The translations under genes were made by a program, and so were the position numbers. Of a stretch of DNA of 64,000 nucleotides, positions 1 through 64,000 are shown one piece after another. Location of the stretch: positions 320,001-384,000 of the forward strand of contig CAVTWJ010000023.1 of NCBI GenBank assembly GCA_963738405.1. The letters are read 5' to 3'. The notes beneath the pieces were generated by a model, which had not been told where the DNA came from, did not search any database, and saw only the letters and a program-made list of their open reading frames with translations. Source of the DNA: a candidate division FCPU426 bacterium (lineage in GTDB: Bacteria; Oederibacteriota; Muellerivitia; Muellerivitales; Muellerivitaceae). Numbering within the stretch: position 1 is the stretch's first letter; every line of letters starts with the position of its first letter.

Positions 1-308
1 GTAAGTTTTTTGTCTTTTTTAACGATAGGAATAAGGCAGTGGTTCAAAGCGATGGATTCGGGCACGGAAAATACGACGTCATTGGGAATTTCACCAATTT
101 CATTCAAACTGACATGGGGTATTCCTAACTGCGTACCAACAAAGGCCATAATGACGTCTTGAGTCACATAACCCTGGCTGATCAATATTTTTTCCAGCCT
201 GCCCCCTTTGATCTTTTGCTCATGCAGGGCTTCTTGAAGCTGTTCCTCGGAAATGATTCCCTCGTCGACCAACATTTCACCGAGGCGCTTTTTCATCGAT
301 TCAGGCAT
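1..308 (-). CDS. 5' part of a type IV pilus/T2SS assembly ATPase (PilB/GspE-like) with an N-terminal MshEN domain; runs off the window edge
   Basis: Missing from the ORF track. Manual translation from ATG 308 gives MPESMKKRLGEMLVDEGIISEEQLQEALHEQKIKGGRLEKILISQGYV..., matching the MshEN RLGxxLxxxGxIxxxQLxxAL motif. Confidence 0.8.
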   Translation of the reverse strand, partial: MPESMKKRLGEMLVDEGIISEEQLQEALHEQKIKGGRLEKILISQGYVTQDVIMAFVGTQLGIPHVSLNEIGEIPNDVVFSVPESIALNHCLIPIVKKDKKL

Positions 309-405
309 AGAAAACCTCGGAAATGAGAGAGTGCGGGAAGGCCCATATAATCGTCACAAGGAAAGTATAAATTCGAAAAAAAGTGAAGTCAACGATGGCG
401 CCCGG

Positions 406-1281
406 TCACTTGCTAGGAGCCAAGTGCTGGAGCAAAGCCCTTTGCATATGAAACAGAGGAGCGCTTAGCCCGCTCCAAAGCTCAAACGAAAGCGCTCCTT
501 GATGAAGCAACATACCCAAGCCATTTCGAGGGGATAGCTTGATACGCCTTGCTTCCTTCAAGAACTCCGTCTCCCGATGATAGATTAAATCGACGGCCAA
601 GGTTCCAGGCCGAGCCCCTTTGAGGGAAAGAGGGGAGGAATCACCTCTTTTGAGCCCCAAAGAAGTGGCCTGGACAATCCAATCACAATCCGGGAGGAGC
701 TTTTCTCCCTCCTTCAAACTGAGAATCCCAGTTTGAAGCCGTGGAAACCCTTTGCGCAAATCACGAAGCAGGTCCCCGGCCTTTCGAGCATTTCGGTTTG
801 AAATCATCAAATTCTTGACACCCGAACCCGCCAAAGCCTTTCCTACCGCCCGGGCGGCTCCGCCTGCTCCAATGATCATCCCGCGGCTTCCCCTTAACTT
901 CTTGCGCCAGCCTCCCAAAGATCTTAAAAACCCCTCACCATCGGTGGAGGCTCCGTGAAGCCGCCCCTGCTTCTTATAAACCGTATTGACCGAGTTCACC
1001 CCTAGGGCGGAGCGGTCCAACCTATCGAGATGAGGCAGCATTAGACTTTTCAAGGGCACTGTCACATTCGCGCCCTTCACATTTTCACAGCGAAGGGTTT
1101 CAACAACTTTGGGGAGGCGGGATGGATCAACCTCCAAGGGAACATAAACCCAAGGCAGGTTCCTTGCGCGAAAGGCCGCATTCTGAAAAATCGGCGAAAG
1201 CGAATGCTCCACCGGGTGTCCGAGGATCAAAACCAGCTGGGTTGATCCGGTAAGGGATAGATTCGAATTTTTCGATTTCAG
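406..1281 (-). CDS. aroE: Shikimate dehydrogenase
   Basis: GHPVEHSLSP, GANVTVPLK, NSVNT, TDGEGF, GAGGAARA, GLGMLLHQG motifs. The frame is open from an in-frame CTG at 1281 with AAGGAG upstream; the track starts at 1230. Confidence 0.92.
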   Translation of the reverse strand: MKSKNSNLSLTGSTQLVLILGHPVEHSLSPIFQNAAFRARNLPWVYVPLEVDPSRLPKVVETLRCENVKGANVTVPLKSLMLPHLDRLDRSALGVNSVNTVYKKQGRLHGASTDGEGFLRSLGGWRKKLRGSRGMIIGAGGAARAVGKALAGSGVKNLMISNRNARKAGDLLRDLRKGFPRLQTGILSLKEGEKLLPDCDWIVQATSLGLKRGDSSPLSLKGARPGTLAVDLIYHRETEFLKEARRIKLSPRNGLGMLLHQGALSFELWSGLSAPLFHMQRALLQHLAPSK

Positions 1282-2048
1282 CCGAGACTCCTTGTTTGGA
1301 AAATCCGTTCTCCCAGCTCGTACTGAATCATGGCTGTCGCAACCAGCCCAGCGGTTTCCGTTCGAAGAATCGGGGTTGGCAGATGCACGGGAAAGGCCCC
1401 TCGATCCCGGGCTTCTTGAACCTCTTCGGGGGCCCAGCCTCCTTCAGGTCCCACCAAGGTCAAAACCTTTTTGGCTGTCGGATGGGATTCTAACACCGTT
1501 CGAAGGGTGGGAGCTTCCTTTTCATAAGGCATCAACACCAGATCAAAAGTTTGAAAAAGGTCCAGGGTCTGGCGCCAATCGCGAATGGAATCCAATACCG
1601 GAACATCATTTCTTCCGCTTTGGCGGCAGGCTTCCACCACTATTTTTAACCACCTGTCCCGCTTGTGCTCAAATTGGGATGCCTCAGGTCTGGAAACGCT
1701 TCTTTGTGTCAACAAGGGGATAAACTGCTGAATCCCCAGTTCCGTCCCCTGCCGGAGAATCAAATCAAACTTAGCGGCCTTAGGCAAACTTTGTCCCAAG
1801 GCGATCTTCCACTGAGCGGTCCCCTTATTTTTTATCGCCGTCGACGTTTGCTTCACCCATGCAATCCGGTTTTCCACCTTAAAAATTTTCAACTGAAATA
1901 CGGTTTGTTCGGTGTCAAACCCAATTAAAGGAGCGCCCAGGTCCAATCTTAATACTTGGGAAAGATAACGAGAGGTAGGCTCGTCTAAAGCCATTTCTTC
2001 GGCTTTTCCGAACCCTTCGGGCAAAAATACCCTAGGAATGAAACTCAT
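1278..2048 (-). CDS. rsmE: 16S rRNA m3U1498 methyltransferase
   Basis: SPOUT-family motifs [22 protein letters not shown]; located downstream of dnaJ. Confidence 0.93.
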
Positions 2049-3220
2049 TTCTTTCGGGAAAAAAGGTTCTTCATTTTGGCCAGAAATTTGGCCATTTGAG
2101 GAGTGTTGCTTTCGGTCGTGGCCGCATTGAAATCCTCAAGAATTTTCTTTTGTTTGGGGCTTAAGTCGGTGGGTGTTTCAACCGTAATTACAACCATCAG
2201 GTCTCCCACTTCACTGGTGTTGGGAGTCCGGAGGCCCTTTTCCCGAAGCCGGAAAATCTTTCCCGATTGGGTTCCTGCGGGCACCTTCATGTTGACCGGT
2301 TCTTCCAAGGTAGGTACTTCAATTTCGGCACCCAAGGCCGCTTGGACAAAGCTGATCGGAATGGTGCAATGTAAATCCGAGCCGTCTCTTTCGAAAAATT
2401 CATGGTCTTGAACATGAAGAAAGATATAGAGATCGCCCGAGGGACCCCCATTGAGTCCAGCTTCCCCCTCGCCTTTGAGCCTCAGTCGGGAACCTTCGTC
2501 CACGCCGGCAGGTACCTTCACCGAAACGGTTCTTTCTTTTTCAACCCTTCCCTGTCCATGACATGTGGGACAGGGGCTTCCAGGCATTTCTCCCTGACCC
2601 CCGCAACGAGGGCAGGTCCGGGCAATGGTAAAAAACCCCTGCGACTGTCTTACCTGCCCCACCCCTTTACATTGGGAACATACCACCCGGCCCGAACCTG
2701 CCTTAGCACCGGACCCATGGCAAGTCTCGCACGTGGCCAGTTTTCGAATTCTGACTTCTTTGGAAATTCCAAATGCCGCTTCCTCGAAAGTAAGGGTTAA
2801 GTCGTGGCGAAGATCGTCCCCTTCCTGAGCTTGGGTTCTCGGCCTTCCCCCCCGCCCTTCGGCTCCAAAGAAATTAGAAAAAACATCGCCGAAAATGTCC
2901 TCAAAATCGGCGGCGCCGTTAAAATCTTGGGGCCGGAACCCACCGCCCCCATATCCCCCTCCCGTTGAGGACCCGCCCATACCGACCCCGGCATGGCCAA
3001 ACTGATCATAGGCAGCCTTTTTCTGGGGGTCCGAGAGAACCTCATAAGCCTCGTTGATCTCTTTAAACTTCTCTTCCGCATCTTTGTTATTTGGATTGGC
3101 GTCGGGGTGGTATTTCTTGGCCATAGTCCGATAGGCCTTCTTCAAATCATCGGCGCCAGCGCCTTTGGTAACCCCCAAAAGCTCGTAATAGTCTTTTTTC
3201 GAAGCCATATTTTCCTTCAT
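2045..3220 (-). CDS. dnaJ: Chaperone DnaJ
   Basis: J domain with HPD, G/F-rich region, four CxxCxGxG repeats. Start may be ATG 3208. Confidence 0.97.
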
Positions 3221-3537
3221 GGTAATTCCTAACCCCTTTTAACGTTCGCTCAATGCGCAGGGAGTAGGCACCCCCGTTCCAAGTAAATCTAGGAAGTTCG
3301 AACGCTCTCGACAAGAATCTTAAGGTCGGGTTTAGAACCAACAAGCTAGCATCTCGTCTAATGGGCGTAAAGCCGTTATTCCCTGGAAAAAAAGCGAATT
3401 TGGTCTTGCGGTCAAAAGGGCCGTTACCCTAAACTAACCCGGCTTCGATACCCCTCTTACCCCCTCCGGGAAAGGAAGGGTGCCGGTTGGTATCAATCCT
3501 CTCCCCGATGAGAGTCCACTTAAAGAAGGAGGAAGTC

Positions 3538-3855
3538 ATGCCTTATGTCATTACCGAGAAGTGCCTAGGCGAAGTTTACGCCCAATGCGTGGACGTTTGC
3601 CCCGTGAATTGCATCCATCCGGGAGATTATAAAGGACAGCCCTTTATGATTATCAATCCCGAGGAATGTACCGAATGCACCAGCTGTTATTCGGCCTGCC
3701 CGATTGGCGCCATTGTAGAAGGTGTAGACAAGGATCCCGAGTACGGCAAGATCAACGCCGAATTGGCACCCTCGTTCAAAAACAACCCGGCCGTCCCAAC
3801 CCGCCCGGCCAACGATCCCCCGAAGCGCCCGGATGTGAACAAACTGGTCAACTAA
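3538..3855 (+). CDS. Dicluster ferredoxin (7Fe FdxA-like)
   Basis: MPYVITEKC...CVDVCPVNC and CTECTSCYSACP; AGGAGG RBS before ATG 3538. Confidence 0.9.
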   Translation: MPYVITEKCLGEVYAQCVDVCPVNCIHPGDYKGQPFMIINPEECTECTSCYSACPIGAIVEGVDKDPEYGKINAELAPSFKNNPAVPTRPANDPPKRPDVNKLVN

Positions 3856-3867
3856 GCCTCAAGAAGC

Positions 3868-3904
3868 AAAAAGGCCGCTCCCTTTTGGGAAGCGGCCTTT
3901 TTTT
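3868..3904. terminator. Bidirectional rho-independent terminator between the ferredoxin gene and thiC
   Basis: AAAAAGGCCGCTCCC-TTTT-GGGAAGCGGCCTTTTTTT hairpin flanked by A and T tracts, between convergent genes. Confidence 0.85.
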
Positions 3905-3951
3905 ATTTCCTCAATTATTTTTCACTACCTTCAGACTTACAAGTTCCAAAA

Positions 3952-5832
<1,881 letters not shown>

Positions 5833-5889
5833 TCAGACTGAATTTCAAGAATAACCAGGGCGAACCGGAAAAGCAACGTAACGGCGCCT

Positions 5890-6309
5890 TTACGAGAGGG
5901 ACTCTTCAATCTGGTAGCATTCGTACCGGATTTTTTTAAAGCTTCGAAAGGCGGGATCGTTTAACAGCTTGGAAAATTCTTCCAGGGATCTCAAAGCTTC
6001 CTGGGCTCTTTTCAAATTGGCGGTCATGAGATCTCGGGGATTGGATCTATTCTTTTCGGATTTTTCCACCGTTCGGCGCCCCAAATCCTTCGCCACATCC
6101 CGGTGAAGGGTTCTAAAGGAGTGGGTCTTGAACAGCTTTTGCTCCGTCCGGCTGACCGAATGGCGGAGTTTTTTGAGCCGGTTGAGAAGAACCAAATCGT
6201 TCAGGATGAATCGGGCCGCGTCTTCAGCCACTCGAAAACCCTCCCGGGCCCGGTTACAGTTGGCGTCCAGGGCTCTCAGGACCGCTTTTTTTTCAGCCTG
6301 GGAGATCAC
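5890..6309 (-). CDS. Stand-alone ThiD2-like helical protein (homologous to the N-terminal extension of cyanobacterial-type ThiE)
   Basis: LDANCNRAREGFRVAED and ANLKRAQEALRSLEEFSK duplicated motif; adjacent to thiC. Confidence 0.8.
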   Translation of the reverse strand: MISQAEKKAVLRALDANCNRAREGFRVAEDAARFILNDLVLLNRLKKLRHSVSRTEQKLFKTHSFRTLHRDVAKDLGRRTVEKSEKNRSNPRDLMTANLKRAQEALRSLEEFSKLLNDPAFRSFKKIRYECYQIEESLS

Positions 6310-6333
6310 GAAGGCCCTTTCAAAAGCACCGGG

Positions 6334-7419
6334 TTATTTTTTCTTGGCCGCCGTCTTCACCGCCACGGTTGCGGGCGGCACGGAGAAGACCGGGGAGGCG
6401 ATGGTTTTCTTGCTGAACATGGGAGCAGGTTTGCCCGCCGCCTTTTTGGGTTTTCCGGCAGGTTTCACTACGGGACCCGGAGTTTTACCATCGGCCTTTT
6501 TTCCGGCGGCCATCTCCTTCTTTTTGGCGTCGGCTTTTTTATCCTCTACGGGGGCGCCCTTCTTGGCTGCGGCCTTTTCCATCCCGGGAACGGGATGTTC
6601 AGGATTCTTCGGGAACAGGGGCACCGTTACCTTGATGGATTTTCCCTTTTGAGGCGCGCTGGAGGGCCTGGGCTTACCGTCCGAATCAAGAGTCTTCTTA
6701 GGCTTGGGTGTATCTTCTTTTAAGAAGAGTTGATCCTTCAGGTAAGGCACGGACGAAATACGGTTGACCTTGGCCGAGTAATCCAAATCCTTGGCATATC
6801 CCTTTTTGATCAACTCTTTTCCATCGGGTGATTCCCGGAGCAGGTCGACAATTCGCCCCTGCCAGGGTTTGTAAAGGGCGATGGCGTCCTTGGCACTCTC
6901 GGCCAGTACGATGGGAGTGGACCCAAGGGTGCTTTGAAGGAAATCCACCAGCATTCCTGCGAAGGCCGAATCTTCCGGGTTTCCCGCGCAGACAATCACC
7001 ACGTCCCGATTGCCCCTCAGGCAGGAATCATAAACATCGTTCAAATTGACGAAAGAACCGAGTATGACGTACTTGGCCCCGGCGGGAACCCGCAAGGGGC
7101 TTTGGGTGGAAAAACAAACAAGACGGTCCTTGACCTTCTCGCGGCTGGATTCCAGCGGGGACCCTCCCAGGTGAAACCCCGGGATTTTTTCCCATTCTCT
7201 TTCGCCTGCCAAAAAGCCCTCGCCGCGTTTGAGCTTCTCGAATTGTTTCTTGGCCGATCCCGGTTCGTGGCACAAAGCCACGCCGGAGGCTCCATGATAA
7301 AGAAATATCGGAATGGTCGTAGTGGCTCTCAAAACATCCACTAATACCACCGTGGCGTTTTGAACCACCGAGGACTTCACGGCTTTCGCGTCAAAATAAA
7401 CGGTAATCTTCACGGGCAC
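6334..7419 (-). CDS. 2-phosphosulfolactate phosphatase (ComB-like) with a long Lys/Ala/Pro-rich C-terminal tail
   Basis: VDVLRATTT, LAGER, VVIVCAG, EDSAFAG motifs. Likely GTG start at 7419 or 7413 rather than the track's 7500. Confidence 0.75.
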   Translation of the reverse strand: MPVKITVYFDAKAVKSSVVQNATVVLVDVLRATTTIPIFLYHGASGVALCHEPGSAKKQFEKLKRGEGFLAGEREWEKIPGFHLGGSPLESSREKVKDRLVCFSTQSPLRVPAGAKYVILGSFVNLNDVYDSCLRGNRDVVIVCAGNPEDSAFAGMLVDFLQSTLGSTPIVLAESAKDAIALYKPWQGRIVDLLRESPDGKELIKKGYAKDLDYSAKVNRISSVPYLKDQLFLKEDTPKPKKTLDSDGKPRPSSAPQKGKSIKVTVPLFPKNPEHPVPGMEKAAAKKGAPVEDKKADAKKKEMAAGKKADGKTPGPVVKPAGKPKKAAGKPAPMFSKKTIASPVFSVPPATVAVKTAAKKK

Positions 7420-7453
7420 TCTCCCATTTCGCTCTAGGTCCAGATCTTCGGCC

Positions 7454-8821
7454 TTACTTCTTTTCTTTTTCCTCGGTCTTTTTCTTGAGGAAATTTTCAA
7501 CGAAGCGGGTGGAGTAATTCCCCCGCTTGAAGGATTCGCTTTCCAATATGGTTTTCAAAAAACTCGTGGTGGTGTGGATGCCGTCCACCACCAGTTCATC
7601 CAAGGCCCTGATCATCCGCGTAATGGCTTCCGCACGGTTCGGGGCGTGTACGATAATCTTGGCCAGTAGCGAATCGTAATAGGGCGGCACCCGATAACCT
7701 TGGTAAAGGTGGGTATCCACCCTCACGCCAGGTCCCCCGGGTACGTGGTAGGTCGTAATGAGCCCGGGCGATGGGCGGAAACCGTCGGCCGGGTTTTCGG
7801 CGTTGATCCGACACTCGATCGCGTGGCCCCGGGGTTCCAGGATATCTTTCACAATCGAAAGGCGTTCTCCGGCGGCGACCCTGATCTGTTCCTTGATGAT
7901 ATCGACGCCCATGATGAGCTCGGTAACCGGATGCTCCACCTGGACGCGAGTGTTCATTTCCATGAAATAAAAATCGCCTTCTTTATCCATAAGAAACTCA
8001 ATAGTTCCCGCAGAGGTGTATTTGACCTGCTTTGCCAATTTAAGGGCGTATTTGCCTATTTTCTTGCGTTGTTTGGCGTTGAGAAGCGGCGAGGGAGCTT
8101 CTTCGATCAGCTTTTGGTGGGACCTCTGAATGGTGCAATCCCTCTCGCCCAAATGAACAATATGTCCGAATTCATCCCCCAATATTTGGACTTCAATGTG
8201 CCGAGGTTCCTCAATGAATTTTTCTATATAAACTTCCGGATTGCCGAAAGCCGCCTCGGCTTCGGTGCGTGCGGTTTGAAAAGCCTGAGTCAGGGAAAGA
8301 TCGGTATGGGCCACCCTCATGCCCTTGCCGCCGCCGCCGGCGGAAGCTTTGATGATGACGGGGTACTTCACTAAGCGAGCCACTTCGAGAGCCCTTTTTT
8401 CATCCTTCACCGGGCCATCGCTTCCGGGGGTGGTAGGTACGCCCGCCTTCTTGGCGGTCTCGATGGCCATGACTTTATCGCCCATCATGCGCATCACTTC
8501 GGGCTTGGGGCCGATGAACTTGATCTGGCAACTGGAACACACTTCGGCGAAGTGCGGATTCTCGGCCAGGAACCCATATCCCGGGTGGATGGCCTCGGCG
8601 TCAGTGATCTCGGCCGCGCTGATGATGGCCGGGATATTGAGATAGCTTTCTTTACTCGGTCCCCGCCCGATACAAACGCTCTCGTCCGCCAGATGCACAT
8701 GAAGAGAGTCGGCGTCGGCCTGTGAATGGACAGAGACGGTTTTGATGCCCAATTCTTTGCAGGCGCGGATGATTCGGATGGCGATTTCCCCGCGGTTAGC
8801 TATGAGAATCTTGTTGAACAT
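7454..8821 (-). CDS. accC: Acetyl-CoA carboxylase biotin carboxylase
   Basis: [39 protein letters not shown]. Confidence 0.97.
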
Positions 8822-8891
8822 GTTTTCCTTTTTCAAACAGCCGTTCAGCGGCCGCGGTTACCGCGCCGCCGGTTTTATGAGAGGCCCGTAA

Positions 8892-9443
8892 TTAACTGGG
8901 ATCGACGATCAGGAGGGGCTGGTTAAACTCGACGGCCTGGCCGTTTTGCACCAGGATCTTCACCACTTTGCCGGCCACTTCGGCCTTGACCTCGTTCATC
9001 AGCTTCATGGCCTCAATGATACAATAGACCTGGCCCACGACGATCTTGTCGCCTTCTTCCATAAAAGGCTTAGCATCAGGCGATGGTGAGCGGTAAAAGG
9101 TCCCGACCATGGGGGAAGCGAAGGTCACGGTCTTGTCGTTAGAGGTAGGTGCGGGAGAAGGCGCCGAGGAAGCGGCCGGGGCCGCCGACATGGGTGCAGC
9201 CGAAGTGGAAATCACAACGGGCGCCGCCGCGTCAAAGGGCATGCCCGGCCCCTTGCGCAGGTGAATCTTGGTTCCAGCTTGCTCGAATAAAAGTTCGTTG
9301 ATTTGGGACTCGTCCATCAGGGCGATTACCTCCTGAACGATGGCAAGTTTGGGGCTTACTTTGACCTTCTTGGGGGAAGCGGTTTGGCCTTTTTTCTTCT
9401 TCTCAGGCCTAGAACCTTCCAACTTCTCCGGATTCGTGGACAT
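8892..9443 (-). CDS. accB: Biotin carboxyl carrier protein
   Basis: SPMVGTFY and EAMKLMNE biotinylation motif; Ala/Pro linker. Confidence 0.96.
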   Translation of the reverse strand: MSTNPEKLEGSRPEKKKKGQTASPKKVKVSPKLAIVQEVIALMDESQINELLFEQAGTKIHLRKGPGMPFDAAAPVVISTSAAPMSAAPAASSAPSPAPTSNDKTVTFASPMVGTFYRSPSPDAKPFMEEGDKIVVGQVYCIIEAMKLMNEVKAEVAGKVVKILVQNGQAVEFNQPLLIVDPS

Positions 9444-9496
9444 CGGTCTTTTCTCCTTTTCTCAAACGGCTGTGAAACTCTGCCAGTAGGGTGAGA

Positions 9497-10054
9497 CTAG
9501 ACTCGCTCCAGGTATTCCCCGGTACGGGTATCAATTTTGATCATGTCCCCTTCTTTAACAAAAAGGGGAACCTGAACCGTGGCTCCGGATTCCAGGGTGG
9601 CCGGCTTGCTGGCACCCGAAACCCGATCGCCCTTGATCCCAGGCTCGGAGGAAACGATTTTCAGATTTACGGTAATGGGAAGCTTTACGGAAATGGGCCG
9701 GTCCTTGTAAAACAACACCTCAATCGCCATTTCATCCTTCAGCCATTGGTGACCCTCCCCGACCTCTTCTTCGGTCAGTTCGAGTTGTTCGTAGGTTTCG
9801 GTATCCATAAAGACAAACTTTTCGCCTTGTTTATACAGGTATTGCATCTCTTTTTCTTCAACAGGGGGATCGGCCACCTTTTCCCAGCTGTCCAGGGTCT
9901 TGTCGGTAACGGTGCCTAACTCCACGTTCTTTAGTTTAAGCCTGACAAATCCACCGCCCTTACCGGGTTTCACGTGTTGGAAAGTAACAACCCTGAATAG
10001 AGTTCCATCAAACTCACAAAGGGCACCGGCGCGAAGCTCCATCACGGTATTCAT
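9497..10054 (-). CDS. efp: Elongation factor P
   Basis: KPGKGG loop, KPATLESG, VPLFVKEGD, DTRTGEYLERV. Confidence 0.97.
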   Translation of the reverse strand: MNTVMELRAGALCEFDGTLFRVVTFQHVKPGKGGGFVRLKLKNVELGTVTDKTLDSWEKVADPPVEEKEMQYLYKQGEKFVFMDTETYEQLELTEEEVGEGHQWLKDEMAIEVLFYKDRPISVKLPITVNLKIVSSEPGIKGDRVSGASKPATLESGATVQVPLFVKEGDMIKIDTRTGEYLERV

Positions 10055-10246
10055 TACTGCTCCTTAAAGAGGTGGGGTTGAAAGTAACAAAAACCCTTAT
10101 TTTTGAGGGTCTGTTTGCGAAATCCCTTATTTTTCAATAGTTTTTGCCAAAAAGGAGCGTCATTGTAACGGAAAGCCCCCCCAAGGTCAAACTTGAGGTG
10201 GTCTTTCCCTACTGAGCCATAGCAAATTAAGGCGGGATTTAAAAAA

Positions 10247-10654
10247 CTAGCGGTTTTTCTTGGACCTTCTCGCCTTTTCGATAAAGACTTCCTTGGCGGC
10301 ATACATGGCGTTCATGGCGGCTGGGAAACCGGCATAGACGGCCATCTGAAGGATCACTTCCACAATTTCCTGTTGGGTACACCCCACGTTCAGGGCCCCT
10401 TTGATATGAGACTTGAGCTGGAGGGGGGCATTCCCCAGGGTGACCAGGGAGGCAACGGTCAGCATTTGACGAGTCTTAAGGTCCAACCCCGGCCGGGAAT
10501 AGATTTCCCCAAAGGCGAACTCGGTCACGAACCGGCCCAGTTCCGGGGATACGTCTTTCAGGCTCTCCAGGGTGGCCTTGGCCACCGGCCCATGTATTTC
10601 CTCGAATTTCTTCCATCCTTTTTCAAAACGATCATTTTTCATCCTATTCTCCAT
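10247..10654 (-). CDS. Carboxymuconolactone decarboxylase family protein
   Basis: FAFGEIYSRPGLDLKTR, HIKGALNVG, YAGFPAA. Confidence 0.88.
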   Translation of the reverse strand: MENRMKNDRFEKGWKKFEEIHGPVAKATLESLKDVSPELGRFVTEFAFGEIYSRPGLDLKTRQMLTVASLVTLGNAPLQLKSHIKGALNVGCTQQEIVEVILQMAVYAGFPAAMNAMYAAKEVFIEKARRSKKNR

Positions 10655-10679
10655 GCGTAACCTTCAATAATTAAGTCGA

Positions 10680-11213
10680 CTAGTTCCAATGGGGATGGGC
10701 TTCCTCAAATTTTTTCTTGTTTGTATCCCAATCGACAAGAATGGAATCCGCTCCACCGCCCCGAGAGCTATCACAATAATCGAAAGAAAACCCAGCATGA
10801 GAAGAAGAGGAATATTTTCGGTTTGGATAATAAACTTTCCAGCCGAAATATGGATAGTGAAACGACGTGACATCTACAATAATCTTTCGGTCTCCATTTA
10901 AAATTTTCATTTTTTCAAAATAAATGTAGGGTTTTATTTTCCCATCCTTAACTTCTACCCCTAGTCCTTTGTCTAATATTTGGTTTTCAGAATTAACTAA
11001 ATGAACCGCAATTAATAACTTTCGATCTCCCAAATCCAACTTTTCCTCAAAGACAGAATAATCATTAGAGCCAAAATAGTTTCTTAAATAGTCCGATAAG
11101 ATTTTAGGTGGCTTTGATCTATCGAGTATATGGAGATGGGGGCCATTCGCTATCACTGGTTGAATGTGCATTAACATCAAGCATATAAACAGAGCTATAA
11201 TTTTTTCATTCAT
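10680..11213 (-). CDS. Hypothetical exported protein, AT-rich
   Basis: 177-aa ORF with a signal-peptide-like N-terminus; start overlaps the asnB stop. Confidence 0.6.
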   Translation of the reverse strand: MNEKIIALFICLMLMHIQPVIANGPHLHILDRSKPPKILSDYLRNYFGSNDYSVFEEKLDLGDRKLLIAVHLVNSENQILDKGLGVEVKDGKIKPYIYFEKMKILNGDRKIIVDVTSFHYPYFGWKVYYPNRKYSSSSHAGFSFDYCDSSRGGGADSILVDWDTNKKKFEEAHPHWN

Positions 11214-13095
11214 CTATAAACCTTCTATGCCACAATTCCACCAAAAGCAAACCATATAGGATCAAATGGTGGTCTTTCTTGCCCGACATGTGTTCTTCGA
11301 TCAGTTTCTCGGTTTGGGCCGGATTGAAATAACCCCGGTCCTTGAACTTATCCGACCGAAGCAGGTCGACTACCAGAGGTTTTAATTCATTTCTGAACCA
11401 AGGTCCCAAGGGCACGGCAAAGCCCTTCTTTTGCCGGTAGATAATTTCTTTGGGAAGATACTTTTGCGCCGCTTGCTTAAGGATGTACTTTCCTTCCCCC
11501 TGACGAAGCTTCACGCCCGACGGTAAAGAAAAGGCGAATTCCACCAGCCGATGGTCTAGGTAGGGCACCCGGGCTTCCAGGGATGCCGCCATGCTCATCC
11601 GGTCCACCTTGTTCAACAGATCGTCCGGCAGCCAGGTTTTTAAATCCAGATAAAGCATCAGGTTGAAATTGTCGAAGCCGTAGGATTCTGCGGATTCGAA
11701 CAGGCGCTCGAGTGAATCTTCCACCTTCGATTGTTCCATTTCATAAAGCAGTTTTTCTCCCGCTAATTCTTCCAGGGTGGATTCCAAGCTCAAACGGGAC
11801 CAGGCCAAGTGCCGTTGGACTAGATCGGATTTTTGAAGCGCCTGCCATGCCTGGTGATAGGGGTCTTTCATACCCTTGGCCATGAAGGGCACCATTTTTT
11901 TAATCCATCCCGGCACTTTCCCCACCGCTCCAGCCAATTGGTCAAAGGAATATCGGCGGTAGCCGCCGAACATCTCATCCGCCCCTTCTCCCGTCAGCAC
12001 CACCTTCACTTCCTGCCGCGCGAACATGGAAACCACAAAGGTAGGCAGAACCGCCGGGTCGATCACCGGGTCGTCCTGGTATTTCACCAGCTTGGGGATC
12101 AGGTCGTTCAGCATCCGGGCGTCCACCATGATTTCCCGGTGCTGGCTCTTGAGAAACTTGGAAACCCTTTGCGAATATTTCAGTTCGTTGAAATCATGCT
12201 GGTTCTCAAACCCCACCGAGTAGGTCTTTACCGGCTTCTGGGTCTGGTTTGTCATGGCGGCCACGACCAGGGAAGAATCCAACCCGCCGGACAAGAAAGC
12301 CCCCAAGGGTACGTCGGCCATCAATTGTTCTTTCACGCTGGCGAAAAACCGTTCCTCTAGTTCTTCCGTCCAATCTTTAATCTTCGCTGGCGTTACTTCC
12401 TGGTCCACCCGCTCGGGCCTTTTGGGCAATTCCCAAAAGGGTTTCACCAAAATCTTCCCCGACTGGCAGATCAGCGTGTGGCCAGCGGGAAGCTTACGCA
12501 CGCCCTTCAGCAGGGTATCGGGCGAGGGAACATATTGAAGGGTCATAAGGGTAAGAATCTGCTTTGTATCTACCATTCGGGGAACCTTAGGAATCGCCAG
12601 AAGGGGTTTAATTTCCGACCCGAAAATCAGGTTCCCGTCGGCGGTGGTGTAATAAAGGGGCTTAACTCCCAAGTGATCCCGGGCGATCAAAAGCTTTTGG
12701 AATGTCTGGTCCCATAAGGCAAAGGCGAACATGCCACGCAATTTGCCTACAAAGGCATCCCCATATTCCTCGTAGGCATGTACCAAAACCTCGGTGTCGC
12801 TGTTGGTAGCGAACCGGTGCCCTGCCTTTTCCAGGGGTTTTCGAAGCTCCAGGTGGTTGTATATTTCTCCGTTAAAGACCACCCAGATGTTTTGGCGTTC
12901 GTTGGCCTGGGGCTGGCTCCCCCCCTGAACATCGACAATAGAAAGGCGGGTCATGGCCAGGCCCACCGGGCCCTTTTGGTAAAAGCCCGAATCGTCCGGC
13001 CCCCGGTGCTTGATGGTCTCCGCCATATCCTGGAGATGGTTCATCTTCAGGGGAACGCCCGGCTTAAATTGGCAAAAACCCGCTATACCGCACAT
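11206..13095 (-). CDS. asnB: Asparagine synthase (glutamine-hydrolysing)-family amidotransferase, probably glycan-associated
   Basis: MCGIAG N-terminal Cys, HRGPD, FNGEIYN, LSGGLDSS, GEGADE, KVDRMSMA. Confidence 0.92.
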   Translation of the reverse strand: MCGIAGFCQFKPGVPLKMNHLQDMAETIKHRGPDDSGFYQKGPVGLAMTRLSIVDVQGGSQPQANERQNIWVVFNGEIYNHLELRKPLEKAGHRFATNSDTEVLVHAYEEYGDAFVGKLRGMFAFALWDQTFQKLLIARDHLGVKPLYYTTADGNLIFGSEIKPLLAIPKVPRMVDTKQILTLMTLQYVPSPDTLLKGVRKLPAGHTLICQSGKILVKPFWELPKRPERVDQEVTPAKIKDWTEELEERFFASVKEQLMADVPLGAFLSGGLDSSLVVAAMTNQTQKPVKTYSVGFENQHDFNELKYSQRVSKFLKSQHREIMVDARMLNDLIPKLVKYQDDPVIDPAVLPTFVVSMFARQEVKVVLTGEGADEMFGGYRRYSFDQLAGAVGKVPGWIKKMVPFMAKGMKDPYHQAWQALQKSDLVQRHLAWSRLSLESTLEELAGEKLLYEMEQSKVEDSLERLFESAESYGFDNFNLMLYLDLKTWLPDDLLNKVDRMSMAASLEARVPYLDHRLVEFAFSLPSGVKLRQGEGKYILKQAAQKYLPKEIIYRQKKGFAVPLGPWFRNELKPLVVDLLRSDKFKDRGYFNPAQTEKLIEEHMSGKKDHHLILYGLLLVELWHRRFIDE

Positions 13096-13118
13096 GAAAG
13101 GATCCGTTCTTTAATAAA

Positions 13119-16100
13119 TTAGGTTTTTGCTCTTAGGAGAATCTGCTCCAGCATACGCCCTGAATTTTCCCAGCGGTAGGTTTTAAGGATATAGGCCTTT
13201 CCCTTGGCGGCTTTTAGCTTGGCCTTGCGGGGGTTTTTCAAAATCTCAACCACCTTCTGTGCAAAGGCTTCTTCCCCATCCGCCGTTTCAACGAAACTCT
13301 TCCCCTTGGCAACCATCCAACCGACCGCCTGAGGCGTAGCCACCACCGGCACCCCTAACCCTAAGGCTTGGGCTACCTTGTTTTGCATGCCCGAGGCGAC
13401 CCGCAAGGGAGCCACCGAAACCGTGGCCTGGGTGAAATAGGGAGAAACATCCGGCACCCAGCCGGTCACAAGAATGTTCTGGCCGTCATGGAACTTTTTC
13501 AGCTTTTTCCTCGGGCTCCCGCCCACAGCCGCAAAGAGTGCGTTAGGAATATGCGCCTTTACCTTGGGCCAGATATGTTTAAGAAACCAAAGGGCCCCTT
13601 CCTCATTGGGGGCATAGCCCATATTGCCAACGAAACAAACCACCGGCCTGCCTTTAGGATAAGCCACGTTCTTAGATGAAACTTTCCTTCCAATTGAAAC
13701 ACCATTGGGCACGATTTGAACCTTGTCTAATGGCGCCCCATTTTCCAAAAGGGTCTTAGCGTCCTGTTCGGATATCACCGTGCTTTGTGCGGACCGGCGG
13801 GCCCAATCCACTTCCTCGCTCTTCAAGAACCAGTAATCCCATTTGGCGGCCAGCTTTCTCGTAAAGGGCGCCCCTTTGAGGGTGCGAAGTTTTTCGGTAT
13901 AGCCAATCATCGAATCGGTCAATTCCAACACCACCGGTTTGCCGGGGTTTTCCGAGAAGGCCGCTGGGGCCATGCGGAGCCGGTGGGCCAAGACCACATC
14001 TACTGATTTGCCTTCGGCGCTCGCCCAAAAGGCCTTCAACACATCCCTCAGCTTGGGCGAATGGTAGCTCGACACATTAAGAGACCTTCCCAACAGCAAA
14101 CCGCCCACCAGGTTCATGGCTAAGTCCCAATCGGTCAAATGTTCCATATAGAGGCTTCGGCAAAGGGGGCGTAGGGCCTGGGCTTGTCCCAAATCTTCTT
14201 TCACCCGGGTCAAGCACATCAAATCAATCTGGTGTCCCCTCTTATGAAGATAGTAAAGGAAATGAAAAAGCCGAAGTTTATCCCCGTCGTGGGGGGGATA
14301 GGGCACCAGGGGAGTAACGATCAGAATTTTCAAAGGACGCCAAGGCGTGCGATTGGAAAGGGGTAAAGGCTTTGGTTTTAATTCCTCTTCCGTGTGAATC
14401 GAAACTTTCTCTGATAAGAACCTAAGGGTTAAAACCAAACACAAAACCACCCAAACGGCGGCAATCAGGAAACTTTTCAACTCAATCGGCGTCGCGTGAA
14501 AGGCCGGCTCCCATTGGGTCAGGGGAAGGTGCAAGGCATTCCCCAATAGTTTCAATATCCAATTCTCGCCCTGCAGGCGGTTGTACCTCATCCAAGGCAC
14601 GGCCGAAAGAAGCCCGTTCACCGCCACACCTACCCCGAATAAAAAGGCGGTTAGCTTGAACCATCCGCCCCGCATGGGAATCTTTTCCAATACAGGATAG
14701 AGCATGATCATCAAGAGCGGCGTCACCCCCACCATGTAGCGGGTCGCGGGGGTCAGCCCCAGGTTCTCATAAAAGCACATGAAGAGATAAAAGAACCCGA
14801 AGGTTCCCAGCACTAGGCGGCGCAGGGGATTTTCAGATTTCAAGAGCAGGATTCCGCCCGCGGCCATAAGAGCGAACACGGGAAAATGAAACCAAAGCCC
14901 GCATTCCTGGTCTAGGACCAATCCGAAAAATCCAATAAAAAACCGACTTAAGGGAAAGAGCGAAGCGAAGGGTTCGTGGTGCGCCCCCAGGGGTGTGAAG
15001 ACCCCATAGACCTTCAGGAAATAAAAAGCCAAAACCAGAGTCGGCGTTAAAAAGCCCCCAAAGCCCCGCCCTATGGCCTTCCAACGTTCTTTACCAAGAC
15101 TGCCCGTTTCCAAAACCAATAATAAGAGAAGGGGGATCACCAAAAGAACGTTGCGGTTGTGCATCCAAAGCATCAACCCTAAATCAACACCCAACAGTCC
15201 CCATCGTTTTTTCAAGAACAGCCACAATGCCAATGCCGTCAGGAGGGCGGTGGGAATTTCAGGATAGATCAACCCGGCGAACAACAAAACCGGGCTAGAA
15301 AAAAGCCCAATCCATGCCACGGCTTGAAGGGGCCAACCCTTCGCGCCCGTTTCTTCCATAACCTTGAGGGTTAAGAAAAGAGCCAGAGCCGCCATCAGAG
15401 CCATGGTCAAGGCAGCCCCCAGCCGTCCCAAAAGGGCGAAAACGGGCAAAACCAAAAGTACCGGACCTAAGGGGTGGTAACTGAATATCTTTCCATTCTC
15501 GAAATGGTCCAAACCTTGGGGAACCAAACTTCCCCGGTGATAAAAGCTCAGGTAATCCTGATTTTGGTAATTGTTGGCGAGATCCAGGTCCCCATCATGC
15601 AGAAGGCTGTAACCCATCAGCAAATAATGGGGTTCATCCCCGCTCAAATCGCATTGGGTGGTCCAGAGGGTCAGGCCTAAAAGAAAATAAAGGGCCACCC
15701 ACCCGAACATCCTGGAATAAACACCCCCTTCCTTCCCCACCCTTGCCAACAGCCAACCGGCAAAGAGAAACAAATGGGCCGTCCACATGACTCCGAAAAG
15801 AATCTGGATTTTCCGCAGTACGAAATTATGGGGATCGGGAAGGGTTAGGTTCACGACTGTCGGCAGTGCCCAGCCCAATACCCAGGGCACGTGGGTTAAA
15901 AGCAAAGGCGTAAGAAATGCTTTGGTGGGATTCGGCTCAAGGGAACGGACGAGCAGGCCTTCCAAAATCAAAACCAGCAAAAAAGCCGCAAGGAACATTT
16001 CGCCAAAAAGAGAGGAACGGCCCGGAAGATCGGAAAAGAATAACCCCGCCGCGACACCAAATTGATTCAGCGAATAACTAAGCGACAAAAACAAAACAAG

Positions 16101-16142
16101 GTTGCCAAAGTTGAAGTTTTTGCCTGGGCCGGGCGGGTTCAA
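13119..16142 (-). CDS. Fusion of a multi-TM GT-C-like domain and a C-terminal GT4 glycosyltransferase
   Basis: N-half hydrophobic with SGDEPHYLL; C-half has VPYPPHDGDKLR, VPNGV, FVGNMGYAPN, SGMQNKVAQALGLGVPVV. Confidence 0.8.
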   Translation of the reverse strand: MNPPGPGKNFNFGNLVLFLSLSYSLNQFGVAAGLFFSDLPGRSSLFGEMFLAAFLLVLILEGLLVRSLEPNPTKAFLTPLLLTHVPWVLGWALPTVVNLTLPDPHNFVLRKIQILFGVMWTAHLFLFAGWLLARVGKEGGVYSRMFGWVALYFLLGLTLWTTQCDLSGDEPHYLLMGYSLLHDGDLDLANNYQNQDYLSFYHRGSLVPQGLDHFENGKIFSYHPLGPVLLVLPVFALLGRLGAALTMALMAALALFLTLKVMEETGAKGWPLQAVAWIGLFSSPVLLFAGLIYPEIPTALLTALALWLFLKKRWGLLGVDLGLMLWMHNRNVLLVIPLLLLLVLETGSLGKERWKAIGRGFGGFLTPTLVLAFYFLKVYGVFTPLGAHHEPFASLFPLSRFFIGFFGLVLDQECGLWFHFPVFALMAAGGILLLKSENPLRRLVLGTFGFFYLFMCFYENLGLTPATRYMVGVTPLLMIMLYPVLEKIPMRGGWFKLTAFLFGVGVAVNGLLSAVPWMRYNRLQGENWILKLLGNALHLPLTQWEPAFHATPIELKSFLIAAVWVVLCLVLTLRFLSEKVSIHTEEELKPKPLPLSNRTPWRPLKILIVTPLVPYPPHDGDKLRLFHFLYYLHKRGHQIDLMCLTRVKEDLGQAQALRPLCRSLYMEHLTDWDLAMNLVGGLLLGRSLNVSSYHSPKLRDVLKAFWASAEGKSVDVVLAHRLRMAPAAFSENPGKPVVLELTDSMIGYTEKLRTLKGAPFTRKLAAKWDYWFLKSEEVDWARRSAQSTVISEQDAKTLLENGAPLDKVQIVPNGVSIGRKVSSKNVAYPKGRPVVCFVGNMGYAPNEEGALWFLKHIWPKVKAHIPNALFAAVGGSPRKKLKKFHDGQNILVTGWVPDVSPYFTQATVSVAPLRVASGMQNKVAQALGLGVPVVATPQAVGWMVAKGKSFVETADGEEAFAQKVVEILKNPRKAKLKAAKGKAYILKTYRWENSGRMLEQILLRAKT

Positions 16143-17353
16143 GCCCTTCCCTCCCTTTGGCCCATGCGCTCATAAACCGGCAAGGTCAGCCGGGCGGTTT
16201 TTTCCCAAGTAAAGAGCTTGGCCCGGGCCGAGCCCTTGGCGATCAAGGCCTTCCTTAAGGCGGGTTTGCGGTAGAGGTTTTCTACCGTCTTGGCGATGTC
16301 TTGTGGGTCTTCGGGGTTTACCAAAGCCGCAGCGTTGCCAGCGACTTCGGGTAAGGATGTCGAATTGGAAGTCACTACCGGAACCCCGGCGGAAAAAGCC
16401 TCCAGCACCGGCAAGCCGAAACCTTCCAGCCGGGAGGGATATAGAAAAAGGTCCACGTCCGCGTAGATGGCTCGAAGAATGTCATGAGTCACGTTGCCAA
16501 CCCACTCCAACTCTCCCCCCAGGTCCAAATCAATGGCTTCCTGCAGGTACCGGGTACTTCGCATCTCCGCCTCATCCATTCCCACGATCAAGATTTGAAA
16601 GGGCAGTTTCCTGGTTTTTAAAATATGGGCAGCCTTCAGGATATTCGAGAGGTTTTTGCGGTCGTCCGCCGCGCCATGCACCAGAACCTTGAAGAGCTTA
16701 GAGGGTTTTCGCGCCTTCTTGGCGAAGGCGCTTCGATCCACCCCCTCCAGCGTAACCGTGACCTTGTCTTCCGGGACACCCGTGGTTCTTATGATCTCTT
16801 TCTTTGAATATTCGGACACGGTGAGTATCTGCCGGGCCTTCTGAGCGGACCGGGGAACAACCCATTGTTTATATCCATATACCAGCCGGTACCAAAGGGA
16901 GGGCCTGGGACGAACTTGGGAGAGGGGACGCACATGCATGGCGTCATGCAGGGTCAAAACATAAGGAAAGTTGGTAAAGGTCGTGCCAGAGTTGTCAGTG
17001 TAATGAAGAAAATCCAACCCTTTCTCATGCGCGGCCTTGGGTAGAAGCCATTGTTCATATTGGGCCGGGTTGCCGAAGGGCAGATCCACGAACTCAAACC
17101 GGGCATTACGTATCTGCGAGCGCAGGTTTTCAGGCGCGTTAAAGAGGGTGTATTGGTTGCGACGGTCAATCTTGGACAAGGCCAGCAAAAGATTGGCGGT
17201 ATAGGTGCCGACGCCCCGGCGGTAGGCCAGCCGGGCGTCGAAACCGATCTTCAGGCCCTTAGGGCTTGGCTTTCTTGGCACGGTCCACGATGAGTACGGG
17301 GATCCCGTTTTCGATCGGATATTGGTTTTTGCATTCGGCGCAGACAATGGCAT
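16139..17353 (-). CDS. GT4 glycosyltransferase
   Basis: IGFDAR, GVGTY, EGFGLPVLEA motif. Confidence 0.9.
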   Translation of the reverse strand: MPLSAPNAKTNIRSKTGSPYSSWTVPRKPSPKGLKIGFDARLAYRRGVGTYTANLLLALSKIDRRNQYTLFNAPENLRSQIRNARFEFVDLPFGNPAQYEQWLLPKAAHEKGLDFLHYTDNSGTTFTNFPYVLTLHDAMHVRPLSQVRPRPSLWYRLVYGYKQWVVPRSAQKARQILTVSEYSKKEIIRTTGVPEDKVTVTLEGVDRSAFAKKARKPSKLFKVLVHGAADDRKNLSNILKAAHILKTRKLPFQILIVGMDEAEMRSTRYLQEAIDLDLGGELEWVGNVTHDILRAIYADVDLFLYPSRLEGFGLPVLEAFSAGVPVVTSNSTSLPEVAGNAAALVNPEDPQDIAKTVENLYRKPALRKALIAKGSARAKLFTWEKTARLTLPVYERMGQREGRA

Positions 17354-17436
17354 CTTTGATCTCCCGCACGGCCGACCCGCAAGCGGGGCAGATGAGAATG
17401 TTCAATAAATCAGGTGAAATCACGCTTTCCTCTTTT

Positions 17437-18210
17437 TCAGGTTTTTTTCGTTGTGGCTTTCAGCAGGATTCCCCCTCCCATGCCGGGCAGGAAGGATTTT
17501 CCGATGGAATCCGTAAATGCGAGAAGGTTTCGGCTCATCGAATCGCCCAACAGGGTCAGAATCCGCTCAAAAATCCTGGGCAATTTCAGGTAATTATAGG
17601 TTTGCACTTCCACCCTGTCAAACTGGGCCTCGACGGCCAGTTTTTCGAGTTCTTCGGGACCGAAAAAGAAAAGATGATCGGTTTGTTTGGCCTTATGCGC
17701 CGCGTTCACGAAGGGAAAGAGCCGTTTGAAGTAGGATTGGTCGTTGGTCACCGACACCACCAGCACACCACCCGGCTTCAAAAGCCTTTTTGCCTCGGTT
17801 AAAACTTTCGAGGGATCGAAGCAATGGTCGATCACTTCTTTCACCACGATCCCATGGACTGACATGTCGGGCAGAGGTACCTGCTCGGCCAGCCCTTGAA
17901 TGAACCCCAGACCGAATGTGGGAATGTCCCTTTGCTTCAATTGCTCGGCGGAAGGCTCCACCCCTAGGTAGTTCCATGCCCTTCCCCGGTTTTTGAGAAA
18001 GAGGGCGAATTCCCCCCGACCCGCGCCCAGATCCGCCAAAAAAGGTTGGCTTGCGCCGGATTCTTTGAAGTTTTCTTCCAGAATCGCCTCGACCTTCTCA
18101 TCCAATCGGCGGTAGCGTAGTTTCATCAGGGGCGTCAGGGATTTCAAAAAATCGTCGTCATCCCAATGGGACTGCAATTGCTTCCATTTTTGATAAGCGG
18201 GTTTTTCCAT
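17437..18210 (-). CDS. Class I SAM-dependent methyltransferase
   Basis: DLGAGRG motif I, LKPGGVL; likely start ATG 18210. Confidence 0.85.
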   Translation of the reverse strand: MEKPAYQKWKQLQSHWDDDDFLKSLTPLMKLRYRRLDEKVEAILEENFKESGASQPFLADLGAGRGEFALFLKNRGRAWNYLGVEPSAEQLKQRDIPTFGLGFIQGLAEQVPLPDMSVHGIVVKEVIDHCFDPSKVLTEAKRLLKPGGVLVVSVTNDQSYFKRLFPFVNAAHKAKQTDHLFFFGPEELEKLAVEAQFDRVEVQTYNYLKLPRIFERILTLLGDSMSRNLLAFTDSIGKSFLPGMGGGILLKATTKKT

Positions 18211-18217
18211 TGAGGAT

Positions 18218-18832
18218 TTATCCAATAAAGGGGATGGCCCAAAAGACGGCCGTGAGGATGAAAAGGATAGCATAGAAGATAAGGAAGACCGCCGTCAGGG
18301 GCTCCAAAAAATAATGCAAGACGACCCGGACCATACCTTCGGGTGTCGCTAGACCTGCGGGTGTATGTTTCCGGGCCCTCCCCAATGCCCGGTTCAACCG
18401 ATCACTGTCCTTGAAGCGGCTGACGAAAAATCGCGTCATAATCCACTGAAAAAATCTCGAAAAGGGTTTTAAGACTTCATGAAAGAAAACCTGAATCTTT
18501 TCCGTCCATTCTTTCCCGATTGCGCCCGCTGTCAGGGGAACCAATTGGGCCACCGCCTGAAACAAGAGGGAGAGAAAATGATCCAAGACCCTTTGAAGCG
18601 CGAAGGCCCATCCCGCCAGAAACCCCATCACGCCCCCTACCAGATAAAAGTAAGGCATCGGCCCCGGGGAGCCCCGAAGGGCGCCGTAAAGCAAACCCAA
18701 ACCTCCGGCCAGGCAAAGGCCCACCGCGATTCCTAAGATCAAGGCCTGGGCGAATATTCGAATCAATGGACGCAAAGGTTCCTCCTGAAGCAAGGCATAT
18801 AGTAACGGACCTCCCTCTTTCTCAGTTTTCAT
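18218..18832 (-). CDS. Hypothetical membrane protein
   Basis: ORF with several hydrophobic segments, directly upstream of the methyltransferase. Confidence 0.6.
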   Translation of the reverse strand: MKTEKEGGPLLYALLQEEPLRPLIRIFAQALILGIAVGLCLAGGLGLLYGALRGSPGPMPYFYLVGGVMGFLAGWAFALQRVLDHFLSLLFQAVAQLVPLTAGAIGKEWTEKIQVFFHEVLKPFSRFFQWIMTRFFVSRFKDSDRLNRALGRARKHTPAGLATPEGMVRVVLHYFLEPLTAVFLIFYAILFILTAVFWAIPFIG

Positions 18833-18968
18833 TTGTCGAACAAAAAAGAAGCGAACGAACAAATCTGTATTGTTAAGAACCCTTGCGGCCCTCCAAAGCC
18901 CGGTTTTCTTCCGATTTATTGGCCCCCTTTATGCTTTCTCATCCTCATATCTCAATTAAGGATTTCCT

Positions 18969-20435
18969 ATGTCCTTTGAAAAATACGACACGGATACATT
19001 TTATGACGAGCTCTTCGAACAGGGCGGCATTCCCCGTTCAAGCGCCGCCCCCCTCATCCATCGGTTGAAATCCATGAGCCCGGCCGACCTCTTGCGCCAG
19101 CAAAAGGCCGCCGAGAGCGAGTTCCACCAATTGGGCATCACCTTCACCGTTTATGGGGACAAGGCCGGAACCGAAAAAATTTTTCCCTTCGACATTATTC
19201 CCCGCATCGTGGATCACGGGGAATGGGCGCAAATCGAGAAGGGCTTGACCCAGCGCATCCGGGCCCTGAATCTTTTTTTGGACGACATCTACCACGGCCA
19301 AAAAATACTAAAAGAAAACATCATCCCCGCCGACATCGTGCGGACCTCCTCCGGTTTCAAACCCGAATGCTTAGGGCTCAACCCGCCCGGAGGAATCTGG
19401 ATCCACGTCACCGGCACCGACCTGGTTCGCGACCAGGATGGAAAATATTACGTGTTGGAAGACAACCTGCGATGCCCTTCGGGGGTTTCTTATGTTCTTG
19501 AAAACCGCAGTGTCTTGAAGCGCACCCTGCCCCGCGTATTTGAGGACATGGCGGTCAGGCCCGTTGACGATTATCCCCACCGGCTTCTGGACACCCTTTG
19601 CCAAACGGCGCCCAAGGGGGCTAAAGCCAACCCCAAGGTCGTGGTCCTGACCCCGGGACCCTACAATTCGGCTTATTTTGAGCACGCCTTCCTGGCCCAG
19701 CAAATGGGCGTGGAACTGGTGGAGGGCCGGGACCTAGTGGTTTTGGATGGCTACGTCATGGCCCGCACCACCAAGGGTTTCGAACGGGTGGATGTCATCT
19801 ACCGCCGGGTGGACGACGATTTTATCGATCCCCTGGTCTTCAATAAAGAATCCCACTTGGGAATATCCGGCTTAATGGAGGTTTACCGAAAGGGAAGGGT
19901 GACCCTAGCCAACGCGCCCGGCACCGGCGTGGCCGACGACAAGGGGGTCTATACCTACGTTCCCGCCATCATCCGGTTTTACTTGGGTGAAGAACCTATC
20001 CTCCCCAACGTCCCCTCCTACGTCTGCTGGGAGCCTTCCCAACGAAAATACGTTTTGGAAAACCTGGACAAACTGGTGGTAAAGGCCGTTAACCAGTCGG
20101 GGGGCTATGGCATGCTGGTAGGCCCCCACTCCACCCTGGAAGATCAAAAAAAATTCGCCGAGCTGATCCAAAAAAATCCAAGGGACTACATCGCCCAGCC
20201 CACCCTCTCACTTTCCCGCGCGCCGATTATCGTCAACGACCACTTCGAGGGGCGTCACGTGGACCTTCGCCCCTACATTCTTTACGGCAAGGCGCCCTAC
20301 ATCATTCCGGGGGGCCTGACCCGTGTGGCGCTGAAAAAAGGTTCGCTCGTGGTGAATTCCTCCCAGGGCGGCGGAAGCAAAGACACCTGGGTTTTAGCTG
20401 AGAAGCCTTTGGCCTCCCCGGCGGGGGGGAAATAA
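18969..20435 (+). CDS. Circularly permuted type 2 ATP-grasp protein
   Basis: PFDIIPR, LEDNLRCPSGVSY, NSAYFEH, VDVIYRRVDD, VVNSSQGGGSKDTWV. Confidence 0.93.
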   Translation: MSFEKYDTDTFYDELFEQGGIPRSSAAPLIHRLKSMSPADLLRQQKAAESEFHQLGITFTVYGDKAGTEKIFPFDIIPRIVDHGEWAQIEKGLTQRIRALNLFLDDIYHGQKILKENIIPADIVRTSSGFKPECLGLNPPGGIWIHVTGTDLVRDQDGKYYVLEDNLRCPSGVSYVLENRSVLKRTLPRVFEDMAVRPVDDYPHRLLDTLCQTAPKGAKANPKVVVLTPGPYNSAYFEHAFLAQQMGVELVEGRDLVVLDGYVMARTTKGFERVDVIYRRVDDDFIDPLVFNKESHLGISGLMEVYRKGRVTLANAPGTGVADDKGVYTYVPAIIRFYLGEEPILPNVPSYVCWEPSQRKYVLENLDKLVVKAVNQSGGYGMLVGPHSTLEDQKKFAELIQKNPRDYIAQPTLSLSRAPIIVNDHFEGRHVDLRPYILYGKAPYIIPGGLTRVALKKGSLVVNSSQGGGSKDTWVLAEKPLASPAGGK

Positions 20436-20437
20436 CC

Positions 20438-21439
20438 ATGCTCTCCCGTTTGGCCGATTCCCTCTTTTGGCTTGGGCGCTATGTCGAGCGCGCGGAAAAC
20501 GTGGCTCGGTTTATCGGCGTCAACCTGAACCTCATGCTTGATATGCCCATGGAGCAATCCCAGCAGTGGCGCCCCCTGGCCGTCACCACCGGCGACTATG
20601 CGGCCTTCGTGAATGCTTATGGGGAACCCACCCGAGAGAACGTAATTCGGTTTCTTGTCTATGACCCCCACAACCCCAACTCGGTGCTTTCCTGCCTTCA
20701 AAAGGCCCGAGAAAACGCCCGCACCAGCCGGGAGGTGATTTCATCGGAAATGTGGGAGCACGTGAACGTCTTTTATCATTACGTCAGCGGCGCCCTCAAC
20801 AACCCGCCCAACGACGACTTTCTGTACCAGTTCTGCCGCCAGGTCCGCTTCAACAGCCATCTCCTGACCGGCCTCTCCGACGATACGCTCTCTCACAACG
20901 AGGCCTGGCATTTCCTTCGTTTAGGCAGGCTGTTCGAGCGGGCCGACAAGACCGCCAGAATCTTGGACGTAAAGTATTTCATCCTCCTGCCCAAGGTGGA
21001 GGATATCGGCACCCCCTTTGACGTGATCCTCTGGACCGCCCTTTTGAAATCCGCTTCCGCCAGCGAGATGTATCGAAAAAAGCACAGCCTCATCCACCCC
21101 GCCAAGGTGGCCGAGTTTTTGATGCTGGACCCGGACTTTCCCCGCTCCATGCGCTACTGCCTGGTGAATGCCGAAAAATCGCTCCGGGCCATCGGCAACA
21201 CCCCGCCGGGCACTTATTCCAACAACGCGGAAAAACAATTGGGGCTCCTGCGGGCGGAACTGGACTACGCCGAGATCGGCGAGATTATCAAGAATGGTTT
21301 GCACGAATACCTCGATAACTTCGAGGCGAAGTTGAATTCGGTGGGCGATGCGCTTTTCACGGTATTCCTGGCCTTCAGGCCCCTGCCAAGCGTTACCCCG
21401 CGTAGTGAAATAAGACAAATGGAGACACAGGAACAATGA
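20438..21439 (+). CDS. Alpha-E domain protein
   Basis: MLSRLADSLFWLGRYVERAEN, ARENAR, ERADKTAR, FPRS motifs. Confidence 0.92.
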   Translation: MLSRLADSLFWLGRYVERAENVARFIGVNLNLMLDMPMEQSQQWRPLAVTTGDYAAFVNAYGEPTRENVIRFLVYDPHNPNSVLSCLQKARENARTSREVISSEMWEHVNVFYHYVSGALNNPPNDDFLYQFCRQVRFNSHLLTGLSDDTLSHNEAWHFLRLGRLFERADKTARILDVKYFILLPKVEDIGTPFDVILWTALLKSASASEMYRKKHSLIHPAKVAEFLMLDPDFPRSMRYCLVNAEKSLRAIGNTPPGTYSNNAEKQLGLLRAELDYAEIGEIIKNGLHEYLDNFEAKLNSVGDALFTVFLAFRPLPSVTPRSEIRQMETQEQ

Positions 21440-22188
21440 CCTTTTGCATCGCCATGAAAGTAAAAGAAGGCCTGGTGGCCCTGGCCGACACCCGCATCAC
21501 CAGCGGTACCGAGCACATCACGGGGAAAAAGGTTTCGGTTCATCCCAACGGAAACCATCCCCTCTTCCTGATGACCTCAGGGCTTAGATCCGCGAGGGAC
21601 AAGGCCCTGACCTATTTTCAGGAGGTATTGGAGGAGCCGGGAGCCCATTTCGACAAACTGTATAAGGCCGTCAACGCCTTCGCCGAGCAGCTGCGGCGCG
21701 TGGCCAAGGAGGACAAGGACGCGCTGGAAACCAGCGGCTACCACTTTAATTTGTTTTCCATCATGGGGGGCCAGCTTTCCGCCGATTCCGAGCACAAGTT
21801 GTACCTGATCTATCCCCAGGGCAACTGGGTGGAAGTCACGGAGAGCACCCCCTATTACGCCATTGGGGAGTCCAGCTACGGAAAACCCCTCTTGGATCGG
21901 GCCCTGAATTTCGACAGCAGTATGGAGCTGGCCCTGAAGGTGGGCTACCTGGCTTTTGAGGCCACCCGTTCCAGCGCCACCGACGTGGATTTCCCTATCG
22001 ACGTGGTCCTCTACCACAAGGGCTCCTTCATGATGGATGAGATCCGCTATGACCAGAAGGACATGGCCGCCGTTTCCGAGTGGTGGAAAACCAGGGTCCG
22101 CGAGACGGTGGAATTGTGCCCCTCCGAATGGGCGAAGGAAGCCCTGGAAAAGAAATCAAATCTGAGGGCTGTGGATTCCGGGGCCTAA
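21436..22188 (+). CDS. Anbu proteasome-like Ntn peptidase
   Basis: M-TFC start (Thr1 nucleophile), ADTR, IYPQGNW, IGESSYGKP; operon context. Confidence 0.9.
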   Translation: MTFCIAMKVKEGLVALADTRITSGTEHITGKKVSVHPNGNHPLFLMTSGLRSARDKALTYFQEVLEEPGAHFDKLYKAVNAFAEQLRRVAKEDKDALETSGYHFNLFSIMGGQLSADSEHKLYLIYPQGNWVEVTESTPYYAIGESSYGKPLLDRALNFDSSMELALKVGYLAFEATRSSATDVDFPIDVVLYHKGSFMMDEIRYDQKDMAAVSEWWKTRVRETVELCPSEWAKEALEKKSNLRAVDSGA

Positions 22189-22214
22189 CAGCCGCCCGGC
22201 GGAAGGAGCGTCCC

Positions 22215-23084
22215 ATGAAACTAAAAATCACCCATCAAATTCAATATTCCTACAGCCGTGAAGTTTTTGTGGAGCCGACGGTTTTGCGCTTGAAGCCCCG
22301 GGACGACTTCAGCCAAAAACTGGAAAACTTTCAGATCAATCTAAACCCGGCTCCCTCGGGCCAATCCGAGGGGCTGGATCTTTACAACAACCCGGTCACT
22401 ACCTTTTGGCACACCGCCAACCTGCCCAAATGGGAAGCCTCCACCTCTTTCACGGTGGAAACCCTTCTCCAGAACCCCTTCAACTATCTCATCACCGATC
22501 CCCAGGTATTGAAACTGCCCGCCCGATACGGAAAAGAAAACCGCCAGACCATGGCGCCCTATCTTTTCAGGCCCGAGCCCGACGGGGCGGTAGACGAGCT
22601 GGCCCAAAGGCTGTTGACCGAAAGCGATGACAACACCCTGGGCTTTCTCTACCACATGACGGACGCCCTTCACCGCGACTTCCAGCAGGTGGTTCGCCTC
22701 GTGGGTGAGGCCCTTCCGCCGGGCAAGACCCTGCGGCGCAAGGAAGGCGCCTGCCGGGACATGGCGGTTTTATTCATCGACCTGTGCCGCTCGTTAGGGG
22801 TGGCTTCCCGTTTCGTCAGCGGCTACAAGTACGACCCCGGCGCCTTGGATAGCTTTGAACTGCACGCCTGGGCCGAGGTTTATTTGCCGGGGGCGGGGTG
22901 GCGGGGTTACGACCCCTCCTTAGGGCTGGCGGTAGCGGACGCCCATGTCGCCCTAGCCTCAGGCCCCAGCCCGTCTGAAGCCGCCGCGGTGACGGGCAAC
23001 TATCGGGGGACCGACGCTTTGTCCAAGCTGGTTTATCAGGTGAACATGGAAAACCTGACTCCGGCCGAAAAGGTCGGGGTTTGA
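22215..23084 (+). CDS. Transglutaminase-like protein
   Basis: GACRD, SRFVSGY, HAWAEVYLPGAGWRGYDP catalytic triad; AGGAG RBS before ATG 22215. Confidence 0.92.
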   Translation: MKLKITHQIQYSYSREVFVEPTVLRLKPRDDFSQKLENFQINLNPAPSGQSEGLDLYNNPVTTFWHTANLPKWEASTSFTVETLLQNPFNYLITDPQVLKLPARYGKENRQTMAPYLFRPEPDGAVDELAQRLLTESDDNTLGFLYHMTDALHRDFQQVVRLVGEALPPGKTLRRKEGACRDMAVLFIDLCRSLGVASRFVSGYKYDPGALDSFELHAWAEVYLPGAGWRGYDPSLGLAVADAHVALASGPSPSEAAAVTGNYRGTDALSKLVYQVNMENLTPAEKVGV

Positions 23085-23122
23085 GGGGCCAACTTCACCC
23101 CGAACGTCTGACATGTGGAAAA

Positions 23123-25297
23123 TCAGCCGGGCGGTTTTGACGCCCCCCCTTTCCCCTCTTTTATCGCCTCCAATCGCATCAAGACGGATAAATTATCCTT
23201 GGCCGAGGTTAGATCCAAGGGAGCGTGGATGGCCTTTTTGAACATTTTCTCGGCCTGGGGATAATTTCTTTCCAGCATGTAAAACCCTCCCAGTTCATTG
23301 TAAAAATTCGCCGCCGGGAAGCCTTCCCTCACGGCCCTTCGCATGGCCTCAAAGGAAGCCCTGTAATTCTCCGGCGAAGGCCGGCCGAACATGTTGTCCC
23401 AGTTGTGAAGGCTGAATTGGATATCCCAATAGCAGGATCGGACGAGGGGGTCGCGACTCAAGTCGGGCTCCAGGGCATCCATCATCCGGATGGAATTTTT
23501 TCGGGCAGGATCGATGGGAAGCTTCACGAATTGTTGGAGGACCCGGTCCAACTGCCCATTCGCCTTCCGCCAATCGTCGATCCTCTCCCGAGTCCGATCA
23601 TTGACCGGTAGGATCCCCAGCATCAATCCACCATTGAAGACATTTTGGGACGGATCCACGTCGCGGGAAAGCCAAAACCATCTCCCCTCGGGAAAGGCCC
23701 AGGCCAAAAATGGTTGATAATTCACGTTGACGACCAGGGCGGCCCACCGGGGCTGAACCCCGGTCCATTCCGGATGGTCTTCGGCGTTGAAAGGAAAGCA
23801 AGCGACGCGGAGCGAATAGTCGTGGAACACCGAGATGTTCAATTCGGTCAAAAGGATCCCCGGTCCCTGTTCACGGTACTGCCGCTCCAGTATGGGAAAG
23901 GCTCTGGCGTTCTCCTTGACCTTCAGGAAATCCCAATACTCATTGACGGTCTCCCGGGATCTTTGCAAATGCACCAGATCCAGGCCCGAGGAAACCAGGT
24001 ACAGGGCCACCAACAGTAGTTTGGCTTCCCTTTCCCGGAACTTTCCGGCGACCCATTCCAATCCCTGGACCGCCACGAACGAAAGAAGGGGCAGCTCCTG
24101 GATGACCCTCATCTCGCTCAAGGGGGGCGAGCTCAAGAGATCGGGGAGGAAGAAAACGAATGCCGCCCCATAAACCCAGGCCCAGGTGCCCTTCGCGAGT
24201 TTCCCGGGAAGGACCAGGAACCCCAGGACCAGCAAAACTCCGGTCACGGGGTTGAAAAAACCGCCCCAGACGGGGCCGTAATTGTAATGACCGATGTGAT
24301 AACCCCAAACGAACCCCGATAATTCCCGTCCGATCCTCCCCAAATAGTCCCCCAGGGATTCTGAATTTCCCAGGTTGAGCATGAAGGAATAATAGGTGCC
24401 GAAACTCCGGTGGAAGAGGGACCAAACCATGGGGATCAAGGCTATCGAAAAGGGCGCCCCCAAGGCTAGGATTTGCCGAGGCCTCTGCCGGGGCTCCTCT
24501 CCATTCCATATCCGGACTAGGAGTGGGATGGACGCCATGAGGCAGACCACGGGCCAAGAGAAATAGGTATAGAACCCGGTCCCTAACATCAAGCCGCAGA
24601 TCGACAGCCAAACGGTACGATCCTTCGAAGCCTGCGCCCGTAAGCACCGGCTGACGGAATAAAAGGTGGCGAATTCCCAAAGAACGAGCAGGAGACCCTG
24701 ATGACAGATCCGACCGAAAAAAAGGAGCCCGAATCCCGTCGATAAGACCGCCAGATAGAGGAAAGCGCTGGTCCGGGAAAAAAGGTTTCGAAGGGTACCG
24801 TAAGCCAGGGGCAGCATGAGGATCGAAAGAAGGATTGGAAGGGCCCGGATGACCGTCAGGGGAGAGGGCAACACCTTGAAAAGAAGGGATAAGGTCCAAA
24901 TCAACAAGGGGGGCAGTTGGGTCCAGAAAAAATAGGGGTGCCAATCCCAATGCTGGTCCAATTTCATGGCGAAATACCCATTGATCATCTCATCATAGGT
25001 GAGCCAATTTGGAAAATCGCCGAACCAAATGCATCGAACCACCAAAGCAACCGGGATGATGGCCCAAAAAAACCAGGATGGGATCTCCATTCTTTCTTCC
25101 ACGGCACCCTCAGGCGTTTGGCTCCGATTCCTCCGGATAAAAAAAACCAGTGGTAACAACCAACCCATCACAAAGACCCAAAGTTTCAAGTCGATAGGCG
25201 CCTGGAAATAAGAAAGAAAGGAATGGACCGCCACGAGCCAGACAAGAAAAAGCCCAAGGCCGGGATTTCGGACGGAGCCCGAAGGGTCTATTTTCAT
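23123..25297 (-). CDS. GT-C (ArnT/PMT-like) glycosyltransferase with C-terminal TPR-like helices
   Basis: Many TM segments, YDE motif in the first loop followed by LPPL, C-terminal YNELGGFY...AEKMFKKAI. Confidence 0.7.
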   Translation of the reverse strand: MKIDPSGSVRNPGLGLFLVWLVAVHSFLSYFQAPIDLKLWVFVMGWLLPLVFFIRRNRSQTPEGAVEERMEIPSWFFWAIIPVALVVRCIWFGDFPNWLTYDEMINGYFAMKLDQHWDWHPYFFWTQLPPLLIWTLSLLFKVLPSPLTVIRALPILLSILMLPLAYGTLRNLFSRTSAFLYLAVLSTGFGLLFFGRICHQGLLLVLWEFATFYSVSRCLRAQASKDRTVWLSICGLMLGTGFYTYFSWPVVCLMASIPLLVRIWNGEEPRQRPRQILALGAPFSIALIPMVWSLFHRSFGTYYSFMLNLGNSESLGDYLGRIGRELSGFVWGYHIGHYNYGPVWGGFFNPVTGVLLVLGFLVLPGKLAKGTWAWVYGAAFVFFLPDLLSSPPLSEMRVIQELPLLSFVAVQGLEWVAGKFREREAKLLLVALYLVSSGLDLVHLQRSRETVNEYWDFLKVKENARAFPILERQYREQGPGILLTELNISVFHDYSLRVACFPFNAEDHPEWTGVQPRWAALVVNVNYQPFLAWAFPEGRWFWLSRDVDPSQNVFNGGLMLGILPVNDRTRERIDDWRKANGQLDRVLQQFVKLPIDPARKNSIRMMDALEPDLSRDPLVRSCYWDIQFSLHNWDNMFGRPSPENYRASFEAMRRAVREGFPAANFYNELGGFYMLERNYPQAEKMFKKAIHAPLDLTSAKDNLSVLMRLEAIKEGKGGASKPPG

Positions 25298-25413
25298 CGA
25301 TCGCTTCTCCTAAAAACAAAACACACTGGATCAAACGACGCGCCGGAGCTCTTCTAAACCGAGAATCATAAAGAAGTTCGCATTTGAATCGTTTCAATTT
25401 TATACTAGCGCCC

Positions 25414-27327
25414 ATGGATTCACCAAACGAGCCTTTTCCCGAAGGCCTGACAGGTCTCACGGTCGCGGCCTTTGAAAGCCGCATGGCCGATGAGATGGCG
25501 GGCCTGATCGAGCGCCAGGGAGGCGTTGCCCGAGTGGCCCCTTCCATGCGTGAAATTCCACTCACTGACAACGAGGAAGCCTTCGCCTTTTTCGAGCGCC
25601 TCAAACAGGGTCCCTTCGACCTGGTGGTCTTCATGACCGGCATTGGCACCCGCACCCTCTTCCAGGTCCTCCTGGCCAAGTACCCCAAGAGCCTGGTGGA
25701 AAAGGCCTTCAAGCGGGTGACCCTGGCCGCCCGGGGCCCCAAGTCGGTAAAGGCCCTGACCGAATTCGGTTTCCGAGCCTCCCGCGTCGCCGAGGAGCCC
25801 AATACCTGGCGGGAAATGCTGGCGGCTTTGGGTGATTTAAAAAATAAAAGGCTGGCGGTACAGGAATACGGCGCGCCTAACCCGGAGTTCTACAAGGCGA
25901 TGAAGGAAGAAGGAGCTTTGGAGGTTCTTCCGGTCCGCGTTTACCGATGGGCCCTGCCTGAAAACACCGCGCCACTAAAAGATCTCATAACCGACATCAC
26001 GGACGGCAAAGTCCAGGTCGCTCTCTTTACCAGCGCCACGCAAATTCAAAACACCTTGGAAGTCGCGAGGGAAATGGGTTTAGAAGCCAGGCTTAAAACC
26101 GCCCTATCCATGATGGCCGTGGGCTCGGTGGGGTCCATTTGCTCCGAAGCCATTCGAAGCAATGGCATTCAGGTGGATTTTGAACCCGAACATCCCAAGA
26201 TGGGGTTTCTGGTCAAGGAGGCGGCGGAAAAAGCCGTCTCGATTATTCCTGCCAAACTCATCGGCGCCCCCACGCTTTCTTCTCCCCGTGCTGACTTCCT
26301 TCACGACAGCTTGTTTCTCAAGGCCTGCCGGAAGGAGCCTACTTCCCGCACACCTATTTGGATCATGCGCCAAGCCGGGCGCTACCTGCCCGAATACCAA
26401 GACCTCCGTTCATCCGTTTCCTTTTTGGAACTTTGCAAGACCCCCGAGCTGGCCTGCCGGGCCACGGTTTCCGCCCAGGAGGTTTTGGGCGTGGACGCCG
26501 CCATCCTTTTCGCCGACATCCTCCTCATCACGGAGCCCATGGGGTTCCAACTGGAATTCAGCGATAAGGGCGGACCCAAAATTCACAATCCCTTCCGCCA
26601 AGCGGAAGACCTCAAACGTCTGAAGGATGTGGACCCAAAAAAAGACCTGGATTATGTCATGGAAGCCGTCCGCCTGATCCGTTCCAAACTTCAAGTTGAT
26701 ATCCCTCTCATCGGTTTCGCGGGGGCGCCCTTCACGCTGGCCTCCTATATGATGGAAGGGGGTTCCTCCAGGGATTTCATGCATACCCGTTCCCTTCTGG
26801 CGGAAGATCCTGACTGCTGGGACCAATTGATGGAGAAGGTGGTGGCAGCCACCACTTCCTACTTGAACGCACAGGTTGAGGCGGGCGCCCAGGCCCTTCA
26901 GTTATTTGATTCCTGGGTCGGCATTCTTTCTCCCGTGGAGTACAAAAAATTCGTCCTTCCCCACTTGAAACGCTTGACCGCCGCTCTAAACCCTTCGGTA
27001 CCCCTGATTTATTTTGGGGTTCACACCGGTCCCTTTCTTCCTTTCTTAAGGGAGACGGGCGCCACCGTATTCGGAGTGGATTGGAACATTCCGCTGGATG
27101 AGGCCTGGAAGCTTTTGGGCGACACGGCCATTCAGGGCAATCTGGACCCCAACCTATTGCTGACGGCTACCCCAAACGAAGTCAGCGTGAAGACCGAGGG
27201 AATTTTAAGAAGAGCCAAGGGCCGGCCGGGCCATATCTTTAACTTGGGCCACGGCATCCTGCCCAAGACGCCGATGGAAAACGTCAAGACCATGATTGAG
27301 ACCGTGAAGAACTGGAAAAATAAGTAA
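25414..27327 (+). CDS. hemE: Fused uroporphyrinogen-III synthase (HemD) and uroporphyrinogen decarboxylase (HemE)
   Basis: N-half has FESR, ARGPK, VYRW, FTSATQ; C-half has WIMRQAGRYLPEY, IGFAGAPFTLASY, FNLGHGI. Confidence 0.9.
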   Translation: MDSPNEPFPEGLTGLTVAAFESRMADEMAGLIERQGGVARVAPSMREIPLTDNEEAFAFFERLKQGPFDLVVFMTGIGTRTLFQVLLAKYPKSLVEKAFKRVTLAARGPKSVKALTEFGFRASRVAEEPNTWREMLAALGDLKNKRLAVQEYGAPNPEFYKAMKEEGALEVLPVRVYRWALPENTAPLKDLITDITDGKVQVALFTSATQIQNTLEVAREMGLEARLKTALSMMAVGSVGSICSEAIRSNGIQVDFEPEHPKMGFLVKEAAEKAVSIIPAKLIGAPTLSSPRADFLHDSLFLKACRKEPTSRTPIWIMRQAGRYLPEYQDLRSSVSFLELCKTPELACRATVSAQEVLGVDAAILFADILLITEPMGFQLEFSDKGGPKIHNPFRQAEDLKRLKDVDPKKDLDYVMEAVRLIRSKLQVDIPLIGFAGAPFTLASYMMEGGSSRDFMHTRSLLAEDPDCWDQLMEKVVAATTSYLNAQVEAGAQALQLFDSWVGILSPVEYKKFVLPHLKRLTAALNPSVPLIYFGVHTGPFLPFLRETGATVFGVDWNIPLDEAWKLLGDTAIQGNLDPNLLLTATPNEVSVKTEGILRRAKGRPGHIFNLGHGILPKTPMENVKTMIETVKNWKNK

Positions 27328-28256
27328 TGGGCTCTTATGACGCGGTCCTCTTAATCGGCTTCGGCGGGCCCGAAAAGCCGGAGGATGTGCTTCCCTTTTT
27401 ACAGGATGTCACGGCGGGAAAGGATATTCCTCCTGAGCGCCTGCAGTTGGTGGCCAAGCAATACGAAAAAATCGGCGGCTCCTCGCCCTATAACCGCCTG
27501 ACTCTGGATCAGGCCAAGGCCCTTCAAAAAATCCTCAAGGCCCGGGGATTGGATATTCCTGTTGTTGTGGGATTCGCCCATGCGAAACCCCATATCGCCG
27601 ATACCCTGCGGGATCTCTCCCAGACGGGCAAAACCCGAATCTTCGCCATCGTCATGGCCCCTCACCGCAGCCCGGCCTCTTATGATAAATATATCGCGAA
27701 GGTAGACGAGGCCAGGCAAACCCTTCCCCCGCTGGAAATCACTTACGCTCCGGCCTGGCACAACCGCCCCGGCTTTATCCAGGCCATCGCGGACAACGTA
27801 AAGGAAGCCTTCAGTCATTTATCTAAAGAAGAAAAAGCCCGTCACCGGGCTGAACTCATCTTCACCACCCACAGCATCCCCAAGGCCATGGCCAACAGCT
27901 CGCCCTATTCGGGCCAGTTCGAGGAAACAGCCATATTGGTAACCCAAAAGGTCGAGGTTCCCTATTACCAAACAGCCTTCACCAGCCGAAGCGGAAGGCC
28001 CACCGAAGCCTGGCTGGAACCCGACCTGGGGGATTTTATCGAACGCCGAACTTACGAAACCCTCTCGGCCTGCGTGGTGGCCCCCATCGGCTTTTTAGTG
28101 GATCACGTGGAAGTGCTTTACGACATTGACACCCTGGCTCAGGAAAAAGCCAAGTGGAAAAGCCTGCACATGGTCCGCGCCAAAACCGTGGGGACCCATC
28201 CTTCCTTCATCGCAATGCTGGCCTCGCTGGTTGAGGAAAACCGGGAAACCTTTTAA
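27327..28256 (+). CDS. hemH: Ferrochelatase (probably coproporphyrin ferrochelatase)
   Basis: FGGPE, GGSSP, FTTHSIP, WLEPD, GFLVDHVEVLYDID. Confidence 0.92.
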   Translation: MGSYDAVLLIGFGGPEKPEDVLPFLQDVTAGKDIPPERLQLVAKQYEKIGGSSPYNRLTLDQAKALQKILKARGLDIPVVVGFAHAKPHIADTLRDLSQTGKTRIFAIVMAPHRSPASYDKYIAKVDEARQTLPPLEITYAPAWHNRPGFIQAIADNVKEAFSHLSKEEKARHRAELIFTTHSIPKAMANSSPYSGQFEETAILVTQKVEVPYYQTAFTSRSGRPTEAWLEPDLGDFIERRTYETLSACVVAPIGFLVDHVEVLYDIDTLAQEKAKWKSLHMVRAKTVGTHPSFIAMLASLVEENRETF

Positions 28257-28394
28257 TTTAGACCTAAGCGGATAGGAATTTTTCCCCGGTTGGTTTTTCA
28301 GGAAGTTTTTGGATTATTATCCCTCGTCGCATAAATCGATCTCATCAGGCTTCCATGTTTGAAGACTTGGAAAGCTTTAGCGAATTGGAAATTA

Positions 28395-29807
28395 ATGGAT
28401 CACTTACGGGTCGTCATCATCGGGGCCGGCGTTAGCGGCCTGGCTTCGGCCTTGCGGCTGGAGGAATTGGCCAAGGAAAATGGGATTTCTCTCGACCTGA
28501 CGATTCTGGAAGGCGGTTCCAAACCAGGCGGCGTCACTTCCACCATTGAACAAAACGGCTTTCTTATAGAAGAGGGCCCCGATTGTTTTCTCACTGAGAA
28601 ACCCGCCGGGGTCGCACTGGTGAAACGCCTGGGACTGGAAGACCAGCTTATCGGCACCAACCCCAACATTCACCAGTCGTTTATCCTGAAGCACAATCGG
28701 CTCTACCCCATCCCTGAGGGTTTCTACATGATGGCCCCCTCCCGAATCATGCCCCTCCTCACCACGCCCCTTCTTTCACCTCTGGGAAAACTACGCGCTG
28801 CCTTAGAGCCCTTCATTCCCGCCCGCAAGGATGTGCAGGATGAAAGCATCGGCCACTTTGTGACCCGCCGTTTGGGCAAAGAAGCATTTCAATACCTGGC
28901 CCAGCCCCTGGTGGGCGGAGTCTACAACGCCGACCCCTTTGAACTGAGCCTCTCGGCCTGCACGCCCCAGTTCAAGGAAATGGAGCAAAAATATGGTTCG
29001 CTGTTGAAAGCCATGGCGGCCCGCAAGCTGAATTCCCAGAAACGAGTCTCCGGTGCCCGCTATTCTCTCTTCGCCACCTTCCCCAAGGGCATGCAAACCC
29101 TAATTGACGCGATGGCTTCTAAGCTTCCCTCGGAAGCCTTTTGGATGAACCATTCGGTCGAATCCCTCAAGCCCAAGGACGGCGGGGGATGGGAAGTCGT
29201 CAACCGCGACCGTTCTTTCGAGGCCGACGCGGTGGTATTGGCCATCCAGCCTAACAAGATGTCCGCCCTTCTGGGTCCATTAGATAAGGAATGGGAAAAA
29301 CTTCTGGCAGGCGTTCCCGCCCATGATTCAGCGACCCTGAACCTGGGCTTCCGCCGGGAGGATGTGGGCCATCCCCTCAACGGATACGGGTTTGTGGTTC
29401 CCTCGGTTGAGAACAAACTTTGCGTGGGGGTTTCCTTTGTCAGCCAAAAATTCGCCGGGCGCGCCCCGGAAGGGAACGTACTGATCCGAGTCTTTTTAGG
29501 AAAAGAAGCCGTTGCCCTTTACCAATCCCAGGGATCCGACAAGCTGTTGGAGGCTCTTCCAGCGGAACTAACCCCTATTCTTCAACTCAAGAGCCATCCC
29601 CTCTTCCATCATTTGGCGGTTTATCAGAAATCCCAGTCCTATTACCGGCCCGGCCATCTCAGCCTGGCCGCGAGGCTTCTGGAAAAGGCCGGGGAAACTA
29701 AGGGCCTCTACCTAGGCGGGAACGGGCTGGTCGGAAGCGGCATCCCCGATTGCGTGGCTTCAGGTGAAACCGCCGCGGACAAGATCATTACGGATTTCAA
29801 AACCTAG
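28395..29807 (+). CDS. hemY: HemY/CgoX-type porphyrinogen oxidase
   Basis: IIGAGVSGL FAD motif, EEGPDCF, GYGFVVP, GIPDCV. Confidence 0.9.
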   Translation: MDHLRVVIIGAGVSGLASALRLEELAKENGISLDLTILEGGSKPGGVTSTIEQNGFLIEEGPDCFLTEKPAGVALVKRLGLEDQLIGTNPNIHQSFILKHNRLYPIPEGFYMMAPSRIMPLLTTPLLSPLGKLRAALEPFIPARKDVQDESIGHFVTRRLGKEAFQYLAQPLVGGVYNADPFELSLSACTPQFKEMEQKYGSLLKAMAARKLNSQKRVSGARYSLFATFPKGMQTLIDAMASKLPSEAFWMNHSVESLKPKDGGGWEVVNRDRSFEADAVVLAIQPNKMSALLGPLDKEWEKLLAGVPAHDSATLNLGFRREDVGHPLNGYGFVVPSVENKLCVGVSFVSQKFAGRAPEGNVLIRVFLGKEAVALYQSQGSDKLLEALPAELTPILQLKSHPLFHHLAVYQKSQSYYRPGHLSLAARLLEKAGETKGLYLGGNGLVGSGIPDCVASGETAADKIITDFKT

Positions 29808-29832
29808 AACCTTTAATTCACATCAAAGAATC

Positions 29833-29940
29833 TTTAGCCACAGATGCATAGGATTCATTGGATTAACCCTTATCACAAAAACAAATCCTGCCCTTCTTGT
29901 TTTCGATTTATCCCATGCATCCCATGAATCTGTGGCTGAA
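29833..29940. repeat. Intergenic imperfect inverted repeat (31-bp arms, 9-bp internal periodicity)
   Basis: TTTAGCCACAGATGCATAGGATTCATTGGAT (29833-29863) pairs with ATCCCATGCATCCCATGAATCTGTGGCTGAA (29910-29940). Confidence 0.8.
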
Positions 29941-30023
29941 TTAGGTTTTTATTCTGCCTTTTGCTGGGTTCAGGGCCCCTCTCTGTGGTAAAACCTTCCC
30001 TCCAACTCTTAAAGGAAGCCGCC

Positions 30024-31217
30024 ATGGATTACTCCCGTTTCTTTTCCCAAAGTTCAAACCGAATGAAGCCCTCCGTCATTCGAGCCCTATTAAAGCTGGT
30101 CCAGCAATCCGACATCATTTCTTTCGCCGGGGGCACCCCCGACGCCGAACTGTTTCCACGGGACCTTTTGGCCGACATCGCCTCCCGTGTCATCCGGGAG
30201 CAGGGCCGATTGTCGCTTCAATACGGCGAGACCATCGGTTGGAAGCCTTTCCGGGAACAGGTAGCCCATTACCTGGCCTCCCAAGGCATCGATTGCACTT
30301 ATGAAAATATCCTCATCACCACGGGCAGCCAACAGGGGCTATATCTGTCCGGTCTAACCTTGATGAACCCCGGCGACTCGGTGATGGTGGAAGAACCCAG
30401 CTACTTGGGCGGCCTGTTGGCTTTTAAGAATTTTTCCGCCAACTTTATACCTGTTCCCTGCGGCGAAAAGGGTATGGACCCAGCCGATGTGGATAAGGCC
30501 CTCTCCAGCGCTTATCCCAAGCCCAGACTTCTCTACACCATCCCCACCTTTCAAAACCCCGCTGGGTCCACCATGCCCGAAATGCAAAGGGCCCAACTGA
30601 TTGAAATCGCCCGCAACCATGATCTTTTGATCATTGAGGATAACCCCTACGGCGAATTGAACTTCACCGGCAAGCCCATCAAATCCATCAAGTCCTTTGA
30701 CAAGGATGGCCGGGTGATTTACCTCGGCAGTTTCAGCAAGATCGCCTCGCCGGGCATGCGCCTAGGCTGGGTCTGCGCCGACCCGGACCTGGTGGGCCGC
30801 ATGGCCACCGCCAAGGAAACGGCCGATGTCTGCACCGACGTTCTTTCACAGACTATCGCGGCGGAATTTTTTAGAAGCGGCCACCTAAAGGACCATTTGG
30901 ACAAACTAATCGGCACCTACCAAAAACGCAGGGACGCCATGCTTGCGGCAATCAAGGAATACTTCCCCAAGGAAATCCGCTACAACCATCCCTTGGGAGG
31001 CTTTTTCGTGTGGGCTGAACTGCCGGAGGGGCTGAACGCCGTGACCTTGTTTGAAAAGGCCGTCGCTGCCAAGGTGGCCTATGTGGTGGGCACGGCCTTT
31101 TACACGAAGGAAGGCCAGGGTTTAAACACCCTTCGTTTGACCTACTGCGCGGTGGATGAAGAAAGAATAAGGGAAGGCATTCAGCGTTTAGGCAAGGTCT
31201 TCAAAGAAGCCCTTTAA
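30024..31217 (+). CDS. PLP-dependent class I aminotransferase (2-aminoadipate/aromatic aminotransferase-like)
   Basis: ISFAGGTP, TGSQQG, FQNPAG, IEDNPY, GSFSKIASPGMRLGW. Confidence 0.9.
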   Translation: MDYSRFFSQSSNRMKPSVIRALLKLVQQSDIISFAGGTPDAELFPRDLLADIASRVIREQGRLSLQYGETIGWKPFREQVAHYLASQGIDCTYENILITTGSQQGLYLSGLTLMNPGDSVMVEEPSYLGGLLAFKNFSANFIPVPCGEKGMDPADVDKALSSAYPKPRLLYTIPTFQNPAGSTMPEMQRAQLIEIARNHDLLIIEDNPYGELNFTGKPIKSIKSFDKDGRVIYLGSFSKIASPGMRLGWVCADPDLVGRMATAKETADVCTDVLSQTIAAEFFRSGHLKDHLDKLIGTYQKRRDAMLAAIKEYFPKEIRYNHPLGGFFVWAELPEGLNAVTLFEKAVAAKVAYVVGTAFYTKEGQGLNTLRLTYCAVDEERIREGIQRLGKVFKEAL

Positions 31218-31220
31218 GCC

Positions 31221-31604
31221 TTAGAGCCGGTAAGGGACGATGACAAAAGGATGTTTAGCTGGCGGAAAGTCCCTTGTATTGCGGGTCGCCAAAGACAGGG
31301 AATGGGCTTGAGCCAGCGCGGCTTGGAAAGCATCCGGAAGCTTCCACTTAAACTGCCGCCTTAATTGCGCCGCTTGATCCGCTATGACCGAGTTGATTTC
31401 CAAAATTGGGTATCTATCCAGCAAAACCTTAATTTCATCGGTTTCGTCCGGGCCATATCCCGTTAAAACTTCCGCCCGCGTAATAACCGATAGAACGCAC
31501 TCATGGTCATGCGAAATCAAAAAATGACTCGCCGCTGTTATGGAGTTTAAATGGTCTATGACGACCATCGAGTCCAAAAGATATCGGAGGGATTTTACCG
31601 CCAT
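31221..31604 (-). CDS. vapC: PIN-domain toxin (VapC-like)
   Basis: LLDS, TRAEVL, KLPDAFQAALA, TRNTRDF. Confidence 0.88.
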   Translation of the reverse strand: MAVKSLRYLLDSMVVIDHLNSITAASHFLISHDHECVLSVITRAEVLTGYGPDETDEIKVLLDRYPILEINSVIADQAAQLRRQFKWKLPDAFQAALAQAHSLSLATRNTRDFPPAKHPFVIVPYRL

Positions 31605-31834
31605 TCGCTTCTGATTTTCTTTTGGTATTTCAAGCCGTCCCCATATTTCCAGGTACCCCGGGTCCGGTCCAAAATTTCCTTGAGAGAAGGTTGAGGTTTT
31701 TCTTCTTTTGTCCGGTATTCTTGAATGGCCTCGCGGACCACTTGTGTCATGGTTTGATGCGTTTCCTGCGCCCTTTGGTCAAGCCACTTTTTATCCACAG
31801 GGTCCAGGCTGATAATAGTTCGTGTTTTCTTCAC
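31595..31834 (-). CDS. RHH/CopG-type antitoxin (VapB-like)
   Basis: 79 aa with RTIISL beta strand then helices (VVREAI); overlaps the PIN gene. Confidence 0.8.
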   Translation of the reverse strand: MKKTRTIISLDPVDKKWLDQRAQETHQTMTQVVREAIQEYRTKEEKPQPSLKEILDRTRGTWKYGDGLKYQKKIRSEWR

Positions 31835-31906
31835 AACAATCTCCTTGATATCGCCTTACTTAAAAATGATATCATTGTGAAAAACTAGCTTCAACGGGAA
31901 AAACCA

Positions 31907-32461
31907 ATGGAAAAAAAACACAAATATCTCATGCTTAACAAGCCCAAGGGCTATGTGGTCACCCGATCCGACGAGAAGGACCGCAAGATCGTTTATGAAC
32001 TATTGCCTGATTGGGCCTATGCCGACCATTGGAAGCCCGTGGGAAGGCTGGATTTGGATTCCAAGGGCCTGCTTCTTTTCACAAAGAACGACAAGCTGGC
32101 AGATAAGATCACGACGCCGGGCGGCTGCTTGAAAACTTATGAAGTCATGGTGCGTGGCATCGTGACCCCCGAGCACCTGAAGATGGCTTTAAAAGGCGTG
32201 GAAAATTCGGGCGAAATCCTAAAGGTATTCCAGGTTCGAATCATTGGCGGGGGCGGGGCGAAAACAAAACTGGAAGTGGTGTTGGACGAGGGCAAGAACA
32301 GGCACATCCGCAGACTTTTCGGAACCATGAAAGACCCGAAGTTTAAGACCGCCTTGAAGGTTTTGGATTTGAAGCGGGTACAAATTGGTGGATTGCATTT
32401 GGATGTGGAATCAGGCAAGTGGCGGTTTCTAACGTCGGATGATGAGTTGTTGTTGGTTTAG
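31907..32461 (+). CDS. RsuA/RluE-family pseudouridine synthase lacking an S4 domain
   Basis: LNKPKGYV, VGRLD, GLLLFT, EGKNRHIRR. Confidence 0.9.
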   Translation: MEKKHKYLMLNKPKGYVVTRSDEKDRKIVYELLPDWAYADHWKPVGRLDLDSKGLLLFTKNDKLADKITTPGGCLKTYEVMVRGIVTPEHLKMALKGVENSGEILKVFQVRIIGGGGAKTKLEVVLDEGKNRHIRRLFGTMKDPKFKTALKVLDLKRVQIGGLHLDVESGKWRFLTSDDELLLV

Positions 32462-32494
32462 ATCCTCAAAAAAGATTCTAATAAATATTCCCGT

Positions 32495-34219
32495 TTAGCT
32501 TGGTCCCGACATGAATATTTTGGTATGGGTGTCCTGGCATAGGCTCTTGCCGTTGCCCCGCAGGAATATCCACAGTTCATAATCGCCCCTTTTCACGGAC
32601 CCGTTCAAAATAAGAGCGTAAAAACCTGATAGATCTAAATCTCCATGGTAATGCTGGCTGACGTCATGCCTCTTCTCCGGAAAAGAGTTGAATACATAGG
32701 TCTCCTGTTTTGATCGCAAGACGACGTATTTTTCCACTGACGGGCCATCTTGTGGCGTCATGAAAGACCATCCTTGAACTTCCAAGAAATCCTTCCCGGC
32801 CTTTAACGAACTCAAGGTGAAAAAGCCCCCCCCTTCGTGAGTATCGCCCATCGAAAAGCTTTGGGGCATTGAAAAATAATCCCCCATCCGTTCGTTCTTC
32901 ACCGCTTCGCCAAGGTCATAGATTCCAGCCTGTTTGGCCGTTCCCAAAATGTCCGCCTTATTTTTGGGGTAACCGAACTCCAATTCTTCGTCTTTATTTT
33001 CCCCTAGGGATCTGTTTTGCACATAGAGCATCACCGGAACAAGCAGGCTCCTTATCCTCAAGTTCTGTTGAGGCTCCGCGACCTGGAAAGACATCCCATC
33101 CATTAGGGCAAGCAAAACGACCGTCAAGGTTAAAGCCTTTTTATCTTTTAGTATCCCCAGGTCCAAGAGGGACACGTATACGCAAGCCAATAAAACCGCG
33201 GAATTAACGGCGTAACGACTGGTAAGCACATAGGGGAGGCCGTAACTGAATCGGGTCAGGGCAGCCATGATTCCATCGGAAATCATGAAACACATGAAAT
33301 AGTAAATAATCGGGTTGGTCCGATAGTAACTTCGGGCCGTTAGGAAAAGGAAATAGACGAATAGGACCACTCCTACCACGAGACTCAGCGATATCATCAA
33401 GGATGGTGGAATTCTACCGTCGAAAGGAAGAATGGCGTCGTTGCCCAGGAACGCGAAGGTAAATGCGGCCATTTCCAGTGGGTGAAAAATGGCGGATAGG
33501 GCACTGGGATGAAAGGTAGGTTCCACGTAACCCCGGAAATAAAGCAATTCCGTTCCCAAAAAAGCGAGAGACAAAACCCCCAGGGACACCCTTTTCCCCC
33601 GGAGGCCGAAAATTAAAATCGCAATCGGAAATGCCGCCATCCCTCCTCCTAAGGAGAAGGTCGCTGCCACCGAAAACAAGGCCGTTTGGAAAGATTTGTC
33701 TTTCGCCAAAAAATACATAGCTAAAAGGCCAAAAAGGATTACCCAGAGGGTGGTATAAACGGCCGATACCCAATAGATGTCTTCCCAGTAATCGTAGGCA
33801 AAGAAAATTAATGCCAATGGAACCAAGGCAAATGCCGACGGAAAAGGAAACTTCGACTCAGGCCCGGAGGCCTTCCCGGCTTCGGGCCATACAATAGACT
33901 TGGCAAAAAGAAAGAAAAGACCTAAGTAGCCCAAGTCACCAATAAAGGTCAGCATGGTGAAATCCACTTTTTTGCCCAAAAACCAATCGAGCCATGAAAC
34001 GATCCGGATGAAGACCGGTCGATGTTCGTTTTGCTGGGCGAAAAAAAGGTTCCAATCCAGGCGGGATTTCATGAACCGGTTCAAGAAATCTAGTACCAGG
34101 GCATAATCATCCATGTTAGGAATGTTAGGGGTCCAAAGGAAAACTGTTCGATAAAAATAGGCGATGACCAGAATGATGAAAAGTGAAGAAATACCATTCT
34201 CTATTTTTTCAATTTTCAC
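32495..34219 (-). CDS. Multi-TM membrane protein, probable GT-C-like glycosyltransferase
   Basis: MDDY, QQNEHRP and SRY motifs, about 11 TM segments and a soluble C-terminal domain. Confidence 0.6.
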   Translation of the reverse strand: MKIEKIENGISSLFIILVIAYFYRTVFLWTPNIPNMDDYALVLDFLNRFMKSRLDWNLFFAQQNEHRPVFIRIVSWLDWFLGKKVDFTMLTFIGDLGYLGLFFLFAKSIVWPEAGKASGPESKFPFPSAFALVPLALIFFAYDYWEDIYWVSAVYTTLWVILFGLLAMYFLAKDKSFQTALFSVAATFSLGGGMAAFPIAILIFGLRGKRVSLGVLSLAFLGTELLYFRGYVEPTFHPSALSAIFHPLEMAAFTFAFLGNDAILPFDGRIPPSLMISLSLVVGVVLFVYFLFLTARSYYRTNPIIYYFMCFMISDGIMAALTRFSYGLPYVLTSRYAVNSAVLLACVYVSLLDLGILKDKKALTLTVVLLALMDGMSFQVAEPQQNLRIRSLLVPVMLYVQNRSLGENKDEELEFGYPKNKADILGTAKQAGIYDLGEAVKNERMGDYFSMPQSFSMGDTHEGGGFFTLSSLKAGKDFLEVQGWSFMTPQDGPSVEKYVVLRSKQETYVFNSFPEKRHDVSQHYHGDLDLSGFYALILNGSVKRGDYELWIFLRGNGKSLCQDTHTKIFMSGPS

Positions 34220-34400
34220 CTTGGCACATTCCCAAATGTTTTATTTCGATTTTCATAACACTTTAACTATCACGCCTCATCCATCGAACAACAAACTACG
34301 GGCTCGAGAATCCAATAAAAACTAGAATTGAAGAACATTGGCATCGACGGTTTGAATTTGGATCTACAGATAACAAATTGTTTTGGGTCCAACTGAAGGC

Positions 34401-35444
34401 TTAGTGACTTTCTTCCATTAACCGTTTCACTTCCTCCACTACTTCATCTACCTTGATATCGGCCATGCAAAAATACCCATCCGTCCTGGTGCATTCGTAG
34501 GCCTTGCAGGGGGAACAATCGGGATGGCGGGTTAGGACCTTCACATGGGGCCCCCAGGGCCGCCACACGGCTGATTCGTTGGCGGCCGAGAAGAGGCTCA
34601 CAATCGGAACACCCATAGCGGCCGCCACGTGGGTGGCGCCCGAGTCGCATCCTATAAAAACCTTGCAGTGCTGAACCAGGGCCGCCATTTGGTTTAAATC
34701 CAGCTTGCCCGTCAGGTTGACCACCGGGCATTCCAGGCCGTCCACGACCTCATGGGCGGAAGACTGGTCCTGTTCCCCGCCTAGAACGAGGATGTCTGCC
34801 TGGGTGGCGGCGTGCAGTTCAAAAATCAAAGCCGAAAAGCTTTCTTCCGGCCAGCGTTTGGAAGGCATGGCCGCCCCCAGGTGAATGGCGATTCGTGCGA
34901 TACCCGGCAAAAGTTCCTGGGCAGGCAGGTGGTTTTCGGCGGTCTTTTTGTCCCTTTCGGTTACCCACATCTCCAGACGTCGCTCTTGAAGAGGAACCCC
35001 CATGTGCTGAAGCACCAAAAGATTGCGGTCCACCTGATGCGTATCAGGAGCGGGTTGGGGAACCTTTTCGGTCAGGAACATGCTTTCCATTCCCATTTGA
35101 AAACCCACACGGCGCTTGGCGCCGGATAAGCCGGTCACCAGAACGTCGAAGCGGCTTTGGTAGCGGAAATTTATGATCAAATCGATTTGAAGGTTCCGTA
35201 AGAAGAGGATGAGTTGAAGTGCGGATTTCCAACGGGCCATGGGTTGGGCCCCAGGCTTGAGCCAGAGAGCGTCATAGATGATGACCTCATCAAAATAGGG
35301 GCAGGCTTTGGCCAGAGAGGCCACCTCGGAGGAAACGATGACTGAAATTCGGTCCTTGGAATAGTTTTGGCGGATGGCCCGATAGGAGGGCGTGCCAAGA
35401 ACAAAATCACCAATACGGTCGAGCCTTAATAGGACAATTTCCAT
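34401..35444 (-). CDS. GT9 (heptosyltransferase-like) glycosyltransferase
   Basis: RLDRIGDFVL, KRWP, DSGATHVAAA. Confidence 0.9.
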   Translation of the reverse strand: MEIVLLRLDRIGDFVLGTPSYRAIRQNYSKDRISVIVSSEVASLAKACPYFDEVIIYDALWLKPGAQPMARWKSALQLILFLRNLQIDLIINFRYQSRFDVLVTGLSGAKRRVGFQMGMESMFLTEKVPQPAPDTHQVDRNLLVLQHMGVPLQERRLEMWVTERDKKTAENHLPAQELLPGIARIAIHLGAAMPSKRWPEESFSALIFELHAATQADILVLGGEQDQSSAHEVVDGLECPVVNLTGKLDLNQMAALVQHCKVFIGCDSGATHVAAAMGVPIVSLFSAANESAVWRPWGPHVKVLTRHPDCSPCKAYECTRTDGYFCMADIKVDEVVEEVKRLMEESH

Positions 35445-35486
35445 GATTCGTTATCTTACCAGAAGGTTTTTGATAGAAAGAAAGTT

Positions 35487-38387
35487 CTACTTAAGTACCA
35501 GCACCTTCACTGTTCTATGGATTTTGGAGCCCGAAAGGCCGTCCGTAGCCTCTTCCACCGCCAAATAAAGGCCCGAAGCCACCGATTGGCCGGGCAAATT
35601 GGTTAAATCCCAAGTGGTTTGGCTGTTTTGCCAGGGCAGGGTTTTAACCAGTTCGCCGGTGATCGTAAAGATTCTCAAGGGATCGTCTCCGGGCCCGGCG
35701 GGCGCATTTTGAATTTGGGACCGGAAAGTCACTAAGGTTCCATCCACCGCGATATTGGGCGAGGCCGAAAGCTGAATCGGAGTTTGGTAGTGGGTGGGGT
35801 TGATATAGACATCTTTCGAAACCATCGAGGCGTTGAGCGGAGCAGGGTTTTGGATCACCTCAATCTGGTAGAGGCCATTGGTGACGAGCTTGCCTTGCTG
35901 ATCGTTGGAATCCCAAACCACCACCACCTCTCCATTCACCAAGATGGGGAGCAACCCGCCTGATCCATTGGAAACCGGCTGGTAGGCGCCAAATGACAGT
36001 TCGAGAGACTTGTTCGCAGGGAAGGCACCGGTTCCACACAATTGGCGGACCAATTCCCCACGGTCGTCAAAGATGTTGACGGTTTCCCTGGAACAATCGG
36101 GAAGAGGGGTGGAAGTAACCGCAGGTGAGCCGGTGGGCGTGGGGCTTGGGGTGTTAGTGGGGCTGGGAGTAAGTGTGGGGATTTGAGTAACCGTCGGCGT
36201 GGATGATGGGGTCATCGTCCAAGTGGGTGTGCCTGGAATATTAGTTGAGGTCTGGGTGGGCGTTGGTGTGTTTGTCCCGGACGAGGTGGGTGTTTGCGTT
36301 GCGGTGGATGTGGTCGTATTCGTGTTGGTCGCTGTCGGGGTTGCGCTATTCACAAAAGTGGCCGTCGAGGTAGGCGAAGAGGTGGTGGTGGCCGTGGAAG
36401 TGACAGTCGACGTTTGGGTCGGAGTGGCCGTGAGGGTATCGGTTCCGGTGACCGTAGCGGTTGCGGTTGGAGAAAAGGTCTGTGACGAAGTCATGGTTTG
36501 AGTCGGTGTGAAAGTTTGCGAAAAGGTCGAGGTTGAAGTCGGCGTGAAAGTTAAAGTTTGCGTTTGGGAAGCGGTCGGGGTTTGGGTCGGCGTGAAGGTC
36601 ATGGTCTCCGTGGAAGTAATGGTGAAGGTGTCGATTGGTGTTTGAGTCACAGTGGAAGTCTGGGTTTGAGTGAAAGTTTCAATCGAAGTCGGGGTACGGG
36701 TAGGTGTTTGGGTTTGGGTGAAAGTCAGCGTGGAAGTGGAGGTGAATGTTGGGGTTGGGGTTTGCGTTTGCGTAAAGGTTGTTGTTTCGGTGGGGCTATC
36801 GGTTTGCGTATCCGTGAGCGTCTGAGTCTGGGTAAAGGTCGCAGTCGATGAAGGCGAAGAGGTGGGGGAAACCGTAGGCGTCGTCGAATCCGTTGATGTT
36901 TCCGTAAAGGTTGTAGTTACAGTAGGCGTATCGGTAGGTGTTGGAGTTGCGGTCAAGGTCGAGGTTTGCGTGGCGGTGGGTGTTTGGGTTGGGCTGAAAG
37001 TAGGCGTCTGCGTTTGGGTAAAAGTGAGCGTAGAGGTCGTTGTGGATGTTTGGGTAGGGGTTTGAGTAAAAGTTAATGTGGCCGTAGGTGTTTGGGTCTG
37101 GGTAAAAGTTTGTGTAATAGTCGCAGTGGCGGTTGGGGTGAAGGTTAGGGTTTGGGTCTGCGTAATGGTTGGGGAGAAAGTCCAAGTGGGGGTGGAGGTC
37201 GCCGCCGTTGTATAGGCAGGCGTGGGTGAAAGAGTGGGAGTGTGAGAAGGGGTCAGCGAGGGAGTAACCGTTAGAGTGTTGGTACTGGTCGGTGTGGGAC
37301 TGCAGGCCGCGAGGATCACGGAAACCGCGTTGGAGATAACGCTGTTTAAGGGCGTGCCGCCGTCCAACTCGCCTGTATTAACCAGCGTCAAACCGCAATT
37401 GTTGATGGTGCCCACCACCGTCATGGCGCCTGCGGCCCCGGAGGCCAGGTTGCCCAGCGGCCAAACGACCTGTTGGCCCGTCACCGTGGGCGCCCCGCTG
37501 GCGGAAGCATAGGCCAGCCCGGCAGGCAGGGTATCCGTAAGGGTGACGTTATAGGCCTGGGGATATTTCACAATATAAACATTGTCAAAATCGATCGTAC
37601 TGCCGTTGTTGGATTGAAGCCCTCCCTGCCCGGTCGTAATCACAAAAGGTGTCGTTCCCGAAACGGCCAGGGTTCCGTTGATCCACAATTTCATGGTTAC
37701 CGAGACGGGGTTGGTGCTGGTGGTGGTCACCTCGAACTTCGCGGTGAACCAACTACTGGCGGTAATGACGGCGCTTCCGGTCGCCACCGTAGTAAAAGTG
37801 GAGGTGGTGTTATTCCAATAATTCACCGACACATTATTGGTGGTGCCGGTTCCGATCAGGGCCTGGTAGTTGGAGCCGTTCACCACACCGGTGCCGTTGA
37901 AACGGAAAAGAAGAACCCCCTGGGTTCCGCCCGTGATGTCCATGTCGGTTTGGAGAAAGCCGTCCCCCACCTGGGTCCCGCAATTGTTAAGGAGATGGGG
38001 GAAATTTCCAGCTGCGGAGATGCCTTGAAGGGCCTGGGTTCCCGCAGCGGTGGGGCCGTTGCCCGTCACCACGCTCCAGGTCCCGCCCGAACTGACCCAG
38101 CCGGAAGGAAAGGCCCCCAGGGTGTCCGCCTCAAAGGTATCCGAACAGGTCACGCTGGAACTGGTGTTGGTATAGGAAAGAACATAGGTCACGGGGTTTC
38201 CGGGGGACACACTGCCAACGAGGGACGACTTGGTGAGGGAGATTTGGGCACAAAGGATTACCGGGCACAAAAAAGAAACCCATAAAGCTAGGACCATCAC
38301 CCGGTTTAAGCGGACGGCTCTCATGTGTAGGAATTGGAAGGGCATTTGTAAATAAACCAGCAAGGGTCTCTTCAAAGACCCCCTCAT
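35487..38387 (-). CDS. Secreted Thr/Pro-rich surface protein: DUF11-like and lectin-like domains, long Thr-rich stalk, two C-terminal FlgD-Ig/sorting-like domains
   Basis: Signal peptide; TLTDTLPAGL; T-x-T repeats; IFDDRGELVRQL, IFTITGELVKTL and ASGLY motifs. True start is probably downstream of 38387. Confidence 0.75.
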   Translation of the reverse strand: MRGSLKRPLLVYLQMPFQFLHMRAVRLNRVMVLALWVSFLCPVILCAQISLTKSSLVGSVSPGNPVTYVLSYTNTSSSVTCSDTFEADTLGAFPSGWVSSGGTWSVVTGNGPTAAGTQALQGISAAGNFPHLLNNCGTQVGDGFLQTDMDITGGTQGVLLFRFNGTGVVNGSNYQALIGTGTTNNVSVNYWNNTTSTFTTVATGSAVITASSWFTAKFEVTTTSTNPVSVTMKLWINGTLAVSGTTPFVITTGQGGLQSNNGSTIDFDNVYIVKYPQAYNVTLTDTLPAGLAYASASGAPTVTGQQVVWPLGNLASGAAGAMTVVGTINNCGLTLVNTGELDGGTPLNSVISNAVSVILAACSPTPTSTNTLTVTPSLTPSHTPTLSPTPAYTTAATSTPTWTFSPTITQTQTLTFTPTATATITQTFTQTQTPTATLTFTQTPTQTSTTTSTLTFTQTQTPTFSPTQTPTATQTSTLTATPTPTDTPTVTTTFTETSTDSTTPTVSPTSSPSSTATFTQTQTLTDTQTDSPTETTTFTQTQTPTPTFTSTSTLTFTQTQTPTRTPTSIETFTQTQTSTVTQTPIDTFTITSTETMTFTPTQTPTASQTQTLTFTPTSTSTFSQTFTPTQTMTSSQTFSPTATATVTGTDTLTATPTQTSTVTSTATTTSSPTSTATFVNSATPTATNTNTTTSTATQTPTSSGTNTPTPTQTSTNIPGTPTWTMTPSSTPTVTQIPTLTPSPTNTPSPTPTGSPAVTSTPLPDCSRETVNIFDDRGELVRQLCGTGAFPANKSLELSFGAYQPVSNGSGGLLPILVNGEVVVVWDSNDQQGKLVTNGLYQIEVIQNPAPLNASMVSKDVYINPTHYQTPIQLSASPNIAVDGTLVTFRSQIQNAPAGPGDDPLRIFTITGELVKTLPWQNSQTTWDLTNLPGQSVASGLYLAVEEATDGLSGSKIHRTVKVLVLK
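36110..37300 (-). repeat. Low-complexity coding repeat (TPT/TFT/TQT)
   Basis: About 400 aa with Thr at nearly every second residue; synonymous codons vary. Confidence 0.9.
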
Positions 38388-38531
38388 CGCTCCGATCCAA
38401 ATTCTCCTTTCGGTTCAAAATAAATAGAGTGGCGAAATTATACCCTTTATTGGATATCAAATTAAAAGGTGGGGCTGTTATGTGCTGGAGAACACAATAT
38501 ATGGTGGGCTAGAAGGCGCTTACGGCCATAA

Positions 38532-38571
38532 AGGGCTCTTGGTCTTTTCAAACTTGAAAACCAAGGGCCCC
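38532..38571 (-). terminator. Hairpin downstream of lemA, possible terminator
   Basis: GGGCTCTTGGTCTTTTCAA pairs with TTGAAAACCAAGGGCCC. Confidence 0.55.
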
Positions 38572-38584
38572 CGGGAAAAACTGG

Positions 38585-39154
38585 TCAGAATTTAACTTGG
38601 GGAACTTCCTTTTCGGCTTCTGCGGTCTTCAAGAACTCACGGGACGTGAACCCGAAAGGACCCGCCACCAGGTTGGAGGGAAACTGTTGGATCAAGGCGT
38701 TGAAATTTGCCACCGCGTCGTTGTAACGGCCGCGCACGACGGCGATTTGGTTTTCGGTTGAAGAAAGCTCCTGCTGGAGGTTCATGGCGTTCTCGTTGGA
38801 TTTCAGGGCGGGATAATTTTCCCAAACGGCCATCAGGCGGCCGAGCCCCGATGTGAGGTCATTTTCCGCCTTGAGGCGGTCTGCCATGTTGGAAGCCCCC
38901 ATGGCGCCGGCCCGGGCCTGTACGATCTGGGTGAGGGTGTTTTTCTCGAAATCCATGATGCCCTTCACCGTTTCCACCAGATTGGGAATCAGGTCGTGCC
39001 GTCTTTTAAGTTGGACGTCGATCTGGGCCCAGGAATTGTCCACTTCCACCCGGGACCGAACCATCGTGTTATAGAGGGAAACGAGATAAAGGGTGAACCC
39101 GCCCAGAACCACAATCAACCCGACCAATAAAATCAAAGCCAGCGAGGCGATCAT
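38585..39154 (-). CDS. lemA: LemA family protein
   Basis: IDVQLKRRHDLIPNLVETVK, ENYPALKSN, TENQIA, FPSNLVA; GGAGG RBS before ATG 39154. Confidence 0.93.
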   Translation of the reverse strand: MIASLALILLVGLIVVLGGFTLYLVSLYNTMVRSRVEVDNSWAQIDVQLKRRHDLIPNLVETVKGIMDFEKNTLTQIVQARAGAMGASNMADRLKAENDLTSGLGRLMAVWENYPALKSNENAMNLQQELSSTENQIAVVRGRYNDAVANFNALIQQFPSNLVAGPFGFTSREFLKTAEAEKEVPQVKF

Positions 39155-39372
39155 AAAATCCTCCCGAATCCGGATGACGTCTGGAACAAGTACAAGTATA
39201 GGATCGCCGGGGGTGTTGGGACAGCCGGTATTTATCGGGAGATTCAAGGTTTACGGCCCTGTTACCCAATCCCCTTTATTCTTGACATGGTTAATGGCCT
39301 TGGTTACTCTTTGGCCCTTAAATTCAACGCCCTGCCGCCCGCCGAACTAATGACCAGCCTTGGAGGAACCCG

Positions 39373-39861
39373 ATGGCCTCTAAAAAGAAAAAAGACAAAC
39401 ACAAAAAAGCCCCCAAAAAATCCGCCGCCAAGAAACCCAAGCCTAAGGCCGTGAAGGCCTCCAAAAAAGTCGTGGTGAAGGCCGTGCCCGTCCGGAAGAA
39501 AATCCGGATCAGCCCGGTTTTCCAGCCCCTGCTCAAGAAACTTCAGGAACGTCGCAACGAAATCACCGGCCAGGTCAACCACCTGGAAATGGACCTGCGC
39601 GAGGAAATCGCCGACAACCAAAACATGCCGGGCGACATGGCTGATCATGGATCGGGCGAGTTGAACCAGCACCTCTCGGTCACCTTGATGGAAAACGACC
39701 GTATTGAGCTAGAGCGCATCGAAAAGGCCATCCACCACATGCAGGAAGGCATCTACGGCAAATGTGAAGTCTGCGAAAAGGTGATCCCCATGCCCCGCTT
39801 GAAGGCCATTCCCTGGGCCACCCGGTGCATCAATTGCCAAAGCCGTTTCGAGGGCGCCTAA
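39373..39861 (+). CDS. TraR/DksA C4 zinc-finger protein with a Lys-rich N-terminus
   Basis: GDMAD, YGKCEVC...RLKAIPWATRCINCQ. Confidence 0.88.
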   Translation: MASKKKKDKHKKAPKKSAAKKPKPKAVKASKKVVVKAVPVRKKIRISPVFQPLLKKLQERRNEITGQVNHLEMDLREEIADNQNMPGDMADHGSGELNQHLSVTLMENDRIELERIEKAIHHMQEGIYGKCEVCEKVIPMPRLKAIPWATRCINCQSRFEGA

Positions 39862-39973
39862 ATCCGCTTTCGTTTTAAAAAAAGTTTTTTCCCGCTAAAA
39901 TCCCTTTTTATTCCCCTCACCTTGCCTAAGGGGCGTCATTGACGCCCCCCATTCAGGCCGATAGCATGGATTC

Positions 39974-41179
39974 ATGAGATCGCGCCTCCTCCTGATGATT
40001 TTCTTGATGGCCCCCTCTTTATTTTTTTCTTTTTTCTCTCCCGGCCCCCTTTGGGCCAAGCGACATTCGGGAAAAACCAGCCTGACCCCCACGCTGGTGG
40101 ATTCACCCACAATTACCTGCACCCCCTCCGCCACCCCCGTTCCACTGCCCTCCTCCTGGACCGGCAAAAAGCTCTACACCTTTGACGCCCTGTGGGGTTC
40201 CAAGGGCACGGGCTTGGGCGAACTGAACGCGCCGGAAGGAATCGCCATGGGACCTTCGGACAACCTTTACATCTGCGATACCGCCAACAACCGCATGGTC
40301 ATTTGGAACAGCGATGGAATTCCCCAGCGCGCGGTGGGGTCCTTCGGCACCTCGGCGACCTGGCGCAACGCCCCCGAATTCAACCACCCTGCGGGCATCC
40401 TGGTTCTTCCCAACGGCCAATATTACGTGGCCGACACCCTCAACCACCGCATCGTGGTGGTGGACGGCAACGACCAGGTTTTGTCCAGCTGGGGAAGCCA
40501 GGGAAACGCCAACGGGCAGTTCGATCAGCCCCGGGACATCGAAAGGGATCATTTCGGAAATATTTGGGTCTTGGATTCGGGGAACTCCCGCTTCGAGAAT
40601 TTCAGCAACGCGGGCGTTTTTAATTTTGCCTGGGCCTCCTACGGCACCCAGAACGGCCAATTGAACCTTCCCCTGGCCTTCGCTTTAAACAACATCGACC
40701 AGGCCATCGTGGCCGATACAGGCAATTTCCGCATCCAGGTCTTCAACGATCAATCCGCCGCGGCCACCAACCTGGCCCCTGTGACTGTGGAAGGCTGGTT
40801 CGGCGACGGTCCCTTCCAGTTCAAGGAGCCCGCGGGGGTTTGCATCAACAAGGAAGGCAAGATCGCCGTGGTGGACGGGCTGACGGGGAGGGTGGAGTTT
40901 TTCAACAACCGGTTTGAATTTCTGGGCGAATGGCGGGCCAAGGACGATATCTTAACCCCCGGTTATGCTCCCCGTTACCGTGGCATCGCCTGCGACTCGC
41001 AGGACCGCCTCTATATTACCGATATGCAGGGAAACAGCGTGGTGCGTTTGAAACCCATCAAAGCTCCCTCCGTGGAAAGCCTGACCCCCACCCCCTCGCA
41101 CAGCGAACAGGACCTGGTCACTCCCACACCGACCCCGGATGATTCCCAACCCTACGGCGGGGGCTATCCCATCCGTTAA
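39974..41179 (+). CDS. Exported NHL-repeat beta-propeller protein
   Basis: Repeated F/LxxPxG/D...ADTxNxR units; TPT-rich ends. Confidence 0.85.
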   Translation: MRSRLLLMIFLMAPSLFFSFFSPGPLWAKRHSGKTSLTPTLVDSPTITCTPSATPVPLPSSWTGKKLYTFDALWGSKGTGLGELNAPEGIAMGPSDNLYICDTANNRMVIWNSDGIPQRAVGSFGTSATWRNAPEFNHPAGILVLPNGQYYVADTLNHRIVVVDGNDQVLSSWGSQGNANGQFDQPRDIERDHFGNIWVLDSGNSRFENFSNAGVFNFAWASYGTQNGQLNLPLAFALNNIDQAIVADTGNFRIQVFNDQSAAATNLAPVTVEGWFGDGPFQFKEPAGVCINKEGKIAVVDGLTGRVEFFNNRFEFLGEWRAKDDILTPGYAPRYRGIACDSQDRLYITDMQGNSVVRLKPIKAPSVESLTPTPSHSEQDLVTPTPTPDDSQPYGGGYPIR

Positions 41180-41269
41180 GTTTCCGGACCTTTTTCAAGT
41201 GGAGGGCCCTCCTCCCCTGTGTTAAACTCCCTCTCCGTTGGTCCAAATCCACTCTGAAAAAATAAGGGC

Positions 41270-42253
41270 ATGAACAAAACCATTTCCATCGTCACCGGCG
41301 GGGCCGGGTTTGTCGGGTCCCACCTTTGCGACTTCCTCATCGCCCAGGGCCACCACGTGGTTTGCGTGGACAACCTGATTACCGGCAAGATGGAAAACAT
41401 CGCCCACCTGAAGCGCCATCCGCAGTTCCGCTTCGTCAAGCGCGACGTCATCAAGCGTCTTCCACGTTTCCTCAGCAACATCACCCGGGGCTTTCCTCGG
41501 TTCTTCCCTAAGGCCGACTACGTGTTCCACCTGGCCTCCCCCGCTTCCCCGGTGGGCTACATGAAAAACTCCATCCAGACCATCCTGGTTAATTCCATGG
41601 GCAGCCTCCAGCTTCTGGAATACTGCCGCAAGCGAAAGACCAAGTTCTTGTTCGCCTCTACTTCGGAAGTTTACGGAAACCCCAGCGTCCATCCCCAGGT
41701 GGAAACCTACTGGGGCAACGTCAATTCTTTCGGCCCGCGTTCCTGCTACGACGAAAGCAAGCGCCTCGGCGAGGCCATCATTTATGAGTACATCCACAAG
41801 TTCGACGTAGACGCCCGCATCATCCGCATCTTCAACACCTACGGCCCCCGGCTGAACGAAAACGACGGGCGGGTGGTTTCCAACATGATCACCCAGGCCC
41901 TGGCCGGGGAGTCCTTGACCCTCTATGGGGATGGGTCCCAAACCCGCAGTTTCTGCTACGTCTCCGATTTGGTGCGGGGCATTTGGGCCGCAATTTCCAC
42001 GCCCGGAACCAAGGGTGAAATTTTCAATCTAGGAAATCCCCAAGAAACCAGCATTAAGGAATTCGCCCATACGGTCCTTGGCCTTTGCGGGTCCAAGGGG
42101 GCGAAATTGGTGCAAAAACCCCTGCCCCAGGACGACCCTATTCGGCGTAAACCCAATATCGCCAAAGCCTTAAAGACACTTAAATGGAAACCCGTGGTTT
42201 CCTTAAAAGAAGGCCTGGGTTACACCATTGATTATTACCGCGGTAGAATATAG
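41270..42253 (+). CDS. UDP-glucuronate decarboxylase-like SDR epimerase/dehydratase
   Basis: TGGAGFVG, HLASPASP, STSEVYG, YDESK, RIFNTYGP, QTRSFCYVSD. Confidence 0.9.
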   Translation: MNKTISIVTGGAGFVGSHLCDFLIAQGHHVVCVDNLITGKMENIAHLKRHPQFRFVKRDVIKRLPRFLSNITRGFPRFFPKADYVFHLASPASPVGYMKNSIQTILVNSMGSLQLLEYCRKRKTKFLFASTSEVYGNPSVHPQVETYWGNVNSFGPRSCYDESKRLGEAIIYEYIHKFDVDARIIRIFNTYGPRLNENDGRVVSNMITQALAGESLTLYGDGSQTRSFCYVSDLVRGIWAAISTPGTKGEIFNLGNPQETSIKEFAHTVLGLCGSKGAKLVQKPLPQDDPIRRKPNIAKALKTLKWKPVVSLKEGLGYTIDYYRGRI

Positions 42254-42373
42254 TCTTAGCAGGCTTCACCCATTGAAAAATGTAATAACAGAAGCGCGCT
42301 AACCCCAATATCGGTTTTTGATCTTGGGGTAAAACAATAGACCAAATAGGCCAATTCCCAACCTGAGGTTTAC

Positions 42374-43909
42374 ATGAAAACCGCCGTTCTCTACCCCCCC
42401 TTCCGCAAAGACGGGGAGCTTCCCCTCTTAACCCAAAACCGCCATTTAAAGTTCTCCAAGACCCTCGAAGTTCGCATTTTTCCCTTGGTGCCCGGCCACT
42501 TGGCCACCAACTTGAAGCACTTAGGCCACGAGGTTCTTTGGCTAGACGGCATCAACCGTCGCATGTCGGACGAAGAATTCGAGAAGTATCTGGACGATTT
42601 CAAACCCGAGATCGTCTTTTTGGAAACCAAAGCTCCTGTGGTCAAGCGCCATTGGGCTTATATCGCCGAACTCAAGACCCGCTACCCCGAAATGAAAATC
42701 GTGCTCATGGGCGACCATGTCACCTATTTCCCCGCTGAATCCATCGAGAATTCAAAAGTCGATTACGTTATCACCGGCGGGGATTACGACATCGTGGGCC
42801 GAAACCTGGTCCAGCATCTTTCCGGCAAGGAACCCCTGGGGCCCGGCCTCTGGTTTAGGGACACCGAAGGCAAACCCGCCACCACTGGTCCCCACAAGCT
42901 CATGGACGCCCTGGATACACTACCTTTCATCGACCGCGTTTTGACCCGCTACCGGGACTACGGCGAGGCCTATCTGCTCCGTCCCACCGCCTATATCCTC
43001 ACCGGCCGAGGCTGTGGAGCCTCCGAACATTCGCCCGGCGGTGTCGGCCTCTGCACCTTCTGCATCTGGCAGCACGCCCTCTGGGGCAAAACCGCGCGCC
43101 TTCGTTCGCCCAAAAACGTGGCGGAAGAAATGGAAATCTGTATCAACGAGCACGGGGTTTGGGAATTTTTCGACGACAACGAATCGGGCCCCATCTACAA
43201 CATCGAATGGCTGAAGGAATTTTATAAAGAACTCACCGCCCGCAAACTCTTGGGCCGGTTCCAGTTCTCCTCCAACTGCCGGGCCGACACTTTGAATGAA
43301 GAAGTGGTGGATCTCTTGGTCAAATGCGGCTGGCGCCTTTTGAAGATCGGCCTGGAATCGGGCTCCGACTACACCATCAAGCACTTGGCCAAATGCGAAA
43401 CCGTGGATCTCATCAGCAACGGGGTCAAGATGGCCAAGGACCGCGGCTTGAAAGTGCTCCTGACCACCATGATGGGCTACCCCTGGGAAACCGAAGAAGA
43501 CGTACGCAAGACCTACGAAGTCACGAGGGAGCTTTTATATTACAAAGTCCGCGCCGGAGATTGCATGCAAGCCTCGGTCGTGGTGGCTTACCCGGGCTCG
43601 CCGCTTTGGCGGGAATCGGTCAACAAGGGCTGGCTCTTGATAGGGGAGAAGGATTACGAAAAGTACGACATGAGCCATCCAATATTAAAGTCGCCGGTGA
43701 ACGCGAGCGAATGGGCGACCAAGACGTGGAATCTGATGAAGCACCCTAAATTTGTATTTGGCCAGTTATTAACGGTTCGTTCCTTCAGGGAACTAAATCT
43801 ATTATGGCGGGGATTGCAGTCCTTGCTGGGACACGTTCAAGATTATGGTGATCCCTTGCCGGAAAGCGCAGATCCTTATGCCACGCCCCAAGCCGCAGCG
43901 TCCCACTGA
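42374..43909 (+). CDS. B12-binding radical SAM protein with a non-canonical Cx12Cx2C motif
   Basis: N-terminal cobalamin-binding-like domain; GRGC-GASEHSPGGVGL-CTFC; GLESGS. Confidence 0.8.
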   Translation: MKTAVLYPPFRKDGELPLLTQNRHLKFSKTLEVRIFPLVPGHLATNLKHLGHEVLWLDGINRRMSDEEFEKYLDDFKPEIVFLETKAPVVKRHWAYIAELKTRYPEMKIVLMGDHVTYFPAESIENSKVDYVITGGDYDIVGRNLVQHLSGKEPLGPGLWFRDTEGKPATTGPHKLMDALDTLPFIDRVLTRYRDYGEAYLLRPTAYILTGRGCGASEHSPGGVGLCTFCIWQHALWGKTARLRSPKNVAEEMEICINEHGVWEFFDDNESGPIYNIEWLKEFYKELTARKLLGRFQFSSNCRADTLNEEVVDLLVKCGWRLLKIGLESGSDYTIKHLAKCETVDLISNGVKMAKDRGLKVLLTTMMGYPWETEEDVRKTYEVTRELLYYKVRAGDCMQASVVVAYPGSPLWRESVNKGWLLIGEKDYEKYDMSHPILKSPVNASEWATKTWNLMKHPKFVFGQLLTVRSFRELNLLWRGLQSLLGHVQDYGDPLPESADPYATPQAAASH

Positions 43910-44534
43910 AGTCAAAGCCGCCCCGGCAGTTCCCCCTAAGGACGCCACCCCCACCTGGAAGGTTGCGACCGCCCTGGGACTTTTGGGCTTCTGCCTGCTG
44001 GTTTTGTTCCTCTTTTCAAGCGGCATCCTGAGGGACCTCTTTGCCGGCCCCAAGGTTCCCCTTCCACGCCAGGTGGCGCAGGTTTCCCTGGGCCAGACCC
44101 TGGACGAGCTCCAACCTCATTTCACCGGCTTGAAGAAACTGCTTCGGCCCTACAACAACGATCCCGATTTCCAGATCGCCACCCTCACTTCCCAAAACGG
44201 CCTCACAGGGGCCACCAAGGCTGACTTTATCTTTTTTCATAATCAGCTTTACTTCATTTCCGCCGAATGGGACGGGGCCACCCCCAAGACCCTTCCCATC
44301 GAGGATTGGGCCCATCAATTCCGTCGCTGGAACAAGGCCGGCAACACCCAAAACGAGAAATTGAACAACCAGGTGAACCTAAAGGAATGGCATTTCGCCG
44401 ACGGCGCCACCGAGATGACCTTGATGGACCTCGACTACCCCGGCAATATTCAAATGCTCCAACAGCTTCGCGACGCCTCCAATTCACCCGCCCAGGCGGC
44501 CTTTGCCAAATACCGCTTAGAGACCGACGGCTGA
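43878..44534 (+). CDS. Hypothetical single-TM membrane-anchored protein
   Basis: One hydrophobic helix near the N-terminus; host-like codon usage. Confidence 0.65.
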   Translation: MPRPKPQRPTEVKAAPAVPPKDATPTWKVATALGLLGFCLLVLFLFSSGILRDLFAGPKVPLPRQVAQVSLGQTLDELQPHFTGLKKLLRPYNNDPDFQIATLTSQNGLTGATKADFIFFHNQLYFISAEWDGATPKTLPIEDWAHQFRRWNKAGNTQNEKLNNQVNLKEWHFADGATEMTLMDLDYPGNIQMLQQLRDASNSPAQAAFAKYRLETDG

Positions 44535-44602
44535 CCATTATTTACAGGTCTTGAGATTCCAGGTACCGCAACGTAAGCTTTATCCACTAGGGGAGAAACC
44601 AC

Positions 44603-46081
44603 ATGGCTGAAAATTTAAAGGTCCTTTTGGTCAATCCCCCCCGCGTCAAGGGCATGCCGGTTGTACGCGAGGAACGCTACGAGCACCGCGACGTGGGCTC
44701 GGTATATCCTCCCCTTTCCATCCTTCAAGGCGCCGCATCCCTCAGACAAGCCGGATACGACGTTCAGGTTTTGGATTGCAACGGTTTTGACCTGCGGCTG
44801 GAAGAAGTAGGCCGGGCCCTTAGCTCTTGGCAGCCCCATCTGGTCGCGGCCCGCATGGCCTTTGACTGCCAGGAAGAAGACTTGAAAGTTCTCCAGATCG
44901 CCAAGGCCGCCGTCCCCAATTGCGTCACCGCCATCCGCAACAAAATGATTTCCGAGGTTCCCTGGCTGTTGGAAGAAATAGTCAAGCGGCCTGAGGTGGA
45001 CTTGTACATCATGTCCGAATTGGACGTGGTTCTTCCCGCCCTGGCCCAAGTGATGCAATCGGCCCTTTCCGAAAAGGGCGAGTTGCCCGCCTATTCTTCC
45101 GAATGGTTCTCAGGCGTGTCCGGGCTGGCCTACCGGGGCAAGAACGGCTTTTCCAAAACCCTCCAAGCTCCTCTGATGCAGGTAGAGGACGCTCCCTTCC
45201 CGGCTTACGACCTTCTGCCTTCGGTCGAGCCCTATCACACGGGCGTCTTTGCCGATCACTTCGCCATGATCCAAACTTCCCGGGGTTGTCCCTTCGGCTG
45301 TACCTTTTGCGCCTACGCCCTGGAAAAATACCGCCCCCGCCCCCATCAGCACGTGGCTGACGAGTTGAAGTGGCTGAAAAAACAGTTCGGGGTTAAGAAC
45401 GTTCTTTTCTTCGACGATCTCTTAGCCCTTAATTCGGACCGCACCGCCGACCTGGCCGAGCAGTTGATTAAGGATGAAGTGAACATGCAGTGGGTTTGCT
45501 GTACCCGCGCCAACCTGACGGATGTGCCATCCCTCAAAAAAATGCGGCAGTCCGGATGCAAGGAACTGGCTGTGGGAATTGAGAGCGGGTCCGATGTGAT
45601 TCTCAACAACATCAACAAGGGCGTTTCAAAGGACGACATCCGCGCCTGCGCCAGCGCCTGCAAGGAAGCGGACATTCTCTTTTACGGCATGACCATCTGC
45701 GGGCTTCCCGGCGAGACCGAGGAAACCTGGCGTGAAACCATCAACTTCATCAAGGAAATCGATCCCTTCTATACCCAGTTCTGCTTCTCGACTCCCTTCC
45801 CCAACACCGAGATGTACACTTGGTACGAGGAAAAGAAATGCCTCAACCATAAGGATTGGAGCCAATATTCACCTCTCGCGCCCCAGCCTGTCGTGCGGAC
45901 CGAAGCCCTGACCTCGCAGGATTTGATCCGCCTGCGCCAGCAAGCCTACCGGGAAGTGCTTTTCCGCCCCAAGTACCTGCTCTCCAAAATCCGTTTAAAC
46001 GACCCCCTTTGGACCCTCAAGGGTGGTTGGGAAGTCGCCAAACGCGGCGCAGCCGTCTTGGCCGGCCACGACGTCCGTTAA
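44603..46081 (+). CDS. B12-binding radical SAM protein
   Basis: LLVNPP, YPPL, TSRGCPFGCTFC, GIESGS, GLPGET. Confidence 0.9.
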   Translation: MAENLKVLLVNPPRVKGMPVVREERYEHRDVGSVYPPLSILQGAASLRQAGYDVQVLDCNGFDLRLEEVGRALSSWQPHLVAARMAFDCQEEDLKVLQIAKAAVPNCVTAIRNKMISEVPWLLEEIVKRPEVDLYIMSELDVVLPALAQVMQSALSEKGELPAYSSEWFSGVSGLAYRGKNGFSKTLQAPLMQVEDAPFPAYDLLPSVEPYHTGVFADHFAMIQTSRGCPFGCTFCAYALEKYRPRPHQHVADELKWLKKQFGVKNVLFFDDLLALNSDRTADLAEQLIKDEVNMQWVCCTRANLTDVPSLKKMRQSGCKELAVGIESGSDVILNNINKGVSKDDIRACASACKEADILFYGMTICGLPGETEETWRETINFIKEIDPFYTQFCFSTPFPNTEMYTWYEEKKCLNHKDWSQYSPLAPQPVVRTEALTSQDLIRLRQQAYREVLFRPKYLLSKIRLNDPLWTLKGGWEVAKRGAAVLAGHDVR

Positions 46082-46192
46082 AAACACACCCGCCGAAATA
46101 AATCCAATTCACTCAGACCCAAAGGTCTAAAATAGTCCTGTCGCTGAAGTTACCTTTCCCACCCTCTCCTAAATCCCACCAGGAGGCTTTTC

Positions 46193-46477
46193 ATGGCAAC
46201 CTTTTTCATGTTCGGAAAATACACCCCTGAATCTTTAAAACAAGTCAGCGAAGTCCGCACCACCAAGGTCTTGCACCAAATTAAAAAACTGGGGGGCCGG
46301 GTGAAGGATGTTTACGCCCTGCTTGGAAGATTTGACTTGGTTCTGATTGTGGATTTGCCAAGCGTTGAATCGGCCATGAAAGCTTCTTTAATCTTGAGCC
46401 GCCTAACGGGGATTGGGTTCACCTCTTCGCCCGCCATCAAGGTCGAGGAATTCGACAAGCTGGCCACGGCACTGTAG
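46193..46477 (+). CDS. GYD-domain small protein
   Basis: 94 aa with LGGRVK..Y..LGRFDLV; AGGAGG RBS. Confidence 0.8.
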   Translation: MATFFMFGKYTPESLKQVSEVRTTKVLHQIKKLGGRVKDVYALLGRFDLVLIVDLPSVESAMKASLILSRLTGIGFTSSPAIKVEEFDKLATAL

Positions 46478-46560
46478 AGGTCCGCCGGCACTTTACGACT
46501 TCACCGACTATTAAGTGTTAAATGTTGGCTTGGTCCTGTTTTTATTTCGCCTTAATTTCT

Positions 46561-47304
46561 TTACCTTTGCCAGGGCCTTTTGAGCCGATGGATTGGTTTG
46601 CAGGTCAATGTTTGCAGTACGACACTTCCACCGTTTCTCATTGTGAGTCTGAATCCTTGAATACCATTCAGTACCGGGTGACTCTGGACGACGATATGGA
46701 ATTCATATCCAGCGCCACGAAACGTAATTAGATTATTTCCGGTTGATCTCTGTCGATATGGTTGGGAAACGACCGCACGAAAGCGGTCATTTGGATTGAT
46801 TTTATAAATAAGGATGGGGTAAGTCGCTTCGTCCAGAAGAGCATCATCAAAATACATTCCCCGTAATTTCCGGTAATGTTTTTCGCCCAACAACGATGAT
46901 TCTTCACCGGTTTCCGCCAAATGACCACGAAGCATGACGCTGAAAACAAAATTTTGCATTTTCTTGAAATCTATCAACGTTAGGACAATGCCTGGCTGGT
47001 CGCCGTGCTGGGTCATAACCATACCTATTTTTTCATCTGCGATATTTTTCACTGTGGAATCAGCGGGCTTTTTTCCTAAAACAAGACTTGCAAACCGATC
47101 ATCTTTCGCAAAACGTTCCTCACAAGTCCAACAAATGATCGATTTCTTGTAACCACTTTGAGTTATTTTTAGGCTTTGTTGTTTGGGGTCGTAGGTGTAA
47201 TGCGCCTTATTTTTCCCAAATGCAATCTTATGCATCCACTCAGGAATGACGTGGCTATTCGGATGGAATTTCGGTACATCCTGTTCGCAAAACGGACACC
47301 TCAT
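46561..47304 (-). CDS. Putative HNH-like (His-Me finger) zinc-binding protein
   Basis: CPFC...SHVIPEW...CWTCE pattern; AT-rich DNA. Confidence 0.6.
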   Translation of the reverse strand: MRCPFCEQDVPKFHPNSHVIPEWMHKIAFGKNKAHYTYDPKQQSLKITQSGYKKSIICWTCEERFAKDDRFASLVLGKKPADSTVKNIADEKIGMVMTQHGDQPGIVLTLIDFKKMQNFVFSVMLRGHLAETGEESSLLGEKHYRKLRGMYFDDALLDEATYPILIYKINPNDRFRAVVSQPYRQRSTGNNLITFRGAGYEFHIVVQSHPVLNGIQGFRLTMRNGGSVVLQTLTCKPIHRLKRPWQR

Positions 47305-47420
47305 TACTAACTCCAGAAAACAAATGAATCATTTAACATTCAATCCGCCCCACACTCTACGACTTCAGCAACTTTTAAGTGTTATATGTTGGCCGGGCCC
47401 TGTTTCTATGTCATTTATTT

Positions 47421-47669
47421 TCATTTCATTTGATCTATCTCAGCTTGAATACCTGCTCTATCTACATGTTCCAGGTGTTGAATAAATTTCTCAAGGGACG
47501 CTAAGTCTTTTTTCACAAGCTTGAAAGTCGGCTTGGGTTCTTCCATTTTTTTGCCAAAGGTTAGAAAGCCGCCTGAACTGGCAGCCCCTGCCACCTGTGT
47601 AATGATTCCCTCTTTTAATAATTCTCCTGGATCGTTGACGTGATACGACATATCCAAAAACGAACTCAT
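47421..47669 (-). CDS. Small hypothetical protein (82 aa)
   Basis: ATG 47669 preceded by AGGAG; reads MSSFLDMSYHVNDPG... Confidence 0.55.
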   Translation of the reverse strand: MSSFLDMSYHVNDPGELLKEGIITQVAGAASSGGFLTFGKKMEEPKPTFKLVKKDLASLEKFIQHLEHVDRAGIQAEIDQMK

Positions 47670-47849
47670 CTTCCTTCTCCTTCTGCGCGCAAGAATGAAC
47701 AACAAACAAAAAGTAAGGTGCTTCGTCCATCCCTTCAATACTTCGGGGGATAAAACACCTGTCAAAAGAAGGAAAAATTTTACTTAGTTTTCACCTAGAA
47801 ACGCCAAAAGACAGAATATCTACCCAATTGTATGTATTGTAGAGGCGGT

Positions 47850-48869
47850 TTATGGAATTCTTGACCGAATATAACTCTCTGAAAGAGGTTCTGTATATTT
47901 TATCTTTACCAGCTTTACTTTATTCCTTTTACATAACTTTTCTTTTCGCTTGTCACGGTCCTTCAATTTAATAAATGCTTTCTCGCCGCCCCAGATAGAT
48001 ATTGGATGATAGTGTTGTTGTCCTTGATACTCAAAAGCCAAGTGTTGATGCGGCACATAAACGTCAAGTTCCAATCTCTCAAGCCATTCAGGGCGATAAT
48101 GAAAAATTACATCTTCTCCTTTGAAGATTTGTCTGATTATCTGAAAAAGCAATGTTTCGGAAACCCAGGCCTCCCCTACGCGTTTAAACCCAAACTCTGT
48201 CCGAACTTCATTTTCAATGAGCCTTGTAAGATTTCGGGTTGCACGTGTGTTATTGCGGCTTAGCTGTTTTTGTTCTTTCAGCAATTCTTCACGTTCACTT
48301 GGAGGTTTTAAGGCATACCCCCTCATCTTTACAGTGTGCTCAAACAATGGTTCGCGGTGTTTTTTCAATTCTGCTATCAATTTTTGGTATTCGGGAGGAC
48401 AAACGTCTGGAAGAAAATTGTATGTCGTGCGTTTTATTCCGAAGCGAAAAAAAGTTTGGTTAATGTACCATCCGAAATTTTGAACGAAATCACCGCCGTA
48501 CATGGGATGGCAATAAATCAATGTCGGTGGCTGTAAATTGCAACGGTGACACAAACCCTCTTTGAAATTAAATAGTGAGATTGGATCTTTTGGATTTTTC
48601 ATGGAAAGCTCAGCTAATTTGGTAGGAAAGTCATAGCTGTCAAGGGGTGCCATTCGCAACGGATAAGCATTTAAGGTTTTTTTCACGGAACGCAGGCGAA
48701 CGTAATGGTCAATCGGCGACTTGGAACACGAGCAAAGAAATATATTTCCGTCATGTGAATTTGAAAAAGCAAAAAAAGTGCCGTAATGGTTCGGATAGTG
48801 AACCATTGGGAGTGGGAGCGATTCTTGGTAAATTCCGCCTAGTGAAACTGCTCGTTTCAGTTTTCGCAT
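47850..48869 (-). CDS. Cys-rich protein with a C-terminal PD-(D/E)XK-like (DUF559/Vsr-like) nuclease domain
   Basis: C-terminus SETLL...LELDVYVP...AFEYQGQQHY...RDKRKEKLC...LVKI; N-terminus CSC, CHRC, YCHP. Confidence 0.7.
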   Translation of the reverse strand: MRKLKRAVSLGGIYQESLPLPMVHYPNHYGTFFAFSNSHDGNIFLCSCSKSPIDHYVRLRSVKKTLNAYPLRMAPLDSYDFPTKLAELSMKNPKDPISLFNFKEGLCHRCNLQPPTLIYCHPMYGGDFVQNFGWYINQTFFRFGIKRTTYNFLPDVCPPEYQKLIAELKKHREPLFEHTVKMRGYALKPPSEREELLKEQKQLSRNNTRATRNLTRLIENEVRTEFGFKRVGEAWVSETLLFQIIRQIFKGEDVIFHYRPEWLERLELDVYVPHQHLAFEYQGQQHYHPISIWGGEKAFIKLKDRDKRKEKLCKRNKVKLVKIKYTEPLSESYIRSRIP

Positions 48870-48976
48870 GTTAGATATGGCTTTCCACCATTCAATTTAT
48901 CCAGCCAGCCCTGGGGGGCTTCAGGATTGAATTTAGCCAAGATTTCCCCCTTAGTTGATGAGCGAGAAAGGGTCTT

Positions 48977-49370
48977 GTTCACCGGAAATCGGGTTTAGTT
49001 TACTTAAATGGGGAAAAATTTCACCGGAAACACCGTATCCTTCACCGGAAATTCTGGCTGTTTACCAGGCAGTGCGTAGTTCTTCACCGGAAAACCGGTC
49101 TTGTTCACTAGAAATACCTTACTTTCACCGGGTAAGGGGTGCTGTGGTTCACTGGAAAACGCATGCGTTCAACGGAAATAGGGCGGCCGTTCAATGGAAA
49201 TTCCATGGGTGTTCAACGGAAAATGGAACTCGTTCAATGGAAACTTCGGCCTGTTCAACGGAAATTTTGGCTTGTTCAATGGAAATGGTGTAGGCGTTCA
49301 ATGGGAAATCGCCCGTGTTCAATGGAAATACCGTAACCTTCAATGGAAAATCGGGCCTGTTGACTGGAAA
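48977..49370. repeat. Array of about 19 units: 11-bp core TTCAMYGGAAA plus 9-13-bp variable spacer, period ~21 bp
   Basis: Cores start at 48978, (48999), 49020, 49041, (49061), 49083, 49104, 49124, 49148, 49168, 49190, 49212, 49233, 49254, 49275, 49297, 49318, 49339, 49360; brackets mark degenerate copies. Confidence 0.92.
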
Positions 49371-49499
49371 CGGGGATATGCCATTCGCCTATATCCACTC
49401 AAGCGGAGAAGGGGAAAATCCACTTAAATCCCACCCCAAAGAACCTCTTTCCCATGTGGCCCGGAAGCCCCTTCTTTAATACAATCATCCCGCTAAACC

Positions 49500-50591
49500 A
49501 TGAAACCACCCAAATCCACCCCCCCACGCCGGTACTTGATCCTTTCCGCCAAGGGCTGGGGCACAGGTAGTGCCCTAAGGGCCTACTACATCGCCGAAGC
49601 CTTGAGGCAAAAGGGCCATACCGTCCACTTTCCCCCGCCGCTCCCCACCCTGCCCGGCTGGATCGACATGGCCCTTTCGAGCCTTTATTACCTCCTCTAT
49701 TCCCTTTTCGTCAAAACCGACCTGGCTTTCTGTGTCAAACCCTACCCCATGGCGGTGCCCGCCCTTTGGGTTCAACGCCTCAAGGGTGCAAAGGTAATCT
49801 TCGACGTGGATGACCTGGATTACGCTTATAGCCGCGGCGTCTTTTTAACCTTCCACTGGTGGCTTCAAAGGCCCTGGCCCGATTGGGCCGATGGGGTGAC
49901 CTACCACAACCCCAAGCTAAAAGACGCGATCATGAGCGACTTCAAGGTTTCCTCTTCCAAAATCCGCCAGGTCCCCCAGGGCGTGGATGAATCCATCTTC
50001 AACACGCTTCCCATAAAGGAAGCCGACATACCGCCCGGCGTGGCGGATTGGGTAGCAAAACAAAAGGGACCCCTGCTTTGCTTCACGGCTCACCTAAACG
50101 TGGCTTGCGATTTGGGCCCGGCGCTCGAAGCTTTCAAACTTATATTGGAATCTTCACCCAAAGCCAGCCTCTTGATCGCAGGCGGTGGGCCGGATGAAAA
50201 CAAATTCCGTGACCAGGCCCATAGCCTGGGCATAGCGGGTTCCCTTTATTTCACCGGGCTCATCACGCCCCAACAGGTTGCGGCCTGTTTGAAACTTTCG
50301 GACGAAGTGCTGGTTTACTACGCCGACACCCCCGCCAACCGGCACCGTTCTTCCATGAAGCTTCGGGAAGCCCTGGCCTGTGGTGCTAAGGTGGTGGCCA
50401 CCCGGGTCGGCGAGGCTGCGGCCTTTAAAAAGGCGCTCTTTTTATCCCCGGCGGAACCCAAAGGCTTCGCTAAGGCCCTTTTGGGGGCCCTGAAGGCCAA
50501 AAAAACTTCCCGGCCAGGGGCTATACTGGTAAAAAAGTGGGGTTGGAAAACCTGTGTGGAACCCCTTGAAAAGGAATGGAATTCCCTCTAA
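49500..50591 (+). CDS. GT4-like glycosyltransferase
   Basis: FDVDD, PQGVD, SSMKLREALACG. Confidence 0.8.
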   Translation: MKPPKSTPPRRYLILSAKGWGTGSALRAYYIAEALRQKGHTVHFPPPLPTLPGWIDMALSSLYYLLYSLFVKTDLAFCVKPYPMAVPALWVQRLKGAKVIFDVDDLDYAYSRGVFLTFHWWLQRPWPDWADGVTYHNPKLKDAIMSDFKVSSSKIRQVPQGVDESIFNTLPIKEADIPPGVADWVAKQKGPLLCFTAHLNVACDLGPALEAFKLILESSPKASLLIAGGGPDENKFRDQAHSLGIAGSLYFTGLITPQQVAACLKLSDEVLVYYADTPANRHRSSMKLREALACGAKVVATRVGEAAAFKKALFLSPAEPKGFAKALLGALKAKKTSRPGAILVKKWGWKTCVEPLEKEWNSL

Positions 50592-51553
50592 TGCGACGCC
50601 TCAGTTCCTTCGCCTTCCTCTTAGGCCTGCTTCTTTTCGCCCTTCTCCTCAAAATGGTGGACCTGCCCGCCACCCTTCGCATTTTGGAATCGGCCAGCCC
50701 CTTTTGGGTGGGCATGTCTTTTCTTTTTATATTGCCCGAGATCATCTTCAAGGCCTTCCGCATTTCAGGGTTAGCCCGTGTTTTTCATTCGCACCTGACG
50801 GTGAAGGATTCGGTGCGCATCTACCTGGCGGGCCAACCCCTGGCATCCGTCACCCCCGCCAAGCTGGGAGACATTGTGAGGGTGCTGGGTATCAGCCGCT
50901 GGGGAAATTTGAGGTCCTATTCGGCCTTTGCCGTGCACGCGGCGGATAAGGTTTATGACCTGCTGGCCCTGGGGCTTCTGGCGGCCATTGGGTTGATTTC
51001 GCTGATCCTTCAAAACCAGCACCAGGCCCCCGCCGAGGCGGCCCTTTTAGGCATCGGCATCGGCATCCTTTTAATGGCGCTTGTCTTAAACCCCCAATGG
51101 ATGAGGCTGGTTCTAAAACCCCTATTGCTGATTTTGGCCCCGAAAAAGCTGGCCGAGCAGTTTTCCGCCCACGGCAAAGAATTTTATAAAGACCTGCACA
51201 GTCTCTTCATGCCCGCGAAACTGATCCTGCCCTCCAGCCTGTCATTGCTGGCTTGGGGCACCGTGCTGGTCCGGGCTTATTTTTGCGCCCTGGCCTTGGG
51301 GATTAACCTTTCCTTCTCCTCCATCGCCCTGCTGTTGCCCGTGGTGATCGTGATAGAATTCATCCCCGTCACCATTTTAGGCTTCGGAACCCGGGAGGCC
51401 GCCTTGTTCGTCTTTTTCACCTCGACCCAGGTGGATCGGTCGGGCCTTCTTTCTTTCTCGCTCATGATGGTTTTGGCCGGCCCCCTCTTTACATCGCTGG
51501 CGGGCATTCCCTTCGCCATGAAACTTTCCGCCCAGGTGAAGGACAAGCCATGA
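50591..51553 (+). CDS. Lysylphosphatidylglycerol synthase TM/UPF0104 flippase-like protein
   Basis: TPAKLGDIVR, DKVYD, PVTILGFGTREA. Confidence 0.85.
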   Translation: MRRLSSFAFLLGLLLFALLLKMVDLPATLRILESASPFWVGMSFLFILPEIIFKAFRISGLARVFHSHLTVKDSVRIYLAGQPLASVTPAKLGDIVRVLGISRWGNLRSYSAFAVHAADKVYDLLALGLLAAIGLISLILQNQHQAPAEAALLGIGIGILLMALVLNPQWMRLVLKPLLLILAPKKLAEQFSAHGKEFYKDLHSLFMPAKLILPSSLSLLAWGTVLVRAYFCALALGINLSFSSIALLLPVVIVIEFIPVTILGFGTREAALFVFFTSTQVDRSGLLSFSLMMVLAGPLFTSLAGIPFAMKLSAQVKDKP

Positions 51554-52584
51554 AACTGCCCCCCTATAGCGTGGTGATCGCGGTAGACCGCACAGATAAA
51601 GAACTTCCGGTGTTGAAGGGCCTCAAGTCCCTGCCCAAGGCCGAACAGCCCAAGGAAATTTTCGCGAGCGTTGGCAAAAACCCCTCCCTTCAGCGCAACC
51701 TGGGGGTAGGCCAATGCCGCACCCCTTTCGTATACTTTTTAGATGACGACAGCGTGGTGGCCCCCGGCACCCCCACCCACCTTCTTTCGCATTTTGAGGA
51801 CCCTCGTACCGCAGTCGTTGGCGGGCCCAACCTGGTTCCTGCCGAGGCCTCTTCCTTTGAGCGCACGGTCAACTCAGTTCTCGCTTCCTGGATGGGCAGT
51901 TTTAAGGTACGGTTCCGCTATGCCGCCATAGGGTCTGTGAAAGAAGCTACCGAAAGCGACTTGATCCTCTGCAACATGATGGTTCGGCGCGGAATATTTA
52001 TGGAACAAAAGGGCTTTCGCACCGACCTTTACCCCAACGAAGAAAATGAATTCTTAAACCGGCTCATGCACCACTCCAGCCGTTTGGTTTACGACCCCCG
52101 TGGCGCGGTGTACCGTTCCCGCCGTAAGAGCTTGAATGCCTACTGCTTCCAGGCCTTTCGCTATGGCCGGGGAAGAGCGAGGCAGATTAAGGTTTATCCT
52201 TGTCTTTCGGATTTGATCCACCTGGCTCCCCTATTTTTCGTGTTCTACGTTTTTACCCTGCCCTTCCCTTTTCTTTCCCAAACCGAAAACTTGCCCTTAG
52301 TCTCATGGCTTAATCCTTGGTTTTGGTGGTCGCCCTTTTTGCTATTCGCTGCCCTTTCATTAGGCACAGGTATATCCGCCGCTTCCTGGCACCGAAGGGT
52401 TTTGGACGCTATCAAGGTTCCTATCCTCATCTTTTTAAGGCACTTCTTTTACGGATGGGGCCTGATAGCGGGGTTTCTAACTTCTTCGCCTAAACCTACG
52501 CAAGATGTGGCCCTTTTCCAGGTTCGGCGGGCCAAGGATTCTTATAAGATAGTCCCCGTTAAAAAGGCTTCCGCCAAGCGCTAA
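51550..52584 (+). CDS. GT2 glycosyltransferase with C-terminal TM helices
   Basis: QRNLG, FLDDD, VGGP, NEENE, RYGRGR. Confidence 0.85.
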   Translation: MKLPPYSVVIAVDRTDKELPVLKGLKSLPKAEQPKEIFASVGKNPSLQRNLGVGQCRTPFVYFLDDDSVVAPGTPTHLLSHFEDPRTAVVGGPNLVPAEASSFERTVNSVLASWMGSFKVRFRYAAIGSVKEATESDLILCNMMVRRGIFMEQKGFRTDLYPNEENEFLNRLMHHSSRLVYDPRGAVYRSRRKSLNAYCFQAFRYGRGRARQIKVYPCLSDLIHLAPLFFVFYVFTLPFPFLSQTENLPLVSWLNPWFWWSPFLLFAALSLGTGISAASWHRRVLDAIKVPILIFLRHFFYGWGLIAGFLTSSPKPTQDVALFQVRRAKDSYKIVPVKKASAKR

Positions 52585-52610
52585 GCACCCTTCTTTCCTT
52601 AAGGAACCCT

Positions 52611-54923
52611 ATGGAAGAACAAACTCGCCGAAAATCCTGGTCTTCGCCCCTGCTTTACGCTTTGGCGGGGTTGACCGCCTATTTCCATTGCCTGATCCTG
52701 AACCAGGCTTATTTCGCAAATGATCTTTTAAACCAATACAGTCATTTCCGGGCCGTTGTGCGGGACCAAATTTTTTCCGGCCACTTTCCCCTCTGGAACC
52801 CTTATTTTTACGGGGGCCAGCCCTTTTTCGCCGATCCCAACGTGATGATGTGCTACCCCCTGAATTACCTGACCCTGCTCTTTCCCATCCCCTATGGTCT
52901 GGGCGTCTTTTACTTTCTCCATTTCTTTCTCGCCGCCTGTGGGATGCACTTTTGGCTGAAGGGCCTGAGGCTGTCCGAAAACGCCTGTCGCCTAGGTGCG
53001 TTGCTTTTCTCCCTTTCAGGTTTCTTTTGGTGGGAATTGATCCATCCCCCCATCCTGGCGGCCTTCGCTTGGCTTCCCTGGTGGTTGGGTGCTTTGGAGA
53101 GGCTGAGCCATGACTGGGCCCCCAAGAAGGCCTTCGGAGCCGGGCTGGCCTTCGCCATGATTTTCGTGAGCGGCAACTTCCAAATGACCAGCTATTTCCT
53201 TTACTTAGGATTGGCTTATTTTCTGCTTCGTCTCTTTTTCCCAGCCGATCGGGAGTCCGTTGCCGGGAACTCTTCAGGGTTCCAATCTATTCCATGGAAA
53301 AAAGTACCCTTGGTCCTTCTGTTCGGAATATGGGGAGGGTTGATCCTCTTGACCCACATGATTCCCGCCTATGAATTTTCAAAATACACCAACCGCGAAA
53401 GCGCCAACCAGACCTACGACAGCTTCAACGCCCAATTTTCGATGAAACCCGAAACCTCCTATACCCTGCTCTTTCCCGGCCTGGGTTTGAAACAGGGCCA
53501 AACCCCTGAGCAGGCCATTCAATATTTCGACCCCACCAATATTGATAACGACTATTACGGCATGTTTGGCTACCTGGGCATCTGGGCGCCCTTTTTGATC
53601 TTTATGGCCTTCCGCCGGAAGGATAAAAAATTTCTTTTAGGGGTACTGGGGCTGGCGGTTCTTTGCCTGATGGCAGCCTGGGGAAAAAACTTTTTCCTGC
53701 ACCGGCTTCTTTGCAACCTCTTACCCGGCATCAACTTAAGCCGGGCTCCCTTCCGGGCGATCGGCGGGACGGTGGCCTGTTTCGCGGCCCTTTCGGCCTT
53801 CGGATTCCAGGCGCTTGAAAAAGCTTTAAACGCTGGTGAAAAGATTCAAACCCAGCTCACGGCGGGACTCGCAGGAGCGGGACTTTTATTTTTGGTGGGA
53901 TGCCTGAACCCCTCCTTCGATTGGCGGGAACTGTTGGCTTTGGGCCTCGGTGCCCTGGGGCTTTTTCTTTGGGGCATGACGGCCGCCTGGAAAAAACTGG
54001 GCCGGTGGTTTTTTGTAACGGCTTTGATTTTGCCCCTTTACCTTTCAGGCTGGGGCGATTTTGCCTGGGGCCCAGCTTCCAACTACGACCTGACAGCCAA
54101 CTTCCCCGCCTTTACCGACCTTGAGGTTAATCAGACGAAAGGGCGCTATTTCTTCGACGGTCAGAGCCTTCCCTACCCGGTGCGTGTGGGTTCTCAAACC
54201 TACCGGTGGATCTTTCCCCAGGACGCGCCGATGGAATTGGGCATTCGGGACAGCGGGGGCTATAACCCCATTTACCTCCTGGAGCCCTACGCCCTGCGCT
54301 CCCTTCCTTTGCCCCTCTATCTCAACCTGATGGCGGTGAATGGCTTATTGCTGGGCAAGGACGCCGGGGAGATGAAGGGTTTCAACCGGCAGATGCTGGG
54401 CAATGTGCTTTATTACGGCTCGGAGAAGCCTCCCGCTTACCTGACCGCCGTGACCCGCTTCCAAAGCGCCCTGGACCCCAAGGCGAACCTGGATTTGATG
54501 AAAGACCCCTCTTTCGACCCATCCCAAACCGTAGTGCTTTCCTCCGACTTGCCGGAGGCGGTGAAGAGCCAGCTTTCGGGAAAACCCTCTACCTTGAAAT
54601 ATGACTGGGCCAAGGACGAAATGAACTCCCAGGCGTTTCATGTGACGCTGGACCAGAACAGCCTAGTGACCTTTTCAGAAGTACTGTTCTCCGGCTGGAA
54701 AGCCTGGGTGGACGGCAGCCCGGTTGAGATTTACAAAGGCAACCACGCCTTTCGGACTCTTTTTATCCCCGCAGGAAACCATTCGGTCGAATTTCGCTAT
54801 GAACCCTCCTGGGCCCAGCCCCTGCTAGGGTTGGCCATCGCTTGGTATCTTTCGCTGGTGATCTACGCTGGCTGGCTATGGTTGAGGAGGAAAAGCCCTT
54901 CCGCCTCCTCCCACCCCGCTTGA
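52611..54923 (+). CDS. YfhO-like GT-C membrane protein
   Basis: PLWNPYFYGGQPF, RAPFR, GYNP, GWKAWVDG...GNHSVEFRY. Confidence 0.85.
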   Translation: MEEQTRRKSWSSPLLYALAGLTAYFHCLILNQAYFANDLLNQYSHFRAVVRDQIFSGHFPLWNPYFYGGQPFFADPNVMMCYPLNYLTLLFPIPYGLGVFYFLHFFLAACGMHFWLKGLRLSENACRLGALLFSLSGFFWWELIHPPILAAFAWLPWWLGALERLSHDWAPKKAFGAGLAFAMIFVSGNFQMTSYFLYLGLAYFLLRLFFPADRESVAGNSSGFQSIPWKKVPLVLLFGIWGGLILLTHMIPAYEFSKYTNRESANQTYDSFNAQFSMKPETSYTLLFPGLGLKQGQTPEQAIQYFDPTNIDNDYYGMFGYLGIWAPFLIFMAFRRKDKKFLLGVLGLAVLCLMAAWGKNFFLHRLLCNLLPGINLSRAPFRAIGGTVACFAALSAFGFQALEKALNAGEKIQTQLTAGLAGAGLLFLVGCLNPSFDWRELLALGLGALGLFLWGMTAAWKKLGRWFFVTALILPLYLSGWGDFAWGPASNYDLTANFPAFTDLEVNQTKGRYFFDGQSLPYPVRVGSQTYRWIFPQDAPMELGIRDSGGYNPIYLLEPYALRSLPLPLYLNLMAVNGLLLGKDAGEMKGFNRQMLGNVLYYGSEKPPAYLTAVTRFQSALDPKANLDLMKDPSFDPSQTVVLSSDLPEAVKSQLSGKPSTLKYDWAKDEMNSQAFHVTLDQNSLVTFSEVLFSGWKAWVDGSPVEIYKGNHAFRTLFIPAGNHSVEFRYEPSWAQPLLGLAIAWYLSLVIYAGWLWLRRKSPSASSHPA

Positions 54924-54933
54924 AAGACCGAAC

Positions 54934-57177
54934 CTGAAAAGGGTCAGCCAAACCCCGGATTTCCTGCCCTGGGTCTATGGAGTCCTGGCCCTGGCCGCCT
55001 TTTCCCGCTGCCTTTTCCTGGGCCAGGCCTATTTTGATAACGACCTCTTGGCCCAATTCGGCCCCTGGCGGGCCTTTTTAAGGGACCAGCTCCTCCAGGG
55101 CCACTTTCCCCTCTGGAACCCCTATCTCTTAGGGGGCTGCCCCTTCCTCGCCGACCTGCAAAACATGGTTTTTTACCCACTTAATTGGCTCACCATTCCC
55201 TTTTCGGTTCCCACGGGATTAAGTCTCTTTTTCTGCCTGCATTTATTTTTGGCGTTGCTCGGCATGGACCTTTTATTGAAAAGTTTCGGCCTGGATTCCC
55301 AATCCCGCCTGGCGGGAGCGTTGGTTTACAGCTTCTCGAATTTTTTCTGGCTGGAAATCATCCACCCCCCCGTGCTGGCGGCATTTACGCTATTGCCCTG
55401 GTTGTTCGGGTGCCTTCGGCACTGGGCCGAAACCCTCTCCGTGAAATGGGGATTCTTGAGCGGGTTTTGTTTCGCGCTTCTTTTTTTATGCGGAAGCATT
55501 CAAATGTCGATCGGCGCTTTTTACGGGGGATTGATATTCTTCGGCTATGAGCTTTGGGTAAGGCAAAAAAATGAAAAGCCCCTTTCACTGGCGCCTCTTC
55601 TTTTCCCCTTCTTGGCGGCGGTTTGGGGAGCCCTGCCCCTCTTCGCCCAGCTGATTCCTTCCCTAGAATTTTCCAAACTCACGGACCGGGGAGAGGGAAT
55701 ACCCTGGGCTCAATTGAAACATTCCCTTTCCCTTGACCCTTCGGTTTTATATCAATTGTTCCTTCCCCGCCTTCAACTGCCTGAACACACCACCCTGGGC
55801 GAGGCTGTTCAAATCAGGGATGGGGCTGAAAAATGGGCCACGAACTTCCAAGGCCTTTGGGCCTTTATGGGAATTTGGACGCCGCTTTTAGCCTTAGCCG
55901 CAGTGAAGAAAAAAACGCGTGAGCTTTCGGCTTTTTGGTTTTGGTTCGCCTTAGGGGGTTTGATTTTATCCCTGGGCCAATTCACGCCCCTCTATCACGC
56001 GTTGTTTTCCGCCCTGCCCGGTCTCTCCTTGATTCGGGTGGCCTACCGCTATGTTTTCCTGTGGGTGCTGGCCCTAGGAGTCTTGACCGCTTTCGGCTGG
56101 AAAGACATCTTTTCCGAAACGGAGGATCGGCTTGGGAAATATCTACCGTGGATTTATGGTTTGCTTTTATTTCTCGCCGCTTTTCTGCGTCCCGCTTTTA
56201 ATTGGCGGGAAATTCTGGCCTTGGGGTTTGGATTTTTAGCCTTGGCCTGGAAGGTTCGAAAACCCTCTGACCTCCAGGCAAAAAAATGGCTGGCGCTTTA
56301 TGCCCTCGGAATCCCGTTGTTCCTCAACGTTTGGGGCAACTTTGAGCCAGGGCCCTCATCGAATTTCGATTTCGAGAAAAATTCATCCACCTTGGTGGCC
56401 TGGGGCCGGTCCCTTTCCCCCGGCCGTGTCTTTTTCGACAATACCCGCATGTATTACCCCATCCAAGTGGGGGGAACAAAATACATCCTCAATTACCCGC
56501 AAAACGCCGCGGCGCCCTTAGGGATCAAGGATATCGGGGGCTATAACCCCCTGGTCTTACAGGCCAAAACAGACCTGGGCACCCTGCCTTTACCCCTTGT
56601 CACGAAACTTGGAGCGATCGCCGGGTTTGTCACCGGCTCGGATCAGGGAAAACATCCAGGGTTTGTGTTGAATAGGACACTTCCCTATTATTTTTATACC
56701 TCGACCCAGCCTCCCCATTTTGTGTTCGCTCCACGGCAAGTAGTTTCGGCGGCGGATTCCCAATCCTCCCTCGCCCTCCTTCGGCAGGAGGGGTTTGATC
56801 CCGACCAAACGGCCGTCCTTCTGACGGCCGACCCCGTCAACCTCAACTTGGGCGGAAAACCCCCAGCCCTGACCTATAAGGTACTGGCGGATGAACCCGA
56901 GGCCCAAGCCTTCGAGGTCACCTTGTCCCGATTCGGCCTGGTGGTTTTTTGCGAGACCCAGTACCCCGGCTGGAAAGCATGGGTGGACGGGAATCCGGCC
57001 TCGATTTTGACCGCCGACCATCTCCTCCGGGCGCTGGTTCTGAACTCCGGAACGCACCGGGTCGATTTCCGATTCGAGCCCTATTGGTGGCCGGGAATCG
57101 CTTGGGGACTGGCGGGCTGGGTTTTCCTTACCCTCCTGGGGGCTTTTCTGTTTCGGCCCATGCCTCGAAAGGTTTAA
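54934..57177 (+). CDS. YfhO-like GT-C membrane protein (paralog of the preceding gene)
   Basis: PLWNPYLLGG, GYNP, YPGWKAWVDG. Similarity to the paralog extends upstream of the track start 55048; start codon uncertain (CTG 54934). Confidence 0.8.
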   Translation: MKRVSQTPDFLPWVYGVLALAAFSRCLFLGQAYFDNDLLAQFGPWRAFLRDQLLQGHFPLWNPYLLGGCPFLADLQNMVFYPLNWLTIPFSVPTGLSLFFCLHLFLALLGMDLLLKSFGLDSQSRLAGALVYSFSNFFWLEIIHPPVLAAFTLLPWLFGCLRHWAETLSVKWGFLSGFCFALLFLCGSIQMSIGAFYGGLIFFGYELWVRQKNEKPLSLAPLLFPFLAAVWGALPLFAQLIPSLEFSKLTDRGEGIPWAQLKHSLSLDPSVLYQLFLPRLQLPEHTTLGEAVQIRDGAEKWATNFQGLWAFMGIWTPLLALAAVKKKTRELSAFWFWFALGGLILSLGQFTPLYHALFSALPGLSLIRVAYRYVFLWVLALGVLTAFGWKDIFSETEDRLGKYLPWIYGLLLFLAAFLRPAFNWREILALGFGFLALAWKVRKPSDLQAKKWLALYALGIPLFLNVWGNFEPGPSSNFDFEKNSSTLVAWGRSLSPGRVFFDNTRMYYPIQVGGTKYILNYPQNAAAPLGIKDIGGYNPLVLQAKTDLGTLPLPLVTKLGAIAGFVTGSDQGKHPGFVLNRTLPYYFYTSTQPPHFVFAPRQVVSAADSQSSLALLRQEGFDPDQTAVLLTADPVNLNLGGKPPALTYKVLADEPEAQAFEVTLSRFGLVVFCETQYPGWKAWVDGNPASILTADHLLRALVLNSGTHRVDFRFEPYWWPGIAWGLAGWVFLTLLGAFLFRPMPRKV

Positions 57178-57232
57178 CTCGTAGTTTTCTTTCATTACAA
57201 TGACTTTATTCCATCCACAGAGGAACCCATCC

Positions 57233-58105
57233 ATGCTCACTCAAAACCAATTTGTCCGTTCCCACGGCCTAGGCAACGACTACATCGTGATGGACCCGGC
57301 CAAGCTTTCCTTTAAGCTGACCCCCGAAAACATCATCCGCGTCTGCAACCGTAACACGGGCGTGGGCTCGGACGGCATCCTGGCCCTGGAACCATCCAGC
57401 AGTTCCCTTTTCAAACTAAGAATCTATAACCCAGACGGGAGTGAGGCCGAGAAGAGCGGCAACGGCTTGCGCATCTTCTGTAAATTTCTTTTCGAGCACG
57501 GCTATACCGAAAAAAGCCTTTTCCAGATCGAAACCGCTGGCGGGAAGGTTCAGGCCCAGCTTCACCTGGTGGTGGGCAAGGCCGTAGCGGTGACGGTTGA
57601 AATGGGCAAGGCCACTTTTGATTCGAAGGTTATTCCCGTGAAAGGTTTTGAGGGCGATGTGGTGGAAAAGCCATTACAGGTCGGGGGCCAGGAATTAAAG
57701 GTCACCTGCGTTTCGGTCGGCAACCCCCACTGCGTGGTCTTTTTTGACAAGCTGGAGGAAGCCGAAAAAGAAATTCACCGCCTCGGTACCCTTTTAGAAC
57801 ATCATCCGGCGTTCCCTAACCGAAGCAACGTGCAGTTTGTGAAGGTGGACAACGAAAAGGAAATCTCCATCCGCATCTGGGAAAGGGGCGCGGGCTATAC
57901 CCTGGCTTCCGGCTCCTCCTCCTGCGCGGCGGTTTCCGCCTGCGTCAAGACGGGCCGTACGGGCCGGGACCTGACGGTGCATATGCCCGGCGGGGACCTT
58001 TCGATCAAAGTAAGTGAACAATTTGATCTAACCATGCGGGGGCCTGTTGAGGAAATTTGTTATGGATTCATCAGCGGCGAATTACTCAAAAGCCTTGAAT
58101 CCTAA
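57233..58105 (+). CDS. dapF: Diaminopimelate epimerase family protein with both catalytic Cys replaced by Ser
   Basis: HGLGNDY, GVGSDG, NPDGSEAEKSGNG, VGNPH, WERGAGYTLASGSS. Confidence 0.82.
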   Translation: MLTQNQFVRSHGLGNDYIVMDPAKLSFKLTPENIIRVCNRNTGVGSDGILALEPSSSSLFKLRIYNPDGSEAEKSGNGLRIFCKFLFEHGYTEKSLFQIETAGGKVQAQLHLVVGKAVAVTVEMGKATFDSKVIPVKGFEGDVVEKPLQVGGQELKVTCVSVGNPHCVVFFDKLEEAEKEIHRLGTLLEHHPAFPNRSNVQFVKVDNEKEISIRIWERGAGYTLASGSSSCAAVSACVKTGRTGRDLTVHMPGGDLSIKVSEQFDLTMRGPVEEICYGFISGELLKSLES

Positions 58106-60494
58106 CCCCACGCCCCGTTCCCCCATCCCAAGCACCTTTTTAAAATCCGATGGTTATTCCCTGCTCATTTTGCTTTTTTCATTCTTTTTATTCTTCGGGA
58201 ATTGGTTCCTTCATCCATCGCAGGTTTTTCTTTCGCTCGATACGAACGACATTTACTACCCTTTTTATCACTGGGTCCACGAATGTTTTCAGGATGGGCG
58301 TCTCCCCCTCATTTCAGATTTTTCATATCACGGGGCTCCGATGCCCGCAGTCGTGATTGTGGGGTTCCTATCGCCCGTACTAGCCCTTTGCCAGGGTTTC
58401 AAAAACTACGATCTGACCTTCAACGTGATTTTCCTGGTTCCCTGGATGATCTTCCTGTTGGGGTCTTATGCCCTTGGACGAATCCTTCGGTTCTCGACCA
58501 CCGCTTCCCTTCTCCTGGCTTTTCTTTGGACTTATAACGGGCAACGAATGGCCCACCTGGACCATCTCAACATCACTTGGGCCTGCGCCTTTTTCCCGTG
58601 GGTGTTCGCCTTTTTGGCCCTGTTCCGGCAAAAAAAAGGCCGTGCCATCTGCCTCTGGACGGCGGGCTTGCTGTGGGGCCTGGGACTTTTATCGGGCCAC
58701 CCCCAAATTATTTTTGAGCAGGGCCTCTTTTTTGTTTTTTGGGCCCTGTGGGCCCCCGACCAAACCGAAGGCCGCCCCCGCTGGCTTGATGTAGTCCTCC
58801 TGACAGTTCTGGCCCTTTGGGTGGCAGCACCCTGGATTCTCAACAGCGCCGAATGCCTGGCGTTCGACGGGCTTCATTTTCAATGGAATGAGGTCAATCG
58901 TTTCTACCATTCATGGACCCCCTTGAATTTCATCACACTGGTCTTTCCCTGGTTTTTTGGAAAATATCAATTTGACCGGCAAGGCTTCGATTATTGGTGG
59001 CAATATCAATTTACAGAGATGCAGGTGGCTTTTTCCGTCGTCGGTCTTTTTTTCATTCTTCTTTTTTTCATGAAAAAAAACCCTTGGCGGAAATTTGTCG
59101 CCATTACGGCTATTTTCAGTGTGCTGCTTGCGATGGGGCGTTTCACGCCTTTTTATTCCATGATTCAGGCCTTGCCGGGCTTTTCGTGGTTCCGGGACCC
59201 GGCACGTTACTGGTTCCTGGCATCCTGGGCCCTAGGACTGGGAGCGGCTCAAGCCTGGGATCGTTGGTGGACCGATTTGTCCGACTTGGAATCGAGGGGT
59301 CGAAAACTCGCTGCCGGGATTGGGTTACTGGCCCTTGGATTTATCGGCTTCGGGTGGATGCTTCTGACCCAGGGTAGGGCCCTTCTCACGCTGGCCGGAT
59401 CCTGGATGATTCAGCGGTACCTTTTGGAAAGTTCCCCCCCGCATTCCCTTAGCGGCTACCTTGATCGGATTCCCGAAAAGCTCAATCATGTCGCGGCCAA
59501 CTTGAATCCCATCGAACCCCGGGTTTATCTCCCCCTACTATTTCTGGTGTTGTTGAATTGGGTGATTTGGAATCGCCGGGGTATTTCACCGGCATGGGGC
59601 CGTGGGATTTTGCTCGCGTTGGTGCTCCTGGATTTAGCAGTATTCCGCACACCTCTAGGACGGGTTTTTTACAACCCGGGGGACTTGCCCGCGCCACAAA
59701 TCCCCGCCGTTCAAAGCAGGTTGTTGTGTTTTCTATCCGGATCGGTTTCGCCCCTTCCCTATCAATATGCCCTTATGGCCTACGCGAACGTGAATTACCT
59801 GGAGCATATTCCCACTCTTCCGATGGAGGCGAACCCCCAGATGAACCGATATGCGGATACAGCTGAAAAATTGGGGTGGTTCTCCTGGGTTTATAAGGAT
59901 CGGGACCCCCGGGGGTTCACCCATCACGTGGGAATGATGCGCGCGTTTGGATTGGATTTGTTCGTTTCCGACCTGCCCATGACACTCCCCTCGGTATTTA
60001 AACCCGTTCAAACCCGTTTTCCCTACTCCTGGAAGCTAAGCCCGGTCCTTCCGAAGGCCAGCCTAGTTCAAACCTACCGGGTTGTCCCCTATCCCCAATG
60101 CCTGGACGTGATGGAATATCCCGGGTTTGATCCCCTGCACGAGGTAACTCTGGACGCTTTTCCCGGCTTTCAACTGGCCGACAAAAAATCAAACCTTTCA
60201 CCTCCCCAGATTCTCCATTGGGCCGAAACCCGCCTCTCGCTTTTCAACTCCTCGCCCGATTCCGCCCTCTTGGTGCTTCAAAAAACTTTTTTACCGGGCT
60301 GGAAAGCCTGGATCGACGGGAACCCGGTCCGACCCTTACGCTGTGACGCGGTGTTGACCGCCCTTTGGTTGCCTGCCGGACCCCATCATATTGAGCTTCA
60401 ATATGATCCAACGGGTCTCAAACTTGGTTTTTTCTTTTTTTTAGTCTTCATGGGGATATTTTCTTTTTTGGCGATTCGTTCCGTTCTTGCTTGA
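58095..60494 (+). CDS. YfhO-like GT-C membrane protein (third, more divergent)
   Basis: GHPQ, FRDPARY, LPGWKAWIDG...GPHHIELQY; start uncertain. Confidence 0.8.
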   Translation: MNPNPTPRSPIPSTFLKSDGYSLLILLFSFFLFFGNWFLHPSQVFLSLDTNDIYYPFYHWVHECFQDGRLPLISDFSYHGAPMPAVVIVGFLSPVLALCQGFKNYDLTFNVIFLVPWMIFLLGSYALGRILRFSTTASLLLAFLWTYNGQRMAHLDHLNITWACAFFPWVFAFLALFRQKKGRAICLWTAGLLWGLGLLSGHPQIIFEQGLFFVFWALWAPDQTEGRPRWLDVVLLTVLALWVAAPWILNSAECLAFDGLHFQWNEVNRFYHSWTPLNFITLVFPWFFGKYQFDRQGFDYWWQYQFTEMQVAFSVVGLFFILLFFMKKNPWRKFVAITAIFSVLLAMGRFTPFYSMIQALPGFSWFRDPARYWFLASWALGLGAAQAWDRWWTDLSDLESRGRKLAAGIGLLALGFIGFGWMLLTQGRALLTLAGSWMIQRYLLESSPPHSLSGYLDRIPEKLNHVAANLNPIEPRVYLPLLFLVLLNWVIWNRRGISPAWGRGILLALVLLDLAVFRTPLGRVFYNPGDLPAPQIPAVQSRLLCFLSGSVSPLPYQYALMAYANVNYLEHIPTLPMEANPQMNRYADTAEKLGWFSWVYKDRDPRGFTHHVGMMRAFGLDLFVSDLPMTLPSVFKPVQTRFPYSWKLSPVLPKASLVQTYRVVPYPQCLDVMEYPGFDPLHEVTLDAFPGFQLADKKSNLSPPQILHWAETRLSLFNSSPDSALLVLQKTFLPGWKAWIDGNPVRPLRCDAVLTALWLPAGPHHIELQYDPTGLKLGFFFFLVFMGIFSFLAIRSVLA

Positions 60495-60554
60495 GACGTT
60501 TTTTCCAAGGGCCTAAAATGCCTTTCCTCATCCCATATTCGAAGGGAGCATTCT

Positions 60555-62240
60555 GTGAAAAAGATCAGCCTCAAACACCGTTCCGGCATCATGACCGAGG
60601 GGGACAAAAGGGCGCCCAACCGCGCCATGCTGCGCGCCGTTGGCTTTAGCGACGCCGACTTCAAGAAACCCATTGTGGGCGTTTCCTCCTCCTGGAGCGA
60701 AGTGACCCCCTGCAATATCCATTTGAACGAATTGGCCGAAAGGGCCAAGCGGGGCGTGACCTCCGCAGGCGGAGTGGGCCAAATGTTCGGCACCATCACG
60801 GTGGCCGATGGCATCGCCATGGGACACGAGGGCATGAAATTTTCTCTCGTTTCCCGCGAAGTGATCGCCGATTCCATCGAGGTGGTGGCTTCCGCCGAGC
60901 GCATGGACGCTTTGGTCACTATCGGCGGATGCGACAAGAATATGCCGGGGTGCCTGATGGCCATTGGGCGCCTGAACATCCCCGCGGTTTTCGTGTACGG
61001 TGGAACCATTTTGCCTGGCCGTTGCGACGGCAAGGATATCGACATCGTCTCGGTATTTGAGGCGGTCGGCAAACATTCCACCGGCCAAATCAACCGGGCC
61101 AAACTGACTGAAATCGAAAAAAATGCCTGCCCGGGACCCGGCTCCTGCGGCGGCATGTACACCGCCAACACCATGGCCTCCGCCATTGAGGCCATGGGGA
61201 TGGCCTTGCCCCACGATTCCTGCCAGCCCGCAGTGGGCGAACCCAAGCGCTTGATTTGCGAAAGGGCCGGCCAAGCGGCCGTGGAGTTGCTGAAGCAGGG
61301 CATCCGCCCCAGCGACATCATGACAAAGAAGGCCTTTGAGAACGCAATCACGGTGGTCATGGCTCTTGGTGGATCCACCAACGCCGTGTTGCACCTGATC
61401 GCCATCGCCAAGAGTATTGGGGTGAAATTGACCATTGACGATTTCGGCCGCATCAGCGGCAAGGTTCCCCACCTGGCAGACCTGAAGCCCAGCGGAAAAT
61501 ACGTGGCGGCAGACCTGGACCGCATCGGCGGCATCCCGGCGGTCATGAAACTGCTGATGGAAGCCAAGATGCTACACGGCGACTGCCTGACGGTGACCGG
61601 AAAGACGGTGAAAGAAAACTTAAAGCTGGCCCAGCCCCTTTCCAAGAACCAGCCCATCATCCACAGCCTGAAGGAACCGCTTTATCCCACAGGCCCCATG
61701 GTGATTTTGCGGGGCAACCTGGCGCCCGAGGGCGGCGTGGCCAAGATATCCGGCCTTAAAGTCATCACCCACACAGGCCCGGCCAAGGTTTACGACGGTG
61801 AAGAAGCCGCCTTCGCGGCCATTGAGAAGCGCCAGATCAAGGCGGGGGATGTGGTGGTCATCCGCTACGAGGGCCCCAAAGGAGGTCCCGGTATGAGGGA
61901 AATGCTGGCTATTACCTCGGCCTTGGTGGGCCAGGGGTTGGGCGAAAAGGTGGGGCTAATTACCGACGGTCGGTTCTCCGGCGGCACCCATGGGTTGGTG
62001 GTGGGGCATATCGCCCCCGAAGCCCAGGTAGGCGGCCCCATCGGATTGATCAAAACAGGGGATAAAATCACCATTGACGCCGAGAAGAAAAAGCTGGAAC
62101 TGCATATCAGCGCGGCGGAAATGAAAAAGCGACGTAAAACCTGGAAACCCAAGGTGAATCCCTACCCCAAGGGAGTCTTGGCGAAGTACGCCTATTTAGT
62201 TTCTTCGGCGAGCCAGGGAGCGGTAACAGACGAATTTTAA
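60555..62240 (+). CDS. ilvD: Dihydroxy-acid dehydratase
   Basis: [46 protein letters not shown]. Confidence 0.97.
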
Positions 62241-62259
62241 AGGGTTAAAAAGTGCAAAT

Positions 62260-62297
62260 AAAAAGCCGCTTAAGGCAACCCTTAGGCGGCTTTTTTT
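62260..62297 (+). terminator. Rho-independent terminator of ilvD
   Basis: AAAAGCCGCTTAAGG-CAA-CCCTTAGGCGGCTTTTTTT. Confidence 0.8.
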
Positions 62298-62311
62298 ATT
62301 GGCTTTCGGGC

Positions 62312-62345
62312 AAAAAAAACGGGTGGACCCCGAAGGATCCACCCG
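62312..62345 (-). terminator. Rho-independent terminator of the convergent small gene
   Basis: A8 tract followed by CGGGTGGACC-CCGAA-GGATCCACCCG hairpin. Confidence 0.75.
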
Positions 62346-62400
62346 ATCATGAAAGTTTCAAGACAAAGTCCTGAAACCTTAAACCGGCTTGAGGCTAAAC

Positions 62401-62622
62401 TTACTTGGCGACCGGAGTAGTGGCAGCAGCCGGAGCAGCAGCGGCAGGAGCAGCCATGGCCTTCTTGCCCTTTTTGTGCTTCTTCTTCATGGCCTTGGCA
62501 GGCATAGCAGCCGGAGCAGAAGCAACGGGAGTAGCGGAAGTGGTGGCGGCATCATCAGCCAACACAACGCCAGTGGCACCCATGAACAACACAGCCATCA
62601 AAACGGCAAATAAACGCTTCAT
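62401..62622 (-). CDS. Small exported Ala/Lys/Pro-rich protein
   Basis: MKRLFAVLMAVLFMGATGVVLA signal peptide; AGGAGG RBS; own terminator. Confidence 0.75.
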   Translation of the reverse strand: MKRLFAVLMAVLFMGATGVVLADDAATTSATPVASAPAAMPAKAMKKKHKKGKKAMAAPAAAAPAAATTPVAK

Positions 62623-62770
62623 TAAAACCCTCCTTGAATTAAACAGCGGATTCACCGCTGTTTTGCGACTCACCTCACGGCCTGCCAACCCATAGAATTG
62701 ACCGGCCGATTAAAGGCGGTATTTTAGGGGCGGAATTTCATTTGTTCAATGATTTTGGTGGTATTTAGGC

Positions 62771-63700
62771 CTATACGAGGGACTGCCAAGCCAGGCGCGC
62801 GGCACCCACAACCCCCATATTGTCGCCTAATTTAGCCATTCGAAACTTGAGGCCCTTTAAATGTGAGGCAAAACAGCGTGTTTTGAGCTCTTTCATCATG
62901 GGTTTGAGCAACAGATCGCCCGCTCCCGCCACCCCTCCGCTAAAAATGATCATGTTGGGATTGATCAAATGGATGGCTGTCGTCAGGCCTACCCCCAGCA
63001 TTTTTCCAGCGAAATCATAAACCTTACGTGTCTTGGCATCTCCCTTTTCGGCCATTTTTTGGAAGGTATAGGCCTCAAGGGGGGCTCCGGCTGGCCTATG
63101 AACTCCCATTTCTTTCGCCAACCTTACTATCCCAGTGGCGGAAACATATTGTTCCAGGATACCGCTGTTGCCATAGGGCGCTTTGGGGCCGTTGGGGTCC
63201 ACCACGATATGCCCGATATGGTTGCTGACGCCCCAGGCGCCCTCAAATATCTTGCCGTCCAAAATCAATCCGCCACCCACGCCCGTTCCCAGGGTCAGGC
63301 AGAGCACCACCCCTTCCCCCTTCCCAGCGCCGATCCAGGATTCACCCAAAGCGGCCAAATTGGCGTCATTTTCGAGAAACACTTTCTTCTTCAATTTCTG
63401 ATGGAGAAGTGCTGTCAAAGGCACATTTTTCCAGTTTAAATTGGGGGTATAGATAATGATGCCCCTCTTGGGATCCAGAGGCCCCGGGGAACCGATGCCC
63501 ACACCCATATGAGAGGACCAGGGCAACCTGCTGGAATGGCTTGCCGCACGCGCGCTTTGCGCGATGCGCTCGATGACCCCCAAAGGCCCTAGGGAAGACT
63601 GGGTGGGGCGCTTGTCCTTGCCCAAGACCTTACCCTTCGCGTCCACGACCGCTGAAACAATATTGGTACCGCCTAGATCAATGCCGATAACCGTCTTCAA
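62771..63700 (-). CDS. ROK family sugar kinase
   Basis: GIDLGGT, GSPGP, LENDANLAALGE, TLGTGVGGG. Confidence 0.9.
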   Translation of the reverse strand: MKTVIGIDLGGTNIVSAVVDAKGKVLGKDKRPTQSSLGPLGVIERIAQSARAASHSSRLPWSSHMGVGIGSPGPLDPKRGIIIYTPNLNWKNVPLTALLHQKLKKKVFLENDANLAALGESWIGAGKGEGVVLCLTLGTGVGGGLILDGKIFEGAWGVSNHIGHIVVDPNGPKAPYGNSGILEQYVSATGIVRLAKEMGVHRPAGAPLEAYTFQKMAEKGDAKTRKVYDFAGKMLGVGLTTAIHLINPNMIIFSGGVAGAGDLLLKPMMKELKTRCFASHLKGLKFRMAKLGDNMGVVGAARLAWQSLV

Positions 63701-63787
63701 GAAATAGCCTCCAAGAAAAATTAACCCGTCACTGCGGGGGGGTATTATCTAAAAAAAGGCAGGAAAGGGAAAAGAAATTTGATGCGA

Positions 63788-64000
63788 TTAAATATCCGAT
63801 AAACAACGGTAATCTAATGTGGGAAACAAGGGGTAAAGCCTTTCCATTTCAGCCAATTCCTTTGTTTTGAGCCTTCCTTTTTCAGCCTTTATTAAGATGG
63901 AGTGAAACCGTTCCAAGTGGGTTTGGACCCTTCCCTTCGCATATTCCCCATGGTGCCCGGTTTTCATCATAAAAGCCCAGTCGCTAGCTTGGGCCAACAA
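63788..64000 (-). CDS. C-terminal end of a GH57 1,4-alpha-glucan branching enzyme-like protein (partial)
   Basis: LLAQASDWAFMM...YA..RV..HL.RF motif. Confidence 0.75.
   Translation of the reverse strand: MLAQASDWAFMMKTGHHGEYAKGRVQTHLERFHSILIKAEKGRLKTKELAEMERLYPLFPTLDYRCLSDI

Follow-up and report, generated by a model that had tools for sequence, protein, structure and literature searches.

Does an array of short direct repeats with variable spacers specify guide RNAs or provide a row of protein-binding sites, and to which gene does it belong? The question is raised by a locus in the genome of a candidate division FCPU426 bacterium (G000), which we analysed within a stretch of 64,000 nucleotides, hereafter the window (G000:C23:320001-384000); positions given without a contig are those of the window. 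The initial annotation had placed the array next to a gene for a 339-aa nuclease, and proposed either a new type of guide or antitoxin RNA array for this nuclease or a phased protein-binding array.

Results

A phased array with diverged spacers

A pattern search allowing at most one mismatch places 17 TTCAMYGGAAA cores at 48978..49370, all on the plus strand; 15 fit the core pattern exactly and the remaining two carry one mismatch. Two degenerate slots, at 48999 and 49062, occupy 42-bp gaps of the array, which makes the earlier count of about 19 copies a fair one. The cores follow each other in steps of 20-24 bp, plus three of 42-44 bp, the third of these gaps holding the one-mismatch core at 49124. 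The mean period is 21.2 bp, that is, two helical turns, in line with the ~21 bp originally given. With this relaxed pattern, the 64-kb window contains 41 matches, compared with 23.1 +/- 4.6 in shuffled sequences (0 of 100 shuffles reach 41), and the 24 matches outside the array are scattered through the 64 kb on both strands.

Each unit consists of a core of 11 bp and a spacer of 9-13 bp, and the cores are same-strand, non-palindromic direct repeats. Mean information amounts to 1.72 bits per core column versus 0.39 per spacer column, and pairwise identity to 0.85 for cores versus 0.33 for spacers. The description of the spacers as mostly unrelated has to be qualified: TRF detects higher-order units of 42-43 bp with 77-82% matches, and spacers of units i and i+2 are more alike (identity 0.42) than those of neighbours (0.32). 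The spacers therefore look like diverged duplicates rather than independent acquisitions. The two halves of the array differ as well, with TTCACCGGAAA nearest the gene remnant described below and TTCAAYGGAAA in the far half.

The distance from the first core to the start of the 339-aa gene (48869, minus strand) is 108 bp, matching the ~110 bp reported before. On the other side, 130 bp separate the array from a plus-strand gene (49500..50591; Pfam Glyco_trans_1_4, E 8.1e-14), the first of a glycosyltransferase / LPG_synthase_TM operon, which is a neighbour that nothing in our analysis links to the array. BLAST of 48890-49480 against phage and plasmid collections gave no match, and spacers of ~10 nt do not permit a meaningful search for protospacers. 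Scanning 48700-49650 for promoter-like and terminator-like sites returned one of each type, the promoter-like one being located within the 339-aa gene on the minus strand; these numbers do not exceed those of shuffles and are uninformative for the array.

The 339-aa gene is a neighbour of the array

The 339-aa gene (47850..48869, minus strand) belongs to a sporadically distributed, uncharacterised family. Its product contains invariant Cys/His residues and a conserved E-x-D ... E-Y-Q-G-Q-Q-H motif, and Atlas gives a weak lead to DUF559 (0.87). Searches of the protein against Pfam and PADLOC gave no match, nor did a PDB sequence search with a 28-sequence profile, and PADLOC recognises none of the genes of the island in which it resides. 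We therefore treat its assignment as a nuclease as a lead only, based on the conserved motif and the DUF559 hint. The 366 homologs (43-50% identity) are spread over widely differing taxa (Halobacteriota, Psychromonas, Kiritimatiellae, and Opitutaceae are among the source names). All of them lack a Pfam domain, and the gene was not found in 60 relatives.

A CRISPR- or TIGR-like guide array, or an antitoxin RNA array, serving the 339-aa protein would be in keeping with the proximity of 108 bp, with the variable spacers, and, as far as this lead goes, with the nuclease-like motif. However, the co-occurrence of arrays and homologs that this reading predicts was not found: at seven homolog loci in other phyla (Bacteriovoracaceae, Gammaproteobacteria, Syntrophorhabdus, Pontibacter, Chitinophagaceae, Saprospirales, Clostridia), no phased array is located upstream or within ~3 kb, the maximum chain being 3. 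None of the seven has the 247-aa or 114-aa gene of the window beside it. CRISPR arrays consist of direct repeats of ~23-55 bp with unique spacers of similar length, in contrast to the core and spacer lengths observed here, and no Cas-related Pfam or PADLOC family is present among the neighbours of the array. The initial annotation was also right that TIGR-Tas offers no partner: the Nop-domain family PF01798 has no match anywhere in the genome (90.66% complete), in contrast to four control archaea, which do score. A genuine CRISPR with a ~36-bp repeat is located elsewhere. In addition, the array and the 339-aa gene are separated by a remnant of a different gene, arrays of this type track that other gene family, and spacers are duplicated in sister arrays (all described below). 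We consider a guide or antitoxin RNA array to have a practically negligible probability; the 339-aa gene is a neighbour of the array, not its partner.

Two further repeats of the genome are recorded here in their own right. The canonical CRISPR (C23:63348-65564, outside the window) has the repeat GTTTCAATCCCGTCTAAGTCCGGGCACTACAAGCAAC, a period of 72-73 bp and a length of ~2.2 kb, with TRF rows of at most 21.5 copies. At C10:29868-30307, a 17-bp tandem repeat, CCGTAGTGGCACAATCC, is present in 25.9 copies at 100% identity.

A truncated gene next to a foreign island

When read on the minus strand, the 108 bp that separate the array from the 339-aa gene can be aligned with the 5' portion of paralogous genes on contigs C14, C12, and C5, from the leader through the Shine-Dalgarno region and the TTG start to the first codons. 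We built a DNA profile from the leader and first 20 codons of three intact paralogs and searched it against the whole genome, where it matches the window at 48984-48895 (nhmmer E 1.9e-5; model positions 5-88 of 106). The remnant (48895..48984, minus strand) comprises a 5' leader, an SD-like AAGGGGG, a TTG start, and the first ~15 codons. Apart from the three sequences from which it was built, the profile also detects the paralogs on C4 (E 6.6e-6) and C9 (E 0.0071), and all further genome-wide matches have E values of at least 0.5. From the TTG at 48940, a 27-codon remnant ORF (48857..48940, minus strand) overlaps the start of the 339-aa gene in another frame. It reads (M)AKFNPEAPQGWLDKL, to be compared with MAKYKPKSRSWLDSL in C14, MGRFNPKTKDWLDQL in C12, and the family consensus ..SLxWLDxL, after which the frame diverges and stops. 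At the protein level, an HMM of the N-terminal domain ranked the remnant second among six-frame peptides of 46000-49600 (E 3.2, not significant), and the DNA-level profile was needed for its detection.

In place of the body of the truncated gene lies a low-GC island (46479..48894), which contains the 247-aa, 114-aa, and 339-aa genes and has a GC content of 0.36-0.44, compared with 0.55-0.60 in the flanks. Three congeners keep both flanks, corresponding to window 42005-46477 and to the sequence from about 49540-49550 on, and the exact left edge of the conserved synteny is a 94-aa GYD-domain gene (46193-46477; Pfam E 1.7e-15). Between these flanks, the congeners carry 2.0, 1.4, and 9.1 kb of other content, from which arrays of this core are absent. 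The GC content of the island and the synteny comparison indicate that it is foreign and, together with the leader and codon remnant, that an array-gene module once sat at this site. Of a gene of the family, only about 15 codons are left, the foreign island, which brought in the 339-aa gene, having taken the place of the gene body; the array, the leader, and these first codons survive. The array has thereby been orphaned in cis, and the gene lost to the island, rather than the 339-aa gene, was its real partner. The latter may now be read from the promoter and leader of the truncated gene.

Throughout the genus, this site, bounded by the GYD gene and the glycosyltransferase operon, is a variable hot spot rich in repeats. 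In the congener G003 (C6; L094:298-900), it is occupied by dense GAATCGATTC palindromic repeats (169-bp unit x2.1, 92% matches, sub-periods of 10-21 bp), and at the same site CGAATACCACC repeats adjoin a gene for a 666-aa membrane protein.

Arrays accompany a multi-copy gene family

Arrays are located on contigs C12 and C14 as well, 75 and 98 bp, respectively, upstream of two paralogous genes on the minus strand (700 and 671 aa); the window array is positioned in the same way relative to the 339-aa gene. The gene family is multi-copy and present in 15 of the 61 genomes searched (G000 included), almost solely within the same taxonomic family. G000 encodes six paralogs with an N-terminal ~130-aa 'WLD...' domain, type (a), and five with a ParB-like N-terminus, type (b). 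ParB_N scores above the Pfam cut-off in two of the latter (34.5 and 41.8 bits) and below it in a third (18.8 bits), and the remaining two give weak HTH matches only. Genome-wide TRF finds an upstream ~21-bp array at all six type (a) paralogs, with the gene-sense cores TTTCCRTTGAA (twice), GGGTAAACA, CTGTTAAAC, ACCGGCAGAA, and TCGGTAAACA. One of these six cognate pairs is the intact CTGTTAAAC array upstream of an HTH/4-TM gene on C4.

The same arrangement recurs in relatives. We examined 38 N-domain matches, each with 700 bp of upstream sequence, using a detector of 9-mer chains (at most one mismatch; steps of 19-24 bp or double). Phased copies, 5-22 in number and ending 13-217 bp before the match, are present at 34 loci; those without a detected array are L066 and the three weakest protein matches (L082-L084). 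Among random 760-bp windows of G000, the detector reported at least five copies in 7 of 400, five of which are coding proline/threonine-type repeats and two other orphan arrays. The period across the 34 arrays is 21.37 +/- 0.25 bp, a spread far narrower than the 19-24 bp admitted by the detector. Counting G000 and relatives together, 40 of 44 loci have tandem direct repeats upstream of their partner gene. Array and membrane protein form a two-part module that is lineage-restricted and recurrent in this bacterial family, and of the two readings initially offered, the phased protein-binding array is the one supported by this ~21.4-bp-phased family upstream of ParB-type-HTH genes. Given that the repeats are two helical turns apart, all sites face the same side of the DNA. 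In the literature searched as full text, we found no description of such proteins or arrays.

In seven loci of G025 (L048, L063, L067, L071, L075, L080, L081), a TTGACA-N17-TAnAAT element is located on the far side of the array and points to the gene. As this sigma-70-like promoter points through the array, the arrays are probably transcribed as a leader. The promoter position therefore leaves a small probability for an RNA-level role, in which a long 5' leader would have its core read by an RNA-binding factor or be processed to small RNAs, and it fits roadblock-type autoregulation as well. Against the RNA-level role, neither strand of the window array folds better than shuffles (z +1.64, +2.19), Rfam has no match over the whole window, a period as constant as that of the 34 arrays is a property of double-stranded DNA, and the co-occurring domain is a ParB-type HTH. 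We thus regard an RNA-level role as very unlikely.

Several observations relate to the upstream regions and arrays of other genes. Paralogs of the ParB_N type have no arrays and have a common upstream TTGTCCGATTTTG-like motif (G000 regions examined: C1:103301-103700, C23:148546-148945, C5:32878-33277, C22:48633-49032, C19:27606-28005, C9:24549-24948). In array-linked genes of G025, the far-side TTGACA-N17-TAnAAT is followed by CCGATTTTGGGGA. These elements could represent a promoter or start-site element that the genes have in common, or the target of a regulator that they share. Arrays with the related CCGTTGAA core are found at two damaged homolog genes, one with an internal TGA (G025:C19, L063) and one split across frames (G002:C21, L077), and gene loss with array retention may be common. 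A 21-bp-period array with the unit ATTAAGCGAAGATTTATTTTC (L047:2262-2383; G000 C2:197761-197882) lies ~170 bp upstream of a 94-aa minus-strand gene (L047:1805-2089) whose product, judged by eye, resembles a ribbon-helix-helix (CopG-like) protein, and an array whose core is reverse-complement-related to ATTAAGCGAAGATTTATTTTC lies between unrelated genes (L046:2330-2450; G000 C1:41829-41949). The ATTAAGCGAAGATTTATTTTC arrays look like a second array-plus-orphan pair involving a different kind of DNA-binding protein.

The partner protein combines a ParB-type head with predicted membrane helices

The N-domain alignment contains 36 sequences, six from G000 and 30 from relatives; L063 (internal TGA), L074, L077, L080, and L081 (split or short), and L082-L084 (weak) were dropped. 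It describes a conserved helical domain that is variable where the recognition helix of an HTH is expected, and in type (a) paralogs it starts with the WLD motif at residue ~1. In hhalign, the N-domain matches the type (b) paralogs (97.8%, E 7.6e-13); the aligned region, their residues 107-229, immediately follows ParB_N and is the one in which Pfam gives a weak HTH_ParB match. ParB_N itself is detected by Pfam in none of the six type (a) paralogs of G000. A word-indexed protein search with the N- or C-domain returned only the paralogs of this genome and one other protein, and an exhaustive HMMER search was needed. When run with the N-domain against 1.84 billion representatives, it yielded 209 proteins at E <= 0.001, of which 61 at E <= 1e-30. 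Among the weaker matches tested, 14 of 15 carry ParB_N (13 above the curated cut-off), and none of the five strong matches tested has any Pfam family, ParB_N included.

Structure prediction points in the same direction. The AlphaFold model of the head (mean pLDDT 82.6) has seven helices, and its best Foldseek matches in the PDB are the DNA-binding domains of Noc, ParB, Spo0J, KorB, SopB, and VirB, with Noc chains at the top and the KorB/SopB structures 1r71, 8qa8, and 3mkz among them. The scores are weak when taken alone (TM ~0.5 over 100-114 columns, E 0.025-0.1, none <= 0.001), and a PDB sequence search with the N-domain profile returned nothing usable (best E 0.12, unrelated proteins). As judged from sequence comparison, the head is a predicted ParB-type HTH DNA-binding domain that lacks the ParB CTPase domain.

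The middle of the protein contains about four hydrophobic segments, and by this hydropathy count the partner is a predicted integral-membrane protein. For the C-terminal 272 residues, a fold in two parts is predicted (pLDDT 86.9), one matching PH-like domains and the other the PDZ domains of CtpA, CtpB, and DegS; whole-model scores are low, and the PDZ assignment is accompanied by weak Pfam and weak PDB sequence matches. No catalytic domain was found in the partner protein.

The N-domain tree is poorly resolved, with 18 of 33 inner branches open. In this tree, a same-core protein from another genus (L071) is placed apart from those of C12 and C14, and L052 and L065 form a close pair with different cores. 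Core and head therefore do not simply co-diverge. A recognition-helix 'code' was considered and not established, as the Asn of same-core proteins is also found with other cores and the tree is poorly resolved.

One core is common to five arrays

The TTCAMYGGAAA core recurs in five arrays of G000, all on different chromosomal contigs. Besides the window array, which has 16 copies by the genome-wide pattern and 17 by the window search with at most one mismatch, these are C2:116421-116621 (10 copies in strict 22/20 alternation), C12:80259-80396 (7 copies) and C14:240939-241098 (8 copies and one degenerate), both with an intact paralog downstream, and C18:7544-7786 (6 copies at ~42-bp spacing, with decayed units between them). 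Spacers are duplicated in the sister arrays too, in units of about 42-43 bp at 91% matches (a 42-bp unit in C2). Outside the five arrays, the strict core occurs 19 times compared with ~25 expected from a 4th-order Markov model, and no further pairs are seen. Among 60 relatives, a single exact core pair was found (in G025, corresponding to the upstream array of L063), and the three congeners have none.

An intact partner gene is missing beside three of the five arrays, which weighs against tying the array to a nuclease gene. The C2 array sits between two plus-strand genes and the C18 array between convergent genes; given this inconsistent geometry, a purely promoter-operator role does not fit all five. 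No remnant of a family gene is seen at the C2 array. At the C18 array, a leader remnant that appeared plausible by eye in an alignment was dropped, as nhmmer gave no match. A phage-type integrase gene, a small gene resembling an excisionase-type HTH (by eye), and oddly composed ORFs adjoin this orphan array (C18:3408-7411, L045); foreign DNA is thus found where the partner gene would be expected, as in the window.

Discussion

What the window adds to the module is the orphaned state of an array, the truncated gene beside it, and the single core common to five arrays. We consider it probable, if by no means certain, that the window array is the orphaned cis half of such a module and now serves as a docking site in trans. 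According to the mechanism that we propose, many heads would bind the cores head-to-tail along one face of the DNA and build a large, membrane-attached nucleoprotein complex. In some relatives, the array has a sigma-70-like promoter on one side and the start codon on the other, and there this complex would also throttle transcription of its own gene. The multitude of phased sites would substitute for the CTP-dependent spreading that the lost ParB_N domain would provide. At the window, the C12 and C14 proteins would dock in trans, holding the locus at the membrane, damping the captured promoter that faces the 339-aa gene, or both. That these two paralogs possibly still bind the window array is suggested by the identity of the cores.

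Two intact same-core paralogs exist in the genome, and binding proteins are therefore presumably present. Their existence, together with the 15 of 17 cores that are still exact and the higher information content of cores versus spacers, speaks against an array of the same origin that has since become an inert relic, a decaying minisatellite to which nothing binds to any effect. This reading nevertheless has evidence on its side: the partner gene is truncated, two slots of the array are degenerate and two cores carry mismatches, and the same-core array on C18 has lost every second unit, which demonstrates that orphan arrays do decay. Moreover, the conservation of the window cores may simply reflect a recent truncation. 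We assign the relic a low, though appreciable, probability.

Iteron origins and type Ib/II centromeres typically have direct repeats at ~21-22 bp (PMC5016525), and the window array is located in a variable island; it has therefore to be weighed as well whether the array is the iteron set of a replication origin or the centromere of a plasmid-like element that has integrated. Pfam detects no Rep, ParA, or ParM family among the window genes tested, the same core recurs in arrays on five chromosomal contigs, and the predicted partner is an integral-membrane protein rather than Rep or an RHH protein. While iteron origins have an adjacent rep gene, the adjacent conserved gene at the module loci is that for the membrane protein. 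Taken together, an origin or centromere appears very unlikely to us. Type II/Ib centromeres (parC/ParR of R1 and pSK41; parS/omega of pSM19035; PMC5016525) are tandem direct repeats upstream of an operon that overlap or flank its promoter, and their own DNA-binding protein forms an autoregulating higher-order complex on them. The module likewise has tandem direct repeats upstream of the gene for its putative binder. In contrast to the small RHH proteins and ParM/ParA motors of these plasmid systems, its ParB-type HTH head is fused to a predicted membrane anchor and its loci are present in multiple copies on the chromosome. Beside the module loci examined, we saw no motor gene, the Pfam scan for ParA/ParM covering the neighbours in the window.

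A second precedent is Noc of Bacillus subtilis, which belongs to the ParB family and whose recruitment of DNA to the membrane is controlled by a CTP switch; Noc attaches through a CTP-switched amphipathic helix and spreads from single 16-bp NBS sites (PMC8429893). Noc and the module have in common a ParB-superfamily HTH head, specific chromosomal sites, and a membrane-associated nucleoprotein complex, the last being a prediction for the module. They differ in that the module proteins are predicted to be integral to the membrane (~four hydrophobic helices), that the array-linked type lacks ParB_N, and that the site of each paralog is private and located ahead of the gene encoding it. Many phased direct repeats may stand in for spreading of the Noc type. 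Compared with Noc-NBS and with iterated centromeres, the module is distinct in its combination of a predicted integral-membrane anchor, the missing CTPase, private non-palindromic direct repeats for each paralog, and chromosomal multi-copy occurrence.

Other relatives of the head provide further points of reference. The palindromic ~16-bp parS/NBS-type site of the ParB/Noc/KorB superfamily is not seen at the module, the cores of which are non-palindromic direct repeats. In KorB/OB of RK2 and SopB/sopC of F, too, a ParB-family HTH protein recognises repeated or dispersed operators, and it represses transcription; however, these systems use inverted-repeat sites and soluble dimers that keep the CTPase-type N-domain, whereas the module has direct-repeat cores and a protein predicted to be membrane-embedded. 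The sopC locus is an array of 43-bp units. Its sites are short inverted repeats within longer iterons (PMC5016525). One-component regulators of the ToxR/CadC type, in which a membrane segment tethers a cytoplasmic, N-terminal DNA-binding domain that binds repeats at target promoters, are compatible with the architecture of the module protein, in which the head is followed by four hydrophobic segments (by hydropathy), but the head is ParB-type rather than an OmpR-type wHTH and the even number of helices would put the PH-like/PDZ tail in the cytoplasm.

An apparent CRISPR-like candidate has turned out to be one half of a lineage-restricted module of a DNA-site array and a membrane protein. For annotation, short-repeat, variable-spacer arrays near nuclease-like genes should be checked against phased docking arrays before they are called guide arrays. 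The module also suggests that large membrane-attached complexes can be built by multiplying sites instead of by spreading, with a ParB-type head that has no CTP switch. In the organism itself, modules turn over: foreign DNA replaces the gene, the array persists, and one core would be able to serve several loci. We further speculate, though we hold this broader view to be doubtful as a whole, that the family has diversified integral-membrane ParB-HTH proteins without CTPase, the private two-turn-phased arrays of which would pin many loci to the membrane and replace CTP-driven spreading; newly acquired foreign genes that come to lie behind an old promoter, here a nuclease-like gene, could then be captured and throttled by orphan arrays such as the one in the window, which would provide extra anchor or silencing points.
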